In this document: piece after piece, positions 1 to 64,000 of the stretch | How positions within the stretch are numbered: position 1 is the stretch's first letter | Layout: each line of letters starts with the position of its first letter | IMG/VR virus record: IMGVR_UViG_2868597578_000002 | DNA length: 64,000 nt | Reading direction: 5' to 3' (one strand) | DNA from: a virus | Taxonomy: Duplodnaviria; Heunggongvirae; Uroviricota; Caudoviricetes | Program-made: the position numbers and the translations under genes | Notes under the pieces: model-generated | What the model was told of the DNA's origin: nothing | Database searches by the model: none | Seen by the model: the letters and a program-made list of their open reading frames with translations, nothing else

Positions 1-9
1 ATAGCAAGT

Positions 10-1194
10 ATGTATCTGCTTATTTACAATAGCATGTATTCACTTGATGGAATACAGAAGATTTTAACAACATACAGCGATGCGATTTCAGATACGTTAG
101 CAGACGGAGGCCCAATGCATTCCGTATATGTGCAGCTGAGGGTAATCGCGCTTGGGATGCTGGCGGTCTATTTCGTCATTTCTTTTGGAACACGTATGGC
201 AGGAATGGAGACCTCTCCAAAGGTTATTTTTAAAACACTCATTCAATATTTTGTAGGTTTTGTGCTCGCTATGTATTCGTTTGAAATAGTCAGGCTTTTG
301 TTTTGGCTTGGTGATTCTATGACTTCGCTGCTGATAAAGAATACAGCGACTGTTGCGTCACTATCAAGCTATACAACAGCATTTGAGGAAAGTATTGACG
401 ATATAGGGCTTATTAAAGAAATACAGTATATGTTTAATGGTTTAATTCCATATGTTGCCTGTTTGGCTACTGATGTCGCAATTATATATGTGGTTGTAAC
501 CCGTGTGCTTAGGATATGCGTATGCGCTGCAGCGTCTCCAATCGCTATTGCAAACTGCTTTGAAGGCTCTCGCAGGTCTGACGCTGCAAGGTTTTTGAAG
601 AAGACATTTGCAATGTCTCTTCAATGCTCCGTTATCATGCTGATAGTATTGGCTGTAACTAATATCGCAGGGTATATGACATCAGGAGATGTTTATAGTG
701 ATGCCGGGCAGACCAGTCAGACCATAGAAGATGCGAAGAAGGATATGATTAATTCCCAAAAAAGGAACAAATCAAAGCTTAAAAAGGATGTAGCTGCAGC
801 GGTTGATAAGCTTGGATATAGCGCATTTGACAATGTGCAGTCGGCGAATGGCTTGACACTAAAGTCAGATATTGCTACAGCCAAAAGAAAATTGTCAAAT
901 CCACATAGAGTGACAAAAGATATGGAAGAAGAGTACAAAAATTATGAAAAGACCTTAGGAATACAAGTGTTCGCAAGGACAAGTAATAAAGCGAACGCCT
1001 CTTATAAATACAGCAAAAAAGGATATGCAAAAATCGCAAATGAATATAAAACATTTGAAAAAGATAAAACCATAGCCTTTATGGACACGCTAATAGGAGG
1101 GCCTAAGCTTATTTATTTCTTATTGCTTTGTATGATAAAGATAGGCCTGATAAAGCAGTCAATGTCGTTATGTAATACGATAGTCGGTGTATAA
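10..1194 (+). CDS. Multi-pass membrane protein, VirB6/TrbL-like conjugation component (tentative)
   Basis: 394 aa; several hydrophobic helices plus a ~130-aa Lys-rich soluble insert before the last helix; pattern RVLRICVCAAASPIAIA resembles Firmicutes TrbL-like proteins. Family call from memory of motifs, not a search. Confidence 0.45.
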   Translation: MYLLIYNSMYSLDGIQKILTTYSDAISDTLADGGPMHSVYVQLRVIALGMLAVYFVISFGTRMAGMETSPKVIFKTLIQYFVGFVLAMYSFEIVRLLFWLGDSMTSLLIKNTATVASLSSYTTAFEESIDDIGLIKEIQYMFNGLIPYVACLATDVAIIYVVVTRVLRICVCAAASPIAIANCFEGSRRSDAARFLKKTFAMSLQCSVIMLIVLAVTNIAGYMTSGDVYSDAGQTSQTIEDAKKDMINSQKRNKSKLKKDVAAAVDKLGYSAFDNVQSANGLTLKSDIATAKRKLSNPHRVTKDMEEEYKNYEKTLGIQVFARTSNKANASYKYSKKGYAKIANEYKTFEKDKTIAFMDTLIGGPKLIYFLLLCMIKIGLIKQSMSLCNTIVGV

Positions 1195-1211
1195 TGTAGG
1201 GGGGTGATAAT

Positions 1212-2291
1212 GTGAATAGTTTGTTGGCCACATTTTTAGTACAAGTATACAGATTTCTTTATAAACCAAGTGACATCGCGAAGATATTTAACGATTATAA
1301 TTCGTATGTCAACGTTTTATATCAACAAGACTGGTTTTCAACAATGTGTTCCGCGATGTCTATCCTTGGCGTTGGACTATTAACAGTCGGATTCTTAGTC
1401 TCCCTTGGAGACAAGGCATCAGCCGGAGATTTTACACTGCATAATTTCTTTGTCCACTTTTTGAAGTTTTTTATGCTTTACGTTATATTAATGAACATTT
1501 CGACTATCTTCCAATTGATGTTAGATTTTACATCGGCAGTATTTAATGATATGAATAAAGAACTTACTGGTTCCATCATTGCTAACGAAATAAAAGGTGT
1601 GGATAAGGATAAGCTGCAAAATGGCTTGGCGGCGTTTGGATTGACGTCAAGGGTTGGGATGTTGATGTCAATAGTGGTACCATATTTCGTCTCTGTCGTT
1701 TTTTACAGTATTCTTTATTTCTTTGCGACATCGAGAATTATGGAATTGGTCATTCGTATTTCAGCGGCACCATTGGTTGCAGGCGTCTCATTTTTCGGGA
1801 AAGGAGCAAATACAGATATTGTCAGATACATAAAGCGTTCAATGGGAATCATGTTTCAGATAGTCGTGATTCTGGTGATTAGTGCAAGCGTAACTTTTAT
1901 CCATAACTCAATTATCGTTGACGGAAGGATTTCAAATAGCACGAGTGGAAAAGTTGAAAACCCAGCAACTTACCTAGAACATACGACTACGGGAAAACGA
2001 GAGATTGAGATAAGAAGCCTTAACGTCGATATGGAGACAGATGAAAATGGAAAAGTGACAAAAATTAATAAAGTGACAGAGACCGGAAGAAAGGACGAAG
2101 AGGTCAAGTCCCAGGAGGAACAAACCGGAACACTTGTAAATATGAAAGAAGCATATCCAAAAAGTGATATCGAAAAATTTGTAAATTCACTGACTACACC
2201 TTCGAATCTGTTTACGGGAGTAGGAATTATGCTTGCTGCTCTGTTTATGCTGTTTAAAAGCAGAGAAATCAGCATGAGGATGTTTAATTAA
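1212..2291 (+). CDS. Multi-pass membrane protein, VirB6/TrbL-like, paralog-like to upstream gene
   Basis: 359 aa, GTG start with GGGGGTG RBS; same layout (RIMELVIRISAAPLVAG, soluble insert, terminal helix). Confidence 0.45.
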   Translation: MNSLLATFLVQVYRFLYKPSDIAKIFNDYNSYVNVLYQQDWFSTMCSAMSILGVGLLTVGFLVSLGDKASAGDFTLHNFFVHFLKFFMLYVILMNISTIFQLMLDFTSAVFNDMNKELTGSIIANEIKGVDKDKLQNGLAAFGLTSRVGMLMSIVVPYFVSVVFYSILYFFATSRIMELVIRISAAPLVAGVSFFGKGANTDIVRYIKRSMGIMFQIVVILVISASVTFIHNSIIVDGRISNSTSGKVENPATYLEHTTTGKREIEIRSLNVDMETDENGKVTKINKVTETGRKDEEVKSQEEQTGTLVNMKEAYPKSDIEKFVNSLTTPSNLFTGVGIMLAALFMLFKSREISMRMFN

Positions 2292-2295
2292 TTTG

Positions 2296-2326
2296 AAAAA
2301 ACGCGTAGCCTTTACGCGTTTTTTTT
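2296..2326. terminator. Bidirectional intrinsic terminator
   Basis: AAAAAACGCGT-agccttt-ACGCGTTTTTTTT right after the stop at 2291. Confidence 0.8.
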
Positions 2327-2334
2327 GCATATTA
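2327..2334 (+). promoter_or_regulatory. GCATATTA promoter-like motif (first of >30 copies)
   Basis: Same 8-mer (GCATATTA/G, GCATACTA) recurs shortly upstream of RBS-ATG or RNA genes at 3914, 5796, 7813, 12516, 13666, 18368, 18672, 21985, 27377, 28765, 30039, 33429, 38057, 40470, 41516, 41891, 44047, 46273, 52691, 53541, 53916, 54653, 56733, 59340 and on the minus strand at 10368, 11204, 25931, 50401, 51551, 63004. Confidence 0.7.
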
Positions 2335-2395
2335 ATATGGAGCGGGAAATCCCCGACTATCGATAACTGAACTCGTTAAAAAAAAAGGAGGAAAA

Positions 2396-3205
2396 ATGAT
2401 TACAGACAAAAACGGAAAAGAAGTTAAACTTAATGATATACTTGATTTTTTAGTCGGAACAGATGATGATGACATGGCAAAATCGGTAATAGATTTTGGC
2501 TTATATCCAATCAATGAAGATAAGACTATTGGCGCCCCATATAAGTATCTGGTGGCAGTTGAGGCTATCGTTACATATGTATCATTCATGGGGCCATTTA
2601 CGATGATGGAGCTGGATTTCAGGAATGCAGACGTATTATTAATTAATCAGGTAATGAAGATTGTAGAACAATTCCACTCTGACATTAATGGCGAAAATTT
2701 GCTGATGCTTTCCAGTATCACATCGTTAGACAGAAACGCGTCTCATATTTTGTCGCTTATGAACCCTTTAGTATGCGTGAGAGGATACTCTGAAAGTGGT
2801 AAAGGCTCTACATTGCTTCAGATGATTTATGCTACAGAGAATGTCGGATTCAGTCCGTTTGAGGTTGACTTTGCAAAAGTTGAAGCCGACATCGAAAGAG
2901 AGATGAATGAGCTTGTCGCTGCACAGGTTACCGCAGAATCAATGGAAGCAGCGGATGAGGAAATTGATGATTCTAATAATGAAATGATGAAAGAGATGTT
3001 CACTCCGGACTTTGGATTAAGAACAGAAGATGAGAAGAAACAGGATGCCATGGATGGCGTCAGGGCTTCTTATGGAAGCGAAAGGGAATCCGCAAAGATT
3101 GAAGCGAGAAAGAATGCCAGAATCGGAAATGCGGAAAAGTCTAAACTGAAAGATGTAAAAACCACAGATAAGGATAAAGATGATATTCCGGAAAACAGAG
3201 TATAA
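2396..3205 (+). CDS. Hypothetical protein, acidic C-terminal half
   Basis: 269 aa ORF with AAGGAGG RBS. Confidence 0.75.
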   Translation: MITDKNGKEVKLNDILDFLVGTDDDDMAKSVIDFGLYPINEDKTIGAPYKYLVAVEAIVTYVSFMGPFTMMELDFRNADVLLINQVMKIVEQFHSDINGENLLMLSSITSLDRNASHILSLMNPLVCVRGYSESGKGSTLLQMIYATENVGFSPFEVDFAKVEADIEREMNELVAAQVTAESMEAADEEIDDSNNEMMKEMFTPDFGLRTEDEKKQDAMDGVRASYGSERESAKIEARKNARIGNAEKSKLKDVKTTDKDKDDIPENRV

Positions 3206-3214
3206 GGGGAAAAT

Positions 3215-3697
3215 ATGAAAAAAAAGAAAAGTATGATTCAAATTACAAAAGTTTTAACAACTGGGGCCTTGGCGCTTGCCTTGGCACCAGGGCTTATGCC
3301 GGTTCATATGGTCACAGCGGAAACTGTCACAGAAACGGTTAAAGAAGTAAATTCTACAGATAAAGAAAATGAAAAAAGGACCAAAAAAGCGGATGCTTCT
3401 GCTGACTCAGGCGAAAATGCAGGCGAAGAATCCAAAGACAGTACTACGGCTGAAGATATTACTTCAGGTTCAGTTGATGAAAGTGAAGACATCCAGCCTA
3501 GTTCTGACGCCTCCGCTGATTCCGCTGATGACATGTCCTCTGTGAAGGAAGACTCGGCTGTACCAACTGAGGAAGAGGAAAAAACGAAAGAAAAAAAATG
3601 GTATCACGTGTCAATTATTGATGTTGCAGCACAGCTTACATTTGCGTTCGTTGTCGCGCTAATTGGTTATGGCATTTTTGTCAGGTCAAAAAAATAA
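3215..3697 (+). CDS. Putative secreted/membrane-anchored protein with low-complexity acidic linker
   Basis: N-terminal basic+hydrophobic signal-like segment, D/E/S-rich middle, C-terminal TM helix followed by RSKK. Confidence 0.7.
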   Translation: MKKKKSMIQITKVLTTGALALALAPGLMPVHMVTAETVTETVKEVNSTDKENEKRTKKADASADSGENAGEESKDSTTAEDITSGSVDESEDIQPSSDASADSADDMSSVKEDSAVPTEEEEKTKEKKWYHVSIIDVAAQLTFAFVVALIGYGIFVRSKK

Positions 3698-3711
3698 ATT
3701 TAAAAAAATGC

Positions 3712-3740
3712 TTGACACATTGTTATAACTGTGCTATAAT
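3712..3740 (+). promoter_or_regulatory. Perfect sigma-A/sigma-70 consensus promoter
   Basis: TTGACA (3712-3717), 17-bp spacer, TATAAT (3735-3740). Confidence 0.85.
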
Positions 3741-3760
3741 ACATAACATAGATAAGAGAA

Positions 3761-3874
3761 GTGCCTGTCTCTTATTTGATGAAGTAACAGCGAAAACCAA
3801 GCTGTGCACGCGTGCTATCAGACGATATGTTGAATATCGCAAGCATGCGCTTTCGTCAAATAAGCGATGGGCAC
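3761..3874 (+). ncRNA. Candidate rod-shaped small RNA
   Basis: GTGCCTGTCTCTTATTTGATGAAG pairs with CTTTCGTCAAATAAGCGATGGGCAC (~23 bp), enclosing ACAGC/GCTGT, CGCGTGCT/AGCATGCG and CGATAT/ATATCG stems; lies directly downstream of the sigma-A promoter. Confidence 0.5.
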
Positions 3875-3963
3875 TTTGCTTTAAAAAAAATGTTATATTT
3901 TTTGAAAAATTCTGCATATTGAATATAACAAAAAATCTAAAAAATAAGGAGAGAATAACCGCT

Positions 3964-4128
3964 ATGTTAAAACAGAGACTTTATAATGCGAAATCAAATA
4001 ATGAATCTAAGCAGTATGCCACAACAGGCATGCCTTGGTCAGTATGCGATTTTACATGGTCAGTCTATAGTTTTAATGATTGTGGAGAACAAAAATACGC
4101 GTGGAGTAAGCGACGGTTGAAGTGTTGA
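3964..4128 (+). CDS. Small hypothetical protein (54 aa)
   Basis: GCATATTG motif at 3914, AAGGAG RBS, ATG at 3964 (the longer ORF-track start at 3712 is unlikely). Confidence 0.45.
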   Translation: MLKQRLYNAKSNNESKQYATTGMPWSVCDFTWSVYSFNDCGEQKYAWSKRRLKC

Positions 4129-4370
4129 AATTTTGATTATACGCAGGGATTGCGTTATATATGATGGATTTTACAATACTTAGACCGTTTGCTGGAAACA
4201 TATCCAGGCAGGCGGTTTTTCTTTTATTCCGGAACAGGCACCCGGGGTGATGTTTAAGCCGCAGCCTGGTAAGAATTTTTCTTACTGATGCTGACGGAAC
4301 AGGCACTCGGATGCTGAAAAAAGAAAAAAATGAGAAAAATATGAAAACGCGATTTTACACCGTCTAATTT

Positions 4371-4443
4371 GGACGGTTAGCTCAGACGGAAGAGCGGCAG
4401 GTTGAAGCCCTGCGCGTCAGAGGTTCGATTCCTCTACCGTCCA
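4371..4443 (+). tRNA. trnF: tRNA-Phe(GAA)
   Basis: GGACGGT/ACCGTCC acceptor; GCAGG-TT GAA GC-CCTGC; GGTTCGATTCC T-arm. Confidence 0.92.
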
Positions 4444-4575
4444 CTTGGTCTTGTCTGGTTCTTGGCTGAACGCAGAGACCAAAAAATAATCCGCAAAAAA
4501 TTTCGCATTTTTGAAAACTCTGGCATACTGTAAGTGTAAAGAAAAAAATACACGAGAAGAGAAAAGGAGAAAAAA

Positions 4576-4782
4576 ATGAAAGAAACTACATGTTGGAAAT
4601 GCGATATTTGCGGGACAGAATACAAAGACAAAAAGAAATGCGAGCAGTGTGAGGCTGGACACAAGAAAAAAGGAAAGATTGTTAAGATGAGACATCTTCC
4701 GTATACATCTTACCCGTCCGGATATCCGGATAAGATTACCGTTAAGTTTGAAAACGGGGTTGAAAAGGTGTATAGCATGTAA
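4576..4782 (+). CDS. Small Zn-finger-like protein
   Basis: 68 aa, CDIC...CEQCEAGH, AAGGAG RBS, followed by GCCGGCAG/CTGCCGGC hairpin. Confidence 0.65.
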   Translation: MKETTCWKCDICGTEYKDKKKCEQCEAGHKKKGKIVKMRHLPYTSYPSGYPDKITVKFENGVEKVYSM

Positions 4783-4818
4783 GTTAAATATGCCGGCAGG
4801 AAGGCTGCCGGCGAATAT

Positions 4819-4891
4819 GGGGCATTAGTCGCAATGGGGCGACGTCTGTTTTGCAAGCAGGAGGCGGCGGGTTCGATTCCCGTATGCTCCA
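4819..4891 (+). tRNA. trnA: tRNA-Ala(TGC)
   Basis: GGGGCAT/ATGCTCC with G3:U70; TCTGT-TT TGC AA-GCAGG; divergent D-arm. Confidence 0.88.
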
Positions 4892-4955
4892 TTTGGCATA
4901 TAGCCTTGGCTGTATGCGATTGACGGGTGAAGGTTTTTTGCTCGTAAAGAAATAT

Positions 4956-5028
4956 TGACGTGTAGCTCAGCAGGTAGAGCGCTTGGCCGTTAACCAAGAT
5001 GTCGCGGGTTCAAGTCCCGCCGCGCCAG
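4956..5028 (+). tRNA. trnN: tRNA-Asn(GTT)
   Basis: CTTGG-CC GTT AA-CCAAG; unusual C33 and an A-C mismatch in the acceptor. Confidence 0.85.
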
Positions 5029-5099
5029 CTGATGTCTTCAAGGTGAATACCGGAGACGTCTAAAAAGAACACATGAAATAAAAATTTAAAGCGTTATGT

Positions 5100-5221
5100 A
5101 GATATGTAGCACGGTCGGCTGTTATTGGAAGCCGCAAAGCGGCTGTAATCTGGTAACGACTCCGGCGAAGCCGGGGAGTTATCAGCCGAAGGGTTTGCGG
5201 GTTCAAGTCCCGCCGCATCAG
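5100..5221 (+). pseudogene. Second tRNA-Asn copy with D-arm deletion and 60-bp insertion in the anticodon loop
   Basis: Same T-arm/3' end as upstream Asn (GCGGGTTCAAGTCCCGCCGC..CAGCTGATG); removing 5124-5183 gives TCGG-CT GTT AG-CCGA. Confidence 0.7.
5124..5183 (+). mobile_element. Hairpin micro-element (60 bp) in tRNA-Asn copy
   Basis: ATT-GCCGC/GCGGC-AAT followed by CTGGTAAC-hairpin-GTTATC|A, the same end as the elements at 58670-58719 and 29941-29968. Confidence 0.65.
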
Positions 5222-5345
5222 CTGATGTTCCCGATATAAATGTCGGGAACATACAAAAAAAAGAAAGATAAACAGGAGGATTGAAAATAATGAGAAAAAC
5301 CAAACGAAAACAGAAGGCGAAATGCCGAAAACAGAATATCAATTT

Positions 5346-5417
5346 GCGTCTGTAGCCAAGCGGTATGGCAGCGGGCTTTTAACCCGTATATCGCGTGTTC
5401 GAATCACGTCAGGCGCA
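5346..5417 (+). tRNA. trnK: tRNA-Lys(TTT)
   Basis: GCGTCTG/CAGGCGC; GCGGG-CT TTT AA-CCCGT. Confidence 0.9.
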
Positions 5418-5440
5418 TTGCAGGATAAATCCTGGAAATC

Positions 5441-5514
5441 GCCTGTATAGCTTAGTCTGGTAGAGCAGGAAACTCTTAATTTCAAGGTCCAGAGTTCAAA
5501 TCTCTGTGCAGGCA
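5441..5514 (+). tRNA. trnK: tRNA-Lys(CTT)
   Basis: GCCTGTA/TGCAGGC; GGAAA-CT CTT AA-TTTCA. Confidence 0.88.
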
Positions 5515-5546
5515 GTGTACATGAGGACAAAAGCGAGGTGAAGCAT

Positions 5547-5732
5547 ATGATGACAAAAAACAGAGAAAAAGTGTATAACCGGTCTTGGTATAGAAGAGAA
5601 TGCAAAGTGAATATGCGGTCAAGACGGAAGGAATACAACAGAAAAGTCAGACATGCAAAAGTAACCGAAGATTCTTGTTCGAGAGGGTACAACAAAAATT
5701 TGATGAGGCTGGTCTGGGAGACGATTAGCTGA
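5547..5732 (+). CDS. Small highly basic hypothetical protein
   Basis: R/K-rich ~61 aa; GAGGTG RBS favours ATG at 5547 over GTG at 5538. Confidence 0.55.
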   Translation: MMTKNREKVYNRSWYRRECKVNMRSRRKEYNRKVRHAKVTEDSCSRGYNKNLMRLVWETIS

Positions 5733-5883
5733 AAAAGGATTGGAAAAATATTTTAAAAATATTTTGGATTTTTCGTCCGATTGAGAAAAAATCTAGCATA
5801 TTAAATATGTGAAAGAAAAAAGGAGATGAAGTAATAATGGAAGTTGATTATCACTATTGCAATACTAAATGGAAACATATTTA

Positions 5884-5968
5884 GGGTAGGTATGCAAAAT
5901 GGCTGAAGCAAGCGGTCTGTAAAACCGTCACACTAGAAACATTGTGAGTTCGAATCTCACCCTGCCCA
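5884..5968 (+). tRNA. trnY: tRNA-Tyr(GTA)
   Basis: GGGTAGG/CCTGCCC; GCGGT-CT GTA AA-ACCGT; long variable arm. Confidence 0.92.
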
Positions 5969-6049
5969 TTCGGCTTACGCTTTGTTGCAAAAAGAATGCG
6001 GGTACATATTTGCGGATATATACTTGAAGCGCAAGCTGGCATATGTAAT

Positions 6050-6123
6050 GGCCTCATAGGATAACTGGTTATTCCGCAGCCCTGTCACGGCTGAGATTCC
6101 GGGTTCAAGCCCCGGTGGGGTCG
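6050..6123 (+). tRNA. trnD: tRNA-Asp(GTC)
   Basis: GGCCTCA/TGGGGTC; CAGCC-CT GTC AC-GGCTG. Confidence 0.92.
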
Positions 6124-6216
6124 CTTGACCGATAAGGTCACAGCGTATGATGACAACATTCGCTTTTCTTGCAGGTTCGTCACCTGCAATATTGCGGCAG
6201 CGTGTCTGCTGCATAT

Positions 6217-6290
6217 ACCGGATTAGCTCAGTTTGGTAGAGCGCCTGGTTTGGGACCAGGAGGCCGTGAGTTCGATTCTCGTATCCGGTA
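6217..6290 (+). tRNA. trnP: tRNA-Pro(TGG)
   Basis: ACCGGAT/ATCCGGT; CCTGG-TT TGG GA-CCAGG. Confidence 0.9.
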
Positions 6291-6291
6291 C

Positions 6292-6365
6292 TGCGGGATA
6301 GAGCAGTTGGATAGCTCACGGGGTTCATACCCCCGGTGTCGTCGGTTCAAGTCCGTCTCCCGCAA
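6292..6365 (+). tRNA. trnfM: Initiator-type tRNA-Met(CAT)
   Basis: CGGGG-TT CAT AC-CCCCG with consecutive G-C pairs; TGCGGGA/TCCCGCA acceptor (U1-A72 pair rather than C1:A72 mismatch). Confidence 0.85.
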
Positions 6366-6371
6366 TTCTTT

Positions 6372-6444
6372 GTCAGATTAACTCAGCTGGGAGAGTGCCG
6401 TTCTTACAAATCGGAAGTCGCAGGTTCAAGTCCTGCATCTGACA
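6372..6444 (+). tRNA. trnV: tRNA-Val(TAC)
   Basis: GTCAGAT/ATCTGAC; CCGTT-CT TAC AA-ATCGG. Confidence 0.88.
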
Positions 6445-6448
6445 TTTT

Positions 6449-6524
6449 GGCGGCTTGGTCTAAAGGTTATGACACTGCCCTTTCACGGCAGTAATGCATC
6501 AGGGTTCAAGTCCCGCAGCCGTCA
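6449..6524 (+). tRNA. trnE: tRNA-Glu(TTC) with 4-nt insertion in T-stem
   Basis: CTGCC-CT TTC AC-GGCAG; T-stem 5' strand reads GC-ATCA-GGG against CCCGC. Confidence 0.8.
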
Positions 6525-6528
6525 CTTC

Positions 6529-6601
6529 GCTGGCATAGCACAATTGGCAGTGCGCATCACTTGTAATGATGAGGTTATCGGTTCGATTCCGATTGTCAGC
6601 T
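6529..6601 (+). tRNA. trnT: tRNA-Thr(TGT)
   Basis: GCTGGCA/TGTCAGC; CATCA-CT TGT AA-TGATG. Confidence 0.92.
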
Positions 6602-6654
6602 CTTGCTGAAAAGCAAAAAGAATACATAAAACCTTCGTCAAAAATATCCATCAT

Positions 6655-6900
6655 GAATTCTGTGGGATTCTACGGTAGTCCGAGCGGGGAGAAATTGGTT
6701 CAGCGTAAGGATATACGAGACCAGTACAGTTACCGGTGAGGCAGCAGGTTTATGCGAAGGTCACCTGCAAAAATGCAAGTATGTGACGCATCTAACGTTG
6801 TTGGATGTGGGCGCGGAAAGCGGCAGCATGTAAGACTATATCGGTATGCGAATTTTTAAGCATAAGCCGTCTACGTGGCGGCTGCCGGTATAGCGGCGCT
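6655..6900 (+). ncRNA. Candidate multi-branch structured RNA inside the tRNA array
   Basis: Stems TGGT.C/GAGACCA, CGTA/TACG, GCAGGT/ACCTGC, CATCTAAC/GTTGGATG, CGGCAGC/GCTGCCG enclosing TATGC/GCATA and GCCGTC/GGCGGC; no ORF or tRNA here. Confidence 0.5.
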
Positions 6901-6909
6901 AATATATAT

Positions 6910-6981
6910 GCATCCTTGGTCTAACGGATATGACCCCGGTCTTCCAAACCGGTGGCGCCGGTTCAACTCCGGCAGGATGCT
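6910..6981 (+). tRNA. trnG: tRNA-Gly(TCC)
   Basis: GCATCCT/AGGATGC; CCGGT-CT TCC AA-ACCGG. Confidence 0.92.
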
Positions 6982-7035
6982 TAAAAATTGGAAAATTATG
7001 GGTATAGGGGTGGGCAATTATTTTAAAATTCTTGA

Positions 7036-7263
7036 ATGTTGAAAGAAAGGAGAAAAATAGCGATAAAAAAATCTAACAAAAAATATGCAAAAGTTTGCGG
7101 CTGCGATGAGTATGGCAGAGAAGCCTGGCTGATGGTCAGCCAGCATAAAGATTCAGACAACATTGAAATTCTATCGTCAGAAGAAGGTAGCCCTGTGGTA
7201 TATACTAAATCACAGATAAGTGAACTGATTAAAGAATTGAAAAAAATAGTTAAAAATATGTAG
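7036..7263 (+). CDS. Small hypothetical protein; stop overlaps tRNA-Trp start
   Basis: 75-aa ORF, protein-like composition; start codon uncertain. Confidence 0.55.
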   Translation: MLKERRKIAIKKSNKKYAKVCGCDEYGREAWLMVSQHKDSDNIEILSSEEGSPVVYTKSQISELIKELKKIVKNM

Positions 7264-7333
7264 GCGCGTGGTGTTAATGGTAGCATGTCGGTCTCCAAAA
7301 CCGAAGATGGGTGTTCAACTCACTCCGTGTCTG
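7262..7333 (+). tRNA. trnW: tRNA-Trp(CCA)
   Basis: AGGCGCG/CGTGTCT; TCGGT-CT CCA AA-ACCGA. Confidence 0.9.
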
Positions 7334-7424
7334 TTTGGCAATGTACGCGAGAGCATGGGATAGCGTTTAAACCTGCAAATCTGTGATTTCACAGGGCGAA
7401 AAAGGGCATTGCCGGAAAATATAT

Positions 7425-7497
7425 TGGGCTGTCGCCAAGCGGTAAGGCACAGCACTTTGACTGCTGCATCACGTCAGTTCGAATCTGACCAGCCCAG
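7425..7497 (+). tRNA. trnQ: tRNA-Gln(TTG)
   Basis: TGGGCTG/CAGCCCA; CAGCA-CT TTG AC-TGCTG. Confidence 0.92.
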
Positions 7498-7520
7498 TTT
7501 CTTTAATGTTTTTTATATTT

Positions 7521-7604
7521 GCCGTCTTGGTGCAGAATGGTATTGCAGCGGTCTTGAAAACCGTGGTCCGGAAGGGCATGGGGGTTCGAATCCCTCAGAC
7601 GGCG
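7521..7604 (+). tRNA. trnS: tRNA-Ser(TGA)
   Basis: GCCGTCT/AGACGGC; GCGGT-CT TGA AA-ACCGT; long variable arm. Confidence 0.92.
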
Positions 7605-7609
7605 TTTAA

Positions 7610-7685
7610 ATTCGCATAGCTTAAATGGATAGAGCACACGGCTACGAACCGTGGTTTTGTGGGAGTTCGAGTCTCTCTGCGAATG
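7610..7685 (+). tRNA. trnR: tRNA-Arg(ACG)
   Basis: ATTCGCA/TGCGAAT; CACGG-CT ACG AA-CCGTG. Confidence 0.9.
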
Positions 7686-7689
7686 TTTT

Positions 7690-8158
7690 GCCGCATTAGG
7701 ATATAAAGCGGGAATCCTCGGCAATTAAATTACCGAGATGAAAGCGACTAATAAATAAAAGTATCGCTTGCGTTTTTTTTAAAAAAATATATCCAAACAA
7801 GCAAATTTTTCAGCATATTATATATGAGCATAAAAGAGACGTTCTCTTACCTTAAGAATAGGTTGCTCATTACAATATAAAGCAGCGACCTGAAGCAAGT
7901 ATGCAAAAAAGAAATAGTCTCTGACTGTTACACCTTCTGTTTAAAACTTCAGGTCCATAGGAGCCTCGTCGTGTCCTGCTGTGGCATGTCTGCAGCCGGG
8001 CCTCTGTCCAGGGATATTTCTGGTGCATACGCTTGCATATGCGTTGGTTGTATTTCTCGCAGATAAAAGTAGTTGTTAGTTTACCTGGGTGTCTTCGGAT
8101 GCTAGGTGATTCAATTGCCGAGAGGTTCACGTCCCGGGTTCAAGTCCTGAATGCGGTG
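7690..8158 (+). pseudogene. tRNA relic split by IS200/IS605-type element; D- and anticodon arms lost
   Basis: 5' part GCCGCAT-TAG (7690-7699) pairs with ATGCGGT-G (8151-8158); GTCCCGGGTTCAAGTCCTG T-arm follows the element directly. Confidence 0.7.
7700..8130 (+). mobile_element. Non-autonomous IS200/IS605-type element, copy 1 (431 bp)
   Basis: Near-identical to 18560-18986; inserted 3' of TTAG, ends TCAC, subterminal hairpins CTCGGCAAT/ATTACCGAG and CTAGGTGAT/ATTGCCGAG; no TSD, no transposase. Confidence 0.85.
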
Positions 8159-8160
8159 TT

Positions 8161-8251
8161 GCAGATGTAAAACAGTGTTCTAGTCAGTATAGCTTTGGCA
8201 GTCGGTTCAATTCCGTCAGCGGGTAGCTCCTGCGAAAATTTTTGCATCTGC
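8161..8251 (+). ncRNA. Candidate structured RNA containing a T-loop motif
   Basis: 12-bp closing stem GCAGATGTAAAA/TTTTGCATCTGC encloses GTCGGTTCAATTCCGTC; no anticodon arm recognisable. Confidence 0.4.
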
Positions 8252-8256
8252 TCTTT

Positions 8257-8344
8257 GGAGTGTTGGCAGAGCAGGCTAATTGCACTGGATTGCTAATCCA
8301 GCGTCGCGTATCGCGGCACAAAGGTTCAAATCCTTTACACTCCG
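8257..8344 (+). tRNA. trnS: tRNA-Ser(GCT)
   Basis: GGAGTGT/ACACTCC; CTGGA-TT GCT AA-TCCAG; long variable arm. Confidence 0.92.
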
Positions 8345-8416
8345 TTTTGCAATATTGATGACTCGGTGAATTTACGTTCACCTTCGCCAGACACGTGCGG
8401 GAATCTCCCGCCCGAT

Positions 8417-8489
8417 GATGACGTCGCCAAGTGGTTTAAGGCAGCAGACTGCAACTCTGCCACCGTGAGTCCGAATCTCACCGTCATCT
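8417..8489 (+). tRNA. trnC: tRNA-Cys(GCA)
   Basis: GATGACG/CGTCATC; GCAGA-CT GCA AC-TCTGC; T-loop TCCGAAT. Confidence 0.88.
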
Positions 8490-8493
8490 TAAT

Positions 8494-8566
8494 GCCGGCA
8501 TGGCGCAGTTGGTAGCGCAACTGATTCGTAATCAGTAGGTCGCTGGTTCAAGTCCAGCTGTCGGCT
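8494..8566 (+). tRNA. trnT: tRNA-Thr(CGT)
   Basis: GCCGGCA/TGTCGGC; ACTGA-TT CGT AA-TCAGT. Confidence 0.92.
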
Positions 8567-8567
8567 C

Positions 8568-8640
8568 TCGGATGTATCTCAGATGGTAGAGTATGTGCCT
8601 GATATGCACATTGTCGAGCGTTCAAGTCGCTCCGTCCGAA
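8568..8640 (+). tRNA. trnI: tRNA-Ile(GAT)
   Basis: TCGGATG/CGTCCGA; TGTGC-CT GAT AT-GCACA. Confidence 0.85.
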
Positions 8641-8644
8641 TTTC

Positions 8645-8715
8645 AGCCGATTGGTGTAGTGGTAGCACGCCAGACTCTGACTCTGGAGATATAGGTCCGA
8701 TTCCTGTATTGGCTG
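8645..8715 (+). tRNA. trnQ: tRNA-Gln(CTG)
   Basis: AGCCGAT/ATTGGCT; CCAGA-CT CTG AC-TCTGG; T-loop TCCGATT. Confidence 0.85.
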
Positions 8716-8803
8716 TTAAAAATATAAGAAAAAAAAGAGGTAAAAATAATGAAACGATTAGATAGCCTGCGAGGAGCAGGTGATAAGGAAAAAAATTAAG
8801 TTT

Positions 8804-8892
8804 GCACCAGTGGCGGAACAGGCAGACGCATTGGACTTAAAATCCAAAGAAGTTTAATTATCTTCGTGAGAGTTCAAGTCTCTCCTGGCGCA
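8804..8892 (+). tRNA. trnL: tRNA-Leu(TAA)
   Basis: GCACCAG/CTGGCGC; TTGGA-CT TAA AA-TCCAA; long variable arm. Confidence 0.9.
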
Positions 8893-8896
8893 TTTT

Positions 8897-8979
8897 CGCA
8901 GTGTGTCGGAATTCGGAAGACGAGGTTGACTCAAAATCAATTGCTGAAAAGCGTGCAAGTTCAAATCTTGTCACTGCGA
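8897..8979 (+). tRNA. trnL: tRNA-Leu(CAA)
   Basis: CGCAGTG/CACTGCG; GTTGA-CT CAA AA-TCAAT. Confidence 0.9.
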
Positions 8980-8984
8980 TTTAT

Positions 8985-9066
8985 GTCCATATGGCGGAAT
9001 TGGCAGACGCGCATGATTTAGGCTCATGTGCTGAAAGGCGTGAGAGTTCAAGTCTCTCTATGGACA
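8985..9066 (+). tRNA. trnL: tRNA-Leu(TAG)
   Basis: GTCCATA/TATGGAC; CATGA-TT TAG GC-TCATG. Confidence 0.92.
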
Positions 9067-9073
9067 CTATGTT

Positions 9074-9137
9074 AAACAGCTAGTAAAATCTGGCTGTTTC
9101 TTTTGTTAAAAAGCCCAGCAATTTTCTTGCTGGGCTT
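9074..9137. terminator. Back-to-back terminators ending the tRNA array and the convergent gene
   Basis: AAACAGCTAG/CTGGCTGTTT + T-run; AAGCCCAGCAA/TTGCTGGGCTT. Confidence 0.7.
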
Positions 9138-9143
9138 GTGTTT

Positions 9144-10328
9144 TTATTCATCTACATTGGAATTTGAAACAAATCCAGAGCTGGCCTCATTTTTATTCGG
9201 AATTTCGGCATATCCGAGTTTATTGAGTTTGAGCTTAACGTTTTTGCCTTTTTTTAATTTTTTCCACTCAGAATATTTCATTGTATACTCTTTTGTTACA
9301 TCTTTATTTTTTTTGTTTTTATATGTAATAATGACAGAATATCTCTCTGTTTTTATTCCAGTCTTTTGCTTGCTACCAAGTTTAGGCTTCGACCAATAAG
9401 GTTTTTGGTCATTTCCAGCCGACACTGCGTGGTCTACAGTTTGCCATCTATCTATTTCATAATAATACTTTGTAGCATATACCGGTTCTTGTCGGTAAAC
9501 AGGTTCCTGGTGCGTTTCCGTATAAGTTTCGTTACGGTAAACGGGTGTGTAGTAAGCATGTTTCTCAAAATAACCATTGCCAAGGTCCTTGTAAGACGTA
9601 TGAGCCTCGTTATGGTCAAATACCGGTCTGGTTTTTGTTTCTGTAACTGTTTTGTAATGGTCTATAATCGGTTGGTATTCTTTAATTTCAGATTGCGTAT
9701 ATTGCAGCCGTGCATCAGATGGCAAGGACCAATCACTTTCATTGCATGTGATAAATTCTTCAATTCCGATGCTGCGTTCCCATTTAAAGTCGTTTACAGT
9801 CACTTCTTTTAGGTTTGGAATAAAAAGCGAAACAATAAAGGCAATGATAAGTCCAATTCCTGTGAGTCCAAGCAAACCGGCAATGACTGCTTTAAGATTA
9901 AAGCCGCTTCCGGCATTAGAAGAATAACTTTGAGTGCTAAAAGATGATTCTTCGTAATTCTTTGTGTTTTCTTCGGTATCGCCTACTGTATTTCTGCCCG
10001 AATAATGAGAATCGTTTTTTGCTTTTTCACCCTGTTCCTGCCGCATTTCAAAATAGTTCTTTTCAGAATCGTCTTTTGTTGCGTTGCAGTTACGGCAATT
10101 ATTATCAGTATCCTTATTTAAGCTGCCACAGAAACTACATTGCCAGTCTGGGTTGCGGCTGATTTTTGAAGCCTCTTCCTCCGGAACATAAGTAATAGCA
10201 TCCGGAAGATAAAACTTCGTATTTTCATCCTGCGGATGTCCGCAATGAGGACAGTTTTTGAGACTTGCTTTAATCTTTTTTGAGCCGCAATATGGACAAT
10301 CCCAAAGTCCTTCCACTAATTTTCCCAT
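9144..10328 (-). CDS. Zn-ribbon membrane protein, paralog 1
   Basis: Start at MGKLVEGLWDCPYC (AAGGAG RBS); four CxxC pairs, single TM, extracellular-like C-terminus. Confidence 0.8.
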   Translation of the reverse strand: MGKLVEGLWDCPYCGSKKIKASLKNCPHCGHPQDENTKFYLPDAITYVPEEEASKISRNPDWQCSFCGSLNKDTDNNCRNCNATKDDSEKNYFEMRQEQGEKAKNDSHYSGRNTVGDTEENTKNYEESSFSTQSYSSNAGSGFNLKAVIAGLLGLTGIGLIIAFIVSLFIPNLKEVTVNDFKWERSIGIEEFITCNESDWSLPSDARLQYTQSEIKEYQPIIDHYKTVTETKTRPVFDHNEAHTSYKDLGNGYFEKHAYYTPVYRNETYTETHQEPVYRQEPVYATKYYYEIDRWQTVDHAVSAGNDQKPYWSKPKLGSKQKTGIKTERYSVIITYKNKKNKDVTKEYTMKYSEWKKLKKGKNVKLKLNKLGYAEIPNKNEASSGFVSNSNVDE

Positions 10329-10426
10329 AAATTTTCTCCTTTCTTGTTTGTAAAACATTTACAAAATCAATATGCAGAAAGACAAAAATATAAAATAAAT
10401 AAAAAAGGATACCAAAAAACAGTATC

Positions 10427-10747
10427 CTAAATAAATTCATCTCGTCGTTTATAGAATTCTTTATAAAACGCTTTAGCTTCTTCAAGATTCTTCAGCATGA
10501 TTGCCATATCCTCAATAGAAACGGCAGGAATTAAAAACTGCGGATTGCCGGTTTCCAAAAATTTAATGGTAATTCCAAAGACCGGGTCTTTTGGTTTTAC
10601 TACGATGTGTTTTTCAATTCCATCGTCTGAAATTTTAAGGATTTGGCCATATCCGTAATATTCTTTTGTCGTCAGAAATTTGCTTTTCTTTTCTGTAACA
10701 AATTTGATATTGTTTGACATGTTTTTGTTCTCTCTTTCTGTCTGCAT
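10427..10747 (-). CDS. Hypothetical protein
   Basis: Protein-like from MQTERENKNMSNN...; the ORF-track extension to 10921 overlaps the neighbouring gene. Confidence 0.6.
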   Translation of the reverse strand: MQTERENKNMSNNIKFVTEKKSKFLTTKEYYGYGQILKISDDGIEKHIVVKPKDPVFGITIKFLETGNPQFLIPAVSIEDMAIMLKNLEEAKAFYKEFYKRRDEFI

Positions 10748-10748
10748 T

Positions 10749-11180
10749 TTAATCTCTTTCCGGTTCAGCATCAACAGTTTGCTCAGGATGTACCATCGAA
10801 AGGTTGCGGCCTGTACGGTCATCAAACATTTCAACTGTAGCATCCCTGCAAAAGTCAGCAATCGCATATCGGTCGTTGATGTCTCCGGAAAAGATTTTTT
10901 CAACGCCTTCCATTTCTGCAAAACGGTTCAGACGCTTAACGCCAATTATTGCGCGTTCGTGGTGCGCCCTGCGGTTGTGGTCAAGTTTTTCAATTCGGTC
11001 ACGCAGTTCCTGACCTTCATAATTAATGCGAATAATTGGGAGAGCTGTTTCCATCATGTGCACTGCATACACATATTCGCCAAGAGCTCTCGTGTCGCTT
11101 TCTATGATATCCAGCATATCGCGGTCATTTTTGCATACGTTAACGAGATTTAAGAATTTTTCTTTAATCAATTTTTTCAC
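10749..11180 (-). CDS. Helical plasmid-type protein, DUF3232-like (tentative)
   Basis: GTG start after AAAGGA; DxxRRxxHxxAI..V..LNR motif recalled from DUF3232. Confidence 0.55.
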   Translation of the reverse strand: MKKLIKEKFLNLVNVCKNDRDMLDIIESDTRALGEYVYAVHMMETALPIIRINYEGQELRDRIEKLDHNRRAHHERAIIGVKRLNRFAEMEGVEKIFSGDINDRYAIADFCRDATVEMFDDRTGRNLSMVHPEQTVDAEPERD

Positions 11181-11318
11181 CGTCCTTTTTGTTTTGTCGG
11201 CTATAATATGCAGGTTTTGGAAAAATTCTAAAAAGCAAGCAGTTAACATATGCAAAAAAAAACATAAAAAACCACCCGGAAGAATTAATCTTCCGGGTGT
11301 ACTTATGTATCGTGTTCT

Positions 11319-12401
11319 TTAATCCTTGTTTATCTCCGCAAATCCGTCCACCTCAATCTTAAGCTTTATTTCTTCGCCTTTTTCCAATTCATTCCACTCA
11401 GAAAAAGCCATCTCGTATTTTTCCGTTTCTGTTTCGTCTTTCTTTTTCTGATATGTGGCTGTTACAAAATAATGCTCATTTTTATCACCGGTCCGCTGGC
11501 CGTCTTTAAGCTTTGGTTTCGGCCAGGATGGATTCTGACCATGTCCGGAACTTTTTGCGGTGTCTGTGACAGTCCACCGGTCAATCTCGTAATAGTATTT
11601 CGTAGCATACACGGGTTCCTGTCGGTAGACGGGTTTTTGTACATTCTCGGTGTATGTTTCCGTCGTGTATACAGGAACATTTTTGGTATGCTCTTCAAAA
11701 TATCCGTTGCCGAGGTTTTTGTAAGAGCTGCGTTTTTCGTAGTGGTCTATTACTCTTCTAGTTCGGGTCTCTGTTACGGTTTTGTAATGGTCTAGAACGT
11801 CTTTGTATGTCTTGACTTCATTTCGGGTATATTGCAGCCGCGCGCCATCTGGAAGTGTCCATCCGCTTTCGTCATAAGTGACGATTTCTTCAACGTCAAT
11901 CGTTCTTTGCCATTCAAAATCATCAATCGTGACGTTCCTGACCTTTGGCGAGAAACAGGATACCAATCCAAAAATAACAAATGCGATTGCTGCAAAGGCT
12001 CCGATAAGAAGCAATATGCTTTTCAGAAAAGATTTTCTTGGTTTTTCTGACTCGCTTCTTTGAGAAGGTGCTTTTTGCTCTTCTTTTTTACGTTTCTTTT
12101 CCTCTTCCTGCTTCCGCATTTCAAAATAGTTTCGTTCAGATTCCTCTTTTGTAGCGCCGCAGTTTACGCATGAATCCAGGTTATCGCTGTTAAGGCTGCC
12201 GCAGAAAGAACACTGCCAGTCCGGATTGCGGCTGATTTTTTCTGCTTTTTCTTCAGGTACATATTCTACAGTATCGGGCATATAAAATTTTGTGCTTTCG
12301 TCCTGTGGATGTCCACAATTTGGGCATGTTTTTTGCCCTGCCCTGATTCGTTTGTTGTCGCAGAATGGGCAGTCCCAAAGCCCTTCAACAAGTTTTCCCA
12401 T
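11319..12401 (-). CDS. Zn-ribbon membrane protein, paralog 2
   Basis: Shares MGKLVEGLWDCP, KISRNPDWQCSFCGSLN and YRQEPVYATKYYYEIDRW with 9144-10328. Confidence 0.85.
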   Translation of the reverse strand: MGKLVEGLWDCPFCDNKRIRAGQKTCPNCGHPQDESTKFYMPDTVEYVPEEKAEKISRNPDWQCSFCGSLNSDNLDSCVNCGATKEESERNYFEMRKQEEEKKRKKEEQKAPSQRSESEKPRKSFLKSILLLIGAFAAIAFVIFGLVSCFSPKVRNVTIDDFEWQRTIDVEEIVTYDESGWTLPDGARLQYTRNEVKTYKDVLDHYKTVTETRTRRVIDHYEKRSSYKNLGNGYFEEHTKNVPVYTTETYTENVQKPVYRQEPVYATKYYYEIDRWTVTDTAKSSGHGQNPSWPKPKLKDGQRTGDKNEHYFVTATYQKKKDETETEKYEMAFSEWNELEKGEEIKLKIEVDGFAEINKD

Positions 12402-12578
12402 AAGAGCATCTCCTTTCGTAGGTAATATTTGTTAATTACATTATATATTTAAGATGCTTAAAAAACATAGTCTTGAAACGCCTTCTCTGATTTTTTTTTG
12501 TTCTTCTATTCTTCGGCATATTAAATCAATACAGAAGCAAGTAAATGCATCGGAAAGAGAGAAGGAAGGTGATGCTGA

Positions 12579-12845
12579 ATGAGTTTATTTGGTAATTTTG
12601 GTTGTATGGAATGTAATCATATTTATGAATTTAAGTGTGATTTTGATGCTTACCTGTGCGGAGTTGGAAGAGTGCAGGTTGGAAAAGGCGCTGTCTGTGA
12701 ATGTAGGAGCAATGGTAGCCTGTATTTTCTGAATTCCAAGAACTACCTGCCATATGAGGCGGTGCAGCTAATTGCAGCAAATCCTGTTGAATATCTGAAT
12801 GATATCACGGCTATGTTACAGGACATCAGAAAGGAGAAAAAATGA
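12579..12845 (+). CDS. Hypothetical protein, Cys-containing
   Basis: 88 aa, GGAAGGTG RBS, GCATATTA motif at 12516. Confidence 0.6.
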   Translation: MSLFGNFGCMECNHIYEFKCDFDAYLCGVGRVQVGKGAVCECRSNGSLYFLNSKNYLPYEAVQLIAANPVEYLNDITAMLQDIRKEKK

Positions 12846-13405
12846 AAGACAAGTTTTCAGAATGGCTAAAGAAAATTCAAAAAGTACATCCAAAAGCAGA
12901 TGCAGAGGTATTGCGATTCATTTACGATTTTTCAGTAAAGCAGGGATATGGCGAAGCAGAAGAGGTATTATATCAGCAGTTCGCAAGTGGATACTGCTAT
13001 TATTTCGCATGCATGCTGAAAGCAGCATTTAACCGTGGAGAAATATGCTGGGCGGCTCCGTTCGGTCACATTGTATGGATGGACGAGAACAGTGTTCCAT
13101 ACGATATTTCAGGTGTTAATGAATCTGAAACAGATGATTACATTCCGGAATATATGATGGGCAACACAATCAATGATTTCAAACATATTAGCGGAAGAGA
13201 ATATGACACACCAAAATGGCAAATTGAGCAGATGATTTCGGAATGGCATGACATTAAGTCAGAAGAATTCGGCGGTAATGTAACAAAGATAAAGACGAAA
13301 GAAGAGGCACAAAAATATTTAAAGTCATATATCGTATTTGAGGTGGATTACAATGGCGCGTATGCTAAAAAGCGGAAGTATCTGAGAAAAAAATTTGGGA
13401 TTTAA
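12842..13405 (+). CDS. Hypothetical protein (GYCYYFA...H...D papain-like motif possible)
   Basis: 187 aa, overlaps upstream stop; terminator at 13411-13441. Confidence 0.7.
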   Translation: MKDKFSEWLKKIQKVHPKADAEVLRFIYDFSVKQGYGEAEEVLYQQFASGYCYYFACMLKAAFNRGEICWAAPFGHIVWMDENSVPYDISGVNESETDDYIPEYMMGNTINDFKHISGREYDTPKWQIEQMISEWHDIKSEEFGGNVTKIKTKEEAQKYLKSYIVFEVDYNGAYAKKRKYLRKKFGI

Positions 13406-13702
13406 AAATTGCAGTCTCTCGGTAGAGAGGCTGTTTTTTTTGTGTGTACAAAAAAAAGCTCTCTGCTGTAGCAAAGAACTTGTTTTTTTGAAGTTATATG
13501 GCTGGGCGGTGTATCCAGCATCTCAGGTACTCCAAATGGAGTGTGTCGGGAACCATTTCCGACCTCATACGACATATATAGTATCGCATATTATACGTGA
13601 TATGTCCATATCTATAGAAACTTATAAAAAAATCGCAAAAAATTCTCTACATATCAAAAATTCAAGCATATTAAATACAGAACATCGGAAAGGAGAAAAA
13701 AG

Positions 13703-15457
13703 ATGATATTTGATGTGCTAACAGAACCATGGATGGGAGTGATTGATAAAGAAACAGGAGAGGTGCTTAAAGTCGGATTGAGAGATTATATCGTCAACGC
13801 TCATATGTATAAATGCAGTGCTGAAAGCAAAGACTTTGCTATTATCAGAAGACTACAGCAGAGATTAGCTGAAGCAGTTGTTATTGATATTTATGGAAGA
13901 GCCGTAAACGATGAGCTAATGTCGGTCTTTAATAATGGCCGGTTTGATGCTGACAAAATTGATGCATATTTTGATGAGTGTATAAAAAACGGAACATCAT
14001 TTGACCTGTTTGATGAAGAAAAGCCATTCATGCAGGTTGATGCAAAAACTGCAGAAAGTGTATTCAAGGAAAATAGTATTACATCAGTTTCTTCAATTAA
14101 TGCAAAGCAATGTGGGGGAAATAATAAAGTATTTTTTCAGCATGTAGATGTTAATAATTACATTGAAAATATTGGAGGAGTAGATAATAGAGATTCATAT
14201 TATGATGAAGCACAAATTGACGGGCGACATATTGAACTTGCAAATAGTGTAAAATTTGACGAATATATGAATTTAATTTTAATGGAGAGCTGCATTGCTG
14301 GTATGAGAGGTCAGTCATATGTTACAGGACTTATTTGTATTCCAAGTCCTCCTGCCATGTATCATTTTGATGCGGCGGAAGATAAAAGCTTATTTTCAAG
14401 TATTTTATTAAACATCGCTAATGATGATTCCGGATGTGATGACGGTATGCCAGTTTGGAAGTGGGATTCATACAACTATGCGGTAAATTCAATGCTGCAA
14501 AAGAAGTATCAGGTTCCCCTGCTTGAAGGTATGTTTTTCCCGGTAACTTATCTGCGTCCTGATTACAGCTCTATTGATATGGAAAAGAAGACTATCAAGA
14601 GAATTTATAAATCAATAATGCTGTTCAAAGCACCAGATGGTTCCGATATGATGAAAATAGCAAGACAATCCTGGCTGATAAATAAAGAGCCATCGGTTAC
14701 GGTTATTCTTAAGTCAAAAGACAAAGACGTGATGACCGGTATGGAGTTTACAAATTCAAATGAAGTATGGATGGGGATTAAGGCATATGCAAATATCTTT
14801 GGTAACCATTCTGCTCCGCGAGTGCTAAGGAGTTCATTGTATGATGCATTATTTGCAGCAGACTTAAGGCTGAAAGTCAGAAGGGGAGAAGCCGATGGAG
14901 ATGAGACTGTAAAGACTGAAATGACGGCATACTATGTTTCTAAGGATAGGGGCTCGTTTCTATCACAGGGGAAATATCCGTGTATGCTTCCGGAGTGTAT
15001 TTTGGATGACCAGTTAACAAAACAGGCTACGGATATGTTTATAGATATGATAGGTATGGAGTATGTACCATATGGAAGTAATAAGAATAAAGCAGGTATT
15101 GCAAAACGCTTGCAGCAGAGAATTGGTGATATTGAAACTGCTTTGTCTTCAATTGGAGAACAGCTCTTTACGAAGAATAAATTTGACCTGGTGACCGTTC
15201 GGAATACTACGATGAACAGGTATTGGAGATATTGCGAAAATCTATTTAAAAATTTCTTCATTCCGGATATCGATGGTATAAAAAAGTCAGCATACTGTAA
15301 CCAAGAGGAATACATGGAAGCATTAAGAAGCATAGTAGATAAGTATGTTGATAATGCATCAGGATATGCAAACAGGTTAATATACAGTATTCCGATTCCG
15401 AAAGGCAAGAGCATTGCTGTGAGAAAAGCATTAGCAAAGAACGGAGGTAAAAAATGA
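13703..15457 (+). CDS. cas8e: Type I-E Cascade large subunit Cas8e (Cse1/CasA), divergent
   Basis: N-terminal FDVLTEPWMGV...GLRDYIVNAH, FDLFDEEKPFMQ; first gene of the cas operon. Confidence 0.8.
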   Translation: MIFDVLTEPWMGVIDKETGEVLKVGLRDYIVNAHMYKCSAESKDFAIIRRLQQRLAEAVVIDIYGRAVNDELMSVFNNGRFDADKIDAYFDECIKNGTSFDLFDEEKPFMQVDAKTAESVFKENSITSVSSINAKQCGGNNKVFFQHVDVNNYIENIGGVDNRDSYYDEAQIDGRHIELANSVKFDEYMNLILMESCIAGMRGQSYVTGLICIPSPPAMYHFDAAEDKSLFSSILLNIANDDSGCDDGMPVWKWDSYNYAVNSMLQKKYQVPLLEGMFFPVTYLRPDYSSIDMEKKTIKRIYKSIMLFKAPDGSDMMKIARQSWLINKEPSVTVILKSKDKDVMTGMEFTNSNEVWMGIKAYANIFGNHSAPRVLRSSLYDALFAADLRLKVRRGEADGDETVKTEMTAYYVSKDRGSFLSQGKYPCMLPECILDDQLTKQATDMFIDMIGMEYVPYGSNKNKAGIAKRLQQRIGDIETALSSIGEQLFTKNKFDLVTVRNTTMNRYWRYCENLFKNFFIPDIDGIKKSAYCNQEEYMEALRSIVDKYVDNASGYANRLIYSIPIPKGKSIAVRKALAKNGGKK

Positions 15458-15966
15458 ATTATAAAGAAACCCGCGAACAGGTTGATATGATTCTGGAACG
15501 TGTAAAGGCATTGGATAATGCAAAAAAGATACAGCTGCGCCGAGCGTATAATATCAGTTTTGACGAATTGCGAGGATTCCAGCAGATAACGATTAAAAAT
15601 ATCCTGAAAGATACCCCATGGTGTTATGCCGGATATATGAGGGATTTTATCGTTGATATGTGCGGCATATATGTGCAGCAGGAATGCAAAGAAGGAGACC
15701 CGTTTGAATATTACCTGCATGAAATATATGATGAGGGTTCTGCGGCAGTACAGCAAAAAATCGGTTATCTCGTTGATGAGGATGAGAAAGCAATCTTAAT
15801 AAGATACATAAAAAGATATATAAAAATGTGTAAAAAGGGCACTAAAATTGACACAGCAAAACTGATGACGGATATTCTGTGCTGGCCATATTACAACACA
15901 AGAAATGAGTGGATTGATGTAATTGCCGGCGTTAAAAAAATTGATAAGAAAAAGGAGAAAAAATAA
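15454..15966 (+). CDS. cas11: Type I-E small subunit Cas11 (Cse2/CasB), divergent
   Basis: 170 aa helical protein between cas8e and cas7; LRRA..., L..DIL.W...NEW pattern. Confidence 0.7.
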   Translation: MNYKETREQVDMILERVKALDNAKKIQLRRAYNISFDELRGFQQITIKNILKDTPWCYAGYMRDFIVDMCGIYVQQECKEGDPFEYYLHEIYDEGSAAVQQKIGYLVDEDEKAILIRYIKRYIKMCKKGTKIDTAKLMTDILCWPYYNTRNEWIDVIAGVKKIDKKKEKK

Positions 15967-17246
15967 TGAGCAAAAGAATGTTGGTTGAAGTACACGCAGG
16001 AAAAAGATATGGCATTTCACGTTTAAACTGTGATGGAGCAGGACAGGTGAAAGATGTAATTATTGATAATGAAAGATACAACAGAATTTCGTCACAGTCA
16101 AAGAAAAAAGTATGGCGTGAAAATTTAGAAAAACGCCTGGAGCGATTAAATGGTGACAGCATGGAACATGTATACAGAACCAGAGCAATGAAAGATATCT
16201 TTAAAAAAGAATTCTTAAGAAAAGAAGCAGGCTTGTATGCTGAAAATGCTGACGCTATGGCTGAATATATTGTCAAAAGTATTTTGTCCTGCTCTCTGGA
16301 GGAAAAAAATGGATTTGATGTTACAAATCAGGTTTTGATTGTCACAAAGTATGACGTTGAAGATATCGTCGAAGTGTTCTGTGATGTCATCAAGACACCC
16401 GATGACTGGGAACAAGCCAAGAAAGAGGCAGCAGAAAAGGAAAAAGAAAATGATAAGAAAAAAGGCAGTAAGGCAAAAAACAGTGCGAAGAATTCGGCCT
16501 CCCAGAGAATCATTTCAGCATTGAAAGCAAAACTGCCATTAAGAAAATATGGTGTTGAGTGTTCATTGTTTGGCAGAATGGCGACGTCTGGTGTAATGGA
16601 AACTGTTGAAAGTGCTATGTGTGTTAATCATAGTTATTCATTAGGGAAAGCCACACTGGACAGCGATTACTATATCGTTGTTGATAACTATCTGTCAGCA
16701 ATGGCAAGCGAAACTGAAAGTGGACAGAGCGGTGCCGGATACTTGGATGAAAAAGAATTTTCCAGTCATGTGTACTATGAATATGCAAGCATTGATGTGG
16801 GGAAATTTTATGACAACCTGACTAAAGGGGTAGACATGTCAGATGAAAAGAATGTACAGCGTATTAAGACCGTGATTATTGAGGCTGTCAAGTGTGTGGT
16901 TAATGATATTGCTACATCTGCTCCGAGCGGCGGCCAAAATTCGTTTGCGTCACGTCCTGACCCGGTTGGTGTATATATTACAATCAAGGAAGACGGAGAA
17001 GGACGTACGGCTGATACATACTGTATTAAAGAAATGGTTAAAAATGGAAGTGCAGCCGCTAAGACTGAAGCTGATAAGTTCCTGAATGCTATGAACGAAT
17101 TTACAAGCGGAGATTTTGCAGATGACTCGGATTACCTGGCAAGAATTTACACCGGAGAATCTCCGGAAATGTTAGATGGTGCTGAGCATATGTCATGGAA
17201 AGAAGCTGTTAAAAAAGTAGGGGATATTATTGATGAAAAATTCTAA
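15966..17246 (+). CDS. cas7: Type I-E Cas7 (Cse4/CasC)
   Basis: LNCDGAGQVK...RISSQSKKKVWRE, LFGRMA, HSYS, DSDYYIVVD, GAGYL, YYEYASID. Confidence 0.92.
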   Translation: MSKRMLVEVHAGKRYGISRLNCDGAGQVKDVIIDNERYNRISSQSKKKVWRENLEKRLERLNGDSMEHVYRTRAMKDIFKKEFLRKEAGLYAENADAMAEYIVKSILSCSLEEKNGFDVTNQVLIVTKYDVEDIVEVFCDVIKTPDDWEQAKKEAAEKEKENDKKKGSKAKNSAKNSASQRIISALKAKLPLRKYGVECSLFGRMATSGVMETVESAMCVNHSYSLGKATLDSDYYIVVDNYLSAMASETESGQSGAGYLDEKEFSSHVYYEYASIDVGKFYDNLTKGVDMSDEKNVQRIKTVIIEAVKCVVNDIATSAPSGGQNSFASRPDPVGVYITIKEDGEGRTADTYCIKEMVKNGSAAAKTEADKFLNAMNEFTSGDFADDSDYLARIYTGESPEMLDGAEHMSWKEAVKKVGDIIDEKF

Positions 17247-17781
17247 AAAATTAAAGCTGGTCTGTTCCGCCATGCTCCAGTCATGGCGAATCAGAAGCCT
17301 TGGGCCATCTCAGAGATACACTGAGCTGGCTCCAACGAAAAGCGGTATCATAGGAATGATTGCCTGTGCATTAGGGTACGAGAGGAACGATAAAAGGATT
17401 GATGTCTTGGCAAATTCCACAGAGCTGTATCTTGATGTTAAAAATTCCGGGTCAATGCTGGAATCGGCAACCATTAATTCAATTGATACGCTGATTGATT
17501 ACCAGACAGTAATGGATAAAGAAAAGGGAATGCCAACGGCAAATGGCGGCCGTTTGTATTCAGCAACGCTGATTGATAAAGAATATCTTGTCTGCCGCAG
17601 GTTTGTGCTATATCTGATTTCCGATGAGGAAACACTAAATAAAATCCAGGCGGCATTAAAGGCTCCTGTATGGCAGTATTATCTCGGAAGCAAATGCTGC
17701 ATTCCGGCAGAACCTGTCAGCCAGGGAATTTCAGGGATTAAGGAGGGCGAAATTAATGATTATCAGCACATTCGAGTGTAA
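17230..17781 (+). CDS. cas5: Type I-E Cas5 (CasD)
   Basis: LQSW...RYTELAPTKSGIIGMIACALG; YLGSKCCIPAEPV. Confidence 0.92.
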   Translation: MMKNSKKLKLVCSAMLQSWRIRSLGPSQRYTELAPTKSGIIGMIACALGYERNDKRIDVLANSTELYLDVKNSGSMLESATINSIDTLIDYQTVMDKEKGMPTANGGRLYSATLIDKEYLVCRRFVLYLISDEETLNKIQAALKAPVWQYYLGSKCCIPAEPVSQGISGIKEGEINDYQHIRV

Positions 17782-18340
17782 AAGCTTTATGCAGAATTCA
17801 GATATCATACATAAAATTATTCAATCAATGTTTCACTGTAACCGTGCATACCATAATGTCCTGTATATGGTAATTGGAAAAAATCTGATAATACAGTCTG
17901 ACATTGAACCGTATGAAATCCCAGACTCATTACGATTAATGAATTCAAGGAACTGTGATGGTATGGCCGCTAACATTAATGCCGGTGACGTTGTTAAAAT
18001 TTTCGCTATGTATGAACCAACAAAAAAACAGGCCAGAATTGGAAAGCGGTCATCAAATATCCTGATTGCAGATGAAAACGACAGAAAAGAATGGGTAAAA
18101 AGAAAATTTATAAATGCCGGCAATGTGATTGCTATTAATGAATTGTCAAAAAATAAACGCCAGGTCACCAAAAGTTGCGGTGATTCTCATCCGGTAAGCG
18201 TATTCGGATACGAATTCCTGCTGCGTGTCAGCGATGCGAACGCATTACGGAACCTGATTAAAAATGGAGTGGGCCGGTCTAAATCATACGGAGCCGGAAT
18301 GTCTCTTGTGATGGGAGTTGAAAAGCAAAAAATCATTTAA
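17756..18340 (+). CDS. cas6e: Type I-E Cas6e (Cse3/CasE) crRNA endonuclease
   Basis: HKIIQSMF; C-terminal Gly-rich loop GVGRSKSYGAGM. Confidence 0.88.
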   Translation: MIISTFECKSFMQNSDIIHKIIQSMFHCNRAYHNVLYMVIGKNLIIQSDIEPYEIPDSLRLMNSRNCDGMAANINAGDVVKIFAMYEPTKKQARIGKRSSNILIADENDRKEWVKRKFINAGNVIAINELSKNKRQVTKSCGDSHPVSVFGYEFLLRVSDANALRNLIKNGVGRSKSYGAGMSLVMGVEKQKII

Positions 18341-18400
18341 AAAAATGAAAATGCGGCGGATTTTTCGGCATATTGAAGATGTGGATGAGGCAAGAACAAC

Positions 18401-18460
18401 ATTTGTGCAAATTGCACAACGAAGTGTTTGAGACGGCTGAAAGCCGCATAAACACTAAGT
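18401..18460 (+). promoter_or_regulatory. CRISPR leader 1, conserved 60-bp block
   Basis: 55/60 identical to 22031-22090; TTGTGCA/TGCACAA palindrome and AGTGTTT..CGGC-TGAAA-GCCG..AAACACT hairpin; GCATATTG at 18368. Confidence 0.85.
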
Positions 18461-18559
18461 GTCTGCCTCTCGCAGGAGGGGATGAATCGACCATTGTAGC
18501 CTGCGGCCGACCGGTTCTGATGTCTGCCCCTCGTATGAGGGGATGAATCATTAGATTAG

Positions 18560-18986
18560 GATATAAAGCGGGAATCCTCGGCAATTAAATTACCGAGATA
18601 AAAGCGACTAATAAATAAAAGTATCGCTTGCGATTTTTTAAAAAAATATATCCAAACAAGCAAATTTTTCAGCATATTATATATGAGCATAAAAGAGACG
18701 TTCTCTTACCTTAAGAATAGGTTGCTCATTACAATATAAAGCAGCGGCCTGAAGCAAGTATGCAGAAAAGAAATAGTCTCTGACTGTTGCACCTTCTGTT
18801 TAAAGCTTCAGGCCCATAGGAGCCTCGCCGTGTCCTGTTGTGGCATGTCTGCAGCCGGGCCTCTGTCCAGGGATATTTCTGGTGCATACGCTTGCATATG
18901 CGTTGGTTGTATTTCTCGCAGATAAAAGTAGTTGTTTTACCTGGGTGTCTTCGGATGCTCGGTGATTCAATTGCCGAGAGGTTCAC
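18560..18986 (+). mobile_element. Non-autonomous IS200/IS605-type element, copy 2 (427 bp), inside CRISPR spacer 2
   Basis: Flanks TTAGATTAG (9 nt) + GAGGAAACATGAGTGTGCCACTC (23 nt) rejoin to 32 nt; left hairpin 18577-18597 preceded by AATC, right hairpin preceded by GATG, end TCAC. Confidence 0.9.
18684..18986 (+). ncRNA. Structured RNA carried by the IS200/IS605-type element (omega-RNA-like candidate)
   Basis: Downstream of internal GCATATTA (18672); ATGAGCA/TGCTCAT junction, GGCCTGAAGC/GCTTCAGGCC stem with compensatory G18747:C18813 versus A7888:T7954 in copy 1, cUUCGg hairpin 18943-18960. Confidence 0.65.
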
Positions 18987-19491
18987 GAGGAAACATGAGT
19001 GTGCCACTCGTCTGCCCCTCGTATGAGGGGATGAATCTATATATGACCAAAAAAATAAAACAAAAAAAAGTCTGTCCCTCGCAGGAGGGGATGAATCCGC
19101 GTTGGTTATCGGGTATGATGCATATAAAGCCGTCTGCTCCTCGCAGGAGGGGATGAATCGTTGCTTCGTCAATAAGCGTATCCAGTTCATCAGTCTGCCC
19201 CTCGCAGGAGGGGATGAATCGATTGGAAACCGGGACGAACACTTGCCGCTCAAGTCTGTCCCTCACAGGAGGGGGTGAATCGGGCAGTAAAATCAATTAT
19301 ACGGCTATTACAGGCGTCTGCCCCTCGTATGAGGGGATGAATCGAACCGGAGCGTCAGCATCTCATACCAGGACAAGTCTGCCCTTCGTATGAGGGGATT
19401 GCTCGGCAAACAAACTTTCATCCGAATTGTATGAAATGTCTGCCCCTCTCCGGAGGGGATATAACGTTATTTTTTTTTCGGAGGAACAATA

Positions 19492-21945
19492 ATGGACATA
19501 ACAAACATATGGGCAAAAACAGCCCCAAAAAAATCTTTAATCAATCACATGCTGGAGACCGGAATAGTCGCAGAGTGCCTGACTGATACGAATGGTATTT
19601 ACTATCCGGTGCTGAACAGGCTGTCTGAAATAACTGGTTGTGATAGTGATACGTTGTTAGCAAAAATCATGTTTATATGTGCCATTCACGACATAGGAAA
19701 AACACACCCGACATTTCAAGGCCGTGATGAGGAAACGCTGGAAATATTAAAACATGAGGGCTTAAATCAAGTGTCATTTGACACTCGGTTTAGACATGAA
19801 CAGTATGGTGCGAATATCTTTGACAAATTGAGCGCTGAAGATGTTGATATAAAAAATTCAGATATTATATCTCAAATTATCAGGATGCATCACCAAAAAG
19901 AACAGAAAAAAAATTCTGATATTGATATTATAAAAATTGATGATAAAGAAAAGGCAAAAAAATGGATGCATATCCAGAATGAGATTTATGATTATATAAA
20001 GAATGTTTTTCAATTTGACAATCTAAATTTGATAAACAAAAATATCAGCAAGTCAGAACTGTTTGTAGTACAAAATGCAATCTTAGGTATAATGATTACC
20101 TCGGATTGGATAGCATCAAACAACTACGTGTTCGACAATCAATCGTATGAAAATATAGACGAATTTTTGAAATCAAGAAAGATTCAGGCGCTGAAATTCC
20201 TGAACAATGAGGGGATGATACGGCAGCAAATTCCAGTGATGCAGGATTTCAGGAGTGCATTTGGATTCAATGGAAGACCGGTACAAAATGATATTGAAAA
20301 AATTGTACATAAAAATGACATTAAATGTATGCTGATTGAATCCGATTGCGGTTCTGGAAAAACCGAGGCGGCGTTGTATGCAGCCGCCGTTCTGGGCAAT
20401 CGTTCTGGGTTATCTGGAATATATATGGGGCTACCGACCGGCGTTTCTGCAGAAGCGATTCAAGACCGTGTGGATGAATTTTTAACTTCACACGGTATGC
20501 GAAACACGAAGCTGTATACGTCAAAATCAATGCTATTAAGGGAGCCAGATAAAAAGCCTGTATGGACGGATATGTCTCGTCAGAGATTATTGGCATCATC
20601 TGCTGTTGGTACGGTTGACCAGGTAATGACTGCTGCCAGGCTGGTGAGGTTTGAGAGTGTCCGAATGGATGGTTTGGCGTCAAAGGTGCTGATTATTGAC
20701 GAAATTCACGCGTATGACGCATATATGCTTGCCGTGATAAAGGATTTGCTGAAGATATGTAAAGAACTTGGTGTTCCAGTCATTATGTTGTCGGCTACAT
20801 TACCAATATCTACAAAAAAAGATTTGCTGGGCGCGCTTGGCAATGGAGATATAGAATTGCATAACGGATACCCGGTGATATCGTATGTTACAAAAGATGG
20901 AAGTGTGCATGAGCACGTATCACACCAATATATGCCTGATAAAAAAATCTCGTGCGAGCTGCTGTCGATATTAAACGACAATGATAAAATTGCACGATAT
21001 GCAGTTGATGCAGTCAAAGATGGAGGGTGTGAATGCGTGATTATGAATACAGTCGCAGATGCAATCTGCGTATATGACAAAATCAAAAAAAACAAAAAGA
21101 ATGACTGTAAAATAATTCTATATCATTCCAGAATGACTATAAATGCACGAGATGAGACGAGTCGGAAGATTTTGGCAATGTGTGGTAAAAATAGAACTGA
21201 AAGACCTGAACGTGTCATTATTGTTGGAACGCAGGTTTTAGAGCAATCCCTTGATATTGATGTTGATTATATGATAACTGCAATCTGTCCGATTGACTTG
21301 TTATTCCAGAGAATAGGACGATATCACAGACATGGGGATGCGGGGACTATCAGGGAACATGTAGTTGTTGCGAATACTGTCCAGGTGTTAATTCCGTCCG
21401 ATTTGTCCAGTTATGGCGGGACTGAGTATGTTTATAAAAAATGTTATCTTGACGCAACGATTGACGCAATTCGGGAACATAATGGTCATCTATTGATACC
21501 GTCAGGTATGCCTGACATGATTAATTATGTATACAGTCATGCCTCAATTGATGTGCGTGTTCGTCAAATTATAGACGAGGCAAATTCAGATAACGGAAAT
21601 ATCAAAATTGAAAACGGGTTTGAAATATACACAAGGAGAAACAACCTGACAGATAAAAACCTGAATGTCCGTTTGTCAAATACCGATGAGGTGATGACTC
21701 AAATTGCGATATTGAATGATGCGGAAATTGAAACGTTAGGACAGAGCAGTGAGGCAGACATAGAGTTGTTTAAAGGTCGTGTGGTAGCTGTCAGGGAGTC
21801 AAAAGTTAAAAATTTTAAGAATTTCTGCAAGCCTGAAACAGGAATCTTTAAAGATGTACAAATATACACAAAAAATGATTGTGTGAGCGAAGGCAAAGAA
21901 ATTGTTATAGACGATGAATACGGAATGAGGATTGAAAAAATATAA
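19492..21945 (+). CDS. cas3: Cas3 HD nuclease-helicase
   Basis: WAKT...NHMLE, HDIGK, RHEQYG, MHHQ, SDWIAS, GSGKTEAAL, DEIHAYD, SATLP, EQSLDID, QRIGRYHRH. Confidence 0.97.
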   Translation: MDITNIWAKTAPKKSLINHMLETGIVAECLTDTNGIYYPVLNRLSEITGCDSDTLLAKIMFICAIHDIGKTHPTFQGRDEETLEILKHEGLNQVSFDTRFRHEQYGANIFDKLSAEDVDIKNSDIISQIIRMHHQKEQKKNSDIDIIKIDDKEKAKKWMHIQNEIYDYIKNVFQFDNLNLINKNISKSELFVVQNAILGIMITSDWIASNNYVFDNQSYENIDEFLKSRKIQALKFLNNEGMIRQQIPVMQDFRSAFGFNGRPVQNDIEKIVHKNDIKCMLIESDCGSGKTEAALYAAAVLGNRSGLSGIYMGLPTGVSAEAIQDRVDEFLTSHGMRNTKLYTSKSMLLREPDKKPVWTDMSRQRLLASSAVGTVDQVMTAARLVRFESVRMDGLASKVLIIDEIHAYDAYMLAVIKDLLKICKELGVPVIMLSATLPISTKKDLLGALGNGDIELHNGYPVISYVTKDGSVHEHVSHQYMPDKKISCELLSILNDNDKIARYAVDAVKDGGCECVIMNTVADAICVYDKIKKNKKNDCKIILYHSRMTINARDETSRKILAMCGKNRTERPERVIIVGTQVLEQSLDIDVDYMITAICPIDLLFQRIGRYHRHGDAGTIREHVVVANTVQVLIPSDLSSYGGTEYVYKKCYLDATIDAIREHNGHLLIPSGMPDMINYVYSHASIDVRVRQIIDEANSDNGNIKIENGFEIYTRRNNLTDKNLNVRLSNTDEVMTQIAILNDAEIETLGQSSEADIELFKGRVVAVRESKVKNFKNFCKPETGIFKDVQIYTKNDCVSEGKEIVIDDEYGMRIEKI

Positions 21946-22030
21946 AAAAATATTTGGAAAAATGGCAAAAAAAATATTTTTTCGGCATATTATATGCAGA
22001 GGAAATGATGCGTGACGAGTTGAAAATGGT

Positions 22031-22090
22031 ATTTGTGCAAATTGCACAACGAGGTGTTTAAGGCGGCTGAAAGCCGCATAAACATTGAGT
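22031..22090 (+). promoter_or_regulatory. CRISPR leader 2, conserved 60-bp block
   Basis: Duplicate of leader 1; GCATATTA at 21985. Confidence 0.85.
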
Positions 22091-22487
22091 GTCTGCCCCT
22101 CGCAAGAGGGGATGAATCGAATGCTACTCCGGGCCAGTTCTACGCATACAGGTCTGCCCCTCGCAAGAGGGGATGAATCGAAGAATGGGATAGGTAATTT
22201 TGATAGTACAAAAGTCTGCCCCTCGCAAGAGGGGGATGAATCGAGCGATGAAGAAATTTCAAACATTGCAAATGTGTCTGCTCCTCGTAGGAGGGGATGA
22301 ATCGAGGGATGCCCTCCCTCTGGTCAGTTCATCCCTGTCTGCCCCTCGTATGAGGGGATGTTTCATTTGGAGTATGTAATCGGTATGACTTGCGAACGTT
22401 TGCCTCTCGCAGGAGGGGATGTCTCATGGAAACACTGGAATATGAGATACCTAGTTGAGCCTGCCTCTCACATGAGGGGATGTTTTT
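22091..22487 (+). CRISPR. Type I-E CRISPR array 2: 7 repeats, 6 spacers (32-33 nt)
   Basis: Repeats at 22091, 22152, 22214, 22276, 22337, 22398, 22459; last three have degenerate 3' ends. Confidence 0.96.
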
Positions 22488-22587
22488 ATTTTTGCTAATT
22501 TGTAACGCAATTTTTTTTCTTCTGTAAAATTCATCATATTATGCTTGTAAAACTAAAAAATAACAAAGAAAAGGAGAAAGAAAAAAA

Positions 22588-23574
22588 ATGAGTTATGCAG
22601 ATTTAGTATTTAAAAATATGTGTCAGGACATTCTGGAAAACGGAACTGATACCCGTGGGGAAGCGGTTAGGCCGCATTGGCCGGATGGCACCGCAGCCTA
22701 CACAATCAAAAAATTCGGCATATGTAACCGGTATGACCTGCGAAAAGAATTCCCCGCACTGACGCTGAGAAAAACGGCGCTGAAGAGTGCGATGGATGAA
22801 ATTTTGTGGATTTGGCAGAAAAAGTCAAATAACATTGCCGATTTAAACAGCCACATTTGGGACAGCTGGGCTGATGAGGATGGCAGCATTGGTGAGGCAT
22901 ATGGCTATCAGCTTGAGAAAAAATTCCAATGTAAGGATGTAACACTTGAAGGACTGCGGACCGCATTTCCGGATGGCGAATACGAGCGGGTTGGTTTTGG
23001 TACCGAAATGTTTGTCGCGTTTGATGATGATGGCAATGTCGCCCGCTGGTATGCAGTTAAAACACTAGGTGAACCGTGGAGCATGGACCAGGTGGACAAG
23101 GTTATTTATGACCTGAAAAATACACCGTTCAGCCGCAGAATTATGACAAATATTTATAATTTTGCAGACCTTCACGCAATGAATTTGTATCCATGTGCTT
23201 ACAGTATGACGTTTAATGTCACTCAGGATAAGGACTCTGACCGATTGGTTTTAAATGCTATTCTGAATCAGCGTTCTAACGATATCCTTGCTGCCGGCAA
23301 TTGGAATGTATGCCAGTATGCATTGCTGGTAATGATGATTGCCCAGGTGTGCGATATGATTCCAGGCGAGCTGGTGCATATGATTGCTGATGCACATATC
23401 TATGACAGGCATGTTGATATTATTAAGGAGTTGCTGACGCGAGAGCCGCTGCCGGCTCCGGTTGTAAGATTGAATCCGGATGTAAAGAATTTTTATGAGT
23501 TCACTGTTGATGATTTGATTGTTGAGAATTATCAGACGCATCCGCAGATTAAGGACATTCCGGTGGCGATTTAA
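22588..23574 (+). CDS. thyA: Thymidylate synthase with ~45-aa insertion
   Basis: RPHW.DG, TLRKT, DEILWIW, YGYQL, SRRIM, LYPCAY, QRSND, HIYDRH. Confidence 0.97.
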   Translation: MSYADLVFKNMCQDILENGTDTRGEAVRPHWPDGTAAYTIKKFGICNRYDLRKEFPALTLRKTALKSAMDEILWIWQKKSNNIADLNSHIWDSWADEDGSIGEAYGYQLEKKFQCKDVTLEGLRTAFPDGEYERVGFGTEMFVAFDDDGNVARWYAVKTLGEPWSMDQVDKVIYDLKNTPFSRRIMTNIYNFADLHAMNLYPCAYSMTFNVTQDKDSDRLVLNAILNQRSNDILAAGNWNVCQYALLVMMIAQVCDMIPGELVHMIADAHIYDRHVDIIKELLTREPLPAPVVRLNPDVKNFYEFTVDDLIVENYQTHPQIKDIPVAI

Positions 23575-23649
23575 CACGTGCTTTGCATAATGCGGCAGTG
23601 AAAACAATAGGCTGCCGCAAAAATAACAAAATCAGAAAGGAAAAATAAT

Positions 23650-23898
23650 ATGAAAATTGTGCGAGACGGAAAAGAATATGAGTTAACATCTGAAGAGCTG
23701 GCTGCAGCGAGTGCAGAGTTTGTAACAAATTTCATGAAAAGTGAGATGATGGGGCGTTGCGAAATTTCTGATGAAGAACTTGCTGAAGAGCTTGCTGAAA
23801 AAGCATATGACAGATATTGCGAAGGAAACGGAGAGACAGAAGGAGAGTGTATTGACTGGGCTTATTACTCATGGCTTGAATCTGCAAAAGAAGAATAA
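23650..23898 (+). CDS. Small acidic hypothetical protein
   Basis: 82 aa, GAAAGG RBS, terminator after. Confidence 0.7.
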   Translation: MKIVRDGKEYELTSEELAAASAEFVTNFMKSEMMGRCEISDEELAEELAEKAYDRYCEGNGETEGECIDWAYYSWLESAKEE

Positions 23899-24089
23899 TC
23901 CTGCTGCTTAATTGGCAGCCCTGCTTTGGGCAGGGCTGTTTTTTTGCGGCAGAAAAATCAGAGAAAGAAAAAAGCATGCAAAGAAAAGAGAAAACGAATA
24001 CTCAAAAAAATCTTAAAAAAGAACAAAAAAAAGAGAAAAAGAACCAGCTGTCTATGCGACAGCTGGTTCAATGTTGAAAAAGTGTTTCG

Positions 24090-25886
24090 TTAAAGCGTGA
24101 ATTTGGAACTCGGTTTGTCCTGCGTCTGCGTCAGCAAATATGCTACAATTGAGGGCTTATCTGCCTCATTTGCGGCCTGCAAAAGCTGTTTGATTGCTGC
24201 TTTTGACAACAACTTAAAGCCGATAAATTCGGCGAACTCATCATCCTTGTTTTCTTTAATATATCGCAGCGCAATCTGTTTTGCACAGCGTCTTAAGTAC
24301 TTTTCAAGTTTAGCATCTGCTCCCGGACTCTGTTTGTAAATATAATATGCAGTGTCCTGTTTTAATTCGGTGCTTATCGCACCGTAATACAAATCATGCA
24401 AATCGGATTTGCAAAAATAGCCACTACTGCATTGCTGATTTAACCTATACAAAGTCTTGTAACTTAAAGATGCCGGTACAATAAACTCATTATCTCCAAC
24501 AATAAGTTTTTTTACGGGGGATACGCTTATATCCGACAGAAATGCATACGGCAGACCTGAAAAAAGATGAGGAGTACGTAGTTCTTGTACGCAACTAAAA
24601 CTTAATTCTCCGGCGTATTTGATACTTTTTGGAAGAGTTACGCTTTTCAGTTTTTCACACCAGTCAAATGCACGCCGTCCAATGGTTGAAATCCCTTCGT
24701 GCATTGTAACAGATTTAAGGCTACGGCAGTTAAAAAATGCACTATGTCCGATGTCTGTAACCTGAGGAGGAAACTCAACATGAGTTAAATTATGACAATC
24801 GGCAAAAATATTGTTCGCATAACCTCCGATTTTTTTAATTCCGGGCCCGAAATCTATTTTGCGGATTTTAGACTGCCGAAATGCGTCCTTTCTAATAGTT
24901 CTCAATGAAGACGGAAATGTGACTGAATCTATTCTTGTTCCGTAAAATGCAAAATCATTAATACAAGTTACACCTTCAGGAACGATAATATCTCCGGTTT
25001 TCTTGATTGGGCATAGAATCAGGCAACTCATATCTCCGGAGTACAGAATCCCATCTTTTGATGCGAACCCGCTGCTTGGGGATGCTTCAATACATGATAC
25101 ATTTGTTGTGTTAAGATATCTGTATATTCCAAACATATTATTCTTTGAAAATTCAGTGTCTGCAACCACAATTGTTTCTGGCAATTTATTGATTCCATTA
25201 ACATTTTTAATATTCCTGATGACTGCCCGTTTGACATTTTTGTAATCTATATCTGTCGGCAGAACACATTTGGCGTCTTCCGGAAATTCAATTTCTTCAG
25301 CATCATCATCTACGCCAAAGACAATATTTCCGACCCTTTTGAGACCATTTTTTGACGGAATATCAAAAAATGATGAACCATCAAAGGCGTGATGGTTGAT
25401 GGTATGAATAGTATTAAAAGAAGTATCGTTATTGAAGAAGGAGGCTAACTGACATCCTTCAAACGCATAATCATCAATTATATTAATGTCATACAATGGC
25501 TGAATTTGTTCATCCGGCTTAATGCAAAAGACATTCTTCAATATCTTATTCACGACTATCAACCGAACGAGATATTGACAGCTAAGGAAATATGGATTAT
25601 TGGAGTCCACGTTTCTTACATTCGGAAACATGAAGTTGGAAATATCAATATCCATGATATCTTCCTGAACAACCAATTCTTCTACATCAGGAAACTGCTT
25701 AAAGATGTTTCTTAATTTGACATTGCGGCTTAATCTATTTCTATTTGCGTTAGGTCCGGACAAAACGATACTTCGAATTCCAGGCTCAACATCGATATCA
25801 ATAATATCAGTCATCTTACTGTCTGCAAAGTATAAATATACGCCTTTCTCAGGAGAAAACGAAACTAAGTTTTGATTATTTTTCAT
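24090..25886 (-). CDS. BspA-type (LRR_5) leucine-rich repeat protein, no signal peptide
   Basis: SKDGILYSGDM..LILCP..KTGDIIVPEGV..I...AF repeats; shared FPNV N-terminal block and helical C-terminus ending AYLL...FTL. Confidence 0.88.
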   Translation of the reverse strand: MKNNQNLVSFSPEKGVYLYFADSKMTDIIDIDVEPGIRSIVLSGPNANRNRLSRNVKLRNIFKQFPDVEELVVQEDIMDIDISNFMFPNVRNVDSNNPYFLSCQYLVRLIVVNKILKNVFCIKPDEQIQPLYDINIIDDYAFEGCQLASFFNNDTSFNTIHTINHHAFDGSSFFDIPSKNGLKRVGNIVFGVDDDAEEIEFPEDAKCVLPTDIDYKNVKRAVIRNIKNVNGINKLPETIVVADTEFSKNNMFGIYRYLNTTNVSCIEASPSSGFASKDGILYSGDMSCLILCPIKKTGDIIVPEGVTCINDFAFYGTRIDSVTFPSSLRTIRKDAFRQSKIRKIDFGPGIKKIGGYANNIFADCHNLTHVEFPPQVTDIGHSAFFNCRSLKSVTMHEGISTIGRRAFDWCEKLKSVTLPKSIKYAGELSFSCVQELRTPHLFSGLPYAFLSDISVSPVKKLIVGDNEFIVPASLSYKTLYRLNQQCSSGYFCKSDLHDLYYGAISTELKQDTAYYIYKQSPGADAKLEKYLRRCAKQIALRYIKENKDDEFAEFIGFKLLSKAAIKQLLQAANEADKPSIVAYLLTQTQDKPSSKFTL

Positions 25887-26025
25887 TTTTCTTTTTCCTT
25901 TCTTTGTTGCAAAATTTTTTATTTCAAAAATAATATGCAGGAAAGGATGGGGAAGAAAAAAGGCTAAAAATTAACTCGACAACTTAAGCCCTGCAGAATT
26001 TCTGCAGGGCCGGTTTTGCATACGA

Positions 26026-26298
26026 CTATTTGTTTTCTTTGAATTTTTCGATAATCGACATTTCTTCGAATTCCAATGGGTAGATTCCAGCTTCGCATGG
26101 TACGGACAATCCGCGTTCAATACGAATTGGATTTGTTGCATCAGTTCCAAGTTCTCGGTTTTCTGTTCTGTATAGTTTTTTAACATTCCTGCTGCCATCT
26201 AAAATATAGTCGCCTTCAAAAAGTTCTTCTCCATTTTTGTCAAAATATCTGATATTTTTGCCATTTCCATTTCGTAAAATTGTCGCTCTTAATTCCAT
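26026..26298 (-). CDS. Small protein with YopX-like DKNG.E.FEGD motif
   Basis: 90 aa, GGAGG RBS; motif recall only. Confidence 0.55.
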   Translation of the reverse strand: MELRATILRNGNGKNIRYFDKNGEELFEGDYILDGSRNVKKLYRTENRELGTDATNPIRIERGLSVPCEAGIYPLEFEEMSIIEKFKENK

Positions 26299-26546
26299 AT
26301 ATATCCTCCTTAATTTAGTTCTTTTGCCATTTGTTTTTTGTATGTTTGGAGTATATATGATTCAGCATCGAAAGTCAATGTTCTTACAAAAGTTGTAAGA
26401 TTCGGCGAATTATACAAAAATAGCAGTGAAAAATCATTCAATATTACCACTTGTACATATAATCTTATTTTTTTACTTTTCAATCATATTAAAAATGAAT
26501 CTTAAAAGTATATAAAATATATAAAAAAAGAAAGGAATCTATACAT

Positions 26547-27215
26547 ATGAACACAACAGAAAAAACAATCCAAGACCTTATCGTAACCCGCAATGCCTGC
26601 GGCAGCAGGGTTGTATTGGACGGAAAATCATGTATCGCTCCGATAGACGATAAAGCATTTTTCGATAAATGCCTGATGTACAGCGATAGCAAGAATCTGC
26701 ATGCAAAAAATACTGTTGCCTGGCGGCCGATGTCTGACGATTGGAAAGAACAATGCCGAAGCAATTCGTTCTGGTTTCAGGATACTGTCGCTGAGGCGAA
26801 AAAAATGTTCCCAGGAATGGATGAACGTCTGTTTGAGTTAAAAGCTCGACTTCTTGATTTTGCCGGTGAGGCAGTCTGCCTGCCTCCGTATGAAGAAGAC
26901 CTGGAAAATATTTTAGAATATGGCCAGTTCTGGCTTGGATATAATGCTGAGATGGTGAAAGGTGAGGCATGCCAATGCCACAAAAATTCGGCAAGAGTAT
27001 GGCAGAAGAATAAGGATAAAACAGTAATCTGCACCGGATATGCATTATCTGCTGATGGCATGTGGAGACAGCATAGCTGGTTGATACACCGCAAGCCAAG
27101 GTCAAATAGAATCGTAGAGACGACAAGACCGAGGGTTTTGTATTACGGCTTTGCGATGCCGCCGGAGTTGTCAGAAAGATTTGCTGACGAAGTTTTGGAT
27201 AGTATTATGTTCTAG
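26547..27215 (+). CDS. Hypothetical protein
   Basis: 222 aa, GAAAGGA RBS, terminator AAGACCTGCGAA/TTCGCAGGTCTT after. Confidence 0.8.
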   Translation: MNTTEKTIQDLIVTRNACGSRVVLDGKSCIAPIDDKAFFDKCLMYSDSKNLHAKNTVAWRPMSDDWKEQCRSNSFWFQDTVAEAKKMFPGMDERLFELKARLLDFAGEAVCLPPYEEDLENILEYGQFWLGYNAEMVKGEACQCHKNSARVWQKNKDKTVICTGYALSADGMWRQHSWLIHRKPRSNRIVETTRPRVLYYGFAMPPELSERFADEVLDSIMF

Positions 27216-27445
27216 AATACACAAAGACCTGCGAACTTTTCGCAGGTCTTGTTTTTTTGGTGCTATATTCTTTTTTAGCCCGGAAGTTCTTCTTTAATTT
27301 GGTCAAGATAAGCGCTCATTATCGGAGCCACCTGTTTAAAAGATATACGATACAGACGCCAAGAAAAACTTTTTCAGCATATTAAATCAGAGCAGAAAAA
27401 ATACTCTGAGCTAATAAGAACATAGAAAAAAGGAGAGATTATTTA

Positions 27446-28636
27446 ATGCTAAAAGAAAAGAAAAAAAATAAGGTTAAATCAGTTTGGAAGAATGGCGAGT
27501 TGAAAATTGTATTCGCAGAGCCGTCTATACAGGCACACGGAGGCGTTGTTTTTGCTGAAAGTGCAAGAGATATTTTATATTATTATTATACTGTTGAGGT
27601 ATTCAAAAAGGTGAAAAGTAACTGGAAAAAGGAGTTTGATGTAAGCACATATGACTTTCCGGCACTTCTGGCAGCAGTAAAGATTATTGAATGCATTTTG
27701 GAGGATGATTTTACTGACGAGAGCTGGCAGGTCGATATGCGGGAAGGCGTGAATGGAAATATGAATATCACCTGGTATACAAAGACTTACGATACGTCGA
27801 GTTTTGCTAACGAGGATTATTATAAATTTGAACGTGTCGTACGGGTAATTGAAGGCGAGGATACGTCAGAACATTTCGTTTTCTCAGTCGGAAGTGGCCT
27901 TGATAATTGCAATTTTACGAAAGTACTGAAGTGTATAACTGCTACATATCTTAACCGTGCTGAGATTGAAGCTCTGCGTGATGTGATGAATGATTTTATT
28001 CAGAAAACGATTGATGACTTTAACAAAAAAGAGCGTAAAAGAATTGAATTGGAAAGAAAATCCTTAAAGATTGAAAACGGCAAGGTGTATGAATACAGAA
28101 CCGTATATTTCGATGACCCTGACAATCTTGATTCAGTATATATCCCCGGGGATGTCATTGACTTCACAACGATTGAAAAGTACGACGATAAAGATATTTA
28201 CATTGATTATCATAACTGTATCATCAAGTCAGTTGAAAAGAGTAACGCCGGTTCGGCGGGATATATTACAGTGACAGGAGGTTACAAAAATGGAGAGAAT
28301 GGATTAAAAATCCGGCATCTTGAAGATAAGTCAATCAAAATTCCGCTTGAAATCATCACTCATGTTTTTAACGACATGTGTGATTCAGAAAAATTAAAAT
28401 ATACAAAAGAGCAGTGCCTTGAAGACTTCTGGCAGCTATTAACACCAGAAGAGAAAAAAGAATTTGTAAAAACACCTTTAAAAAAATTGGTCAAGAAGTG
28501 GAAGTATCCGGTCATTGATAGAACCTGGATGTGCAGAGATGAGCATGGGTTTGATGAGCCAGAGAAAGTTGCGAAATGGGTGGTAAAAAAGATGAAGAAG
28601 AGGTCTGAACGGGAAAAAGAAGAAAAGTTGGGTTAA
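27446..28636 (+). CDS. Hypothetical protein
   Basis: 396 aa, AAGGAG RBS, GCATATTA at 27377. Confidence 0.8.
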   Translation: MLKEKKKNKVKSVWKNGELKIVFAEPSIQAHGGVVFAESARDILYYYYTVEVFKKVKSNWKKEFDVSTYDFPALLAAVKIIECILEDDFTDESWQVDMREGVNGNMNITWYTKTYDTSSFANEDYYKFERVVRVIEGEDTSEHFVFSVGSGLDNCNFTKVLKCITATYLNRAEIEALRDVMNDFIQKTIDDFNKKERKRIELERKSLKIENGKVYEYRTVYFDDPDNLDSVYIPGDVIDFTTIEKYDDKDIYIDYHNCIIKSVEKSNAGSAGYITVTGGYKNGENGLKIRHLEDKSIKIPLEIITHVFNDMCDSEKLKYTKEQCLEDFWQLLTPEEKKEFVKTPLKKLVKKWKYPVIDRTWMCRDEHGFDEPEKVAKWVVKKMKKRSEREKEEKLG

Positions 28637-28667
28637 CGAAGGGCAGAAATTTCCGCCAGAAACACGC

Positions 28668-28740
28668 TTAGCTCAGACTAACGACTTCACTTATCAGCCT
28701 CTACGAGGCTTGGGTACACGCGAGCGCAGCTCGCGGTATC
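28668..28740 (+). repeat. Hairpin micro-element cluster A
   Basis: Variants of the CTCAGCCTT and CGGCTTCGCTTGTCAGCCTCTGCGAGGCTT modules followed by GGTACACGCGAGC-GCA-GCTCGCGGTATC|A. Confidence 0.75.
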
Positions 28741-28807
28741 ATATTCTGTACTTTAGCATATTCAGCATATTAAATGTGAAAAATAAAAATTTCACTTAAA
28801 GAAAGGA

Positions 28808-29749
28808 ATGAAAGATATGACTAATATGAAGATGATGAGCAAAGAGGATTTTCTGAAAGTGCTGATGGGTTTGTTGGAAAATCAGGGGATTAAGACAAGC
28901 GTATTCATAATGAAGAAAGAGCATGGAAGTTATACCGGTATCCATAGGGTCTCCGATAATGATGGCGAAACTATCGCAGCAATTGTAAATGTCGATGATT
29001 TATATGATAAATTCATTCATGGAAAAGCAGGTGTGCCAGAAATGGTGGATATCGCAATGGAAGCTATGGATATATTGTCTATGTATCCATCTCAGTCGTC
29101 GCCTGATTCTTTAAAATGGTTATCGGATTGGAGTGTTGTTAAAAACCGGCTGTTTTTATCATTGTGCAATAAAAATGCAGTAGAATACCTAAACTCTGTA
29201 ATTCACAAAGATATTCCCGGAACAGACCTCGCGTTAGTACCGAGGATATTTGCTTTTAATGATGGAGAATCATTTGCAACGTTACCATTAAGTCACAAGA
29301 ACCTGAAATCTTATGGAGTTTCTGAAGAGGAACTGTGGAAGCATGTTGCAGCATCAACGGTAAAACTTCAGCCTGCAAAAATCGATATCGCAGCAGCAAG
29401 ACATGAACAGACAAACGAAATAGACGTAACTAATTCAATTATCAGTATTTCTTCTGGTTTTGGTTCATTTGGTGCAGCTGCTTGTTTCTATGATGGAGTG
29501 TTGGCGGGCATAGAAAATGTAATAAGAGAGAAGTTTTATATATTACCAATGTCATCACGAGGAGTATTAATCCTTCCAGAAAAACTTGTCAATGATGCAG
29601 GATATCTTAGTTTTGATGGCTGCTTAGACATTACAAGTTTTTGCCAGGATACAGCAGTGTATCGTATGCCAAAGTCGCACGAAGATTACCTGACAGATTC
29701 AGCATATTTGTATGATTCTGGCAAGCTTTCAGTCGTTAACACAAAATGA
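28808..29749 (+). CDS. DUF5688-like protein
   Basis: V.VDDLYDKF..., VKNRLFLSLCN....YL..V.HK....DLALV, LKSYGVSEEELW; family recalled from Lachnospiraceae mobile elements. Confidence 0.65.
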   Translation: MKDMTNMKMMSKEDFLKVLMGLLENQGIKTSVFIMKKEHGSYTGIHRVSDNDGETIAAIVNVDDLYDKFIHGKAGVPEMVDIAMEAMDILSMYPSQSSPDSLKWLSDWSVVKNRLFLSLCNKNAVEYLNSVIHKDIPGTDLALVPRIFAFNDGESFATLPLSHKNLKSYGVSEEELWKHVAASTVKLQPAKIDIAAARHEQTNEIDVTNSIISISSGFGSFGAAACFYDGVLAGIENVIREKFYILPMSSRGVLILPEKLVNDAGYLSFDGCLDITSFCQDTAVYRMPKSHEDYLTDSAYLYDSGKLSVVNTK

Positions 29750-29811
29750 TATACATATTAAAAGGACAGTAGCTATTACTGTCCTTTTTTGGTAAGATAA
29801 CTTTATTTTTT

Positions 29812-29968
29812 AACTTCGTGCGAGGGTTCGAATCCCCACACGAAGCACTGCACTCAGCCTTATCGACGGGCGGGAAACCCGCCCTCGTCTGGTACACGCG
29901 AGCATAGCTCGCGGTATCACGGCTTCGCTTGTCAGCCTCTGTGAGGCTTTGTAACAAAGGTGTAAGCC
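29812..29968 (+). repeat. Hairpin micro-element cluster B, with a nested 57-bp unit at 29862-29918
   Basis: CAGCCTT|ATCGAC...GGTATC|ACGGCTT; the empty junction CAGCCTTACGGCTT is present (reverse strand) in cluster D. Confidence 0.8.
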
Positions 29969-30109
29969 TGAGTTATCAAAAAAACACAAAATTTCCATAA
30001 AAAAATCCTCAAAATTTTTCCACTCATTATTTTTTTAAGCATATTAAATTTGTAAGTGAAGAGACGAAAACACTACAAAAAGTTAAATTAAAACCTAAGG
30101 AGAAAAAAG

Positions 30110-30952
30110 ATGAGTGTTTATTTCAATAAAAAAGATGAGTTAAAAGAAAAGGCTGTAAGTCATTATAAAATGATGGAGGCAAGTATGGGTGAAGAGATTG
30201 CCAAGTGTGTAAAAAACACAAGGGTTTATGGCGGTGATGGGATTGCGGTAACGTCTACTGCAAAAAAAGAGACAGATGACGTTGTTGCATTTGACAAGTA
30301 TGATATGCAAATGAACGTTGTCGTGGACAACCTTGATACTGTCAGGTCTATGCTTGCTCATCGAGATGGAAAGACTGCTGTTCTTAACTTTGCAAGTTAT
30401 AAAAACCCAGGCGGTAAGTTTATGGAAGGTTCCTCCGCACAGGAAGAATGTTTATGTCATACCTCTAACCTGTATAACGTTTTAAAAAGATTCCCAAAAT
30501 ACTACGAGTGGAATAAAAAACATAATAATAAGGCTTTGTATGCAAACCGCGCCATGTATTCTGAAGACGTAACCTTCCTGGATGAAAGCGTCTGTGTTTA
30601 TGGAGCGGACCCAATCCATGTGAAGGCTGATGTCATTACGTGTGCTGCCCCGAATTATTCTGCCGCAGGAAGATACGCAGGAGTTGAACTGGACAAAAAC
30701 AATGCGGAGTTATACCGGAGAATCAAGTTTGTACTTGACATCGCGGAAGAGAACCATGTAGATACGTTGATTCTCGGAGCCTTTGGCTGTGGAGTTTTTG
30801 GTCAGGATGCAGCAGTGGTCGCAAAATATTTCAAAAAATGTCTTAGTACATATGATTATCATTTTAAAAATGTATACTTCTCCGTATTGAACAGAGGAAA
30901 AAGTGAAAACTATGAAAAATTTAAGTTGATTTTTGGAGTAGCCAAAAAATAA
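30110..30952 (+). CDS. TIGR02452/DUF2263 family bacterial poly(ADP-ribose) glycohydrolase-like protein
   Basis: LNFASYKNPGGKFMEGSSAQEECLC...S.LY; ITCAAPN; LILGAFGCGVFG. Confidence 0.9.
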   Translation: MSVYFNKKDELKEKAVSHYKMMEASMGEEIAKCVKNTRVYGGDGIAVTSTAKKETDDVVAFDKYDMQMNVVVDNLDTVRSMLAHRDGKTAVLNFASYKNPGGKFMEGSSAQEECLCHTSNLYNVLKRFPKYYEWNKKHNNKALYANRAMYSEDVTFLDESVCVYGADPIHVKADVITCAAPNYSAAGRYAGVELDKNNAELYRRIKFVLDIAEENHVDTLILGAFGCGVFGQDAAVVAKYFKKCLSTYDYHFKNVYFSVLNRGKSENYEKFKLIFGVAKK

Positions 30953-31052
30953 CACTTCGGTTGAGGTCGCACAGTGCGGCCTCGTTTTTTTTGCGCAAAA
31001 AATTGGAGACGGGTTAAAAATGTGATAAAATATAGCCAAAGGAGGTATAGGT

Positions 31053-31436
31053 ATGCGATATTACAGTACACAAAGGCCACTAGTTCCTGGTGGCTGCCCT
31101 AGAGCGGGAGTCCAAAAGGTCCACAACTATGACGAGAAAGAGTTTTGCGAGGAAATCGGCCGTGAGGCTTGGGGATATGTCGATTATGACAGAGAACTGA
31201 CAAATGAGGAAGTGGAAGATTATGAACTTCTTCCGGCAGGAATTAAGAAATTCTGGGCCGTAACGACGACGTTTTGTGATGACAGTCATGTAGTTTCAGA
31301 TATTACAGATGTTGTAGAAACGGTCAGAAAGCCAGAAGATAGTTTCCTAGAGACAAAAACGAAGGATATATATGTCGATTGGTTTGAAAATGAAGAAGAA
31401 GCAAAAGGGAAGATAAAAGAAGCGTTGAATGCGTAA
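31053..31436 (+). CDS. DarA C-terminal-like (large polyvalent protein-associated) domain protein
   Basis: YYSTQRP..PG..P...NYDE.E..EEIGREAWGYVDYDRELT.EEVEDYEL; motif recall. Confidence 0.65.
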   Translation: MRYYSTQRPLVPGGCPRAGVQKVHNYDEKEFCEEIGREAWGYVDYDRELTNEEVEDYELLPAGIKKFWAVTTTFCDDSHVVSDITDVVETVRKPEDSFLETKTKDIYVDWFENEEEAKGKIKEALNA

Positions 31437-31441
31437 AACGG

Positions 31442-31471
31442 AAAAAGCCGCTGAGAAATCAGCGGCTTTTT
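31442..31471. terminator. Bidirectional terminator
   Basis: AAAAAGCCGCTGA-gaaa-TCAGCGGCTTTTT between convergent genes. Confidence 0.85.
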
Positions 31472-31473
31472 TG

Positions 31474-32622
31474 TCATAGGTCAAAAGTATCATCGATTGC
31501 TTTGTCAAATACTTCCTGCGTATTATTGGATTTGCCAAGACGTTCCATAAGGTATGCTACAACAATAGTCTTTTCTTTTTTGCTGGCGATGGAAAGCAGT
31601 TCAGGAATGATTTTGTTTGATACTGTTCCAAGTTTAAAGAATTCTACGAATTCCTCCTGCGTTTTTTCTTCGATATATCGAATTGCCATATCCCTGCATT
31701 TCTTTTTCATGTAAGAAAAAGCATCAGGGTTTCTGGAAAGTCGATATTCCGCAAGTGCAGCAGCCTGTTTCTCGCAGGCATGTGCAGCTTTTAAGAATAG
31801 TCTTTTGCGATTGGGACCCATAATTATGCTTTCAAAATCACGATTTAATTTTTTTAATTCTCCCCGTTTTATCACACGTGGAAGCACCGCTGTGTTCCCT
31901 TTATATGTAACTTTTACATAGTCATCAGAAAGCACACGTTCTTCATTGTAATACCCATCATCTTCCAAAACAATTGAAAAAATGAAGTTCTTTGGGATGC
32001 TATCGCTGATAATAACATGTTCAGCAGAGCAAAAAGCCTGATTCCCTATAGAAATTGAACCAGATGGAATTGTAACTTCTTTCAGTGAAGTGCTACCGAA
32101 CGCTCCTCTACCGATGACTTTTAAGTTTTTAGAGAACGTAATATTGCGGAGATTTATGCATGGTGAAAATGCAAGCTCTCCAATCTCTTCCAGGGAATCC
32201 GGAAAAGTGATTTCGGAAATATTACTACACGAACTAAAACATTCATCTCCGATTTTTCGTATATTTTTTCCGAATTTAACATCGTGAACATCACTACACA
32301 TAAATGCGCCATATTCAAGCTCAATTATACTATCAGGCATTATAATGGCACTTAATCTTCCGTTTCGGAAAGCATTGACACCAATGCGCTCAACGCCCTC
32401 ATGAATCCGAATACGCCCGGGCCTGATAGCTGGACATTCCTCAAGAGTCTTTCCATCCTCGGAATAAGCAACACCGGTGTCTCCATATTTCCTATTTTTA
32501 CGAATTTTATGTTTTGGTGAAAAAAGATTGAATTCGCCTGTTCTTGAAATAAATACAGGGTTGTCTTCTTCCTGGACAGCTGACATGTCCATAAGTTCTT
32601 TTAAGTTATCCATAATACTCAT
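31474..32622 (-). CDS. BspA-type LRR protein, short paralog
   Basis: YSEDGKTLEECP...IHEGVERIG..AF repeats; same C-terminal helical domain (AYLMERL). Confidence 0.85.
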   Translation of the reverse strand: MSIMDNLKELMDMSAVQEEDNPVFISRTGEFNLFSPKHKIRKNRKYGDTGVAYSEDGKTLEECPAIRPGRIRIHEGVERIGVNAFRNGRLSAIIMPDSIIELEYGAFMCSDVHDVKFGKNIRKIGDECFSSCSNISEITFPDSLEEIGELAFSPCINLRNITFSKNLKVIGRGAFGSTSLKEVTIPSGSISIGNQAFCSAEHVIISDSIPKNFIFSIVLEDDGYYNEERVLSDDYVKVTYKGNTAVLPRVIKRGELKKLNRDFESIIMGPNRKRLFLKAAHACEKQAAALAEYRLSRNPDAFSYMKKKCRDMAIRYIEEKTQEEFVEFFKLGTVSNKIIPELLSIASKKEKTIVVAYLMERLGKSNNTQEVFDKAIDDTFDL

Positions 32623-32790
32623 AATATCTCTTCCTTTCTTTGTCTATTATGTCGTTTCAGATTAAATATGCAGGATTAAGAAAAAAAAGAAAAAACACAA
32701 AAAGAAATAAAAATTCAGCATACTGTACATGAAGTAAGAAGTAAAAAGAACGGCTGAGTTTTGTCAGCTTAAAAAAATGGAGGAAAAAAT

Positions 32791-33360
32791 ATGAGTAAAT
32801 TAACATTAAGACAGTTTACAGATGTTGTTAAAGCCCTGATGGAGGCGAGTTTAACGAAAGAGTATGGAATCAGGCTGGAAATCATAGAAGAGCCTGACGA
32901 AATATCTGATGATGGAGTCAAGGTGACTCTCAAGGTAGAAAAAGAAAGCATAAAAGAATGTACAAAGAGCGGGAAAATGTGTGAAACGTATTCTTGTGAC
33001 TGTAACAGTAATGCGTATTTTTTCGATATGGATGAGAGCTATCACGATTACGAAGAGCGCATGGACAAAGGGGAAGAACCTGAATCTGATATCCTAAGAG
33101 ATATTACGGATAAAATGCTAAAAAGTATTACAAAAGAGATGGAGGAAAATCCAGAACCAGCTAAAGAGAAGAATAACGTGCGAGAGGAAAGCATCTGTTC
33201 GGACGATATGGATTCAGGTTCCTGCTCTGAAGATGATGCTGAGGCTGACGCCGAAGAAACAGCGTTTGTGTGCAAATGCATTATGAAAGCGGCCCTGGTA
33301 TGCGCAGCTATTCCAATTGGAATCTTCGTTGCAAAACGTTATTTCTCTGACAAAAAGTAA
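32791..33360 (+). CDS. Acidic hypothetical protein with C-terminal hydrophobic tail
   Basis: 189 aa, GGAGG RBS. Confidence 0.75.
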   Translation: MSKLTLRQFTDVVKALMEASLTKEYGIRLEIIEEPDEISDDGVKVTLKVEKESIKECTKSGKMCETYSCDCNSNAYFFDMDESYHDYEERMDKGEEPESDILRDITDKMLKSITKEMEENPEPAKEKNNVREESICSDDMDSGSCSEDDAEADAEETAFVCKCIMKAALVCAAIPIGIFVAKRYFSDKK

Positions 33361-33500
33361 GGAAGAAAAGACTAAAAAAAAACAGCTGAATTTTTTTCGG
33401 CTGTTTTTTTTGTTCATGCAAAAATTCTGCATATTAATTTTGTATCAAAAAATAAGGCAGGAGGCAAATACTCCTGACCAACAAAGAAAAGGAGAAAAAC

Positions 33501-34823
33501 ATGAATAAAATGAATTTAAGAGAATTTGCAGAGGTACTGGTGGCAATGATGAATCAGCAGGGCACAGTGTGCTTTCTGAATAACGACAATCCGGCAAAGC
33601 AGCTGGCTGTTGCAATGTCAAAAGGTGACGCATGTGCTTACGCTCCGGTTGCTCCTCTTTGGGACTCTTACGAAAAGGGGGCTGACCTTAATCAGATGGC
33701 AGCAGCAGTATCTATGGCTATGAAAGAGGGCTTGGATAAAGGCTCTGAAATGGTTAAGATGAACGCGGACAGATGTGCACAGCAGCCAGCCCCATCATTT
33801 AAGAAGCATGAGGCAAAAGAGACTTCTGACCGTTTTGCAAATATGGGTAAAAACCATACGGCATATTCAGCAGAACAAAACCAGGGACAGTCAAAGGCAG
33901 CAAGGAAAGAATTCTTCCCGAATACTGAAGAAGGAAGACAGAAGGCAATGAAAATGCTGCAGGATATTATGGGGACTTTGCCAGACACTATGGCTGCACC
34001 AAGTGGATGTTCAGACAACAGATTTGTCTCCGACAGTAATAGCCCATGCAGTAGTGATTGCTCTTGCGGAAACGGATGTAAACCAAATCGGACATATCGC
34101 CCAGAGCCTGCAAAACAGGGCAATGATGACTATGACCCGACAGATGACCTTCCGGAAAACCTGCGCTCACAGCTTGGAGAGATTCTGAAGAGAATCGGTC
34201 TGCAGCCGCAGAACACGCAGAGCAAGCGTTTTGATTCGACCGATAGAGACTTTGTGTTGCAGACAGCATACCCAATGCTGGCGGATGATGAAACCATTGC
34301 AGCACACCCGGAGGCTTTATCTAGAAAAGTTCTGGATATGAATATCGTGTATTGTTTTTATGATAACAATAATAGCGTTATGAATGATGGTACCCGTGTG
34401 TTAGGGAAAAATTGCCTTGAGAGATTCGACCTTAAGGAAGAAGACGTCTATAATGCCGCAATCAATAACATTGTTGACAGCATTGTTGTTGGGGAGGCAA
34501 AAGATATTATCCCAAATACATTTGTAAATTTTGTGATTTTATCAACAGAAAAGTACAAATATGGTGCTGCGGCTTTTCTTGGCGCTGACGTGCTCAAGAA
34601 TGTAGCAGATAAAATGGGTGAGTCTGCTCTTATGGTAATGCCAGTTTCCGCGGAATTTGTAGCTGTTTTCCCGGCATCAGATACAACGTCAATTAACGGG
34701 ACAGTTTTAAAAAATGTCATTAAAGCATTAAAGAATCTGGCTCCTGATGAGGTATTATCTAACAATGTATATCTCTATGATAGGGAGCATAACCTGTTGG
34801 CAATGGAATCATACCAGCTCTAA
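33501..34823 (+). CDS. DUF5688-like protein with central low-complexity insert
   Basis: N-terminal AP..PLW..YEKG, C-terminal LERFDLKEEDVYNAAI.N, LS...Y.YGAAAFL, V.PVS, LSNNVYLYDRE. Confidence 0.65.
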   Translation: MNKMNLREFAEVLVAMMNQQGTVCFLNNDNPAKQLAVAMSKGDACAYAPVAPLWDSYEKGADLNQMAAAVSMAMKEGLDKGSEMVKMNADRCAQQPAPSFKKHEAKETSDRFANMGKNHTAYSAEQNQGQSKAARKEFFPNTEEGRQKAMKMLQDIMGTLPDTMAAPSGCSDNRFVSDSNSPCSSDCSCGNGCKPNRTYRPEPAKQGNDDYDPTDDLPENLRSQLGEILKRIGLQPQNTQSKRFDSTDRDFVLQTAYPMLADDETIAAHPEALSRKVLDMNIVYCFYDNNNSVMNDGTRVLGKNCLERFDLKEEDVYNAAINNIVDSIVVGEAKDIIPNTFVNFVILSTEKYKYGAAAFLGADVLKNVADKMGESALMVMPVSAEFVAVFPASDTTSINGTVLKNVIKALKNLAPDEVLSNNVYLYDREHNLLAMESYQL

Positions 34824-34982
34824 ATTCAAATAATTCAAATAAGCATCAGCAGAGTAATCTGCTGGTGTTTTTTTTGGTAAAAAAATACGCTAAAAATGTT
34901 AAAAAAAATGTTTTTTCATCATATTAAATATAGAAAAACAGGAGGTAATCACTGGCAAAGGGCCAGTTGCATATAGAAGACA

Positions 34983-37283
34983 ATGTTAAAAGAAAGAGCA
35001 AAAGAATCTATAAAGTTCAAGGCAAAAGCCGTCATATATGAGAACGAAACTGGCTTCAAGATTATTGCCGGTGTAGCTTTTAATGCGAAAACAGGGGAAA
35101 GAATATGCAAATGCAGTATGAAAGGTCAGATGTTTGATGTCACTGATGGAGATGAAGTATTTGCAACGGGAGACTGGGATGAACATCCTAAATATGGAAT
35201 CGGCTTTAAAATGGATGCGTATGTTAAGATTATTCCACAGGACAAAAAAAGTATCTTGTGGTATTTAAAACAAGGTAATATTGATGGCATATCACAAAAA
35301 AGGGCGGAGGCTATTGTCAATAAATTCGGTGACAATACTTTTGATGTGCTCATATATCAGACCGAGCTATTACAGCAGATAAAAGGGATTGGAAAGAAAA
35401 GCATTGAGAAGATAAAGAAATGTGCAAAGGAAAAGCTCGAAGAACAGAACATGATTCAGACTATCATGATGTATATTCAAGGCTTCGGCATCAGTCCTGC
35501 ATATGCAAATCGTATTTATAAGCGTTACGGTCTTGATAGCATTAAGGTGATTAACGAAAACCCGTATAGACTGGCTGACGAAGTGAAAGGAATTGGCTTT
35601 TTAAAAGCAGACGAGATTGCGCTGAAGAATGGTATGCCAAAGGATAGTCCGTTCCGTGTTGAAAGTGCTGTTATGTATGTATTAAAGCAGATGAGCGAAG
35701 ATGGCGACGTGTTTGGGCATAGAGAAAAAGTGGAGAAGGACTGCCGCGATTTCTTGCAGCTGGATATTTCTTATGTAGAAAACGCAGTGAAAAGTCTGAT
35801 TCAGAAAAAGAAACTTATATGCGAAGACGATGCACTCTATCTGATTCCTCTGTATAAAGCAGAAACATATGCTGCAAAAAAAATAGTAGAATTACTTCAG
35901 AGCAAAACAAAAAGGGTGAATGTAACAAAAAAAGAAGTAAAAGCAATGGGAAAAGAACTGGATAGGGATTACGCACCGGAACAGGTACAGGCTATTATAG
36001 AATCATGTCGGTCAAATGTACTAATCTTGACAGGGGGACCTGGTACAGGAAAAACCACAACAGTTAACGGAATCATCCATATGCTGAAAAAGCATGGGAT
36101 GGATGCGATTTTGTGTGCAGCACCGACAGGTAAGGCTTCAAAGAGGATGAAAGAAACAACTGGAGAGAAAGCTCAAACAATACATCGTACACTGGAAGTA
36201 AAAAGTGAAGGGGCATACGGCTTCAAATTTGGAAAAAATGAAAAAACACCATTGGAAGGCGATGCCATCATTATTGACGAAAGTTCAATGATTGATATGG
36301 AATTGATGGCATCAGTATTAAAGGCTATTCCAGAAGGAATGAAACTGATTTTGGTTGGTGACATCGACCAGTTGCCAAGTGTTGGCTGTGGAAACGTATT
36401 GCATGAAATGATTGATTCTAATGTTGTTCCAATCGTAAGGCTGAAGACCATATTCCGTCAGGCAGCAGAAAGCCAGATTATAAAAAACGCGCATCTGATT
36501 AATGAGGGTGTTGTTCCAAGTTTCAAAAATAACAGAAATGGAGATTATTTTTTCATGGACGTTGACGGAATGGAACAGGAACGAATCAGAGACTATATCG
36601 TAACGTATGTGTGTGACAATTTGCCGAGATATTATAACGTGGGTGCTGATGAGATACAGGTTCTGGCACCAATGAAGAAAGGGCCGACTGGTGTCTGGGA
36701 GCTTAACGACTATATCCAGAACAGGATTAACCCGCCAAGTGCAACAAAACAAATTATACCATGTAATGACCACCTGCTGAGGGTTGGAGACAAGGTAATG
36801 TACACATGTAATGATTACGATAAAAAGATATTCAATGGTGATGTAGGCAAGATTGTTTCAATCTGTCTGACGCAGGATGAAGCAGACGATGCTGATGAAG
36901 ACAATGCCGATGAAAGCGCAAAAAGAGGATTTGTTGTTGATTTTGATGGAAACAGAGTCCATTTTGATTTAAGCAAAGCGCAGGATTTTATCCTTGCTTA
37001 TGCAACAACGATACATAAAAGCCAGGGAAGCGAGTATGATATCGTTGTGATGCCGCTTACAACCGCAAATTATATCATGCTGCAGAGAAACCTGTTGTAC
37101 ACAGCCGTGACGCGAGCAAAAAAAGTATTCGTGTTGTTTGGACAGAAAAATGCAGTGGCCAGAGCAGTTAAGAACCTCACTGTTGTCAATAGAAATACAA
37201 GGCTGGGGTCTAGGATATCAGAGGATGCAGGATTCCTGCTTGAAAAACAAAATACAAAAAAACATGAGCGCAAAACAGCTTAA
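34983..37283 (+). CDS. recD2: ATP-dependent RecD2-type SF1B helicase
   Basis: HhH region, NPYRLADEVKGIGF.KAD, LTGGPGTGKTT, IIDESSM, GDIDQLPSVG, FRQA, AYATTIHKSQGSEY. Confidence 0.95.
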   Translation: MLKERAKESIKFKAKAVIYENETGFKIIAGVAFNAKTGERICKCSMKGQMFDVTDGDEVFATGDWDEHPKYGIGFKMDAYVKIIPQDKKSILWYLKQGNIDGISQKRAEAIVNKFGDNTFDVLIYQTELLQQIKGIGKKSIEKIKKCAKEKLEEQNMIQTIMMYIQGFGISPAYANRIYKRYGLDSIKVINENPYRLADEVKGIGFLKADEIALKNGMPKDSPFRVESAVMYVLKQMSEDGDVFGHREKVEKDCRDFLQLDISYVENAVKSLIQKKKLICEDDALYLIPLYKAETYAAKKIVELLQSKTKRVNVTKKEVKAMGKELDRDYAPEQVQAIIESCRSNVLILTGGPGTGKTTTVNGIIHMLKKHGMDAILCAAPTGKASKRMKETTGEKAQTIHRTLEVKSEGAYGFKFGKNEKTPLEGDAIIIDESSMIDMELMASVLKAIPEGMKLILVGDIDQLPSVGCGNVLHEMIDSNVVPIVRLKTIFRQAAESQIIKNAHLINEGVVPSFKNNRNGDYFFMDVDGMEQERIRDYIVTYVCDNLPRYYNVGADEIQVLAPMKKGPTGVWELNDYIQNRINPPSATKQIIPCNDHLLRVGDKVMYTCNDYDKKIFNGDVGKIVSICLTQDEADDADEDNADESAKRGFVVDFDGNRVHFDLSKAQDFILAYATTIHKSQGSEYDIVVMPLTTANYIMLQRNLLYTAVTRAKKVFVLFGQKNAVARAVKNLTVVNRNTRLGSRISEDAGFLLEKQNTKKHERKTA

Positions 37284-37405
37284 GACGGCTGTTTTGCGTT
37301 TTTGTATCAACAAAAATTCTTCATTATGAAGATATAAGAAATACGTAAAAGAAGAATGGGAATAAAAGCAATTTTTTACACAAAAGAGAAGGGAGGCCGG
37401 TTTGT

Positions 37406-37951
37406 ATGGCATCAGAGAACGACAGACACGAAGCGTATAAAAATTACATCGCTGCAAACGAGAGCACTGTTTTAAAAGGATTGAAAAATTGGCTTCTGTT
37501 TGGAAGGCCGATAGCAGAGGCAAGCATTTTATATGAAATAAGAAAATGCTTGGACCCATGGCCAACACATTTTATATTAGAAAATTCGCAGAGCAGGAAG
37601 GTTCGAGACGGTGTTTTATTGGAAAACGGCTATGTTTGCAAAAATCTTACAATAAAAGATTTCTTGAACGAATTTTCAGGAAAAGTTTTCTTATGCGAGG
37701 GCGAAAATGGGCATGACGAATATTATACGACTTACGGGGAAGAGTTAGACATCCCCATTGGAAGTGTAATGGAAAAAATGGCTAAAAAAGGGATGGAGGC
37801 TATTTTGAAAGACAAATTCAAATCGTATGAAAACATGCAAGATGAAGGTGTATTCATGGAATATCTGTTCAAGGTTGTTGATATATATTCAGCCTTATCG
37901 GTTATCCGGTTTTATCGAATGGAAGAAATAGCATTAAATGACATAAGATGA
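37406..37951 (+). CDS. Hypothetical protein
   Basis: 181 aa, GGAGG RBS. Confidence 0.7.
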   Translation: MASENDRHEAYKNYIAANESTVLKGLKNWLLFGRPIAEASILYEIRKCLDPWPTHFILENSQSRKVRDGVLLENGYVCKNLTIKDFLNEFSGKVFLCEGENGHDEYYTTYGEELDIPIGSVMEKMAKKGMEAILKDKFKSYENMQDEGVFMEYLFKVVDIYSALSVIRFYRMEEIALNDIR

Positions 37952-38218
37952 TATGCATAAGAAAGTTGTTTTAAGGCCTGCTTTAGCGGTAGGCCTTTTG
38001 TAATGCAAAAAAAATAAAAAAGCTCGCAAAAAAAACAACAAAAATAAAAAAATCAAGCATATTAATTACGTCAAGAAATAAACAGTTCGAGGCGAAGGAA
38101 CTGCGAAAAATATACGTAGTGCCAAAAAAACATATTGAGGGCCGACTGGTAATGTGAGATTGACCGCGGCCTTCCGCCTAATAACAAAAAAAATTAGAAA
38201 AGGAGATTACAAAATTAT

Positions 38219-38953
38219 ATGGGAAGAAAATTTAAAATTGAAAGAGACTATTACGATGAGAAGGATTATTTATATAGAAAAATGCATGTAGAGTTTGAAC
38301 CTGGCCTTACGGTCCTGATTGGATGCAATGGGTGCGGAAAAACCACATTGATGCGACAGGTTCGGTTACAGGTGGAGAAGGAGCTTAAAAATCCGTGTGT
38401 TATCAATTACGACAACTATATTCATGGCGGAGCATCTTCAATAAGCGAATCCATACTTTGCGGAGATATGACATTTGTTGCGGATAGTGTGATGTCAAGC
38501 GAAGGAGAAAAGATTGCATTAAATATGCAGAAACTATCCATGAAAATTGGTTCTCTTATGAAAAAATATCCGGACGAAAAAGAGTTTTGGATTTTTCTTG
38601 ATGGAGTGGACAGCGGATTCAGTGTTGATGCGATTGAGGACTTGAAACGCGGCCTGTTTGATACTATATTTGGCTGTTATCCGGATAAAGATATCTACAT
38701 CATCGCAAGTGCAAATGAATATGAGATGGCCAGAGGAGAGAAATGTTTCGATACAGTCAACTGCAGATATGTGAATATTAAGTCGTATGAACGTTATAGA
38801 AGTCTTGTGTTAAAATCAAGGGAGTACAAAGATGAAAGGATTAAAAAGGCGGTTAAAAGAGCGGAAAGCCAGAAAGAAAAGGCTGCCGAAAAAGACTCTG
38901 ATAATGTGAAGGAAAGCAGTTTCCAGGCTCGAGAGTGGAAGAAGGAGAGATAG
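38219..38953 (+). CDS. ABC/AAA-type ATPase
   Basis: Walker A GCNGCGKTT, SEGE signature-like, Walker B WIFLDGVDSG. Confidence 0.8.
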   Translation: MGRKFKIERDYYDEKDYLYRKMHVEFEPGLTVLIGCNGCGKTTLMRQVRLQVEKELKNPCVINYDNYIHGGASSISESILCGDMTFVADSVMSSEGEKIALNMQKLSMKIGSLMKKYPDEKEFWIFLDGVDSGFSVDAIEDLKRGLFDTIFGCYPDKDIYIIASANEYEMARGEKCFDTVNCRYVNIKSYERYRSLVLKSREYKDERIKKAVKRAESQKEKAAEKDSDNVKESSFQAREWKKER

Positions 38954-39099
38954 GAAGGAGCAGGGGATAAAGCCCCTGCCTATTTCGGATTGGTGGAAGA
39001 GCCGCCAGACATCAAGCAAACAATAATTATTCGCAAATATTTTCAGCTTGGCCGAAAATTCGTCATATTAATTCCACAAAAAAAAGAGGAGGAATTGAT

Positions 39100-39981
39100 A
39101 TGGCAATTTATGTGACTGGAGATACTCACGGTGCTAAACAATATGGATTTTGCAGTGTTGATGGATTTATGCACAGATTAAATACAGATTCTTTCCCGGA
39201 ACAAAAAATGATGACGAAAGATGACTATGTAGTAATCTGTGGAGATTTTGGTGGCGTCTGGGATTTTAAAGGAGAGTCTCCGGAAGAAAAATATAACCTA
39301 GACTGGCTTGAATCGCGTAATTTTACAACATTATTTGTTCCAGGAAATCATGAAAATTACGACCGTCTGGTTGGTATAAATGACAAAAAAGTGCTAGACT
39401 CCTGGATTTTTAAAGGACTGAGCGATGTAAAGAAAAATAAAATACTGAATGGATACCCACAAAAAGAATGGCACGGCGGAATTGTGAGAGAAATTCGCCC
39501 ATCTGTTCTTATGCTTGAACGAGGATATGTTTTCGATATTGACGGGTGTAAGTGTTTTGCCTTTGGTGGTGCAAGAAGTCACGATATCAGCGGTGGAATC
39601 CTTAAAGCAGAAGAATTTGAAAGCAAAAAACTGGCTAATAAAGAGGCTGAGAGATGGAATCTCGAAGGTAAGATGTTTCGTGTAAATCATATTTCATGGT
39701 GGGAGCAGGAAATGCCAGAGCAGATGGAGATGGAACGCGGCTGGGCCATGCTTGAAGATGAAAAATATAAAGTAGATTTCATTTTTTCGCATGACTGCCC
39801 GGCTTCTGATAAATATTTCATCCTGCGTGTGAATGAGCCTGATGAGCTAAACAGGTATCTTGAACAGGTAAAACAGAAAACAGAGTACAAAAAATGGTTC
39901 TTTGGGCATTACCATGAAAATATGATGATACCTGGAGGAAAAGACCTGTTGCTGTATGAGCAGATTGTACAGATTAACTGA
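39100..39981 (+). CDS. Calcineurin-like metallophosphoesterase
   Basis: GDTHG, GDFG, GNHENY, SHDCP, FGHYH. Confidence 0.92.
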   Translation: MAIYVTGDTHGAKQYGFCSVDGFMHRLNTDSFPEQKMMTKDDYVVICGDFGGVWDFKGESPEEKYNLDWLESRNFTTLFVPGNHENYDRLVGINDKKVLDSWIFKGLSDVKKNKILNGYPQKEWHGGIVREIRPSVLMLERGYVFDIDGCKCFAFGGARSHDISGGILKAEEFESKKLANKEAERWNLEGKMFRVNHISWWEQEMPEQMEMERGWAMLEDEKYKVDFIFSHDCPASDKYFILRVNEPDELNRYLEQVKQKTEYKKWFFGHYHENMMIPGGKDLLLYEQIVQIN

Positions 39982-39995
39982 TAGGCGGTGGTCGT

Positions 39996-40424
39996 ATGGC
40001 AATCCGGAAAGAAAAAGAAGAGATTTGCGGAAGACTCTCTACGAGAGTTGTCTACATTACAGAAGACGGAAAGCGGTTTTGTCAGGAAAGCGAAGCTTTC
40101 CTGCATGGTGAGTACCTGAAATGGCAGCAGACAGCCAGGAAAATGGGCGTCAAGTGTATCGATGGAGGGTATTATTGTAAGAACGAACAGGCATTGGCTG
40201 CCGTCGTAATTATGATATCGTATAAAACAGGCCGGTATGACTGGAAGCAGAAGAAGTTTGTCAAATATGATAATTACCAAAATTACAGATTTTCCGGCCC
40301 GGACTGGTATTTCTTCGAGCACGATGCAGGCAAGCCGTATCCTTACGGATACAGCATTAAGTCCCTGACCCAGAAGAAACAGGAATTCGCTGAATGGCTG
40401 AAAAAATACGAGGAGAAAGCGTAG
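39996..40424 (+). CDS. Hypothetical protein
   Basis: 142 aa directly after the phosphoesterase. Confidence 0.7.
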   Translation: MAIRKEKEEICGRLSTRVVYITEDGKRFCQESEAFLHGEYLKWQQTARKMGVKCIDGGYYCKNEQALAAVVIMISYKTGRYDWKQKKFVKYDNYQNYRFSGPDWYFFEHDAGKPYPYGYSIKSLTQKKQEFAEWLKKYEEKA

Positions 40425-40526
40425 TGGCTTTCTCTTTTTTTTGGTTTTTTTTCTCGCTTTCTTTTTTTTGCATATTGGATATGTAAATGTTACCGAAAAA
40501 TCGGCAAAGAAAGAGAGGAATTTGTA

Positions 40527-40994
40527 ATGGAAATGTATTTTAAACTTTCTGAGTTGACAAAATTAGAACAGCAGATGTATTACAACTGCATATATCTGTT
40601 TCTTATGGAAGCAAATATACAGCACCCGGAATTTTCTGCTTGGTATAGCGGCTTGTTTACTGACGACCTGCGCTTAAAGCCGGAGTACGAAATCGTAATC
40701 TGTGAAAAGGAATATGAGATTGCCGGGGTCACAATCCTGAAATCAACAAAAGAAGAGGCAAAAATATGCACGGTGTATGTTGCAGAACAGTATCGCCATA
40801 ATGGTCTCGGAAGAAGGCTGATGGAGTTAAGCATTGAGTGGCTGGAAAATGAAAAGCCGGTGATGATACTTGATAAAAACAAGGAACCAGACTTTGCGGG
40901 CATCCTTAAACACTTTGGCTTTGTATTTCAGGAAGAAAATTGCGGATTACATAATCCGGGAAAGGTAGAACTTATATACAACGGGAAAAACTGA
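40527..40994 (+). CDS. GNAT-family acetyltransferase
   Basis: KICTVYVAEQYRHNGLGRRLM acetyl-CoA-binding motif. Confidence 0.88.
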   Translation: MEMYFKLSELTKLEQQMYYNCIYLFLMEANIQHPEFSAWYSGLFTDDLRLKPEYEIVICEKEYEIAGVTILKSTKEEAKICTVYVAEQYRHNGLGRRLMELSIEWLENEKPVMILDKNKEPDFAGILKHFGFVFQEENCGLHNPGKVELIYNGKN

Positions 40995-41582
40995 GCCGAA
41001 GGCTCAGTTTTTTTTGTGGGAGGTTGCGGGAGAGAGGAGTATTTGGGTGGTTGGAAGACGAAAAGAGTGAAGGATTGAAGAAGTTGGTAAAAGTGAAGGT
41101 TGCTGGAGACCGGAAGGCTGAGATTTGCTCTGTAAGAAAAGAAGAACGGCGGCGTGAGGTGTTTGCCGGCTGGCGCCGGGAGGAATTAATCTGGCGGCCA
41201 GAAGACGTTGGGTTCTGTAAAGAAGCAAGATGAGAAGAAGTTGGCAGCTGAAGGAATACTGACTTTTGCTGGCTGAAATGCTCGTCTGTGTATGCTGTTC
41301 GCAAGTTGCATGCATGCCGCTGCTCACATATTGCCCGCAGCGTCTGGTCGGTTTCCTGCATTTTTTTGCCGATTATGAAAGATGCACAAAAGAAGCCTCA
41401 AAAAAGCCTTTTTTATTAATAAAACCAGAAAGAAATTGGTAAAAATACACAAAAACAAAGCAAAAACATGGCCATTTTGTACGTTCAAAAAGTGTTTCAT
41501 TTTCAAAATTTTTTAGCATATTATTCTTGTAATCGAAGACAAGTACCCGGCGAAGCCGGAAGATAAAAAAGGAGAGAGAAAA

Positions 41583-41834
41583 ATGATTACAAGAAAAATT
41601 AAGATTGAGACTATCAGTAAAGTTAAAGATTTTGTAAACGAAATCAGCAAGGTTGATGTTAACGCTGATTTAAGCAATCCGGACAGACGGTATATCGTTG
41701 ATGCAAAATCTATCCTCGGAATCTTAAGCCTGGATATCTCTCATGTGATGAATCTGACGATTTATGATGAGGAGAAAAACGCAGGAAAGTATGAAAAGAT
41801 TTTTGAGGAATTTGGAGTAAGAGACAATAACTAG
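41583..41834 (+). CDS. HPr-like protein lacking His15, retaining Ser46 motif
   Basis: RYIVDAKSILGILSL; no GLHARP motif. Confidence 0.85.
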   Translation: MITRKIKIETISKVKDFVNEISKVDVNADLSNPDRRYIVDAKSILGILSLDISHVMNLTIYDEEKNAGKYEKIFEEFGVRDNN

Positions 41835-41948
41835 AATTCGAGACAGCATGGCGGCGGAAGGCCGCTTTTTTTTGTTGTGTGAAAGAATTGGCATATTAAA
41901 AACGATGTTATTAAAATTTTTATATGCTGATTTTTTCAGAAAGAAAGG

Positions 41949-42362
41949 ATGGAAATTATGATTAATGCAATGAAGAATTATGGAGCACTCGTTGGAAGCG
42001 TTGATACTGCAATGGTGGATAAGGCAAGAGGTATCTTAATGGATTTGCCTAAGACTATGCCAAGACCGCAATACAAGAGCCAGACAAGCGGCTTAATGTG
42101 CTATCCGGTGGAAAAAGCTCTTCAGGAGTGGAGCTTATCCATTGATGATGACAGACTGCTTCTGGCGATGGCGGCCGTTGCTTCCATGGCAGATTACGTT
42201 GACGGCGTCGGCATCGCAATGCCGGTGACTGCTGACGTGATGGCCGTCATGAAATTTGTGGCACATTTGCTGGATGCTGAGGAAAGCGGCCCGGTGTATA
42301 TGCGTCATGAAGTATATCATGGCGAGGAACGGGCGTTCTCTTACGTCGTTCGTGTCATCTAA
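41949..42362 (+). CDS. Hypothetical protein
   Basis: 137 aa, GAAAGGA RBS. Confidence 0.65.
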   Translation: MEIMINAMKNYGALVGSVDTAMVDKARGILMDLPKTMPRPQYKSQTSGLMCYPVEKALQEWSLSIDDDRLLLAMAAVASMADYVDGVGIAMPVTADVMAVMKFVAHLLDAEESGPVYMRHEVYHGEERAFSYVVRVI

Positions 42363-42522
42363 GATTTCAGAGTCAAAACCGAAATGGTTTTGGCTCTTTT
42401 TTTTGCGGCGGCAGTACGGATACAAACAAAAAAAGCATAAAAAAAATTGGAAAAAATAATCGTGGTTGGGGAAAATTTCGGCATTTTGTATGTGTAAAAA
42501 AAATAGAAAAGAGGAAAAGCAT

Positions 42523-43905
42523 ATGACATACAAAACTGGAGACCAGGTGCGGGATGAAGTCAAAATACCAATGCATAAATTGATGTTTCAAAAGATAAAA
42601 AAGACATGTGAGTTTGGAAAGCCAGGCTGGATTATATTGGGTGAGAGTAAAAATGAGTTCACATCATGCTTTATAGAAGATTTTGATTTGATTGAAAAGT
42701 ATTTAGATTTCGCTAATTCGCATATTCCATCAAATCGTAAACAATCACATTCAATTTCTGTGGGAATAAGACCCTCCAAAATGATTACTCTAACTTTTTG
42801 GGAAAATTACCTTGCGATAAAAACATATAAAGATATTGATAGTGTACATCTTTCTTTAAGCTTGAGCAAAGACGAATATACGATAAAATGTTATGGCAGT
42901 AAGGATATTACGATTCTCATTTATCCGGATGGAGCAGTAATGACGGCAAGACCGAATTTTGACCGCAAATATTACCCAACAACCGTTAAAAATGTGATAC
43001 AGAGATTGCCAAGTGATGTTCAGAAAGCATTATTTGAAGAATTTGCAGGAAATAGCCTGTTGTACAAAGATTTTATGACCGATAAGTTTTTGGCTACAAT
43101 GAGACTGACTGATTTGGATAAGAAATTCAATAAGCTTGACTATTTCCAAAGTGCATTTCCAGATGTTGCTTTTCCAAAAACAGCAAATAAAATGAACTGT
43201 TATGAGTTGTATGCCATTGGATGCGCGGAGAAATATATTGAGCCGGAACAGGCTGGATTGCTGTTTGAAAAGGATTATCGGATTGATAAAGTACAGGATT
43301 TTACCCCATCAAAGCGAAGATGCAAGGAAATTGGGAAAAATTATATAAAAAGTATATTAAAGCAAAAAGTAACTGAAGAGGTTCTTTATGAGTTCGATTT
43401 TTTTATCGATGATTATGTAGAAATGGCCATGGAATTAAAAGAAAAAATAGATATAAAAGCAGGAAAGAAAAAGATACGGAAGCTGCATGATGAATATGCG
43501 GAGCGGCTATTGAAGAAAAAACACAGGGGAAAAATAAAGATTCCGGAAACACCGTTAAAATATCTGAAATTGCCAAAAGAGTTTATTTTGCTGGACGCGC
43601 CTGGGGCGTTATGTCAAGAGCAGAAACGGCAGCATAATTGTGTGTCGTCTTATATTGGACGTATTGAAAAAGGTTCCTGTATTATTTATTCTGCAGACAT
43701 TAATGGCGAGCATGTGACAATAGAAATCAGATACAGAAAAACAAGAGGAAAATATACTTTTATCGTACCTCAGTGCTTAAAAATGTGGAATGAATGTTGT
43801 TCAGAAGAAACTCTGAAATATGTGAAAGAACAGGTAAAGGAAGCGGGAGAGCAGGCGGTAAAAAAGTACGAAAGGAAAATAGAAAGAAAGGCGAAAAATC
43901 AATAG
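42523..43905 (+). CDS. PcfJ-like domain protein
   Basis: C-terminal L..E.KRQHNCVSSY..RI..G...IYS...TIEI; start refined to MTYKTG. Confidence 0.75.
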   Translation: MTYKTGDQVRDEVKIPMHKLMFQKIKKTCEFGKPGWIILGESKNEFTSCFIEDFDLIEKYLDFANSHIPSNRKQSHSISVGIRPSKMITLTFWENYLAIKTYKDIDSVHLSLSLSKDEYTIKCYGSKDITILIYPDGAVMTARPNFDRKYYPTTVKNVIQRLPSDVQKALFEEFAGNSLLYKDFMTDKFLATMRLTDLDKKFNKLDYFQSAFPDVAFPKTANKMNCYELYAIGCAEKYIEPEQAGLLFEKDYRIDKVQDFTPSKRRCKEIGKNYIKSILKQKVTEEVLYEFDFFIDDYVEMAMELKEKIDIKAGKKKIRKLHDEYAERLLKKKHRGKIKIPETPLKYLKLPKEFILLDAPGALCQEQKRQHNCVSSYIGRIEKGSCIIYSADINGEHVTIEIRYRKTRGKYTFIVPQCLKMWNECCSEETLKYVKEQVKEAGEQAVKKYERKIERKAKNQ

Positions 43906-44087
43906 CATACTGCCGGCAGCGGGCCAAAATCAGAAATGGTTTTGGCTTTTTTGTGTGTAGAAAAAATGGAAAAAGAAAATAAAATTTGGCTGATGCCTGG
44001 AAGAAGATAAGTTTGGCAAAAAATGTTTGACCTGATACAAGATTCAGCATATTAAAACAAATCCAAAAAATGGAGGCGTTTTAATAG

Positions 44088-46148
44088 ATGAAGAAAGATT
44101 TTGTGTCGCTGGCAAAGGCGAGGCCGGATTTGGCGAAGGAATGGAACTATGAAAAGAACGGGGATTTAAAGCCGGAGGATGTGAGTTGCGGAAGTCACAA
44201 AAAAGTATGGTGGGTACAATATGATAAAAGTCCTGTAACAGGTGAAGTAATAGATTTGGAATGGGAGGCATCCATTGTCGGAAGAGCTAAAAGCAATTAT
44301 GGAAATCCAATTAAATCAGGGTATCAGGTATTAAAAGGATACAATGACTTAGCAACGTTGCGACCAGATATAGCTTCAGAATGGAATTATGAGCGAAATG
44401 GAAATCTAAAACCGGATATGGTAACGTGTGGTTCTCAAAGAAAAGTATGGTGGGTTCAGTATAAGATAAATGATATTAATAACAAAATAATAAAACTTGA
44501 GTGGGAAGCTGTGATTGCTACAAGAATTAAAGGGTGTCAAAATCCATTTGATGCAGGCCAATGTGTATTAAAAGGATATAATGACCTTGCCACGCTGCGA
44601 CCAGATATAGCTTCAGAATGGAATTATAAGCGAAATGGAAATCTAAGACCGGATATGGTAACGTGTGGAGCAAACAAAAAAGTGTGGTGGGTACAATATG
44701 ATAAGAGCCCTATTACAGGCAAAATGGTAACTTTAGAATGGGAAGCTTATGTAAATAGTAGAGCTATGAAAGGAGAAACTAATCCATTTAAACTAAATCG
44801 AAAAATATTAAAAGGCTATAATGACTTAGCTACAATTCGTCCAGATTTAGCAAAAGAATGGAATTATGAAAAGAATGGAGATTTAAAGCCTGACATTATT
44901 GGATGTGGCTATAAAAAAAACGTTTGGTGGATTCAATATGACAAAAGCCCTGTCACTGGTGAAACGATGGCTTTAGAGTGGAAAGCATCAGTTGTTAATA
45001 GAGCTATTAATGGCCTTGGAAACCCATATAAATCCGGTCAAAAAGTGCTAAAAGGTTATAATGATTTATCCACATTGCGCCCAGATATAGCTTCCGAATG
45101 GAATTATGAACGAAATGGAAATTTAAAACCAGACATGGTAACGTGTGGTACACATAAAAAAGTTTGGTGGATACAGTACGATAAAAATCCAATAACAGGA
45201 AATGAAGTAAAGTTTGAATGGCAATCAAGTATTCAAGGTAGAGTGAACGGAAACGGAAACCCATATAAATCCGGTCAAAAAGTACTAAAAGGCTATAATG
45301 ATTTATCCACATTGCGCCCAGATATAGCTTCCGAATGGAATTATGAACGAAATGGAAATTTAAAACCAGACATGGTAACGTGTGGTACAGATAAAAAGGT
45401 ATGGTGGAAACAATATGACAAAAACCCAACTACAGGAGAAATAATGATTTTAGAATGGAAAGCATCAATCGTTAACAGAGTAAAAGGGGCACAAAATCCG
45501 ATAAAAATAGGAAGATTATTGCTGAAAGGCTATAATGACTTAGCATCATTAAGACCTGATTTGGCATTAGAATGGGATTATAAACAAAACGGAAATTTAA
45601 AACCTGATATGGTAACATGCGGACTTAATAAAAAAGTTTGGTGGACTCAAAAAGTACGAGATGAAAAGACTGGTGATATTGTAGAATATAAATGGAAATC
45701 ATCCATATATGGAAGAGTCAAAGGAAATGGAAATCCGTATCTAACAACATATAAAGGTGAAGAATATATAAAACAATATCTTCAAAAAAACAACATTTCT
45801 TTCAAGGCTCAACAAAAGTTTTCCGATTTGCTCGGTACTGGCGATGGTCACTTATCATATGATTTTTCAATACCTGACGAAAAATATGGGTATATTTTGA
45901 TTGAGTACAACGGCATACAGCATTATGAATCAGTTGAATATTGGGGCGGCGAAGCCGCATTAAAAAAACAAAAAGAACACGACAAAAGAAAGCGCGATTA
46001 CGCCAAGAAGCATGGATATAAGCTTATAACTATTAAGTATACATATGACACATATGAAAGTGTTGAAGAATATCTGGATAAGGAGCTTAAAAAGCTTGGC
46101 GTTATAGATGACACTAGAAAAGAAGAAAACGTAAATGACGCAGCATAA
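44088..46148 (+). CDS. Seven ~80-aa DUF4379-like repeats without Zn ligands, fused to a C-terminal Vsr/DUF559-like endonuclease domain
   Basis: NDLATLRPDIASEWNYERNG.LKPDMVTCG..KKVWW x7; C-terminal KGEEYI...YDF.I...LIEYNGIQHY. Confidence 0.8.
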   Translation: MKKDFVSLAKARPDLAKEWNYEKNGDLKPEDVSCGSHKKVWWVQYDKSPVTGEVIDLEWEASIVGRAKSNYGNPIKSGYQVLKGYNDLATLRPDIASEWNYERNGNLKPDMVTCGSQRKVWWVQYKINDINNKIIKLEWEAVIATRIKGCQNPFDAGQCVLKGYNDLATLRPDIASEWNYKRNGNLRPDMVTCGANKKVWWVQYDKSPITGKMVTLEWEAYVNSRAMKGETNPFKLNRKILKGYNDLATIRPDLAKEWNYEKNGDLKPDIIGCGYKKNVWWIQYDKSPVTGETMALEWKASVVNRAINGLGNPYKSGQKVLKGYNDLSTLRPDIASEWNYERNGNLKPDMVTCGTHKKVWWIQYDKNPITGNEVKFEWQSSIQGRVNGNGNPYKSGQKVLKGYNDLSTLRPDIASEWNYERNGNLKPDMVTCGTDKKVWWKQYDKNPTTGEIMILEWKASIVNRVKGAQNPIKIGRLLLKGYNDLASLRPDLALEWDYKQNGNLKPDMVTCGLNKKVWWTQKVRDEKTGDIVEYKWKSSIYGRVKGNGNPYLTTYKGEEYIKQYLQKNNISFKAQQKFSDLLGTGDGHLSYDFSIPDEKYGYILIEYNGIQHYESVEYWGGEAALKKQKEHDKRKRDYAKKHGYKLITIKYTYDTYESVEEYLDKELKKLGVIDDTRKEENVNDAA

Positions 46149-46290
46149 AGAGAACGTATTACCGCAGCCGGCTTCGCCGGCTGCTTTTTGTCATACATTT
46201 TTGTTTGCTACACAAAAAGAAAATAAAGAAAGCAAAAAATAAAAAGAAACTCAAAAAAAATCTTAAAATTCAGCATACTAATATAAGAAC

Positions 46291-46361
46291 AAAAAAAAGG
46301 AGCCAAAAAGGAGCCAAAAAGGAGCCAAAAAGGAGCCAAAAAAGGAGCCAAAAAAGGAGCC
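46291..46361 (+). repeat. Six tandem A5-8-GGAGCC units at 11-12-bp spacing
   Basis: GGAGCC at 46299, 46310, 46321, 46332, 46344, 46356. Confidence 0.92.
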
Positions 46362-46412
46362 GAACCGAGAGGAAGAGGGGAGGCTTGGAAGCAAAGAAAG
46401 AAGAGGTGAAAA

Positions 46413-47534
46413 ATGAGAGATATACAAAATGATTTGTTCGACGTCAAAGAGACTTACTGCGAAAGCTGCAAGTATAATATACCAGGAAAGATTTGGTGCT
46501 CAAAATATAAAAGGATAAAGCCTGTTAACGTCATGATAGGAAGGATTAAATGCGAAAAATATTGCATGCTAAACAATGTAGTCATGGCTTCAATTGTTGG
46601 TTTTGCAGTAGGCGATGCGTTAGGAGTTCCTGTTGAGTTTGCTTCAAGAGAAGAATTAAGTAAGAACCCGGTTAAAGACATGAGGGGCAAAGGGACGCAT
46701 AATCAGAAAGCTGGAACCTGGTCGGACGATACGTCATTAACAATTGTCTTAATTAAAGCCTTGGGAGATAAAGAGTCTAACGTGGACAGTATAGCCCGCA
46801 GGATGATGGATTGGTTGTATAAAGGTAAGTATACAGCAAACGGGAAGGTGTTTGATGTTGGAAACACGACAAGAGAGGCTATATGGAGAATGCATAATGG
46901 AGTATCTCCGATTGAAGCCGGAGGGAAAGATGAATACAGTAATGGAAACGGTTCCCTGATGCGTATACATCCACTTGCTTTTTACTTGCTTGATGTTGAT
47001 GATTTTGAAAAAAAGAAGAATATGATATATCAGGTATCATCCTTAACGCATGCAAATATTATTTCAAAAGTTGCCTGTCATTTTCTTGTGGAATTGATAA
47101 TCCACCTGCTAAAAACAAATAGCATTAGAACTGCATATGATGCCGTATGTCGTAAATTTGCTGAATATTACACAGAAGACAAGATACAATCTGCGTTTGC
47201 AAATATTTTCTCAGGAAAGATACTTTCTATGCCAGCATCAAGTGTTAAGTCATCTGGGTATGTAATAGATACATTAGAGGCCGTTTTGTGGTGTATTTTC
47301 CATACAACAACATATAAGGATGCTGTCTTAACAGCGGTGAACCTTGGCGATGATACAGATACTGTCGGCGCTATAACAGGCGGAATTGCTGGCATTATTT
47401 ACGGCCTTAATGCTATTCCTGAAGAGTGGATTTCAAAATTGGTTAATAAGATGATTGTGCTTAATGCTGCAAGCGATTTGTATAAGAAATGTAATAAGGA
47501 CAATATCATCGATAACCTTGATTTTTCCGTGTGA
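46413..47534 (+). CDS. ADP-ribosylglycohydrolase (ARH/DraG family) with N-terminal Cys-rich extension
   Basis: GFAVGDALGVPVEF, GTWSDDTSL, DVGNTT, GNGSLMR, SSLTH, SSGYVIDTLEA, AVNLGDDTDTVGAITG. Confidence 0.93.
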   Translation: MRDIQNDLFDVKETYCESCKYNIPGKIWCSKYKRIKPVNVMIGRIKCEKYCMLNNVVMASIVGFAVGDALGVPVEFASREELSKNPVKDMRGKGTHNQKAGTWSDDTSLTIVLIKALGDKESNVDSIARRMMDWLYKGKYTANGKVFDVGNTTREAIWRMHNGVSPIEAGGKDEYSNGNGSLMRIHPLAFYLLDVDDFEKKKNMIYQVSSLTHANIISKVACHFLVELIIHLLKTNSIRTAYDAVCRKFAEYYTEDKIQSAFANIFSGKILSMPASSVKSSGYVIDTLEAVLWCIFHTTTYKDAVLTAVNLGDDTDTVGAITGGIAGIIYGLNAIPEEWISKLVNKMIVLNAASDLYKKCNKDNIIDNLDFSV

Positions 47535-47574
47535 AATGAGTGAAAAAAATAATCAAACCAGGAGGTAAAAACAC

Positions 47575-48030
47575 ATGCGGCAATTAATAATTGCAAGAAA
47601 AGACTTAAATATGTCTGCCGGAAAACTGGCGGCACAGGTATCTCATGCATCTATGGCGTTTCTGACAGCGCCGCTCAGGGATGCGAAAGGCGATAAAAAT
47701 AATATAAAAAGAATCGAAAACGGGGATTATGTGTTTGAAATAAAAATGGACGCTGAGACTTACGATGATTGGGTTTGCGGGATTTTTACAAAAACAATAT
47801 GTGAGGCAAGAAACAGGAATCAGTTACTGAAGGCGAAGAAGATGGCGGAAGAGATGGGAATGGAAGAGGGGAAAGATTTCTTCCTGATTAAGGACAACTG
47901 CCTGACGGAGCTGGAACCGGAAGAGGTGGATGAAGATGGCGTCGGAAGGACGCTGACATGCATTGGGTTCAGACCACTGCCGGATGATGTGGCGCATGAG
48001 ATAAGCAGGAAGTTTCAGCTGTATAGATAA
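47575..48030 (+). CDS. Peptidyl-tRNA hydrolase 2 (Pth2/UPF0099-type)
   Basis: Q.IIARKDLNMSAGKLAAQVSHAS; IKDNCLTE...TLTCIG..P. Confidence 0.85.
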   Translation: MRQLIIARKDLNMSAGKLAAQVSHASMAFLTAPLRDAKGDKNNIKRIENGDYVFEIKMDAETYDDWVCGIFTKTICEARNRNQLLKAKKMAEEMGMEEGKDFFLIKDNCLTELEPEEVDEDGVGRTLTCIGFRPLPDDVAHEISRKFQLYR

Positions 48031-48041
48031 GGAGGGAAAAA

Positions 48042-48830
48042 ATGGAAATAAAAAAAATAGATGTAACGAAATGTTTTATAGATGATTCAGATGGATTTTG
48101 GGATAATTTCTGGGAGAACCGCGATGGATTAGGCGCATCACCACATTATGCAGACCCGGATAGTGCAAGCGCGACGCTCAGGAATTATCATCAAGCTTTG
48201 TGGAGCCGAAAGCTGCCAAATGGTCAGATGATGAAGCTGGAAAAGGGAAAGAACTCAGATTATCTTATCTGGAATGGGATGAGGTTTGCGTCGGATTCAA
48301 TGACAACTAGCCATCGGTATATTAAATGCAAAACTGTTATTCAACAAGTAGAAAAGCAAACAGACGACTATCGCCAATTTGTGGAAGATTCTCTTTGTTC
48401 TACATATACCATCGGAGGAATGATTATCTTTCCAAAGCTTCGCGGAAGCATGAATCAGGATAGAGGAACAAATCCAATGATTTCTGACCGTTGGGATTTA
48501 ACATTGGAATGTATTAAAAGATATTATGAACAACCAGAAAATAGCAATTATGCATTTAACCCTCTTTGGAAAACAATTAAGCGAAATGAAAGTTTTTTTA
48601 AATTGTTTGTAGATTTTAATGGATATATTGAGTTCTTTTTTTTACAAGATTTCTTAGATGAAAATGGGAATATAATTCGCTTTATTCCAGATTATTTTGA
48701 TGAAAATGGAAATTTTACAAAAAAATATCCTGTTCCGCAAACTGCAAAAGAGTATTTAAAAAATATTGAAATACAAAAGGAAATTGTAAAAAAAAGAAAT
48801 CAGAGGATATATGAATTTGTCAATCAGTAA
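48042..48830 (+). CDS. DUF6994-like protein, AT-rich
   Basis: D.D..S.TLR.YH..LWS..LPNG, YTIGG.IIFP, N..RG....I.DRWDLTLECI..YY; motif recall. Confidence 0.65.
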   Translation: MEIKKIDVTKCFIDDSDGFWDNFWENRDGLGASPHYADPDSASATLRNYHQALWSRKLPNGQMMKLEKGKNSDYLIWNGMRFASDSMTTSHRYIKCKTVIQQVEKQTDDYRQFVEDSLCSTYTIGGMIIFPKLRGSMNQDRGTNPMISDRWDLTLECIKRYYEQPENSNYAFNPLWKTIKRNESFFKLFVDFNGYIEFFFLQDFLDENGNIIRFIPDYFDENGNFTKKYPVPQTAKEYLKNIEIQKEIVKKRNQRIYEFVNQ

Positions 48831-48832
48831 TA

Positions 48833-49033
48833 TTGCGCTGTGTCACATTATCGAACAACACAAAAAAACGCTGGAGAGAACATCCGGAAGAATGCCCTGC
48901 TGAGATAAATTCCATGTCAGAGGAAGAGGTGTATGAGGGTATCAGGAATTGCGCTTTTTTGGATACGGAAAGTCCTGACGAATCAAAAGAGGGTTTTGTA
49001 AGAAGACTAAAAAAAGAACAAAAAAATAAATGA
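48833..49033 (+). CDS. Small hypothetical protein
   Basis: 66 aa ORF; start unclear. Confidence 0.35.
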   Translation: MRCVTLSNNTKKRWREHPEECPAEINSMSEEEVYEGIRNCAFLDTESPDESKEGFVRRLKKEQKNK

Positions 49034-49136
49034 AAAGCAAAAAAGATAAAGAAAAGAACAAGCAGAGAAATAAAACGAACAGGCCGATTAATCGGCCTGT
49101 TGTTTGTGCTTGATAAAATACAGAAAAAATAAAAAG

Positions 49137-49580
49137 TTAGTGGTCTTCGCCATATCCACAAAGAATAATTTTGCCGGTCTCGTCAACAACCTCAATCAGA
49201 CATCCTGGCTGCCAGCCCTTGTATCTGAGTGGTTTGACTTTTCCAAATTCAGACATACAGTCGAAAATCTCATATGATTCTCCGTGGCAATCGTCCATAT
49301 TGATGTAATCAATGAGTCTCTGTGGCGTCATTAACGAAGAAACTAATTCGTCGTCAATCATATGCTGCACCAAAAACATAGAGCATTCGCTTATCGTTGC
49401 CGGTTTTGCATCTTCATCACTTAAATCTGGTTCGTAATCTTCAATCAGGAGTTCGTCATCAAACATTTCTCCATAAAATTCTTCCTCATCTTTGTGCTTT
49501 GGACCTTCGCCATTATAATCATCAAACATCTCTCGCTCAATAGCATCAATGTCGCTTAAGCTTCCTGATATCCCTGCCAT
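49137..49580 (-). CDS. Acidic hypothetical protein
   Basis: 147 aa, GAAAGGGG RBS. Confidence 0.75.
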   Translation of the reverse strand: MAGISGSLSDIDAIEREMFDDYNGEGPKHKDEEEFYGEMFDDELLIEDYEPDLSDEDAKPATISECSMFLVQHMIDDELVSSLMTPQRLIDYINMDDCHGESYEIFDCMSEFGKVKPLRYKGWQPGCLIEVVDETGKIILCGYGEDH

Positions 49581-49604
49581 GTTATATGTCCCCTTTCTTG
49601 CTGT

Positions 49605-50366
49605 TTACTGCAATTCATCATAATCAAAAATCATAGGTATTACTTTTTCTTGATACCATTTTTGTTCTGATTCAAAAAAATCAATAAGCGGTGCATAATC
49701 GTGCTTTTTCTGCGCGGCACTAAGATACCGGTAATACTTGATTTTGTTTTCGTCTCTGATTACGACAGGTGTAATGTCTGCGTCAAGACATTGCTTTAAC
49801 AGAATCATGCGTCCAACGCGGCCATTCCCATCCTGGAACGGGTGGATATTTTCAAAGATAGCATGGAATTTTGCAATATCTCGCAGCTCAATTTTCTTTT
49901 TGCCGGTATACTTGGCAAGTAGAGCTTCAACCATTGCCGGTACTTCCTGTGGAGGAGCAGTGGTAATATCCCCTACAAGGTTTGCACGCTTTTTCCAGTC
50001 TCCGACTGCGTATCCGTTTGCCATATCTTCGAAGACACCCTCTTTGAGGTTTTTATGCATGCCTTTGATAATATCAGCAGTAAGCGGTTCGCCTGTGTGC
50101 TTCATCATGTAGTTAAACATTTTAAAATGACCGTTCATTTCTTCCACGTCTTTTGCTCTGAAGATTGTGTCTTCGTCATCTGCGAAAAATGTACCTGTAT
50201 CAAATAATGATGCGGTCTGCCTTTCCGTCAATGTACTTCCTTCAATCTTATTGGAGTTGTAAGCCATGCTGCGCTGTGTAAAGCCATATGCTCCACTGCG
50301 GTCCTGGTTTTGAAACTCAATCGTGAGGCGCTGTTTCAGTCTTTCTGTAAATTTTTTGTCCTGCAT
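49605..50366 (-). CDS. fic: Fic-domain protein
   Basis: Canonical HPFQDGNGRVGR; YNSNKIEGS.L; start refined to MQDKKF. Confidence 0.93.
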   Translation of the reverse strand: MQDKKFTERLKQRLTIEFQNQDRSGAYGFTQRSMAYNSNKIEGSTLTERQTASLFDTGTFFADDEDTIFRAKDVEEMNGHFKMFNYMMKHTGEPLTADIIKGMHKNLKEGVFEDMANGYAVGDWKKRANLVGDITTAPPQEVPAMVEALLAKYTGKKKIELRDIAKFHAIFENIHPFQDGNGRVGRMILLKQCLDADITPVVIRDENKIKYYRYLSAAQKKHDYAPLIDFFESEQKWYQEKVIPMIFDYDELQ

Positions 50367-50537
50367 TTTGCATTCCCCTTTCTTGTTTGTTATGTATATG
50401 CAATATGCAAAATGTAGCATCTGTTAACAAATTGCGGATGTATTCAGTATATCATACAATGAGGCAAAAGAAAAACAAAAAAAAAGGCGCCAAAAGCGCC
50501 TTTTCTGTTGCTCTGGATGTTTGGCCAGGATAGACAA

Positions 50538-51246
50538 TTATTCTTCTTTCCATTGTGTCTCCTCTGCAATATCCGTAATCTTTTTCCCATTGTATGTAAA
50601 GACAGAAGCTCCCTGGATGGCTGATACATTTCGGAGCTTTTCAGCAAGCGGCGAAAGAGAAGTGGTCTCGCCGTTGTACTCTACTTTATTCTTTTCTGCG
50701 TCCACGACCGTCACCCTGACTGAATCGTCGTCGATAAACACAAGCTCGGCCCCGACTGGTATACCGCATTTCTGGAAGTTGATTGCCGGTCTTTGCTTCC
50801 GTCCGCTGCTGCCTGAACAATGAGATTGTTTTCTTGTGCTGCTTACTACATCTTCACCTTGCATCGGAGCCACGCGCTTCAATTTGTCAGCGCTGCCTGA
50901 TATGATAGCGATAGCCTCAAGCAATCGGTATGCTTTTTCTGCCGACATTGCGAAGAATTCCCGATTTTTGGCGAGACGTAATTTCGGGTTCAATGTATCG
51001 ATTAATTCGTGCAGTTTTTTATCCTCCAGCTGCCCTGATGTCTCGTATGTTGCATATATCTCATACTCAAAAGGCAAGGCAGTAGTGTTTAACTGTTTTC
51101 GGCGAGCCTCTACATCAGAGGCATAGCCGATTTTGGCCATGTCATGTAGACATGGGTTTGTCATCGACGGGCGTGGTTTTTCGCCCGCGTCTGGTGCAAG
51201 TGAGCACAGCTCACTGCATCATCACATAAATATATCCTTCAGCCAT
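50538..51246 (-). pseudogene. GIY-YIG (T5orf172/MUG113-like) nuclease gene split by a 58-bp micro-element
   Basis: Deleting 51163-51220 gives ATG GCT GAA GGA TAT ATT TAT GTG ATG ACA AAC CCA = MAEGYIYVMTNPCLHDMAKIGYA; the insertion brings a stop and frameshift. Confidence 0.85.
51163..51220 (+). mobile_element. Hairpin micro-element C (58 bp)
   Basis: ATCGACGGGCG-loop-CGCCCGCGTC-TGGTGCA-AGTGAGC-aca-GCTCACT-GCATC|A; covaries with unit 29862-29918. Confidence 0.85.
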
Positions 51247-51251
51247 CCAAG

Positions 51252-51515
51252 TCACTTCACTTTCTGTTTTGGCAGAATTGCTTTTACTCTGCCAACGAGG
51301 CGGTAATCTGGATTTTCTTTTCGGATTTCTTTTTCTTCTTCTGTCTCATTTTCCGGCTTGATTTTCACTTTAATCCCCCTGTAATGAGTTTCGGTTTTTG
51401 TTAAAATCTCATCTACGATTCCGTATGTCAGATTTCCATTTTCGTAGTCTTCTTTTAAAAGAACAGCGACACTCTGTTTTGGATGGATTTTTTTTCTAAT
51501 CTGATAGTTCTGCAT
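51252..51515 (-). CDS. YwbE/DUF2196-like small protein
   Basis: V.VLLKED...G.LT.G.V.EILTK...H.RGIKV.....VGRVK; start refined to MQNYQI. Confidence 0.8.
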   Translation of the reverse strand: MQNYQIRKKIHPKQSVAVLLKEDYENGNLTYGIVDEILTKTETHYRGIKVKIKPENETEEEKEIRKENPDYRLVGRVKAILPKQKVK

Positions 51516-51706
51516 AAATTTTCCTCCTGAAATAAGTTGATTGTTTATTTTAGTATGCAGGATTTTTAAAAAAAGAAAAAAGGTTTGCAAGTGAATCACC
51601 GAAAATTTCCATTTGCTACCACAAAAGCAAAATGTTTTTCCGCAAATTTTCACAGAAATACAAAAAAGTAGCATATTTAAGATATGAAACGCAAGGAGGA
51701 TTAAAC

Positions 51707-52183
51707 ATGGAAAACGATAAAAAAATCAGAAAAAGAATTTTTATGAAAGCACTTTCTACCGTAAAGGCTGTTAATGAAGTTGACTCTGTATTAGATAAAA
51801 TCGGAATCAATTTGGATTTTGATGACACAGAAAAGCCAGTAGGACGGGCGATGGGCAACTTATTAACTACTCCAAAAGAAGTTGCTTGTGACGCATTGGG
51901 CTTAACACTGAAAACCGAAAAAGGATATTGCACAGGTGCATATAAGGGGCAGCTGCTTCCAATTGAGGTAGAAGTTTATTATCCGGATTCTGATGATGAG
52001 AATACTGCGATTCCGTTTTCAATTACATTTGAAGGCATGTGGGATTTATTGGACCTGGCGGCTAAGGATACAGCATGTGCAGCCAAAGTATGGGATTGCT
52101 TTGTAAATAGGGATACAGAAGCAAAAAAGTGGATTAAGAATGTATGCGATATTACAGGATGGGGAGAGGTAGACGAAAGATAA
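51707..52183 (+). CDS. Hypothetical protein
   Basis: GGAGG RBS before MENDKK. Confidence 0.75.
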   Translation: MENDKKIRKRIFMKALSTVKAVNEVDSVLDKIGINLDFDDTEKPVGRAMGNLLTTPKEVACDALGLTLKTEKGYCTGAYKGQLLPIEVEVYYPDSDDENTAIPFSITFEGMWDLLDLAAKDTACAAKVWDCFVNRDTEAKKWIKNVCDITGWGEVDER

Positions 52184-52269
52184 AAGGAGCAGCCGGCTTA
52201 AGCCGGCTGCTCTAAAGAAAAGAATAAGAAATGCCAGAAATATTATCCCGGGCATTTCTTATTTTTTTA

Positions 52270-52521
52270 CTACTGCATAAGGCCTTTCAGATATTCGACA
52301 GTGACACCCTTTTCTTTCATCAGCTCTGCAAGTTCTTTAATTGCTTTAGCCTGTTTTTCTTCGGCTTCCTTTGCTTGTGCAAGTTCAAGCTGTTTTCTTA
52401 ACGCTCTTCTGGTTGCTTTCATCTCTTTGATAGATGCGGCTGCGGCCTGAATGTCTTCCTCAAGTTTTGTTAAGTCTTTTTCGATTTCTTCTGTAGGACG
52501 AATTACTTTAACTTTTGGCAT
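52270..52521 (-). CDS. Small coiled-coil protein (DUF4315-like, tentative)
   Basis: GGAGG RBS before MPKVKV; heptad-rich, ends KEKGVTVEYLK. Confidence 0.6.
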   Translation of the reverse strand: MPKVKVIRPTEEIEKDLTKLEEDIQAAAASIKEMKATRRALRKQLELAQAKEAEEKQAKAIKELAELMKEKGVTVEYLKGLMQ

Positions 52522-52743
52522 TACTAAAACCTCCTTTTTGCTAAAAAGTATATAACATTTTTGCTGTTTTGTATATATTTTAAGCGAAATTTTTGCAAAC
52601 ATTCCGATAAGCAGAATATATGTTCTGAAAAATGCGGCTGTTTGCTATCTGGCTGATTTTGTTTTTGCGTTTTTTGCCGAAAAAAATCCGGCATATTGCA
52701 AATGAAGAAAAAAAACGTTCAAAACAAGAAAGGAAGTAAAAAA

Positions 52744-53487
52744 ATGAGTGATAAAAAAATCGTAAACATTCAGTTAACAAAGACAAAGTCGGTTGCAGCA
52801 GTAGAGATTGGAAAAGATAAGTATGTTGATGCAGATGGCGTAACATACAAAAACATGGATTCTGACTTGATTTCTGATGCAGATGATATTTCAGAAGAAG
52901 AAAAGCATACTTTCAAGTTTATGTCGTCATTGTATGATGATATTGCCGAGCTGGAAGAGCAGAAGCGTGCAATTGACGCGAAAATCGCTGCTTCTAAAAA
53001 AGAAATCAAAAAAGCAAAATCTGTCATCAGAAACCTGCAGGGCAGGATGTCTATTGCTGATTTTGCGGAAAAGGTTGGTGATATGCTTCCAGAAGGATTA
53101 TTCGATGAGATGGTCGATAAAAAATTCTGGTGCTGCACAACACTTCCTGATGAGGGAGTGGATGAAAATGCCATGTATATCTTAAATATCTGTGATGTAA
53201 GTTCCAGAAAAGGCAGTCTGGAGTCTCTGCCGTTCATGTATGAAGAATACGGAGACTGGGAAATGTATAAGAACGCTGAAGAATATCTGAAATACCAGCG
53301 TATAGTTTCAGCATATGCAAAAACCCTGCCAATTAAGGCGGAGTATATCTCCAAGTTGTATTACGACAAGGAAGATGGTTTGCAGTGTGTTTCAGCATAC
53401 AAAGTCAAGCTGGAAAAGAAACTGACAAAAGAATATGCAAAAGAAATTGTCGCAAAGTTAACTGATGGATTTGTGTACGGAAATTAA
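52744..53487 (+). CDS. Hypothetical protein with coiled coil
   Basis: GAAAGGA RBS before MSDKKIV. Confidence 0.75.
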   Translation: MSDKKIVNIQLTKTKSVAAVEIGKDKYVDADGVTYKNMDSDLISDADDISEEEKHTFKFMSSLYDDIAELEEQKRAIDAKIAASKKEIKKAKSVIRNLQGRMSIADFAEKVGDMLPEGLFDEMVDKKFWCCTTLPDEGVDENAMYILNICDVSSRKGSLESLPFMYEEYGDWEMYKNAEEYLKYQRIVSAYAKTLPIKAEYISKLYYDKEDGLQCVSAYKVKLEKKLTKEYAKEIVAKLTDGFVYGN

Positions 53488-53580
53488 TATTTGCCGGCTG
53501 CGAAGCGCAGCCGGATTTTTTTGTTGTAGACGAAATTCCAGCATATTACAACAAACAGAACAAAGAAGGGAGATAAAAAA

Positions 53581-53877
53581 ATGCAAAAATATATCCAATT
53601 GGAAGGATTTATCAAATCTAACAACGAGGCGGTAGAAGCAGTTGTTCAACATCTTGCAGAAAAATACAAGATGGAAAAAGAAACGATAAAAAAATACGTG
53701 GATGGTGTCACCGTTAATCCAGAGGAAACATACGATTTTCTCGATAAAATATATACAATGACAAAAACGACCAAACAAAAGCAGCGGCTCGTATACGTGC
53801 ACGTTGCCGAATATTACATTGAAAAACTTGCAGAGCGGACAAATATTGTTACAATAAGTCCGAAGGAGACGGCTTAG
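53581..53877 (+). CDS. Hypothetical protein
   Basis: 98 aa; promoter motif 53541, AAGGGAG RBS, terminator. Confidence 0.7.
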   Translation: MQKYIQLEGFIKSNNEAVEAVVQHLAEKYKMEKETIKKYVDGVTVNPEETYDFLDKIYTMTKTTKQKQRLVYVHVAEYYIEKLAERTNIVTISPKETA

Positions 53878-53952
53878 CCGTCCCTTTTTTTTGTTTTTGC
53901 CGCTGACAGAATCCGGCATATTGATTCTGCGCAGAAGAAGGAGTGATGCGAC

Positions 53953-54411
53953 ATGTGCAGAAAAATAAACGATAGAGAATTTCAGGTGCAGGACGATATT
54001 AACCAGGTCAACAAACTGCTGGCAAGCGAATTGCGAAGAAGTGACTGCCTGAATCTTCAGAGCATTTCTGCTTTGTCTTTGGCAAAGATTGCATACGAAA
54101 TGGAAAAATTAACAAATGTAACAAAGGAAGAAAAAGAAAGTGAGGAATGGTGTATGACAACATACGAAAGATTTTGCAGAGAGGCGTATAATCTGCTTAA
54201 GAAAAATATAAAAGCAGATAATGGTGTTCCATCTGAAGAGGTTGAGAAATTCCTAAAAAAGGAGCCTCACGATTCTGAGTTCTATTTTTACTGCGGAGTA
54301 GCAGCGTCAAATGTCGTTAACGATATCTCTCACAAGAACGGAAGCAGCAGACTTTTGGACAATGATGTGGTAAACGACCTGGTGCTGTTTAAACTTCTTA
54401 TCGGAATGTAA
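53953..54411 (+). CDS. Hypothetical protein
   Basis: 152 aa; promoter motif 53916, AAGGAG RBS. Confidence 0.7.
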   Translation: MCRKINDREFQVQDDINQVNKLLASELRRSDCLNLQSISALSLAKIAYEMEKLTNVTKEEKESEEWCMTTYERFCREAYNLLKKNIKADNGVPSEEVEKFLKKEPHDSEFYFYCGVAASNVVNDISHKNGSSRLLDNDVVNDLVLFKLLIGM

Positions 54412-54611
54412 TGGAAGGAGGCGCGTATATGGTATTAGCAGAAGAAAAAGAAGTGGTCTACGCACCAGAAAAATGTTATTTCGATGGTAATTGGACAAAA
54501 AAGTCTGAGATAGACGTGAGAAATCAGACTATAAGAACAACCAGAAGAGAGCTGGAAGAGACAGCGGGGATTCCGTATTGTACAAGAATTGATTACAACA
54601 TGGAGTTTTAA
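54411..54611 (+). CDS. Small hypothetical protein
   Basis: 66 aa; likely starts at the internal ATG after AAGGAGG. Confidence 0.55.
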   Translation: MEGGAYMVLAEEKEVVYAPEKCYFDGNWTKKSEIDVRNQTIRTTRRELEETAGIPYCTRIDYNMEF

Positions 54612-54708
54612 ACTAGCGGGCGTTTGCCCGCTTTTTTTCTGCTCGCAATTCCGCATATTGTATGTGTAGAAGAAAAATAAGCAATGGATAAAGAAAGGAA
54701 ATATAAGC

Positions 54709-63902: not shown

Positions 63903-64000
63903 ATCTATGACCTCCCTTTGTTTCTGCGCTTTTTTAAGCACATATATATTATGCCAAATTTTTCAAAAAAAAGAAAGGCTGAAAAAGAAAGGACGATAAG

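What the first reader, a model, noticed from the sequence alone, without database searches (positions are those of the whole stretch)
18522..19038. An IS200/IS605 RNA cassette inside a CRISPR spacer could turn that spacer into a TnpB-style guide
Seen: the 427-bp element splits spacer 2 into 9 + 23 nt (32 nt restored), with no TSD. Its ends obey the Y1 transposase guide rule (guide n1,n2,n4 pair with cleavage site c2,c1,c4): AATC with target TTAG on the left, GATG with TCAC on the right. It has no ORF but has a promoter and a ~300-nt folded RNA (compensatory pair between copies, cUUCGg loop) ending at the right end. Known: IS605 right ends encode the TnpB omega-RNA, whose guide is the downstream flank and whose TAM equals the insertion motif; Cas12 arose from TnpB. 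Inference: the transcript is scaffold + 23-nt spacer remnant + repeat 3, which Cas6e would cut to give a defined 3' end; the original invader carries exactly TTAG + guide, so a TnpB supplied in trans would cut the same protospacer. This is a natural omega-RNA/CRISPR hybrid. No tnpA or tnpB was recognised in this window.
Basis: partly seen in the sequence, partly recalled or inferred. Interest (0 to 1): 0.9.

Follow-up and report, generated by a model that had tools for sequence, protein, structure and literature searches.

The report
Gene-less guide-RNA transposon inside CRISPR spacer
A 427-base, protein-less copy of an IS200/IS605-type jumping gene, carrying a promoter and what is most likely a TnpB guide-RNA scaffold, has landed in the second spacer of a plasmid-borne CRISPR array; this kind of element is already known, and its position in the spacer looks accidental rather than a new hybrid immune device.

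Summary
A 427-bp ORF-less element (18560-18986) splits spacer 2 of a type I-E array into 10+23 nt, after TTAG and without a target duplication. The same insertion occurs in at least three other public samples.

It is mobile. A second copy lies at 7700-8130, and further copies sit at other TTAG sites in related contigs. Its two ends match autonomous IS605-type elements (Y1 TnpA plus TnpB) that also insert after TTAG and end in TCAC, and the Y1 guide/cleavage pairing rule holds at both ends.

It carries the replicon's own promoter motif and a folded RNA with two compensatory base-pair changes. One public contig shows a roughly 2.04-kb long form with the same left end and the same RNA tail, but with 1708 nt in place of 93 nt. 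That interior could not be read, so a tnpB gene there remains an inference.

Protein-less IS200/IS605 derivatives that keep omega RNAs are already described (PMC10055086). This scan also noted gene-less omega-RNA transposons before on other DNA (e1-2880692).

The spacer remnant would indeed be the guide, and the invader would indeed carry TTAG plus target. But every insertion of such an element has that property. No tnpA or tnpB lies in the window, and nothing points to selection for a hybrid. Verdict: a new member of a known kind, of modest interest.

The parts
13703..18340 (+). Type I-E effector genes cse1, cse2, cas7e, cas5e and cas6e. No cas1 or cas2 is adjacent.
   Evidence: Pfam hits CRISPR_Cse1, CRISPR_Cse2 (weak), Cas_CT1975, Cas_Cas5d and CRISPR_assoc
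18364..18459 (+). Promoter motif of array 1 (TTCGGCATATTG, 18364-18375) and the conserved leader (18401-18459).
   Evidence: Motif scan; the leader is 92% identical to the leader of array 2 at 22031 (family D3)
18460..19465 (+). CRISPR array 1: 10 repeats and 9 spacers, transcribed on the + strand. The last two repeats are degenerate.
   Evidence: Repeat family D1, period 60-62 except 488
18550..18559 (+). Left piece of spacer 2 (ATTAGATTAG). It ends in the target and presumed TAM, TTAG.
   Evidence: Direct reading; TTAG precedes the left end at every site examined
18560..18986 (+). The 427-bp ORF-less IS200/IS605-type element (PATE/MITE), in the same orientation as array transcription.
18560..18598 (+). 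Left end: 17-nt linker with guide tetranucleotide AATC (18573-18576), then an imperfect hairpin (18577-18597).
   Evidence: 85-88% identical to the left ends of the autonomous elements L004 and L026, and closest to L029
18668..18679 (+). Replicon-type promoter motif TTCAGCATATTA inside the element. The transcription start is inferred near 18688.
   Evidence: 23 matches in the window against 0.92 expected, including both CRISPR leaders and both element copies
18684..18986 (+). Folded RNA of about 300 nt, the candidate omega-RNA scaffold. 18732-18986 is shared with the 2.04-kb long form; 18922-18931 is the ATAAAAGTAG motif shared with the tnpB tails.
   Evidence: Fold z = -4.5; 12 of 16 variable pairs stay paired and 2 are compensatory; long form; tail homology
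18879..18915 (+). Terminator-like hairpin with a weak T tract inside the RNA. If it works as a terminator, transcripts stop before the guide.
   Evidence: the stem is kept by the compensatory change 18884/18901
18954..18986 (+). Right end: guide GATG (18954-18957), hairpin (18958-18978) and tail AGGTTCAC ending in the cleavage site TCAC.
   Evidence: Homologous right ends in L004, L026, L028-L030, L041, C. perfringens and Halanaerobiales
18987..19009 (+). Right piece of spacer 2 (23 nt). By position it is the guide of any omega RNA that reads through the right end.
   Evidence: Direct reading; the rule comes from PMC8612924 and PMC10055086
19010..19037 (+). Repeat 3, identical to repeat 2 over these 28 nt, with an intact Cas6e-type hairpin.
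7700..8130 (+). Second copy of the element (431 bp) in the tRNA cluster, after GCCGCATTAG and before a tRNA T-arm/acceptor remnant.
19492..21945 (+). cas3
   Evidence: Pfam Cas3_HD, DEAD and Cas3-like_C_2

Best explanation
The insert is a non-autonomous, protein-less derivative (PATE/MITE) of an IS605-group element of the IS200/IS605 family.

Shown: it has subterminal hairpins and no inverted repeats. It inserts 3' of TTAG without a duplication and ends in TCAC. Its ends are homologous to autonomous tnpA+tnpB elements. It occurs at six or more different sites on related gut replicons. The spacer-2 insertion is fixed in every sample in which this cas locus was seen.

Inferred: a Y1 TnpA of an L026/L029-type element moves it in trans as single-stranded DNA. 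It arose from a ~2.04-kb long form by loss of about 1.7 kb (presumably tnpB), which fused a replicon-type promoter to the 3' non-coding tail. That tail is the omega-RNA scaffold. Transcripts that run through the right end take the adjacent 16-23 nt as guide. A TnpB supplied by a long-form copy would then cut TTAG-flanked empty sites and so help keep or spread the element.

Landing in spacer 2 is an accident of a TTAG inside that spacer. It destroys the spacer for Cascade. Downstream spacers can still be made by read-through or from the element's own promoter. The remnant-as-guide match to the original invader is an automatic by-product, not an evolved function.
For: Array geometry and a restored 33-nt spacer. 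Further copies at 97-99% identity, each at a different site: 7700-8130 in the window, L008 and L009 (full length), L007 and L040 (contigs that start inside the element); left flanks, where present, end in TTAG. Autonomous relatives with the same ends: L026 has Y1_Tnp (E 4e-40) and OrfB_IS605 TnpB, with TTAG| on the left and TTCAC| on the right; L028-L030 and L041 are similar. The Y1 guide rule is met at both ends (direct reading). The last ~65 nt align with the tail after tnpB, including ATAAAAGTAG, which is invariant at nucleotide level in four elements, and that tail carries covarying stems. Long form: contig record 17 of run X2 matches 18577-18638 and 18732-18993 at about 91% identity, with 1708 nt between. 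Promoter motif enriched 25-fold in the window. Structure: z = -4.5 and two compensatory pairs. PATEs that encode omega RNAs used in trans are described in PMC10055086. Left ends of the L026 and L029 types co-occur in the same runs (table 7).
Against: No tnpB or tnpA lies in the 64-kb window. The only TnpB found on a related contig (L007, 561 aa) has unrelated ends and an unrelated tail. The 230 nt upstream of the shared tail show no similarity to any retrieved tnpB element. Relative to the L026-type tail the element lacks about 40 nt, including the partner strand of one conserved stem. There is no Rfam match. A terminator-like hairpin lies 80 nt before the right end. Transcription has not been demonstrated.
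Confidence: 0.7

Rival explanations
1. One reading: a working omega-RNA/CRISPR hybrid. In this view a scaffold + spacer-remnant + repeat-3 transcript is trimmed by Cas6e and lets a TnpB supplied in trans cut the same invader that spacer 2 once targeted, so the insertion converts rather than destroys the memory.
For: The geometry is right. The element points the same way as the array, TTAG sits directly 5' of the 23-nt remnant in the restored spacer, and repeat 3 is intact. The insertion is retained in every sample seen. The TAM-equals-target-site rule is published (PMC8612924, PMC10055086).
Against: The same property holds for every copy at every site, and five or more copies lie outside CRISPR. 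No TnpB lies in the window. No protospacer was found in IMG/VR, PLSDB or INPHARED. The array lacks cas1/cas2, so fixation of the insertion needs no selection. TnpB guides need no defined 3' cut. An internal terminator-like site exists.
Confidence: 0.06
2. A purely DNA-level parasite whose RNA is not a working guide RNA. The promoter and folded region would be a decaying relic of the parent's 3' tail, or a promoter cassette that merely avoids polar effects. Transcripts would end at the internal hairpin, and no TnpB would use them.
For: Terminator-like hairpin at 18879-18906. About 40 nt of the conserved L026-type tail are missing. There is no Rfam match. No cognate TnpB was retrieved. Most of the single-sided changes seen in stems are transitions, a share of which keep pairing even without selection.
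Against: Two fully compensatory changes in separate helices. The promoter is kept intact in every full-length copy. The tail is kept at about 91% in the long form.
Confidence: 0.2
3. A miniature IStron: a self-splicing group I intron with IS605 ends that splices itself out of the pre-crRNA and the tRNA precursor, restoring both.
For: Both window copies lie inside RNA genes and in the sense orientation. ORF-less IStron derivatives are known (10.1101/2023.11.20.567912).
Against: No group I intron or any other Rfam family matches even at E up to 1. The upstream exon ends in G and the element ends in C, not the U and G that group I splicing requires. Other copies are intergenic. About 35 nt of the interrupted tRNA core are missing, so splicing could not restore it.
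Confidence: 0.02

Closest known systems
PATEs (palindrome-associated transposable elements) of IS200/IS605 that keep an omega RNA, e.g. those of Geobacillus stearothermophilus (Meers et al. 2023, PMC10055086)
   Same: They have no protein gene and keep only the transposon ends plus the right-end RNA. They are mobilised and served in trans, and the guide is the flank.
   Different: This element carries a promoter of its host replicon's private type. It has a longer RNA (about 300 nt), sits on a gut megaplasmid-like replicon, and lies inside a CRISPR spacer.
IS605-group elements with TnpA(Y1)+TnpB+omega RNA: IS608 (TTAC/TCAA) and ISDra2 (TTGAT) (PMC8612924); here the relatives L026, L028-L030 and L041
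   Same: Subterminal hairpins, insertion 3' of a tetranucleotide without a duplication, the guide/cleavage-site pairing rule, and an RNA tail at the right end.
   Different: No tnpA or tnpB is present. The target is TTAG and the end is TCAC. Only the ends and the last ~65 nt are alignable with these relatives.
TranC / type V-U transposon-CRISPR intermediates (as summarised in PMC13565253)
   Same: A TnpB-type scaffold RNA lies physically next to CRISPR repeat-spacer units.
   Different: There is no TnpB-like effector at the locus. The repeats belong to a complete type I-E system with its own Cas6e. It is a single insertion, not a scaffold leading an array, and there is no split into tracrRNA and crRNA.
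IStrons and their ORF-less derivatives (10.1101/2023.11.20.567912)
   Same: IS605-type ends around a structured RNA, and insertion in the sense orientation in transcribed DNA.
   Different: There is no group I intron signature, and the boundary nucleotides are incompatible with splicing.

Membership tests
IS200/IS605 family, non-autonomous (PATE) | Subterminal imperfect hairpins at both ends and no terminal inverted repeats | tested here: met
   Hairpins at 18577-18597 and 18958-18978 share the same stem (CTCGG/CCGAG)
IS200/IS605 family, non-autonomous (PATE) | Insertion 3' of a fixed tetra- or pentanucleotide, with no target-site duplication | tested here: met
   TTAG precedes the left end at all MITE sites and all autonomous relatives. 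The restored spacer is 33 nt with no duplication (loose ends)
IS200/IS605 family, non-autonomous (PATE) | A tetranucleotide 5' of each hairpin pairs with the cleavage site (the IS608 rule) | tested here: met
   AATC pairs with TTAG and GATG with TCAC at positions n1-c2, n2-c1 and n4-c4 (direct reading). The same holds in L004 and L026
IS200/IS605 family, non-autonomous (PATE) | Ends homologous to an autonomous element that encodes a Y1 (HUH) transposase | tested here: met
   L026 has Y1_Tnp at E 4e-40 and the same left- and right-end sequences
IS200/IS605 family, non-autonomous (PATE) | No transposase or other protein gene | tested here: met
   No TnpA or TnpB similarity in any frame
TnpB omega RNA | A homologous RNA lies at the 3' end of a tnpB gene and runs into the right end | tested here: inconclusive
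   The last ~65 nt align with the tail after tnpB in four elements. The long form has the 255-nt tail behind 1708 unread nt
TnpB omega RNA | Conserved secondary structure | tested here: met
   z = -4.5, two compensatory pairs, and 12 of 16 variable pairs stay paired. The sequences are few and closely related
TnpB omega RNA | Transcribed through the right end into the flank | tested here: inconclusive
   A promoter motif is present. Contigs from an RNA library cover 18569-18808 only and cannot prove transcription. There is an internal terminator-like hairpin
TnpB omega RNA | Binds a TnpB and directs TAM-dependent cleavage | not testable with these tools
   Needs biochemistry or a plasmid-interference assay
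Transposon-CRISPR intermediate (TranC-like) | A TnpB/Cas12-like effector gene linked to the scaffold and the array | tested here: not met
   No TnpB-like ORF in 64 kb by HMM or phmmer
Group I intron / IStron | A group I ribozyme core, a U before the 5' splice site and a terminal G | tested here: not met
   No Rfam hit; the boundaries are G| and C|

The most novel reading that the evidence does not exclude
The element's RNA, loaded into a TnpB from a long-form copy on the same or a co-resident replicon, really uses the 23-nt remnant of spacer 2. It would then cut any DNA carrying TTAG plus that sequence. Two kinds of DNA qualify: the original invader, and rival plasmids of this family that still carry the intact spacer. 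In the second case the element would drive itself into their CRISPR arrays and disable that spacer. This would be a natural case of a TnpB guide RNA fused to a CRISPR spacer-repeat unit, the kind of raw material from which type V arrays are thought to have arisen.
Probability: 0.07. Interest if true: 0.7.

Novelty: new member of a known kind. Interest (0 to 1): 0.3.

Why it matters
It documents a TTAG-targeting IS605 lineage that spans Clostridia and Halanaerobiales. The lineage runs from 1.9-kb autonomous elements through this 427-bp RNA-only derivative down to 47-bp single-hairpin stubs. The RNA-only derivative has acquired the private promoter type of a gut megaplasmid-like replicon.

The insertion shows concretely how a TnpB-type scaffold can come to lie directly upstream of a spacer-repeat unit. 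That is a useful illustration for ideas on how type V CRISPR systems began.

As found here, though, it is most simply a spacer knocked out by a selfish element. For annotation: spacer 2 of this array should be treated as disrupted, and the roughly 300-nt RNA should be treated as a candidate omega RNA.

Tried and rejected
- **Whole genome:** not held, so the replicon could not be searched for tnpB.
- **Rfam, 17500-20000, E up to 1:** only a chance NsiR1 hit in cas3.
- **Exact-pattern scans of IMG/VR** for the right end, the left end, the restored spacer junction and a 20-mer conserved between the element and the long form: 0 hits each.
- **PLSDB and INPHARED blastn with the element:** only the left end of L004.
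- **Restored 33-mer against PLSDB and INPHARED:** chance-level hits only.
- **Hunt for the long form:**
  - Pattern search in 401 Clostridia genomes.
  - BLAST of the RNA in 401 genomes of G029's family. It gave only right-end stubs and one probable chance hit, L034.
  - Antisense-ORF trick in the protein collection. It found another short copy, L040.
  - Profile search of 1.84 billion representatives, then look-ups of the 481-aa and 485-aa hits. These gave a relative without the RNA tail (L041) and an unrelated element (L042).
- **Walking upstream from the window:** failed, because contigs break 32 nt before the first gene.
- **The 561-aa TnpB on related contig L007 and its relatives L031 and L032:** different ends and an unrelated 3' tail, so this is not the cognate nuclease.
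- **Rho-independent terminator near the left end (18603-18640):** weak (-6.3 kcal/mol, z = -1.05), so not claimed.
- **Read laying:**
  - No contig skips the whole element, so no empty allele was seen.
  - An RNA-library contig covers 18569-18808, but contigs cannot show transcription or ends.
- **Structural comparison with the L026-type tail:** homology only in the last ~65 nt.
- **Group I intron / IStron reading:** rejected on the boundaries and on Rfam.

Full report
**Context.** The window carries a type I-E effector operon (cse1, cse2, cas7e, cas5e, cas6e; 13703-18340), a leader and array 1, then cas3 (19492-21945) and a second leader and array. No cas1 or cas2 is adjacent. It also carries a block of 25 tRNA genes. 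No whole genome is held for it. Earlier notes of this scan describe the replicon as a large conjugative, plasmid-like element of a gut Firmicute with its own sigma factor and a private promoter motif (e1-1870501, e1-5412209). I checked the motif myself: TTYNKCATATTR occurs 23 times against 0.92 expected, including in front of both CRISPR leaders.

**The observation.**
- Array 1 has ten repeats with a 60-62 nt period, except one 488-nt interval between repeats 2 and 3. The excess is 427 nt.
- Reading the sequence, repeat 2 ends at 18549 and is followed by ATTAGATTAG. The element runs from 18560 to 18986. After it come 23 nt and then repeat 3, at 19010.
- Removing the element restores a 33-nt spacer (32 nt if the repeat is counted as 29 nt), with no duplicated bases.
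- The identical junction is present in Logan contigs of two other samples that encode the same Cas6e (L005, L006). It is also in a 499-nt contig of run X1 that spans 18556-19050.
- No contig that skips the element was seen anywhere.

**It is a mobile element.**
- A second copy lies at 7700-8130, 96.8% identical over 431 nt. It follows GCCGCATTAG in a tRNA remnant.
- Further copies at 97-99% identity occur in related metagenomic contigs: L008 (intergenic, after TTTAG), L009 (same left flank as the tRNA copy, different right flank), L007 and L040 (other right flanks).
- Every left flank ends in TTAG and every copy ends in TCAC. The base after TCAC varies (G, G, G, T, C, A).

**Family.**
- The first 47 nt match the left end of an IS in a human-faecal contig, L004. 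That IS has a truncated tnpA, a 418-aa tnpB and a right end of the same type.
- A complete 1.93-kb copy is in genome G029 (L026): TTAG|, a Y1_Tnp transposase (E 4e-40), an OrfB_IS605 TnpB, and a right end ending TTCAC|.
- Three more relatives (TnpB 77, 60 and 56% identical; L028-L030), and L041, show the same TTTAG| left end and TTCAC| right end. The left end of L029 is the closest to this element.
- The four bases 5' of each hairpin fit the IS608 pairing rule. AATC pairs with TTAG on the left and GATG with TCAC on the right, in this element and in the autonomous relatives.
- The right-end hairpin and tail are conserved as far away as Clostridium perfringens and Halanaerobiales. There they occur as 47-bp single-hairpin stubs bounded by TTTAG| and TTCAC|.
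- The window itself has no TnpA or TnpB by tblastn, by a profile HMM of four TnpBs, or by phmmer with a second TnpB type and with TnpA.

**The RNA.**
- *Promoter:* inside the element lies TTCAGCATATTA (18668-18679), a perfect copy of the replicon's promoter motif. It is present in every full-length copy.
- *Fold:* the sequence from about 18684 to the right end folds well (z = -4.5 for the element plus flank).
- *Covariation:* I aligned the copies, and added variants rebuilt from the difference table. Sixteen predicted pairs vary, and twelve stay paired. Two changes are fully compensatory and sit in separate helices: 18747/18813 in the tRNA copy and 18884/18901 in the long form. The sequences are few and closely related, so this is moderate evidence only.
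- *Homology to tnpB tails:* the last ~65 nt align with the tail that follows tnpB in L026-L030. The alignment includes ATAAAAGTAG (18922-18931), which in those elements overlaps the last tnpB codons and is invariant at nucleotide level, as well as GGTGTC and GATGCTCGG. About 40 nt are missing in between. That tail in the autonomous elements is itself a structured RNA with seven covarying pairs reaching into the tnpB coding region, as expected of an omega RNA.
- *No further homology:* the 230 nt further upstream in the element resemble nothing in those relatives. No Rfam family matches.

**A long form.**
- Laying public contigs on 18300-19200 showed one 2148-nt contig (run X2, record 17). It matches 18577-18638 and 18732-18993 (23 differences in 262 nt), with 1708 other letters in place of the 93 nt at 18639-18731.
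- This is an element of about 2.04 kb with this element's own left end, including the part not shared with L026, and its own RNA tail. The short element looks like an internal-deletion derivative of it.
- I could not read the 1708 letters. The size fits a promoter plus a tnpB of roughly 450-500 codons.
- An earlier, unchecked note of this scan (e1-1865277) describes a 2.1-kb TnpB-only, TTAG-associated IS on a gut conjugative element. It shares 16 of 120 short words with 18690-18940.
- Another unchecked note places a TnpB-only element about 59.5 kb upstream on this same replicon (e1-1870508). It shared no words with this RNA.
- All my attempts to fetch a long form failed.
- A 561-aa TnpB-only IS on related contig L007 has different ends and an unrelated tail, so it is not the partner.

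**Mechanism.** The best reading is a PATE, an ORF-less IS200/IS605 derivative. A Y1 TnpA moves it in trans, and it keeps a promoter and the parent's right-end RNA. Meers et al. state that PATEs "often encode omega RNAs" that TnpB from other elements must act on in trans (PMC10055086). Under the published rules (PMC8612924, PMC10055086), a transcript through the right end takes the flank as guide, and the TAM equals the TnpA target.

The guide would be the 23-nt remnant. The restored spacer, and hence the original protospacer, carries TTAG directly 5' of it on the guide-identical strand. But this holds for every insertion of such an element. Its normal meaning is cleavage of the empty site, which favours retention or homing.

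Several points argue against a selected hybrid:
- Five or more copies lie outside CRISPR.
- No TnpB has been demonstrated on the replicon.
- No protospacer was found.
- A terminator-like hairpin lies at 18879-18906, before the right end.
- A 3' cut by Cas6e is not required for TnpB guides.
- An adaptation-less array cannot lose or replace the damaged spacer, so persistence of the insertion needs no benefit.

For the CRISPR system itself, spacer 2 is lost. A Cas6e-cut unit would be about 430 nt too long for Cascade. Spacers 3-9 can still be expressed by read-through or from the element's own promoter.

**Rivals.** A dead relic RNA (0.2) cannot be excluded without RNA data. An IStron-like self-splicing element is rejected on three grounds: no ribozyme match, the wrong boundary nucleotides, and an unrestorable tRNA.

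**Novelty and score.** The element is a new member of a known kind. The placement in a spacer is a neat illustration of how a TnpB scaffold can come to sit upstream of a spacer-repeat unit (compare the TranC intermediates, PMC13565253). The evidence favours accident, hence modest interest.

Noticed in passing
window 7690-8158; L009:140-600: The tRNA-cluster copy sits after position 10 of a tRNA whose acceptor halves still pair. About 35 nt of the D and anticodon arms are missing to the right of the element. In L009 the same left flank is joined to a quite different right flank. This suggests deletions next to the right end, or recombination between copies.
   Followed up: partly
L007:7500-7860; L031:820-1160; L032:300-500: On related contigs a private promoter, a CRISPR-leader-like sequence (ending CACATAAACACTAAG, as in the window's leaders) and a single repeat are followed within a few bases by a 2.1-kb TnpB-only IS (TnpB 561 aa, cluster of 1585 sequences). 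In L032 the same IS lies beside a tRNA instead, so the two are separable. This is a second IS605-type element sitting in a leader-proximal CRISPR position.
   Followed up: partly
L031:2990-3060; L032:2330-2400: The 3' tail of that 561-aa TnpB element carries the small GGTAACGACTCC...GGAGTTATCA hairpin element in opposite orientations in the two contigs. This is the hairpin-repeat family that earlier notes describe on this replicon.
   Followed up: no
L011-L014 (Halanaerobiales); L010 (C. perfringens): In the Halanaerobiales loci, 47-bp single-hairpin elements are bounded by TTTAG| and AGGTTCAC|. Their right-end hairpin is almost identical to that of the gut element, across distant Firmicute orders. 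In C. perfringens (L010) only this right-end hairpin and tail were recognised.
   Followed up: partly
window, 23 sites (e.g. 2323, 12512, 18364, 21981, 27373, 44043): The promoter motif TTYNKCATATTR occurs 23 times against 0.92 expected. It lies in front of both CRISPR leaders, the cas operon region and many genes.
   Followed up: partly
L041:1421-2872: A relative IS in which the 481-aa TnpB reading frame runs through the right-end hairpin and stops only 6 nt before the element's end.
   Followed up: no
window 8160-8235: A tRNA-like stretch with a GGTTCAATTCC T-loop lies between the element and tRNA-Ser. ARAGORN does not call it.
   Followed up: no
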